Positions 1 through 20,703 of a stretch of DNA of 20,703 nucleotides are shown one piece after another. Origin of the DNA: Bdellovibrionota bacterium. Lineage in GTDB: Bacteria; Bdellovibrionota; UBA1018; UBA923. The stretch covers positions 1 to 20,703 of the forward strand of contig JBFMCE010000071.1 in NCBI GenBank assembly GCA_040754655.1, read 5' to 3'. The notes beneath the pieces are model-generated. The model was not told where the DNA came from and did no database searches. It saw nothing but the letters and a program-made list of their open reading frames with translations. Each line of letters starts with the position of its first letter. Position 1 is the stretch's first letter. The translations under genes and the position numbers were made by a program.

Positions 1-16
1 GTAGTGAAACCCTGCG

Positions 17-2359
17 TCAGTTGCAAACTTGATTTAAATAGTCAACAGATCTAATCAAAGAAAGTGCTTTTATTTCATAGACTTGGCTTGAATAGAGAGC
101 CTCTTCTCGGCCGGCCACCACGGCCCCGCCAAGAAGAGTCTCTTTCAGCTCTAAGGCTGAAAGTCGCGGGCACAAGCTTTTGAGCAGGGCCGCCGCACCA
201 GCGACGAAACCCGCCGCCAAGCCCGCATGGCTGCGAATCTCGGTGCGGTTTCGAGGAGTAGCCACCCGAATGTGCTCGCTCGGGGCCCAGAGGTCTACCT
301 TGCGCCCATGGTTTGAGGCGCCGTACTTCACCCGGCTTTGTAAATTTTTTTTATTTAATCCGCCCACGACTAGAAGGTTCTGAAAACTCTCACCCCACGC
401 TGCAGGGTAAAACGGTTTTCTCGCCAGGTCGAGGCCGCCATCACCAGCCGACGCCACAACCAATGCACCCGCTTGCTCTGCCAACCGAAGACCATCTTCA
501 AGCGCTTTCGAAGGCAGCGTCGTGGCCCAGCCAAGCACGATCACTTTCGCCTTTGATTTCACCGCGTACTCAAAACCAGAATAGATCGCCGCCGAGTTCG
601 TATTTCCGTACGGAGAAAACACCTTGATGGGAAGAAGAGTCACGTTTGGAGCGACTCCCAACGTGTCTTCCCCACCGCCTGCAATGACGCTTGCGATCTC
701 GGTGCCATGAGAATGGTCGTCAAACGGACGTTTATCATGTGAATAAAAATCAAACCCCGGAGCATCGAGCACTGAGTCCCAATACAAGTTCCGCCTGAGT
801 TCTCGGTGATTGTAATCAATGCCACTGTCGATCAACGCCACGATAGTGCCGCGAGAACCCAAGCAGCGCTCACTTACGCAGGCCTCTAAGTAACCTGGAT
901 GACCGATTGAGGCGTGCGCCCATGATTTTTTTGAAAGTTCAAGTGCGCGCTCCCTGGCCAAAGCCGCAAACTCGCCACCCTTATATTTTTGGTCGTATTG
1001 ATGGTAGCGGTAGATGCGGTATGGGAGAGTGACCAACTCCGTCACGCCCTTAAGGATGCGTGTCACAGTGCTTTCAATAAACCTCGCTAAGCCCGCTGCT
1101 ACCGGCAGATTCGCATCAAACCTTGCGACCCTATCCGCCGCCGCCTCACCTCGATTGGCGATACTCAAAGCCAAGCTCGCTTGAGCAAGGTTCGAAGGCG
1201 GCGTTTCGCCTGGCTCTAGGCTTACCAATTCGTCACCCGCGACCATCTGAGAAACTTCTCCTGACAGGAGCCGAAGCTTCGAGGTTTTCTGAAAAACCTG
1301 ATCCACCACGAAAACCGCCGCCTTCAGCTGTCGCCGTTTTTGAGTAGCATTGTAAAACCACTGGCCCGCTTGAACCCCAAAGTCGCTGCCAACCGAGGCG
1401 TACCAATCACCCCCGCATTGGCCAAAAAGACTCGCGACCAGAGGAACCCTCGACACAGTTTTCGCGATTTCTTTCGATGCGGCTTCGATCACCTGATCGA
1501 ACGCCTTGAGCAAGGCGGTCTTCTGCGCAAGATTCACCCCGATCTCGAAATCACCCGCGGGCTCGGCCACATGCGCGCTGAGATCGAAATAAAATCCACT
1601 GCCTTGCCCTGTGATGTGCTCTACTTCAAGCGCTCGATGGCGGTGGCGAAGTTTGACTTCAAGGCCTATTGAAGCGCGGTATTCAACATGTTTTAGAGAG
1701 GCTCCGACCCACAAGGCATCGAAGTTGAGCTCGTGCCCAAGCTCCAGGCCCGTATGCAACCCTCTGTCGGCATCGGCAAAAGTTCTTTCAAGCCCCGGAG
1801 CGCTTCGGCGCGACCCGCCGACCAAAAACTCATTGCGCGCCCGCGAATCCAAACCAGAGTTGTAAGGGTTCTCGGAACCTCTTCGAAACCCTGAGAATTC
1901 ACGACCCGCCCTGCTTCCGCTTGAAAATGCCAACTCATCAATCACAAGCTCAATGCGGGAACTGGCAATTCGGCCTCCTGAAAACAGACAAGGATCAGGC
2001 AGCGGTGCTGCTCCATCGCCAGAGCCTGAGCCTAAAGCAAGCGCGCTCGAAGCCAAAATTTGCTGTGGATTTAAAACAACGAATACACCTGCCCGGTTGA
2101 GCTCTTCGATCAAACGCATTCGTACGTTCTCGCCATACCAACGAAAAGGTTCTTTTGGATCAGGAAGCGAAATAAACCGCTCGGTGACAGGGGAGACTTC
2201 AACTGCGCGTTTCATCGTAGTCGTGGCGGTGGGCCTGGTTCCGGCTTGGGGCCTTTTCTTGCCAGCGGCGAAGAGTTCCTCCACATTCGATAATAGTAGA
2301 ATACCCGAGATCAGTATGAATGCTGGCCCCGGCCTCAAAGGCAGACACAAGAACTTCAC
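17..2359 (-). CDS. Exported CsgG/FlgT-like protein fused to a C-terminal subtilisin-family (S8) domain, probably catalytically inactive
   Basis: 780-aa ORF, GTG start with GGAG upstream and a hydrophobic signal-like N-terminus. The C-terminal ~290 aa have S8 motifs VALIDSGID, DDHSHGTEIASVIAG, GVAPNVTLLPIKVF, VVASAGD, VDLWAP and FVAGAAALL, but HAGLA replaces GTSMA. The N-terminal half resembles the neighbouring CsgG/FlgT-like protein (ASVGSDFGVQAGQWF...VVDQV...MVAGDEL). Confidence 0.85.
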   Translation of the reverse strand: MKFLCLPLRPGPAFILISGILLLSNVEELFAAGKKRPQAGTRPTATTTMKRAVEVSPVTERFISLPDPKEPFRWYGENVRMRLIEELNRAGVFVVLNPQQILASSALALGSGSGDGAAPLPDPCLFSGGRIASSRIELVIDELAFSSGSRAGREFSGFRRGSENPYNSGLDSRARNEFLVGGSRRSAPGLERTFADADRGLHTGLELGHELNFDALWVGASLKHVEYRASIGLEVKLRHRHRALEVEHITGQGSGFYFDLSAHVAEPAGDFEIGVNLAQKTALLKAFDQVIEAASKEIAKTVSRVPLVASLFGQCGGDWYASVGSDFGVQAGQWFYNATQKRRQLKAAVFVVDQVFQKTSKLRLLSGEVSQMVAGDELVSLEPGETPPSNLAQASLALSIANRGEAAADRVARFDANLPVAAGLARFIESTVTRILKGVTELVTLPYRIYRYHQYDQKYKGGEFAALARERALELSKKSWAHASIGHPGYLEACVSERCLGSRGTIVALIDSGIDYNHRELRRNLYWDSVLDAPGFDFYSHDKRPFDDHSHGTEIASVIAGGGEDTLGVAPNVTLLPIKVFSPYGNTNSAAIYSGFEYAVKSKAKVIVLGWATTLPSKALEDGLRLAEQAGALVVASAGDGGLDLARKPFYPAAWGESFQNLLVVGGLNKKNLQSRVKYGASNHGRKVDLWAPSEHIRVATPRNRTEIRSHAGLAAGFVAGAAALLKSLCPRLSALELKETLLGGAVVAGREEALYSSQVYEIKALSLIRSVDYLNQVCN

Positions 2360-2387
2360 GCCAAAACTCTCCGTGAAAAGTTGCGGC

Positions 2388-3320
2388 TCACTTCGGGCCT
2401 TCAGAATAATAGATCTTCACCTGATCGCCAGCGCGCACCGAGCGCAAGAGCCTTTGATCCGCATCGTCTCTCATCGCCGCGACACTTTGATCGTGCTGGG
2501 TTTCGTACACCAGGGCTTCGCCGATCCGCATGCTCGCGTTGTCATAGAGAGTGAATACATTGCCTGGTTTGATTTCATCGCGCGCGCCTGCGCCAAAGAA
2601 AATGCGTTTCAGGTCGTAATTGACCTTAGTCACCGTTGCACCCCAGTCCATGAAGAAATTGGTGTTCGGATCTTTGGCCATTTGATCAATGGCTTTGCGC
2701 ATGGCGGCCCGAAATACCTTCGACATGGGTGAGTTGAAGACAAAATCCGCTCCCGACTTGATATCCTTGAAATCAAGGCTCACTTCAAGCTTGCCGTTGC
2801 CAGTCAGAGCGCTCCCCTTCCCCACGGCTACGACCTCTTGGCGTTCGGTATCGATGATGTGAAAGTCGATGCCAAGAGACCCAATGGCAAAACTCAAGGT
2901 CCCTTCCGCACCCGACAAGACGCCACTAGCGAGATCACCTAAGCCCGGTTTGTACCCAAAGCGGATGTTTGCGCTCGTGCTGGTCGCCTCAAATGAGGTG
3001 ATGCCCCCGCGAAGCACGAATCGAGCAAGCGTGCCGTTGCCCTCGCCTGCCTGCGCGCTAACGCGAAATTTATTGGTTGCCTGAGTCACTTCGGTTCTTG
3101 CGAGCTCTGGCAGAAGCAGTCCCATGTCTACTCGTGTTTTCCCGTCTGGAAGCAGAAAGGGCGTATCGAGAAATCGGCCGATTGAAATCACGCGCGTAGG
3201 ATAAGCTTGCGTCACCGACGGCGGGGCAGGTTCCTTCCTCTTTTTTCCGAAGGCCAATGCAAGGCTTGGCGTTAAAACAAAGCAAAAGGCGGCCGCTACA
3301 ATCAATCTCATTTGTACCAT
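2388..3320 (-). CDS. CsgG/HfaB-like protein with FlgT C-terminal-like domain, exported
   Basis: The ORF runs from 3374, but ATG 3320 (GGAAGGG ~10 nt upstream) or ATG 3311 gives a typical signal peptide (MRLIVAAAFCFVLTPSLALA). It shows the CsgG/TolB-N-like pattern FVLRGGITSFE...LGIDFHIIDTERQEVVA...SPMSKVFRAAMRKAIDQM, then FlgT_C-like ATVTKV...IFFGAGARDEIKPGNVFTLY...IGEALV...VRAGDQV. Confidence 0.75.
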   Translation of the reverse strand: MVQMRLIVAAAFCFVLTPSLALAFGKKRKEPAPPSVTQAYPTRVISIGRFLDTPFLLPDGKTRVDMGLLLPELARTEVTQATNKFRVSAQAGEGNGTLARFVLRGGITSFEATSTSANIRFGYKPGLGDLASGVLSGAEGTLSFAIGSLGIDFHIIDTERQEVVAVGKGSALTGNGKLEVSLDFKDIKSGADFVFNSPMSKVFRAAMRKAIDQMAKDPNTNFFMDWGATVTKVNYDLKRIFFGAGARDEIKPGNVFTLYDNASMRIGEALVYETQHDQSVAAMRDDADQRLLRSVRAGDQVKIYYSEGPK

Positions 3321-3387
3321 CGTATAAAATCCCTTCCGTGAGAAACCCCGAAGCGCTCGTGGGTCAAACATCATGTTTGGAAGAATT

Positions 3388-3416
3388 ATTCTAAGCCCGA
3401 GCGGCTTTTGGCTTAA
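3388..3416 (-). promoter_or_regulatory. Putative sigma70 promoter of the CsgG-like/S8 gene pair
   Basis: Minus strand reads TTAAGC-N17-TAGAAT in the motB-csgG-like spacer. Confidence 0.4.
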
Positions 3417-3511
3417 AGAGGCAGGAAAAGCCTGTGGGCAGGAAAGGCTTTAAACAGACCATTTGGCCTTTTAGAGAAGTTCGGAGTCTCGGACTTTGGC
3501 GAATTTCTTGT

Positions 3512-4276
3512 TCACCTTGGATCTCGGCCCAAGACCACGATTTCGACCCGGCGATTGCGTTTACGGCCTTCTTCTTCTTTGTTGGTCGCGATCGGGTGAT
3601 ACTCAGCGTAACCAGAGGCCTCGAGATAACGAGGGTCGAATTTGAACTTTTGGATGAAATACCTGATGATCCAGGCGGCTCTAGCAGTAGAGAGCTCCCA
3701 GTTCGAAGGGTAATATTCGCTAGAGATTTTCGTATTGTCCGTGTGGCCTTCGACCCGGATGTGGCGCCTCACCGTTTTAAGCACTTTCGCCATCTGATCA
3801 AGCATGGGAAGCGCGTCACTCTTCACTTGAGCCGAGCCAGGCTCAAAGAAATCCTTGGCTGAGAGCCGCACCACGAGACCGCGGTCTTCATAAATGATCT
3901 GCATTTTCTCTGCGATGTCTGAAACACCGAGCTCATAACTCACGCTTTCCTCGAGGATATCAGCCAAGCGCTTGAGCTCGCCATAATCGTGGGTCATGAT
4001 GTTGCTGCGTCCGACGGGCATGTCGACGATCAAACCACCCGTTGGATTGTCTTGTTCGAATTGGTTCAGTGTCTTTCCGCCCGATTTCCCGCCAGCATCG
4101 ACGAAGTCCGAAGTAAATGCGGCTTTCAGGCTGTCTGCCACCGCTTTGAACTTCTGCGCATCCACCTTCGAAGTCGCGTAAAGAATCACAAAGAACGCAA
4201 AAAGCAGCGTGATGAAGTCGGCGTAAGAAACCAGCCATCTCTCTAGGTTTACGTGCTCTGGGTGTTTCTTAGGCAT
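3512..4276 (-). CDS. motB: Flagellar stator protein MotB (OmpA-like peptidoglycan-binding domain)
   Basis: TM motif ERWLVSYADFITLLFAFFVILY with the conserved Asp; C-terminal IRVEGHTDN, NWELSTARA, GYAEYHPI and NRRVEI. Confidence 0.97.
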   Translation of the reverse strand: MPKKHPEHVNLERWLVSYADFITLLFAFFVILYATSKVDAQKFKAVADSLKAAFTSDFVDAGGKSGGKTLNQFEQDNPTGGLIVDMPVGRSNIMTHDYGELKRLADILEESVSYELGVSDIAEKMQIIYEDRGLVVRLSAKDFFEPGSAQVKSDALPMLDQMAKVLKTVRRHIRVEGHTDNTKISSEYYPSNWELSTARAAWIIRYFIQKFKFDPRYLEASGYAEYHPIATNKEEEGRKRNRRVEIVVLGRDPR

Positions 4277-4309
4277 TGAGGATCGCCTCGCAAGAGGCTT
4301 TTGAGCGAC

Positions 4310-5098
4310 TCACGTTTTTTCGCCTCCGCCGCCATGGGCGCCGCCGCGAAGATGCTCTTCGACATAGACTTCAAGCTTTTCACGCAAGAAATGGGGATTC
4401 AACCCTTCCTGAATCCCGATGACGCCGATCTTGACCACTTCCTTAGCCATCGCTCGCATCGCAGCCTTGCGCTTGAGCTTCGTGCCGAAAGGAATGAAAA
4501 GCAAGTTCGCCGAACCCACGCCGTACACCGTCGCGACGAACGCGACCGCGATGCCGGAACCCAGGTCAGAGCCTGGCTCGTTCATCGAGGCCATGACGTG
4601 GATCAACCCGAGAACCGCTCCGATGATGCCGATCGTCGGGGCATAACCGCCCGTGCCTTCCCATACTTTTCCGGCGGTTTCTTCTTCTTCGAAGGCGATG
4701 TCGATCTCGGTCTGCATGATGTCTTTGACTGTTTGAGGCTCAAAACCGTCGATCACGTACTTGATTGATTTCTTGAAAAGCGGATTCTGGATGCTATCCC
4801 GCATCCCTTCCACCGCGAGCACGCCTTCTTTTCGGGCGACCGAAGCCACTTTGATGATCTCTTCGATCACTTCCCTCACGTCGGTATCGACGAGCTTGAA
4901 GATGACGCCGATCATCGAGAACGCGCGTTTGACGTCTTGTTGGGGAAAGGAAACGAGCATGGCGCCGATGGTGCCGCCGAAAACGATGATGGCCGCCGTC
5001 CCTTGCATGATCGATGAGAGGTGAAGGCCTTCAAGCAGAGCCCCGCCGAATACCGCACCGAGCCCCATCAAGACGCCTATCACTGTCACTATTTCCAT
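4310..5098 (-). CDS. motA: Flagellar stator protein MotA
   Basis: AAIIVFGGTIGA, ARKEGVLAVE (conserved charged residues), GYAPTIGIIGAVLGLI, IAVAFVATVYGV and GIQEGLNP; directly upstream of motB. Confidence 0.97.
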   Translation of the reverse strand: MEIVTVIGVLMGLGAVFGGALLEGLHLSSIMQGTAAIIVFGGTIGAMLVSFPQQDVKRAFSMIGVIFKLVDTDVREVIEEIIKVASVARKEGVLAVEGMRDSIQNPLFKKSIKYVIDGFEPQTVKDIMQTEIDIAFEEEETAGKVWEGTGGYAPTIGIIGAVLGLIHVMASMNEPGSDLGSGIAVAFVATVYGVGSANLLFIPFGTKLKRKAAMRAMAKEVVKIGVIGIQEGLNPHFLREKLEVYVEEHLRGGAHGGGGEKT

Positions 5099-5138
5099 GG
5101 CAGCGCCACTTTTCTCCTAAAACGAGTCGCCAGAACCG

Positions 5139-5339
5139 TTAAACCTGCCGATTCGGGAAATTAAATATCTCTCGTTTATACTGGACCACTTTCCTTAAGA
5201 TATCCTGCACCGACTCCTGAACCATGAGCTTCTCATTGCCGACCATCGTGATCATGGTGTCTGGCGTCGATTCGACTGAGCGAATCAGCTCTGCATTGAT
5301 CACAAACTCCTTGCCATTCAGGCGGTGCACGATGATCAT
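5139..5339 (-). CDS. flbD: Flagellar protein FlbD (SwrD family)
   Basis: 66 aa with MIIVHRLNGKEFVINAELIRSVESTPDTMITM, the FlbD signature; directly upstream of motA. Confidence 0.93.
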   Translation of the reverse strand: MIIVHRLNGKEFVINAELIRSVESTPDTMITMVGNEKLMVQESVQDILRKVVQYKREIFNFPNRQV

Positions 5340-5351
5340 TGTAATATTAAA

Positions 5352-5379
5352 AGTTTAGCACTCAGCAGAAGGCTGTCAA
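5352..5379 (-). promoter_or_regulatory. Putative sigma70 promoter of flbD-motA-motB
   Basis: Minus strand reads TTGACA-N16-TAAACT with an extended TGn; the -10 ends 12 nt before the flbD ATG. Confidence 0.6.
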
Positions 5380-5383
5380 ACCC

Positions 5384-6661
5384 ATGAACCAGACAACACC
5401 ACCAATTCACGTCGCAGGAGCAGAAGTTGCCGAGTTCGAGGTGCCCAAGATCTTGTACGTCGCGAGACTAGGCATCGCTTTGGGGATTTTCCTCACTGCA
5501 GCGCTTGGCGCGCTCGCCGCTGTCGGCTGGGGATGGCTTTCTGAAGGATTTTCTCCGGCAGTCGCCCTTTGGGGCGCAAGCATAGTCACCGTCGCGAGCG
5601 GTCTGAGCGTATCGTCTTTGAAGTCGAATCTCATCGACAAGTGCCTGGGACTCACGCGAAAGGACAAATCAATCGTATTTATTGGGGTAAAACGGGCCCT
5701 GAAAGTGAGTTTCGGGTTATTCTTGCTTGCGGCTCTAGGTTCTAGTTCAATCGCCTTGCTGATTCATAACATCTCGGCCTTTCCCTTGCCCTCTAAGCTC
5801 AACCGAACGCGCATCGAAGTGCGGTCCGCCAGCGCCGAAGAGAAACTCTGGCCGGTTTACTTCTGGGACTACGCCACCTTGATCGATCCCGCCGAGCTTG
5901 ATCGCTTCAATCTGATCGTGCCTTACGAAAAAGGCCCGCCCGAAAGGCTGCTCTCAAAAGTGTACTGGGAAAACCCCCAAACTCACTCTATTGAGCTCGA
6001 GCTTCACGGCAAAAGGCCTCGCGCCTATTCAACGGAGCTCGTCGCTCAGCTCTTCGCCTCGAATCAAACGCACCCACGGGACTGGTCCCTGGTCTGGAAA
6101 CTCTCAAAAGAAGCCGGGCTTTTTTCAGGCAGGACCCAAGCTGAGAGTTTGCACCTCATTCAACTCGAACAAGCGGGCCAACCCACAACCCACGCTATCG
6201 GCGTGCCCTGGACGCAAAATCCAAACGCAGAGCGCACGGGTGCCGGCCGCTTTTTCTTTTGGGGACCCGATGGCTCGGTCTTTCAAGTCAAATGCGCCCA
6301 GCCTTGCGGCTTAAGCCGCATCCTTGAGCTTGCGCAATTTGCCCCTGATCCCAAGGGTTCGCGCGCTCAACGTGTTTCATGGACTCAAGCGACACTTAAG
6401 AAGCTCTTGGGTCAGCTGCCAGAGGTGGTATCGAAAAAAGATGCCACCGCTCGCCGGCGCCATGAGACTTTATTGAACCTTTATCTCATCTCGCTCTTGA
6501 CGCTTGATCCCCGCGACCCGGAAGCTTTCTTTCACCTAGGAAAACTAGCCCGCAACCGAGAGACCCTTCTCTCAGCGATTCGCTATGGAAGAGACGTCGG
6601 AATGCAACAAGCGGCTCTTGTGGAACTCGAATCCATGCTCAACGCGCTCAAAGGCGACTGA
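5384..6661 (+). CDS. Hypothetical membrane protein (~3 N-terminal TM segments, soluble domain, C-terminal TPR-like helices)
   Basis: 425-aa ORF with hydrophobic stretches at about aa 24-52, 57-78 and 106-128; C-terminal LLTLDPRDPEAFFHLGKLA resembles a TPR helix pair. Start codon uncertain. Confidence 0.65.
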   Translation: MNQTTPPIHVAGAEVAEFEVPKILYVARLGIALGIFLTAALGALAAVGWGWLSEGFSPAVALWGASIVTVASGLSVSSLKSNLIDKCLGLTRKDKSIVFIGVKRALKVSFGLFLLAALGSSSIALLIHNISAFPLPSKLNRTRIEVRSASAEEKLWPVYFWDYATLIDPAELDRFNLIVPYEKGPPERLLSKVYWENPQTHSIELELHGKRPRAYSTELVAQLFASNQTHPRDWSLVWKLSKEAGLFSGRTQAESLHLIQLEQAGQPTTHAIGVPWTQNPNAERTGAGRFFFWGPDGSVFQVKCAQPCGLSRILELAQFAPDPKGSRAQRVSWTQATLKKLLGQLPEVVSKKDATARRRHETLLNLYLISLLTLDPRDPEAFFHLGKLARNRETLLSAIRYGRDVGMQQAALVELESMLNALKGD

Positions 6662-6725
6662 TTAAATAAACGAGCCGTTGCGTCCGTCTGGAAGGTTCGC
6701 CGCCAAACGCTTTAAGAACTCCTCA

Positions 6726-8501
6726 TCATGGCATCGCATAGCGGCCCTTGTAAAAACGCGCGGCGTCCATCATGATCAACGCGTCGAGTGCATACATCGG
6801 GCTCAAGCCCTGGTCAAAAACCAGGTACTTGTAGGCCTCGAGGATCGCCGGAATTTTTTCGGAAGCCACGGAAAGATTGGCCAATTGAGCTGCGGCAGCA
6901 TCGAGGCTTCCACCTGCAAACGCCTCAATTGCATTTTCTCGAATGGTGTAGGCCTCATTCAAATCGACGAAAAGCCCCGTGTCGGTGGTTAAAACGCCGT
7001 CATCAACGTAAATCCCTTTGTCGCGGAGCTTTAAAATGCCCTCCGCGAATTCTTCTTCTGTCATATACAGAAATTCGTTGTTTCCCAACATTGCAGGCTC
7101 GTACGTTTTTTCCAACACTTCTGAGCGCAGTTCAGTTTCGTCGCGTAAAGTCTCAGAAAACTCTTTTATGGCCTGCTGGGAATCCGTTCCTAAGGCGGAA
7201 TCAATGGCTTCAGCCACACCCAAAAGCTTTTTCTCAATGCCGCCGATCTGGCCTTCAAAAACGCTCTTAGACTTGCGCTGCGCAGGATCGACTCCGATCC
7301 GATCCGTAAAGTCAGGATGATCGCAAGAGATGTCATAAAACGGATCTAATTTCCACAACACCCGCTGTTTTGCCACCGCAGACGAAAACTCCTCAGCCAC
7401 GTTTTCGGCCGGATGAATTCTCGAAAAAGACTCGTAGTCCTCATCGTTGTTCAGAGCGGCCATCGCATGCGCGAGAGAGCCGTTGACAGAAAACGGGAAT
7501 CGCCGCGATTCATCGATGCCGAGGAATTTTTCCGCGTTCTGCAATTTGCGTTTTCCCGACTGGATCTCATAAATCACTTTCATCAAACATTCAGCGCCGG
7601 AATATTTGAGTTCAGCAAACCTGTCCCAAAGCCTGTTATTCTCGCCTTGCGCCATTAGAAAGTTCTTCGTCTTTTCTCTGGGATCTTCAGCTGCCGCCGC
7701 GCCACCCTTCTCGGCCACGGCCTTGCTGAGCATTTCCCTGACATCAACGGAGCCAAAGCTTCGAACCATCACATTGCAAGCCTTTTCGCCGTGAGTTCGC
7801 TCAAAGACCTTCCATGTATCGAGCCTATTCTTAGCGATTCGCGAATAAAGTTTGGGCTCTACAAAGAAGGTTTCGTACAGATGGAAGAAATGCGCCTGTT
7901 TTTCTTGCAATCGCTCAAGGTCAAAAGCTTCGCAATAGTCTTCATTCAAGGCATTGAATACCGCGACCTTCTGATTTCCCACTAAAGGATCGTAAAACGG
8001 GGACCGGGTCACTGCTGAACGCGTTTGGGCGTTAACCAAGATGTAATCCTCGATTTTCTCGGGCGCGTTGTTTTGAATCACGATCACGTCAAAGAAATCG
8101 CGAAACGCCTTCATCGACTCGTCTTCTCGTAAAGCGCGAAGTCCCCTGCTCAAACACTCGTATTGAAACACGGCCTTACCTACTTCGGCGGACTCCCGCT
8201 CAGAAAGAACTTGGCCCTGCCTGATGAGCGTCACGCGTTCTTGCAGCTGAAGGTTTGCTCGCATCAAGGTCGTCTCGAGATTGATCCCGTAGGGGTCTGA
8301 TTTCACGGCCGGAAGAGGAAGATCAGGCAAGCACACCCTGGGTTTGGAACTCGAGCATAAAGAAGGAGGCATAAGACGTTCGAGCTCAACCGACGGTTTG
8401 ACGACGAATCTTTCTTGCGCTTCCTGGCCGTCCCCCGCATGAACGATCGGCTCTTCGAATGCCAAGACAAGGCTCAGCAAAAACAAAATACCCTTAATCA
8501 T
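6726..8501 (-). CDS. Hypothetical exported protein, mostly helical
   Basis: 591-aa ORF with strong RBS (AGGGAGGG) and signal peptide MIKGILFLLSLVLA; no family recognised. Confidence 0.75.
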   Translation of the reverse strand: MIKGILFLLSLVLAFEEPIVHAGDGQEAQERFVVKPSVELERLMPPSLCSSSKPRVCLPDLPLPAVKSDPYGINLETTLMRANLQLQERVTLIRQGQVLSERESAEVGKAVFQYECLSRGLRALREDESMKAFRDFFDVIVIQNNAPEKIEDYILVNAQTRSAVTRSPFYDPLVGNQKVAVFNALNEDYCEAFDLERLQEKQAHFFHLYETFFVEPKLYSRIAKNRLDTWKVFERTHGEKACNVMVRSFGSVDVREMLSKAVAEKGGAAAAEDPREKTKNFLMAQGENNRLWDRFAELKYSGAECLMKVIYEIQSGKRKLQNAEKFLGIDESRRFPFSVNGSLAHAMAALNNDEDYESFSRIHPAENVAEEFSSAVAKQRVLWKLDPFYDISCDHPDFTDRIGVDPAQRKSKSVFEGQIGGIEKKLLGVAEAIDSALGTDSQQAIKEFSETLRDETELRSEVLEKTYEPAMLGNNEFLYMTEEEFAEGILKLRDKGIYVDDGVLTTDTGLFVDLNEAYTIRENAIEAFAGGSLDAAAAQLANLSVASEKIPAILEAYKYLVFDQGLSPMYALDALIMMDAARFYKGRYAMP

Positions 8502-8737
8502 CTACCCTCCCTTAAAGCCTGGTCTTTCGACAAACAAGCAGACCTTTGCCTCTACTGTGATTTGAGAGAGAGGTCCAGAAATTACAACGCGAGGCATTAG
8601 ATTACGGATTGCCCACCTGCGGGCATTTTCTACCCACTCTCAGCTACAATCCAACCTAAGCACCCTTATTTAATAGACTAAAAATGTCGAGTAATATGTT
8701 GTCAGATCTTATATACTTATATTGTGGGGACATTAGG

Positions 8738-9643
8738 GTGCGTAAGAGTAACCTAATTTATTTAATCGGGATTTGTGTGGGTCTTGGTGGCTTTGCGTCC
8801 GGATGTAAATCGCCAACTGACTCGACAGACGGCTCGTCTACGGCTTCTGGGGCAAGCTCGCGCTCGAGCACGACGTCGGGTTCGGGAGTTACCTCTTCAA
8901 CTAGTTCCATTTATGCATTCCAAGTCATCACGAAGGCAGGCTCGAGCACCGGTTCATTCGACGGAGCTTCCGTTCCAGCGGGCGGCGGCATCGCGGTTCG
9001 CGCCCAACGCATCTTCGCGCTAGACGGCGGGCTCATCTCATCCGCCAACACGCCGACCTGGTTCAGCGAATCCAGGGTTTTTCTGACCTCAACGCGAACG
9101 GCGGGCACTGCGAATCCGGCCGCACCTTCAACTTCGAATACGCCCTGCGCCTACTTCGACAGTTCGACAACCGATTACAACCCCGACACCAGCGGTTTTT
9201 ACACCATCGATGGCTACAATTCGACGACGACGACCAATGACATCGATCAGTGCGCGGGCGCCAATGCCGCTGAACTCAGCCGTCTCGGCATGTACATCAC
9301 CCTTGATCGCAGGTTCTTGGCTTCCGATGAAAAAATCAACGTCATCATCAAAGCAAAACCAATCGATGCGCCCAATACCGCTCCCACATCCACGAGTTGC
9401 GTCGTGGGCGGCAACTTCGACGCCTCGGCTTGCAGCAACCAGTACTTCGCCGTTTCATTGAGAAGCTCTCCGACAGCGGCGACGAGGCCGTATTACATCT
9501 TGTTCCCGTCGGCCAAGGCGCTTGATCTGCTTTCCGAGTCGGTGCTCATTCCGCTGAAAATTGATGCGAACTTCAATACGATTTCAATCGATCGCGTCAA
9601 GGGCGGGGCGGTGATTTACGGAGTAACGGTCATACGTTTGTGA
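8738..9643 (+). CDS. Putative lipoprotein with a Ser/Thr/Gly linker and an uncharacterised domain shared with the downstream gene
   Basis: ORF from 8684; the in-frame GTG at 8738 has GGGGA 7 nt upstream and gives MRKSNLIYLIGICVGLGGFASG-C (lipobox-like Cys codon 8804-8806), followed by an S/T-rich tether. Confidence 0.8.
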   Translation: MRKSNLIYLIGICVGLGGFASGCKSPTDSTDGSSTASGASSRSSTTSGSGVTSSTSSIYAFQVITKAGSSTGSFDGASVPAGGGIAVRAQRIFALDGGLISSANTPTWFSESRVFLTSTRTAGTANPAAPSTSNTPCAYFDSSTTDYNPDTSGFYTIDGYNSTTTTNDIDQCAGANAAELSRLGMYITLDRRFLASDEKINVIIKAKPIDAPNTAPTSTSCVVGGNFDASACSNQYFAVSLRSSPTAATRPYYILFPSAKALDLLSESVLIPLKIDANFNTISIDRVKGGAVIYGVTVIRL

Positions 9644-9657
9644 TGGAGAATTAAGAC

Positions 9658-12600
9658 GTGAACCTTTATATCGAGAAATACTGTATCTGTGGTTTTCTCG
9701 GGCTAGCTCTCTTGTTGAGCAGTTGCAAGGATTCGGCTCCCGTTCCGGTGGCCACTTTGGCCGAAAGCGCCAGATCCGGAGCTCGCGGACCCGCTGGCAG
9801 CTCATCCGCGCCTTCGGTGGAAGCGTTCACTTCGGCCAACTCGGTGAAGGTCGCCTTCAATAAGAAAAGTTTTTACAACAACCATTTTCCCAATTCGAGC
9901 GGATGCGCGGGCGACGCGAGAAAGTACTTCGACCCCATGACCGACCGTGAAGTGCCGGTCAAACCAGAGTGGCTGAAAAACATCGCCGTTGAACTCACAA
10001 ATAGCAACGCCCTCTATGGCCCCAGCCAAAGCTCGTCGTGTTCGCTCACCGGGGTCTCAGCTCCCCAAGCCGCGAACTGCGCAAGCTTTGATGACCTGCA
10101 ACCCACGACGGGTCGCGGTTCACGATCGATCCTGATCGGCGGCCAAGGCTGCGGAGATCCAAGCAGCTCGGGCTGCTATGCCGATGCCATGAACTATGAC
10201 GTTTGGGCCCTTTCCACGAGCGACATTTCAACTTCGATCAGTTGGTCAAAACAGACCACCTCTTTGGCGCTGACGAACCCGGTGACCGCCAACGTCTCTC
10301 GCAGCATCGCGTGGGCGGGCGGCGACTACGATCCTCTTCACGATCAATATTACCTCTATGGCGGAGTGAATTACGGCGTGGTGGGCGGAGTCGCTTCAAC
10401 GCGGGGTTTTTCAGATCAAATCATCAAGATCCAATTCGGCGCTGACGGATCTGCCGAAACTACGGCAACCATTCCAGTTCCCTCGAGCAGGCAATACTAC
10501 GCAGGTTGGGCAAAACCCGATGGCGCAAAAGCCTTCTACAGCGCACTCAGCGACCCCACTGCTGACGAAGCAGGCGCCTCGCAGTTCGCGCCTCGACCGC
10601 TTGCAGGCCCCACGTTTACTTTTGGTCTCCGCCGCGATGCCACTTTCAAATCGTACTGCAAAGAAGGAGACGTGCTCACCGGCAGTGGACCTGCCCAAAA
10701 TTGTGAGAGCTCGGAGTTTGGAAGCCTTGATCGCGCGCTTGTTGCTACAAACGAACACTCCGATTACTTCTTGCTCTTAGGCGGCTTGAAAAACTCAGAC
10801 GGACTTTTTTCAAACCGTGTTTACCTTTACAAGCCCCATGGCCTTTCAAACGATATCGGGGATGGCAACACCACGACCTTCGAAACCGGACGCGAGGGAG
10901 ACTGGACCCTCTTAAGCAACGTGACAAATCCCGCGCATTCGACCGACGTTTCAAACGAAGTCATGTCGATCGTCGACATCTCATACGATTCAAGCCAAAC
11001 CTACCCCTTTGTTCCTACGTTTGTCGGAGGCCAAAGGCCTGCGGCGCTTGGCGGCGATACTTTTCGAGGCTGGCTAGGAAGAGGTTTTCACCGCACGGTT
11101 TACGATCCGGCGATGAATCGATTCTATATTTTTGGAGGCCTTCAAAATGACGGAGCTTCTGCAGGCGCTCCAGTTTCAGCGGTCACCGGCGTGGGCGCTC
11201 CAGCCACTCCGGATCTCGCGGCAAATGACGTATGGATTTACGATCCTCCCGCTCTTGGGCGCAGACCCACGGCTGGATGTTTCACCCGGTTTACTCCTGA
11301 TCTTGAGACGCTTCCAGCCAATACCGGAAGCGGCACAAACCTCGGCGTCATGGGCGCATACTTGAATCTGGGCGTGAACCGCAACTACACTTCTGCTCCA
11401 TTCGTGTTCCCTCCGGGAGGATGCCTTCAACGCATCCAACACACGACCGCGCCTGAAGCCCGCTTCGAGCACTCGATGGCGTTTGATCGCGATCACCGCG
11501 CTATGGTTGTTTTTGGCGGTTGCAAAACCCCTAATCTGATCTCGGCCGCGACCGGATTGTTTGATCTCACCGGAGACCCCACCACGAGCTGCAACAGCTC
11601 TTCGGCCTTATTGAGCGATACTTGGCTTTACCTGCCTCCGACCACCACCGAGTTTGTCTCAAAAGATTATCGAACAACCGCAGTAAGTCCGTACAATGCA
11701 TCCACACTTTTAGCGAATGTCTTTGGAATTGATCCTTGGCTCGACCGACTTCCAATCTATAGCGCTTCGAACAATCCGTCGTATCCGGCCCTCACTCAGC
11801 CCGAGTCTCATCAAGTGCTCGGCACTTGGGTTCGCATGTATCCGCCCGGTGATAAACCCAGCCCACGCGTCGGAGGCTCGCTGGTTTACGACCGAGGCCG
11901 CGGAAAATTTTATCTCTTCGGGGGCTACGGGTGCACGAACACTTCCTGCACGGGAAGCCCCACGACTCAAGCGCTCAATGACCTCTGGGAATACACTCCT
12001 CCTGAGATCGAGTCCGAGTGCGATCGCAGCTCTGGCGTTTGCATCAGAGCCGACGGCGCTTATTCATATGGTTCATGGAGGCAGATCCGCGCAAACAACG
12101 TCGCTTCAAACGGATTGCAGCCCTCGGTCAGGCGCGGCGCCACCATGGCTTACGCTCAACCGACATTCTCTTACGGCGATGATTTTTACACCGTGACCGA
12201 CACCGCGTGTTTCAATCAAGGACCGATCTCAACCGGCGACAGCGCCGTGAATAAGAAGCACGTCGGCGCCATCTATATTGACGTCGATCGAAATGAACTC
12301 GACTCAAGCGAGAACTTGCTTGTGCACCTGAGGCTTCTGCCATTCGATGAAAATACGAGGTTGCCGGCGCTCTACAACAACAACACCACATACACGACCT
12401 TTGATGACACCGATGCGGCGTCGACAACCGACTCCGCAAAGATCCACGTCCAATTGCTTTCGAGCGCCGTGAGGTTCATCGACCAGATCTTCAGCTTGAT
12501 CCAACCTCGGTACCATGAGTTCCTCTCAGGCACCCCGATCGTAGCCGACAGCTTCACCTATATTGCAGGCGCTAATGGACAGATCACTGAAAAACAGATC

Positions 12601-12699
12601 CTCATTCCCCTCAAGATCGACTCCTCGATCAACTTAATCAAGATCGAGCGTATCGAGGGATCAGTTAAATTTTATGAAATGACCGTATCGAAATTTTAA
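9658..12699 (+). CDS. Large putative lipoprotein with a six-blade Kelch-type beta-propeller
   Basis: 1013 aa, GTG start with GGAG at 9645-9648, lipobox LLSS-C. Kelch signatures (hydrophobic-GG...Y/W): SILIGG, YYLYGG, FLLLGG, FYIFGG...NDVWIYD, MVVFGG...DTWLY and FYLFGG...NDLWEY. Confidence 0.88.
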   Translation: MNLYIEKYCICGFLGLALLLSSCKDSAPVPVATLAESARSGARGPAGSSSAPSVEAFTSANSVKVAFNKKSFYNNHFPNSSGCAGDARKYFDPMTDREVPVKPEWLKNIAVELTNSNALYGPSQSSSCSLTGVSAPQAANCASFDDLQPTTGRGSRSILIGGQGCGDPSSSGCYADAMNYDVWALSTSDISTSISWSKQTTSLALTNPVTANVSRSIAWAGGDYDPLHDQYYLYGGVNYGVVGGVASTRGFSDQIIKIQFGADGSAETTATIPVPSSRQYYAGWAKPDGAKAFYSALSDPTADEAGASQFAPRPLAGPTFTFGLRRDATFKSYCKEGDVLTGSGPAQNCESSEFGSLDRALVATNEHSDYFLLLGGLKNSDGLFSNRVYLYKPHGLSNDIGDGNTTTFETGREGDWTLLSNVTNPAHSTDVSNEVMSIVDISYDSSQTYPFVPTFVGGQRPAALGGDTFRGWLGRGFHRTVYDPAMNRFYIFGGLQNDGASAGAPVSAVTGVGAPATPDLAANDVWIYDPPALGRRPTAGCFTRFTPDLETLPANTGSGTNLGVMGAYLNLGVNRNYTSAPFVFPPGGCLQRIQHTTAPEARFEHSMAFDRDHRAMVVFGGCKTPNLISAATGLFDLTGDPTTSCNSSSALLSDTWLYLPPTTTEFVSKDYRTTAVSPYNASTLLANVFGIDPWLDRLPIYSASNNPSYPALTQPESHQVLGTWVRMYPPGDKPSPRVGGSLVYDRGRGKFYLFGGYGCTNTSCTGSPTTQALNDLWEYTPPEIESECDRSSGVCIRADGAYSYGSWRQIRANNVASNGLQPSVRRGATMAYAQPTFSYGDDFYTVTDTACFNQGPISTGDSAVNKKHVGAIYIDVDRNELDSSENLLVHLRLLPFDENTRLPALYNNNTTYTTFDDTDAASTTDSAKIHVQLLSSAVRFIDQIFSLIQPRYHEFLSGTPIVADSFTYIAGANGQITEKQILIPLKIDSSINLIKIERIEGSVKFYEMTVSKF

Positions 12700-12809
12700 C
12701 CAGCGCGGATTTCAAAGCCTTCCGCCAGGCCGACGCGCCAGCGGCGTTCGTTGCAGGCAAGTTTTACCCATCGCGCAACTTATTAAATTAAAAGAGTTTA
12801 TATATTACG

Positions 12810-12857
12810 GTGCGTCAAAAAGACACACTGCCGTGAATTTGCGCCGTGTCATAAAAT
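12810..12857 (+). promoter_or_regulatory. Inverted repeat abutting a weak -35 and a TAAAAT -10, upstream of the 146-aa gene
   Basis: GTGCGTC-AAAAA-GACACAC (6/7 dyad, 12810-12828), immediately followed by TGCCGT-N17-TAAAAT. Confidence 0.35.
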
Positions 12858-12898
12858 AGAGCCACAGAGTCACAAGTAGGACGTTTTGGAGGATTCAG

Positions 12899-13339
12899 AT
12901 GTTTACCAAGAATTTCAAAACTTATTCGAGGGTCTTGACGGCGATTTTAACCGCAGCCCTGCTTTCTTCCGGTCTATCGTGGGGATCGGAAAGCGGTGAC
13001 CCGCAGCAATCGAAGAAGAAAAATGCGGGCCGCAAGATCGCAAGCCACTCACCGGCTGAGGCGCTTGATCTTTCGGGCCAAGGAGAGTCGATGGCCAGGT
13101 CTCTCACGAAACCCTCACCAGAATTCTTAAAGATCGGCCGAAAACCGGCGCGGGCAACGAACATGCGCATCGATGGAGTCTGCCGAGACAGTTACGGTTT
13201 CATCTACACCAGCTTAGACAAGGGCTATGTGAATTGCCTTGAATCGGCGACACGAACCTCAAGCGGCGCCTCGGTGAACGATTACTTCGGCTCGGCTCAA
13301 CGCCAGACGGGTTTGGGGCTGCTCTTGAGCAACTGGTGA
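12899..13339 (+). CDS. Small exported hypothetical protein with a Cys pair
   Basis: 146 aa, strong RBS GGAGG, signal-like segment VLTAILTAALLSSGLSWG, and motif CRDSYGFIYTSLDKGYVNCL. Confidence 0.75.
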   Translation: MFTKNFKTYSRVLTAILTAALLSSGLSWGSESGDPQQSKKKNAGRKIASHSPAEALDLSGQGESMARSLTKPSPEFLKIGRKPARATNMRIDGVCRDSYGFIYTSLDKGYVNCLESATRTSSGASVNDYFGSAQRQTGLGLLLSNW

Positions 13340-13461
13340 GGTGCATCAACACGCTCATGCGCCTTGCTCGGCTTAGGGGATCGAGTGCAAAGCAAGCGTT
13401 CAGAGCGACAAGGTTTTCAGGGAATTGGGATTTTGATCGAACCAAAAGGGGGAAATAAACA

Positions 13462-13749
13462 ATGTCACGAAAAAATAAATTTGATTTACGCCATCTCGTT
13501 CATTCCGGATTCATCAAAGACGGTGAGACGCTTTTCTTCGTCAGCGATCCCGCGAAAAAAGTCGTTGTGACCAAACAACCCAATGGCGACTTCAAAGTGA
13601 AGCTCGACGATGAGTTGATCACCGTGCACGCAGCCGCCCAGAAGTTCTTAGGCCAAGAGCCACCCGACCACGCGTCTCGTTGGTTGCGCAACGCCTCTGG
13701 TCAAACGCTTTACCAACTTTGGCAGGATGAATTCCAAGAAGCGGCTTAA
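13462..13749 (+). CDS. Stand-alone RAMA-like (restriction enzyme adenine methylase-associated) domain protein
   Basis: 95 aa, RBS AGGGGG. The pattern LRHLVHSGFIKDGETL...V...NGDF...AAA...W....GQTLYQL resembles RAMA domains. The CDS call is solid; the family call is tentative. Confidence 0.6.
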   Translation: MSRKNKFDLRHLVHSGFIKDGETLFFVSDPAKKVVVTKQPNGDFKVKLDDELITVHAAAQKFLGQEPPDHASRWLRNASGQTLYQLWQDEFQEAA

Positions 13750-15146
13750 AGCGCCCCGCCAAAATCCGCGTAGAAATGAATCATACTGCGAATCGCGCTC
13801 TCGAAATCAGAGAGCAGCATGCTCTCATTCTCGGAATGGGCATTCGTATAAGGGTCTTCCACGCCGATCAAAAGCGCTGGCGCACCGCCTAGGGCCTTTG
13901 AAAAAGGCTCTACAAAAGGAATCGTGCCACCACAGCCCATCAGAACGGGCTTTCGGCCATAGCCCTTTTCAAGGGCCCTTTGAGCAGCCTCGAAAGCAGG
14001 ACCCTGCGCGCGCGTTCCCCACGCCGGAGCGCCATCATCCTTCTTGAAGTGCAATTCCACTCCCCATGGCGCGACTCGCTTCAAATGTTCAGTGATAAGC
14101 CTATAAGTCTTTTCAGGATCCATGTCAGGCACGAGCCGAATGCCGACTTTCGCCCAGGCAGAATCATTGATGATGTTGGCTGCGCCTTTTCTCGAACTTG
14201 CCGAGATCGCATTGATCACGAGCGAAGGTTCTCGCCACATCTGTTGCAGCGGCTTCACTTGCCCGTCTCGCGCTGGCAGAAGGCGTGTATTGGGCAAAAG
14301 CGAAGCCTGCCTTCGAAACTCAGCCAGATCAAACGGCAATTCGGCCATTGCCTTCTCTTCATCAGTGGTCACAGATCTCACCTGTTCCCAGATCCCCGCC
14401 ACCTGAATTCGACCTTCCGCATCCGTAAGGGTTGAGAGCATTTTGCTCAGAGCCATCACAGGATCCGCGACGGGCCCTCCCCACATCCCGGAATGCATCG
14501 ATTTTTGATGCGCGCGCACCTCGATTTCAAAAGCCACTAGTCCCCGTAAAGACACGGTGAGCGCCGGCAGTCCGGCATCGTAGTTCTGGGTGTCGGTGAG
14601 AACCATCGCATCAGCCTTAAGCCGGTCTTTGTAGCGCTCTAAAAATTTCGAAAGATGCGTTGAGCCAATCTCTTCTTCTCCTTCGATGACCACCCTCACA
14701 TTGACTGGCAGCTTGCCCGAACTTTCAAGGTAACTCGCGATCGTAGCCGTGTGGATGATGATACCCGCCTTATCATCAGCGGTGCCTCGGCCAAACAGTC
14801 TTCCATCTCTTTCCGTGGGTTCAAACGGAGGGGTCTTCCAAAGCTCTTCACGCCCAACGGGCTGCACATCGTGGTGGGCATAAAGCAAAAGTGTTGGTTT
14901 ACCAGGGGCGTGGAGCCAATCCCCGTAAACATAAGGGTGCGCACCGTCGACCTCTAGGATCTGCACGTTCTCAAGCCCCCGCTTTCGCATGAGCTCTGCC
15001 ACACTCGTAGCCGAACGCCTTACGTTCTCGGGTGAAAATCCATCAAAACTGATGCTTGGGATTCGAACCAGGTTCTTCAAGTCTTCAAGATGAATGTTTT
15101 TCCCAGAATCGTAGCGCTTTAGGGCCTCTTGTAAAATAGGTGGCAT
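13746..15146 (-). CDS. M20 family metallo-dipeptidase (ArgE/DapE superfamily, Dug1/CNDP-like)
   Basis: Metal-binding and catalytic motifs LYAHHDVQP, GRGTADDK, EGEEEIGS, HSGMWGG, GGTIP and NAHSENE; RBS AAGAGGAG. The stop overlaps the convergent gene's stop by 4 bp (TTAA). Confidence 0.95.
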   Translation of the reverse strand: MPPILQEALKRYDSGKNIHLEDLKNLVRIPSISFDGFSPENVRRSATSVAELMRKRGLENVQILEVDGAHPYVYGDWLHAPGKPTLLLYAHHDVQPVGREELWKTPPFEPTERDGRLFGRGTADDKAGIIIHTATIASYLESSGKLPVNVRVVIEGEEEIGSTHLSKFLERYKDRLKADAMVLTDTQNYDAGLPALTVSLRGLVAFEIEVRAHQKSMHSGMWGGPVADPVMALSKMLSTLTDAEGRIQVAGIWEQVRSVTTDEEKAMAELPFDLAEFRRQASLLPNTRLLPARDGQVKPLQQMWREPSLVINAISASSRKGAANIINDSAWAKVGIRLVPDMDPEKTYRLITEHLKRVAPWGVELHFKKDDGAPAWGTRAQGPAFEAAQRALEKGYGRKPVLMGCGGTIPFVEPFSKALGGAPALLIGVEDPYTNAHSENESMLLSDFESAIRSMIHFYADFGGAL

Positions 15147-15178
15147 GGTGTGGTGACTCCTCTTAAAACTTCAGAGGC

Positions 15179-15206
15179 ACTTTAGCGTTCTGCCACGACA
15201 TGTCAA
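15179..15206 (-). promoter_or_regulatory. Putative sigma70 promoter of the M20 dipeptidase
   Basis: Minus strand reads TTGACA-N16-TAAAGT, nearly the same layout as the flbD promoter (TTGACA-N14-GCTAAA[C/G]T). Confidence 0.6.
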
Positions 15207-15225
15207 GCCATCTTCAATTCGGAAC

Positions 15226-15921
15226 TCAAAGAGGAGCCAAGATCCCGACCAGAGCTCCGAAGTTGCGGATGTGATTTGGCGTAAACCCCGCGTTGCCAAT
15301 GTGAGTGAGCCCACGCTCAATGCTGAACTCGACAACCCAATGTACATGCTTGTTCGCGGGCGGAGTCCACCTGGCCGAAACCGCAAGACCCACGTTCGTC
15401 GTGGGAAGGCGCTTGTACGACGGAAGATTATTGAGATTCGAAATAGGAACCGCGGCAAAACCGCCGCCAGCGGCCGAAAACTCAGGTGTGAAGTGCATGC
15501 GCAAAAGTGCTGGAACCGTGAGGTAACGCACAACAAAATTCGACCCTGAAGAAGAACTTGTTTTTGGCGTGAACGAGACGAACTGGGCGGCCAGGCCCAA
15601 GCCAGACTCCGCGCTCAGGGGTTCAAGGACTTTGCGTTCAACCGTGCCCGCAAGGTTCATCTGAAAAGAGCTGTCGTTTATTTTCTCGCCTCCCGTCACT
15701 GGCACATCCTGCACGAGCTGCGAAACACCCGCTCCCATCGCAAGTTTCGCTTTCCAATGGTCGGTTTCGGAATCTACGCCTACTTGAGCCTTGAATTCGC
15801 TCTTAGCGGGCTTGACGACGCTCGAAGCCGCATGGGTTGCCGGAACCGAGCCCCACAACACTAGGGATAAAGCCGCTGCGAATTTTGACGTTGGAAACGC
15901 GGTCGAGGTCCGTCTTTTCAT
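15226..15921 (-). CDS. Outer-membrane beta-barrel protein (small porin-like / OMP beta-barrel family)
   Basis: 231 aa with a signal peptide ending THA and amphipathic strands including YLTVPALLRMHF, FSAAGGGFAAV, VGLAVSARW, VVEFSIERGLT and NFGALVGILAPL. Confidence 0.7.
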   Translation of the reverse strand: MKRRTSTAFPTSKFAAALSLVLWGSVPATHAASSVVKPAKSEFKAQVGVDSETDHWKAKLAMGAGVSQLVQDVPVTGGEKINDSSFQMNLAGTVERKVLEPLSAESGLGLAAQFVSFTPKTSSSSGSNFVVRYLTVPALLRMHFTPEFSAAGGGFAAVPISNLNNLPSYKRLPTTNVGLAVSARWTPPANKHVHWVVEFSIERGLTHIGNAGFTPNHIRNFGALVGILAPL

Positions 15922-15927
15922 ACTCTT

Positions 15928-15956
15928 AGCGTTACGCGAAGGAGTTCCAAAGTCAA
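15928..15956 (-). promoter_or_regulatory. Putative sigma70 promoter of the beta-barrel gene, possibly leaderless
   Basis: TTGACT-N17-AACGCT, then 6 nt to the ATG; no clear SD. Confidence 0.4.
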
Positions 15957-16015
15957 TTGAACTTGTTTATCAACTGGCCCCGAGGGGAAAGAATTACTCA
16001 GCGTCCACGGCAAAC

Positions 16016-17860
16016 TCACATCCGCACGCCGATCCCCGACAACAAATCGGTCGCCCAGTGAAACGCATTGTGATTCTGGACTTTTTCTTTCATGCGATGC
16101 ATGCGCTGGAACCTCTCCTCACGCGTCCAATTGATCGCTTGATAGAGGGCATCCGCAATCTCTTCGGTCGAATAAGGATTGATGATGATCGCCTCTGATA
16201 GCTCGCGAGCCGCTCCCGTGAACCGACTTAAAATCAGCGCGCCCTGGTCAGAGTCTTGCGACCAGACATACTCTTTAGCGACCAGGTTCATACCATCGTG
16301 CAGCGACGTGACAAGACACACTTGCCCTAGCTGATAAAACTCGGCCACTTCCCGCCAGTCGAAATGGCCTTTGAGCAAGACAACCGGCCTATAAGTGCCG
16401 TCCGCGCTGCCGAACCTCTGATTCACGCGGGCCACCGCGGCCTCTACTTCCTCGATCAAGAAACGATAGCTTGGGATATTGGTGCGGCTTGGCGTACCCA
16501 TCTCGACGAAACTGAACTTCCCCACGTATTGCGGATACTTCTCAAGAAACCTCTCGACCCCGGCAATGCGCTCGACGAGCCCTTTGGTGTAATCGAGGCG
16601 GTCTACCCCTAATGCAATAACCTGTGAGTGAATACCGTACTTTTCCCGCAATTCCACCCGGCGCGGCGCCGTCAACCGAGGCACGGGCTCGGTAGCGATG
16701 CTGATCGGGTAACTACGAACGAGCGTCTCGTGATTTCCGATCGTCACCGAAAATCTTTCCCAATCGACCCGGCACTCAAGATAGCGGTCGCAAGTCTCCA
16801 AGAAGTTATTGCAATGGAATTGGGTATGGAAACCCACGACATCCGCTCCCAGCATGCCCTCGAGCAACTCTTTGTATTGCGGGCAGATCCCGAAAGCTTC
16901 GGGATTTGGCCAAGGAATATGCCAGAACAGCTCAATCGCCGCCTCCGGCGCACGCTCTCTGATGATCTTCGGCAGAAGCGCGTAATGGTAATCTTGCACA
17001 AGAATCACGAGGTCTGACGCCTTTTGCCCTTTTAGAGTCGTCTCCGCAAACTTCTCGTTCACTCGCTGATACATTTGCCAGTCTGAAAGCCTGAATACTG
17101 GTCTCGTATAGGCCAGGTGGCAAAGAGGCCAGAGTCCTTCGTTGGCGAATCCAAAGTAGTAACCCTCTTCTTCTTCTTTGGTGAGCCACACGCGCCTTAA
17201 CGTATAGGTAGGGTTTTCAGGCGGCACTTTGACTTCGCTGTTTGCGTCGACGACCTCTTGGTCAGCTGTTCCACTACCGTGCCCGACCCATATCCCTCCT
17301 CCGCACATTCTCATGATCGGCTCAAGCGCGCTCACGACTCCGCTTGCCGGACGCACCACTTCGATTTGACCATTTTTTTTCTCATGGCTATAGGGTTGCC
17401 GGTTCGCGACGATCACAAGCTTCCGGTCCTTGAGCACCTTATGGACCTGGGTCCGCAACTCCTGCCACCTGTCGTCTTCTCGAAAGGCTTCTTGTTCCTC
17501 ATTCAATCGGCCGGCATTCCAAACCAACTTGAGCCGTTCTTGGCGCATTTTGAGCGCCAAGGAACTCAACTCTCGCGTCAGCTCTCGGAATTCCTCCGGA
17601 AGCTTTCGGCTGGCCTCTTTCAGGCGCGCGCTCGGAACCTCGGCCCTGAATAAGCTGCGCGTCCACCTCACCAGAAACTGCAGCCACCTCCGCAGCAACC
17701 AATGTCTCAAGAGTTCGAACAATCCGAAGGCCATCAGCGCCGAAACAAGCGCGGTGAAAATCATTCGTACAAGCGTGTCTTCTACTTGGGTTTGTACGAT
17801 GGCCAATGCGAGGGTTGATAAGAGAACTGTTGATAGTGCTAGGCGATATAACTTTCTCAT
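16016..17860 (-). CDS. otsA: Trehalose-6-phosphate synthase (GT20) with an N-terminal two-TM / HAMP-like extension
   Basis: GT20 motifs VIVANRQP, SGVVSAL, WVGHG, GLWPLCH, QDYH, HIPWP, GVDRLDYTKG, DGMNLVAKEY and LSRFTGAA. The ORF opens at TTG 17935, but ATG 17860 (MRKLYRL, just before TM1) is the more plausible start. Confidence 0.92.
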   Translation of the reverse strand: MRKLYRLALSTVLLSTLALAIVQTQVEDTLVRMIFTALVSALMAFGLFELLRHWLLRRWLQFLVRWTRSLFRAEVPSARLKEASRKLPEEFRELTRELSSLALKMRQERLKLVWNAGRLNEEQEAFREDDRWQELRTQVHKVLKDRKLVIVANRQPYSHEKKNGQIEVVRPASGVVSALEPIMRMCGGGIWVGHGSGTADQEVVDANSEVKVPPENPTYTLRRVWLTKEEEEGYYFGFANEGLWPLCHLAYTRPVFRLSDWQMYQRVNEKFAETTLKGQKASDLVILVQDYHYALLPKIIRERAPEAAIELFWHIPWPNPEAFGICPQYKELLEGMLGADVVGFHTQFHCNNFLETCDRYLECRVDWERFSVTIGNHETLVRSYPISIATEPVPRLTAPRRVELREKYGIHSQVIALGVDRLDYTKGLVERIAGVERFLEKYPQYVGKFSFVEMGTPSRTNIPSYRFLIEEVEAAVARVNQRFGSADGTYRPVVLLKGHFDWREVAEFYQLGQVCLVTSLHDGMNLVAKEYVWSQDSDQGALILSRFTGAARELSEAIIINPYSTEEIADALYQAINWTREERFQRMHRMKEKVQNHNAFHWATDLLSGIGVRM

Positions 17861-17925
17861 GGCGGTACTTTTACACGCAAATTCCTGACTACATTGCAGG
17901 ACAATTGTGAACTTTTTCGAATCCC

Positions 17926-17953
17926 TTGCGTTCAAAAGATCTCACCTTACACT
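17926..17953 (+). promoter_or_regulatory. Putative sigma70 promoter of the GH15 gene
   Basis: TTGCGT-N16-TACACT followed by an AGGGAG SD-like sequence upstream of ATG 17980. Confidence 0.45.
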
Positions 17954-17979
17954 AAAGGTAAGGGAGAATCTCTTCAGCA

Positions 17980-19749
17980 ATGCTTGATTACGCCCTCATT
18001 GGAAACTGCCAAATCTCGGCTCTTATCGACAAGTTGGGCACCTATGTTTGGTGCTGCATGCCTCGATTCGACTCGCCTTCTATTTTCTCGAAACTCCTTG
18101 ATACGGAAAAAGCAGGATTCTGGTCCATCCTCCCTGAGGGAGACTACACGACGACACAGAGCTATATTGAAAACACAAACGTCGTTCGCACTCGTTTTGA
18201 GCTCAAGGGCGGCGATAAATTTGAAGTCATTGACTTCGCGCCTCGATTCTTCTTCAAAGATTACTTTTTCCGCCCCCCCCAGATCATTCGTATTATTCGA
18301 CCTATCTCTGGGCTGCCCCGCCTGCGCATGCAAATGCGCCCCGTATTTAATTATGGAAGCATCCAACCTCAAATCGTACCTACAGGCGCGGGGCTGCAGT
18401 ACAGCACCGCCGGCGAAGCGCTTTACTTGAGCTCAGACATTCCAGAAAGCTACATCACAGGCGAAACATTATTTGAGTTGAACTCGGTAAAGTACTCTGT
18501 CTTAAGCTATGGGCGCGCGTTTGAACTGCCGCTAAAGTTTGGCGCCGAAGAGTATCTTGACCGCACGATAAACTATTGGAGGCTTTGGGCCAAACATTGC
18601 TCTATCCCGTTCGAGTTTCAAAACGAAGTCATACGATCCGCGCTCGCTTTGAAATTGCATATTTATGAAGACACCGGCGCCATCATCGCCGCGACAACGA
18701 CTTCGATACCCGAAGGACCGGTGGGCGGGCGCTGTTGGGACTATCGCTACTGTTGGCTGAGAGACGCTTATTTCGTCATCAATGTGCTCAACCGGCTGGG
18801 ACATTTCGACGAAATGGAAAACTTCATCGAGTACCTGCTCAATCTTGCGATGTCGGAATCGTCTTCGCACCTTCAGCCCGTCTACGGGATCGGAGGGGAA
18901 AAAGTACTCGACGAACGCGAACTGGGCTGGCTTAGGGGCTACAAGGGCATCGGACCGGTGCGCGTTGGAAATGCCGCCTACACGCACCATCAACACGATG
19001 TGTATGGGGAGATGGTGCTCGCCATCACGCCGATCTTTTTTGACCAACGGCTCAATCGCCACGACCAACAACGCGTCTTTCAGAGCATCAGGAGATTGGT
19101 TGAACAGGCCATAGCCACCTTTGACCTCGCAGACGCGGGCCTCTGGGAATTTCGCTCAGACCACAAACACTACCTCTTCTCGAAGATCATGTGTTGGGCA
19201 GCGGTAGATCGCGGCGTGAAGATCGCGGCCAGGCTCTCGGCCCACGATCTTGTGCGCGAGTGGAGCGGGCACCTCGCCCGGATGCGGGACGTGATCGACC
19301 GGCACGGGTGGAATGAAAAACAGGGTTATTTCGCGCAACATTTGAACGGCAGCTCACCAGACGCGTCAAGCCTGTTGATGCACCAGTTGAATTACGTCAA
19401 CCCTCAAGACGAACGTTTTAAGAGAATGGTCGGCACCCTTGAAGCTTCACTGAAACGCGGCGATTTCATTTACCGTTACATTGATAAAGATGATTTTGGT
19501 TTACCCGAGACCGCTTTCACGATCTGCTCTTTTTGGATGGTTGAGGCCTTGCACGCAGTCGGAAGGAAACAAGACGCCAGAGACCTCTTTCAGATGCTCT
19601 GTTCGAAAGCGAATCACGTCGGTTTGCTTTCTGAAGACATGGATCCTAAAACTGGCGAGCTCTGGGGGAACTTTCCGCAGACTTATTCTCATGTAGGCCT
19701 CATCAGTTCGGCGATGAGGCTTTCAAAGTCTTGGGACGATGCCTTTTAG
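17980..19749 (+). CDS. Glycoside hydrolase family 15 (trehalase/glucoamylase-like)
   Basis: DYALIGNC...PRFDSPS N-terminal domain; GAIIAATTTSIPE, WDYRYCWLRD, GLWEFR and GLLSED...GNFPQTYSH. Confidence 0.95.
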   Translation: MLDYALIGNCQISALIDKLGTYVWCCMPRFDSPSIFSKLLDTEKAGFWSILPEGDYTTTQSYIENTNVVRTRFELKGGDKFEVIDFAPRFFFKDYFFRPPQIIRIIRPISGLPRLRMQMRPVFNYGSIQPQIVPTGAGLQYSTAGEALYLSSDIPESYITGETLFELNSVKYSVLSYGRAFELPLKFGAEEYLDRTINYWRLWAKHCSIPFEFQNEVIRSALALKLHIYEDTGAIIAATTTSIPEGPVGGRCWDYRYCWLRDAYFVINVLNRLGHFDEMENFIEYLLNLAMSESSSHLQPVYGIGGEKVLDERELGWLRGYKGIGPVRVGNAAYTHHQHDVYGEMVLAITPIFFDQRLNRHDQQRVFQSIRRLVEQAIATFDLADAGLWEFRSDHKHYLFSKIMCWAAVDRGVKIAARLSAHDLVREWSGHLARMRDVIDRHGWNEKQGYFAQHLNGSSPDASSLLMHQLNYVNPQDERFKRMVGTLEASLKRGDFIYRYIDKDDFGLPETAFTICSFWMVEALHAVGRKQDARDLFQMLCSKANHVGLLSEDMDPKTGELWGNFPQTYSHVGLISSAMRLSKSWDDAF

Positions 19750-19787
19750 GCGCCAGTTTTCAATTTAGACTGAAACCAAAAACTATC

Positions 19788-20039
19788 CTAGGATTTGTCG
19801 CCCGTTGGTTTTGTCGTCTTTAGCGCATCGGAAGGGTTTTCAGACGTCGCGTCTTTTGGCGCAGCGCTCTCATCTTTCAAGACTTCCACTTTTCCTGACG
19901 AGGGCGGACTATTGAGACCTTCCTTGAAGTTTCGAAGCGCCTTCCCCACGCTTGCTCCAAGCTCGGGAAGTTTACGTGGCCCGAAAATCAAAAGTACGCC
20001 AGCTAAAATGAGGAGATGTTCACCTGAAAGTCCAAACAT
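19788..20039 (-). CDS. tatA: Twin-arginine translocase subunit TatA/TatE
   Basis: MFGLSGEHLLILAGVLLIFGPRKLPELGASVGKALRNFKEGL: TM helix, FG hinge, amphipathic helix and charged tail. Confidence 0.95.
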   Translation of the reverse strand: MFGLSGEHLLILAGVLLIFGPRKLPELGASVGKALRNFKEGLNSPPSSGKVEVLKDESAAPKDATSENPSDALKTTKPTGDKS

Positions 20040-20046
20040 ATTGAAA

Positions 20047-20076
20047 TGTATACCTCGAGCTTAAATTATCGGTCAA
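20047..20076 (-). promoter_or_regulatory. Putative sigma70 promoter of tatA, possibly leaderless
   Basis: TTGACC-N18-TATACA, then 7 nt to the ATG. Confidence 0.4.
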
Positions 20077-20111
20077 CGCGAGAATCTCGGATTGGCCCGA
20101 AGTTCACAAAC

Positions 20112-20702
20112 CTAATCCATCTCTTCAATAAGCACTTGGTCAAGAGAGACCAGAGTTCGTGAAAGCGCCTCAATGCGGGCCTCTGCGATTTGAATCGCGT
20201 CCTCCAATGACCCTGGTCGCCAAGACTGCTGTAGCATCCTCGCCAAAGTCGAATCTAGGCGCACAGTCCCTGACATCCCAGCCGTTCGAGTGTTGTAGGC
20301 TTGCCGAATGATGCTTCGGAGCAGTTCAGACTGATGGGGTCGCGGCTCACGGACCAACAAGTAGTTTGCCGTATCATGAACGGTGAGGAAAACTTGTAAG
20401 GCGTTGTGCGCGGATTCTCTTGAGACATCCCACCTCGCGATCAAGTTCATCGCCGCCATAACCGCCTCGATATACTCGGAAGGGAATAACTTCCTCGCAG
20501 CAGGGCCTAGCTTTTCGACAAACATCTTGGCCTGCTCCGCTTCAGGCATCGCCTCAGCCATGTTCAAAGCTTTTAAAATTTCTTTCCGGGGCTCTGGGGT
20601 CGACTTCAGTGCCTTTTCCTGCAACATTTTCAGACGCGTCACCACCGGAAGAAGACCCATAAGCTCTGCCTGAGCTCTTTGATGAGCCGACAAACGAGCT
20701 TC
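20112..20702 (-). CDS. 3' part of a hypothetical helical protein, probably truncated by the window edge
   Basis: The frame stays open from the window end to the stop at 20112; no family recognised. Confidence 0.55.
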   Translation of the reverse strand, partial: EARLSAHQRAQAELMGLLPVVTRLKMLQEKALKSTPEPRKEILKALNMAEAMPEAEQAKMFVEKLGPAARKLFPSEYIEAVMAAMNLIARWDVSRESAHNALQVFLTVHDTANYLLVREPRPHQSELLRSIIRQAYNTRTAGMSGTVRLDSTLARMLQQSWRPGSLEDAIQIAEARIEALSRTLVSLDQVLIEEMD

Positions 20703-20703
20703 C

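Follow-up and report, generated by a model that had tools for sequence, protein, structure and literature searches.

The window (the whole analyzed stretch of 20,703 nucleotides from a Bdellovibrionota bacterium) carries on its forward strand two adjacent lipoprotein genes, here called A and B, whose features, with the evidence behind them in brackets, are as follows:

8666..8693, + strand: degenerate FliA (sigma28)-like site, TTAT-N16-GTCGAGTA (best upstream site, 3.0 bits)
8738..9643, + strand: gene A, predicted 301-aa lipoprotein with an intact jelly-roll scaffold (sequence, homologues, model)
8738..8806, + strand: A, signal peptide and lipobox Cys23 (sequence; Cys23 in at least 90% of 40 homologues)
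8807..8908, + strand: A, Ser/Thr-rich flexible tether (sequence; mean pLDDT about 45–55)
8909..9160, + strand: A, N-half of the scaffold with CAYFD at its end and C137 invariant (homologues, model, profiles)
9161..9193, + strand: A, 11-residue loop (residues 142–152) matching the insertion site of B (alignment)
9194..9640, + strand: A, C-half of the scaffold (BLASTP, shuffles, model)
9374..9436, + strand: A-specific Cys221–Cys232 lid, residues 213–233, forming the bulk of its predicted interface with B (contacts transferred from the pair of a relative)
9658..12699, + strand: gene B, predicted 1013-aa lipoprotein with a split scaffold and a Kelch insert (sequence, homologues, model)
9658..9726, + strand: B, signal peptide and lipobox Cys23, LSS before the Cys (sequence)
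9835..10092, + strand: B, N-half of the scaffold, residues 60–145, with CASFD at its end (profiles, insert-free relatives)
10093..12183, + strand: B, 697-aa insert (residues 146–842), one Kelch propeller of six blades, long-looped and containing 12 Cys (Pfam, model)
12184..12696, + strand: B, C-half of the scaffold, residues 843–1013, its sheet the predicted docking face for A (BLASTP, relative's complex model)

Both open reading frames lie where an earlier note on this DNA had placed them, 14 bp apart and each with a lipobox-like Cys23. The 14-nt gap contains GGAG, the signal peptide of A ends in ASG before Cys23, and a Ser/Thr-rich linker follows the Cys in A as well as in B. Judged by sequence, both proteins are predicted SPII-substrate lipoproteins, as each has a signal peptide with a lipobox and a conserved +1 Cys. 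A crude lipobox pattern, whose misses include contig-cut and mis-started ORFs, was found in 46/57 A and 42/60 B ORFs, and in 33/43 X1 and 38/41 X2 ORFs, X1 and X2 being paralogous Cys-rich lipoprotein genes that usually lie 3′ of A and B and are placed on a separate contig in the window's genome. None of the pattern hits has Asp at +2, and by the E. coli +2 rule the lack of Asp at this position is compatible with outer-membrane sorting.

The claim that A and B share one domain, whole in A and split in B, was confirmed with family profiles: the A family aligned with naturally intact (insert-free) B proteins over 281 columns covering both halves (HHalign 99.6%, E 1.8e-24). In the A/B alignment the B insert of 697 residues spans CASFD to FYTV, and exactly 11 residues join CAYFD to GFYT in A, for which about 11 had been given. 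The C-halves are recognizable pairwise (BLASTP E 2e-8, 45/174 identical; 0/1000 shuffles as good), whereas the N-halves are weak in pairwise comparison (BLASTP E 0.48; 21/1000 shuffles as good) and match by family profiles (HHalign 95.6%, E 1.1e-8). The model of the window's B has pLDDT < 50 at residues 113–153 and 835–870, at both insert junctions, so that co-folding of the split halves into one domain is not seen directly in it. No further scaffold paralogue beyond A and B was found in the window's genome, and identity over full-length B is 43–53% within the window's family.

The scaffold is modelled as a globular, galactose-binding-like/CBM-like jelly-roll beta-sandwich. In structure comparison the model of A (pLDDT 79, pTM 0.73) had carbohydrate-binding modules as its nearest folds (Z 9.8 and 9.5) and nearly all top rows were galactose-binding-like or CBM-type jelly rolls, with Z values of 8–10 giving the fold class only and saying nothing on sugar binding. 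The match extends from first to last strand over residues 57–301 (Z 9.8, rmsd 3.1, 133 aligned). The same beta-sandwich occurs in galactose-binding-like and CBM jelly rolls (PDB 8wc1 and 8x8h; CBM35, CBM36, CBM22), and the Eph receptor, reelin domains and the gingipain cleaved-adhesin domain belong to the same jelly-roll class. Compared with CBM-type jelly rolls, the A scaffold is larger (about 245 residues vs. 120–170) at 8–16% identity, and A and B differ further in being two paralogues that form a predicted dimer and in having a loop that carries whole domains. Of the shared beta-rich scaffold with "stalk plus tip" that had been envisaged, the beta-rich part holds and the stalk does not, as the model is globular.

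By sequence the scaffold, which the earlier note did not recognize, matched no characterized family, and its fold class is given by structure only: A and intact B had no match among Pfam, NCBIfam and PHROG profiles, an A profile of 58 rows had none under E 0.4 among PDB sequences, and sequence profiles assign the scaffold to no named CBM family. Foldseek with the A model gave no PDB match at E 0.001, and one poor viral match (TM 0.16) was set aside. In the Atlas search all leads for A stayed below 0.9, the closest named clusters being CBMs, and X2 gave no usable lead; X1 and X2 had no match in family libraries. Literature searched by title and abstract start showed nothing on the A/B family, nor on kelch lipoproteins of Bdellovibrio or Bdellovibrionota.

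The insert, previously described as a Kelch propeller of ~690 aa, is a single six-bladed Kelch propeller of 697 aa: it has six GG motifs, Pfam Kelch_4 is over its cut-off, and model residues 149–835 match KLHL12 (Z 27.1, rmsd 2.2, 289 aligned). Its six GG blades resemble those of known six-bladed Kelch propellers (KLHL12, KEAP1, KLHDC2/3 and the bacterial NanM/YjhT), from which it differs in being nested inside a host domain, in a bacterial lipoprotein, rather than terminal, and its length is due to long Cys-containing loops. Homologues with a different insert or none at the same loop, which the earlier note had proposed to look for, do exist. Six loop states were found among relatives, with all insert types entering B at one fixed junction: many relatives have B without insert (empty loop, 7–43 aa), and the others hold a Kelch insert of 602–761 aa, a long Kelch insert of double size (994–1258 aa), an RCC1 propeller of about 611 aa (L061; Pfam RCC1 E 9.5e-42), a delta-60/SBBP-like propeller of 416 aa (P0211; weak, below cut-offs), or three 110-aa repeats (P0107; repeats common to P0210). 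All of these inserts are repeat or propeller folds, which commonly bind ligands. When longer forms of B were sought, each of the 34 proteins obtained had a Kelch insert, and 20 extra loci added no new type, hence non-Kelch inserts are rare. Between the short and the long Kelch inserts no colinear homology was found, only single-blade matches, so that they may go back to one origin or to two. In a tree from A, X1 and X2 only, long-Kelch carriers as one clade were rejected (p-AU 1.5e-13), and in the B-only tree one origin of the long Kelch was not (p-AU 0.13). The propeller is optional and exchangeable, and the A–B pair does not need it.

This exchangeability bears on the idea that B might be an enzyme of the cell surface or periplasm, comparable to galactose oxidase or the NanM mutarotase, with a catalytic propeller and the jelly rolls as its CBMs, which we regard as very unlikely. 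Galactose oxidase does pair a CBM-like jelly roll with a Kelch propeller, the two lying in one secreted chain in AA5 proteins and in B, and NanM/YjhT is among the structural matches to the propeller (Z 19.1). AA5 copper radical oxidases, however, have tandem domains, seven blades and a Cys-Tyr/His/His/Tyr copper site, whereas B is nested and six-bladed, and among the His residues of its propeller H478 alone reaches 90% conservation (20 homologues), too few for a copper radical site. Furthermore, the best structural matches are non-catalytic six-bladed Kelch domains, and relatives of B do without the propeller or have an RCC1 or repeat domain in its place.

Hetero-oligomerization of A and B, also foreseen earlier, agrees with a controlled prediction for the insert-free pair of a relative (G275), folded in place of the window's own A and B: predicted binding reached ipSAE 0.88 vs. 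0.00 for the best control, the mark being reached by 116/157 solved and 2/215 mismatched pairs. The runs share at least 89% of contacts, and partner pLDDT is at least 84. The predicted interface is asymmetric, the lid of A lying on the sheet of B, with the insertion loop at the interface edge; C221, G225, F227 and C232 of the lid are invariant across 40 homologues. Only 10/36 and 11/47 of the G275 interface residues are identical to the window's, and within the window's family the interface residues are not significantly better conserved than the others (p 0.15 and 0.19). In the mechanism that we propose, A and B would be lipid-anchored, disulfide-rich envelope proteins forming a 1:1 heterodimer via the shared jelly-roll domain, where the cysteine-stapled lid of A and one edge strand dock onto the sheet of B. 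A would be the constant partner and B the carrier, whose loop between two conserved cysteine motifs would take in a whole foreign domain, in the window's genome the Kelch propeller as passenger.

An asymmetric lid-against-sheet interface, as predicted, is a geometry that might also be extended, and jelly rolls stacking lid-to-sheet (A on B, possibly on to X1/X2) could build a structural surface coat or short fibre, with the insert as a shield against phages or grazers. The jelly-roll endospore appendage protein 8pdz is found among weak Foldseek rows (E 0.013), and the repeated gain, loss and swap of an exposed domain fits an arms race. We nevertheless consider it quite unlikely, given that A and B each keep their own lipid anchor, that inserts are conserved within families, and that B has no lid like that of A, so that a chain would end after one step unless another surface were used.

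The A–B pair was found in 76/116 genomes of the window's order of Bdellovibrionota, with no credible hit outside it among 309 other genomes sampled. Across the order the A and B sequences fall into two clades that mirror each other, and the pair is old; together with the insert-free B of many relatives, the mirrored clades support duplication followed by insertion as the earlier note had it. The conserved pairing suggested there as a check was likewise seen, A standing directly 5′ of B in 54/55 fetched loci holding both. X2 is present in 77/79 scaffold-positive genomes and in 20 genomes without the scaffold, and A and B thus make up one half of a lipoprotein module of four genes (A, B, X1, X2), in which the A–B dimer would be an optional add-on to the X1–X2 lipoprotein pair. 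Predation in the window's order is predicted from genomes only. Named homologues come from Bdellovibrionota bacterium FG-1, a member of class UBA1018 for which predation is the predicted lifestyle (PMC13200544).

A FliA-type motif, sought as TTAAG-N16-CCGATA-type upstream of the first gene, occurs in 17/45 A upstream regions on the sense strand (about 40%) vs. 1/45 on the antisense strand, and matches the Bdellovibrio attack-phase consensus (PMC3627812). The window's own site is not significant (12/20 shuffles as good), relatives have a clear site at that position, and the window's genome encodes FliA above cut-off. No sigma70-like site was found, sigma54 enrichment upstream of A was 0/45, and terminator-like sites were at chance level. 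Flagellar genes, too, are under FliA control, and motA/motB are frequent neighbours of the operon.

Another possibility is that the four lipoproteins belong to the flagellum as accessory proteins of its outer-membrane ring or sheath and share the regulation of late flagellar genes, with an insert that decorates this structure or senses from it; we hold this to be unlikely. The FliA-type promoter of the relatives fits it, as do the divergent motA/motB-like genes adjoining the operon in 19/61 fetched loci (labels by eye) and the flagellins and FliA in 5/5 genomes tested. On the other side, genus g36 has FlgI in 8/9 genomes and X2 in none, several loci with mot genes cleanly lack A and B between X1 and an RDD gene, and the operon of family f4 has non-flagellar neighbours, all of which exclude only an essential flagellar role. 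The genome G189, with the module and no FlgI match, was dropped as evidence in this matter, as it has flagellins and FliA.

Two known predator systems may be compared with a recognition module. The mosaic adhesive trimer (MAT) fibres of Bdellovibrio bacteriovorus (PMC10769870) are a multi-member family of trimeric fibres with variable binding parts, one of which was shown to bind prey glycans, i.e., predator surface proteins comparable in this respect to A and B as we read them. A and B differ as a mostly single-copy, predicted lipoprotein heterodimer with an internal insert and globular models, and neither was found in other Bdellovibrionota orders. The Kil/Tad pilus of Myxococcus xanthus (PMC12075869) has interchangeable Tip complexes of prepilin-processed minor pilins, a small operon of paralogous subunits predicted, like A and B, to assemble and to expose variable domains. 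A and B carry lipoboxes and lack a prepilin leader and a pilin helix, and the conserved neighbours at 61 loci include no tad genes; CpaF-like ATPases are present in five genomes without the module, which therefore does not track the Tad ATPase.

As a whole, the best explanation, at roughly even probability, is a recognition module that is anchored in the envelope and has a binding tip open to exchange. Lipidated, sorted to the outer membrane and exposed, the A–B dimer would most likely stand on the cell surface in the free-swimming stage and bind a ligand outside the cell, plausibly the surface of prey or of a substrate, and the exchangeable insert would set its specificity or broaden it; a role in adhesion or prey recognition, as proposed earlier, may follow from this. 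Among the points against recognition are that A and B are single-copy in most genomes and well conserved, unlike expanded prey-recognition repertoires, that the pair is kept without insert in many genomes, and that 37/116 genomes of the order have no scaffold match. More doubtful, although possible, is that A, B, X1 and X2 make up an order-specific surface apparatus, in which a lipid-anchored X1–X2 platform would bind A–B as a plug-in socket for propellers, the order's own attack-phase prey-recognition tip in place of the Bdellovibrio fibres, the insert defining what is recognized.

The results suggest a recognition device of the cell surface that has not been described before and whose tip can be exchanged, comprising four protein families (A, B, X1, X2) without library match. 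With inserts from < 10 to about 1260 residues and of at least four unrelated kinds, the B loop is a clear example from nature of domains being inserted, lost and exchanged time and again at one site, and makes B a candidate scaffold for display. The proteins can be expressed and studied without culture of the organism. For the question of how bacterial predators recognize their prey, the module is a structurally tractable entry point, specific to its lineage, to the way in which a large, uncultured, predator-like order makes contact with its environment.

The earlier note had described two adjacent paralogous lipoprotein genes, each with a lipobox, and coordinates and signal peptides agree with this: the small (A) and the large one (B) are separated by 14 nt on the same strand, and both proteins carry an N-terminal signal peptide up to Cys23, followed by a Ser/Thr-rich linker.

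8738-9643, plus strand: gene A, 301 aa, start GTG at 8738
9658-12699, plus strand: gene B, 1013 aa

That both share one domain, split in B, was borne out by family profiles (58 A against 22 naturally insert-free B: 99.6%, E 1.8e-24, 281 columns). Of the co-linear alignment proposed from the window, the C-half stood in direct comparison (A 154-301 vs. B 843-1013, 45/174 identical, BLASTP E 2e-8, matched by 0/1000 shuffles), while the N-half did not (E 0.48; 21/1000 shuffles equally good) and therefore required homologues, whose N-half profiles alone gave 95.6% and E 1.1e-8. With the insert removed by script, as the earlier note had suggested, B aligned to A with a score of 131 (shuffle maximum 70, n = 1000; 60/184 identical). 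Eleven residues bridge the halves in A, against 697 in B, and the cysteine pair flanking this loop is invariant in both families (A C137/C172 and the B equivalents); a putative disulfide between them would clamp the loop.

The model of A (40-row alignment, pLDDT 79, pTM 0.73) is a single beta-sandwich of residues 58-301, with strands contributed by both halves. Searches of Pfam, NCBIfam, PHROGs and PDB sequences gave nothing for this scaffold, and Foldseek gave the model no PDB match at E 0.001. In a wide structure search the top matches were carbohydrate-binding modules (8wc1, Z 9.8, rmsd 3.1, 133 aligned; next 8x8h, Z 9.5), followed by CBM35/36/22, reelin, Eph and gingipain adhesin domains, with Z of at least 8 in 4/48,161 chains; these matches establish the fold class of the scaffold but leave its function aside. 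The model of B is weaker (pLDDT 61, pTM 0.70, both insert junctions uncertain), and the Kelch propeller proposed for its loop was recovered as one propeller at model residues 149-835 (KLHL12, Z 27.1, rmsd 2.2, 289 aligned). The propeller has six GG motifs, and a single His in it is conserved at 90%. A Kelch enzyme with the jelly rolls as its binding modules seems very unlikely to us.

Among 61 loci around scaffold matches (60 fetched plus the window), A and B were both present in 55, with A immediately 5' of B in 54, and the four B genes without A all start at contig ends. In a FastTree tree A and B form a clade each, and the family structure of one mirrors that of the other, which argues that their duplication is older than the spread of the order. 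Two further genes, X1 (about 660 aa, 43/61 loci) and X2 (about 800 aa, 41/61), lie downstream; their products are Cys-rich with lipobox-like starts, paralogous (98.6%, E 9e-16, profile comparison) and without match in Pfam, NCBIfam, PHROG or PDB. They are unlinked to A-B in family f7 and in the window's family, and in the window's genome (G000) lie on contig C23:

G000:C23:20314-24428 (L091:8312-12411), minus strand: X1 and X2, 600-900 aa each

X2 was found in 97/116 genomes of the order and 0/309 other genomes of the phylum, and in 77 of the 79 scaffold-positive genomes (completeness of the other two: 72% and 82%); 20 genomes had X2 without scaffold and 17 had neither, counts in which kin are not independent. 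Several X2-only loci read RDD, X1, X2, with A-B cleanly absent between. Since X2 nearly always accompanies the scaffold but also occurs alone, X1-X2 would seem to be the core, to which A-B is an optional addition. Locus L081 carries a tandem A-A-B, L064 and L127 carry solo A genes, and genome G374 has two complete four-gene operons (L082, L083).

Every B insert starts after a C-x-x-F-D motif and ends before a Y-Y-x-x-D-x-x-C motif, with the loop in one of these states:

7-43 aa: short (all loci of family f4, f2, f10, some of f3)
602-761 aa: Kelch (window's family, f7)
994-1258 aa: long Kelch (f3, f6, f8, f9)
about 611 aa: RCC1 propeller with MopE-type metal motif (locus L061)
416 aa: insert with weak delta-60/SBBP propeller matches (protein P0211)
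three 110-aa repeats (protein P0107; same repeat in fragment P0210)

B without an insert, for which the earlier note had proposed a search, occurs naturally in the short-loop loci; none of 57 A copies (292-500 aa) has a comparable insert. The long Kelch inserts, two examples of which have 11 GG motifs, are probably two propellers each. L061 has the normal context, upstream of X1 and X2, and P0211 and P0107 are library proteins with genomic context absent. The B-scaffold tree needs 7 insert-state changes (2 forced by starred branches), places P0107 as sister to a long-Kelch protein (99/95) and does not reject a single clade of long-Kelch carriers (p-AU 0.13). The A+X1+X2 tree was built on 29 loci that carry the complete four-gene set (near-duplicates and L045 excluded, the window's family absent); it implies 4 changes, of which 3 are forced, and such a clade is rejected (p-AU 1.5e-13). 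The simplest reading would be one gain and at least two losses. We hold it quite unlikely that A-B is a coat or fibre whose insert serves as a shield. In P0074, a 530-aa fragment of a B protein from the window's family, the Kelch insert seems to hold an extra beta domain of ~150 aa, CBM-like by eye, which appears to be an insert inside an insert. P0063, in which the N-part of a B protein runs into a fragment of cytochrome oxidase subunit I, is probably an assembly chimera and was excluded from alignments.

The window's pair being too large, the complex was folded for the insert-free pair of L066 (genome G275; 58- and 60-row alignments), and hetero-oligomerisation, which the earlier note had raised, held as a prediction: the score was 0.88 against 0.00 for the best control, runs agreed in at least 89% of contacts, and partner pLDDT was at least 84. 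The score mark is reached by 116/157 solved and 2/215 mismatched pairs, a calibration roughly applicable with our own alignments. A PDB sequence search gave no comparable complex. Mapped to the window, the contact involves A 213-233 (the A-specific C221-C232 lid), 241-257 and 268-276, and B 888-901, 971-982, 1003-1013 and 839-843; because the last is the foot of the insertion loop, the insert is predicted to exit the dimer at the interface edge. In the window's family the interface residues are slightly more conserved than the rest (0.77 v 0.71 and 0.72 v 0.67), an excess that is not significant.

We give about an even chance to a mechanism in which A, as constant partner, and B, as carrier of an exchangeable tip, would form an envelope-anchored heterodimer, probably surface-exposed and coupled to X1-X2, whose tip would bind a ligand outside the cell. 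Its variable-tip logic resembles that of MAT fibres (PMC10769870) and Kil tips (PMC12075869), but A-B belongs to neither.

The neighbours of the pair in the window are as follows:

17-3374, minus strand: 328-aa exported protein and 780-aa protein with C-terminal subtilase domain, a pair
5384-6661: 425-aa membrane protein, no family match
6726-8501, minus strand: 591-aa exported orphan, between the 425-aa gene and A
13462-13749: stand-alone 95-aa RAMA-like domain (E 3e-6, under cut-off)

The 328-aa/780-aa pair is conserved beside motA/motB in 14-15 loci; CsgG/FlgT-like segments seen by eye in both were unsupported by Pfam and PDB sequence searches. Mot genes adjoin in 19/61 loci, as would suit a flagellar accessory, a reading we consider unlikely, flagellated genomes of genus g36 lacking the module. 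The 425-aa gene occupies the position, immediately 5' of A in relatives, of the RDD-domain gene of f3 loci. Only the window's genome, among the fetched loci, has the 591-aa orphan inserted between the 425-aa gene and A (GC is lower, 0.48, at 7001-8000), an event that may have altered A's promoter context. The RAMA-like gene is conserved immediately 3' of B across 7 f1 and f7 loci. Genomes G189 and G403 (f10) have flagellins and FliA and no FlgI match, possibly a flagellum without standard P-ring or a missed FlgI gene.

Upstream of A, the motif T[CA]A[AG]-N16-[GA][CT]CGATA[AG] occurred in 17/45 regions in sense and 1/45 in antisense (>10 bits, leave-one-out scoring), four f4 sites being near-identical kin; 12/57 A genes are outside this count, their upstream DNA being short or masked or the Cys not located. 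Controls gave 1/54 (B), 3/43 (X1), 1/41 (X2), 0/24 (RluA-like), 0/16 (RDD) and 1/19 (motA). The motif fits the consensus TTAAG-N16-CCGATA, present in 92/140 attack-phase promoters of B. bacteriovorus (PMC3627812). In the window the candidate site (8666-8693) is correctly spaced, yet shuffled sequence scores as well; the genome does encode FliA. Because FliA controls flagellar genes too, such a FliA-type motif would support a free-swimming stage, not predation specifically.

In a loose first look (five candidates scored per genome), the scaffold profile was positive in 66/401 genomes of the phylum, 65 of them from the window's order; outside it, one match among 309 genomes was riddled with stop codons. 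The A profile was positive in 76/116 genomes of the order (48/67 of the high-quality ones). Homologues are labelled Bacteriovoracia, Oligoflexia, Deltaproteobacteria and Bdellovibrionota MAGs, and two of them (P0083, P0218) Bdellovibrionota bacterium FG-1, which PMC13200544 describes as an uncultured, vibrioid member of UBA1018 (Bdellonasia; order and class) that has a Kil system and is predicted to be predatory. By these labels the window's order is probably UBA1018. CpaF-like ATPases are encoded in the window's genome beside one secretin-like and one TadB-like gene (named by eye).

In the open literature, supplements and subscription papers apart, we found no description of the A, B, X1 or X2 proteins, which the supplement of PMC13200544 may name; A and the inserts have known folds, and the families, operon and socket loop are, to that extent, new. 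Genus g36 (9 genomes), G230, G145 and G057 have flagellar genes and no X2 match, and five tested genomes among these lineages have CpaF-like ATPases and no match to the scaffold profile. These genomes are a natural comparison group for the module, and X1 and X2 merit study in their own right.
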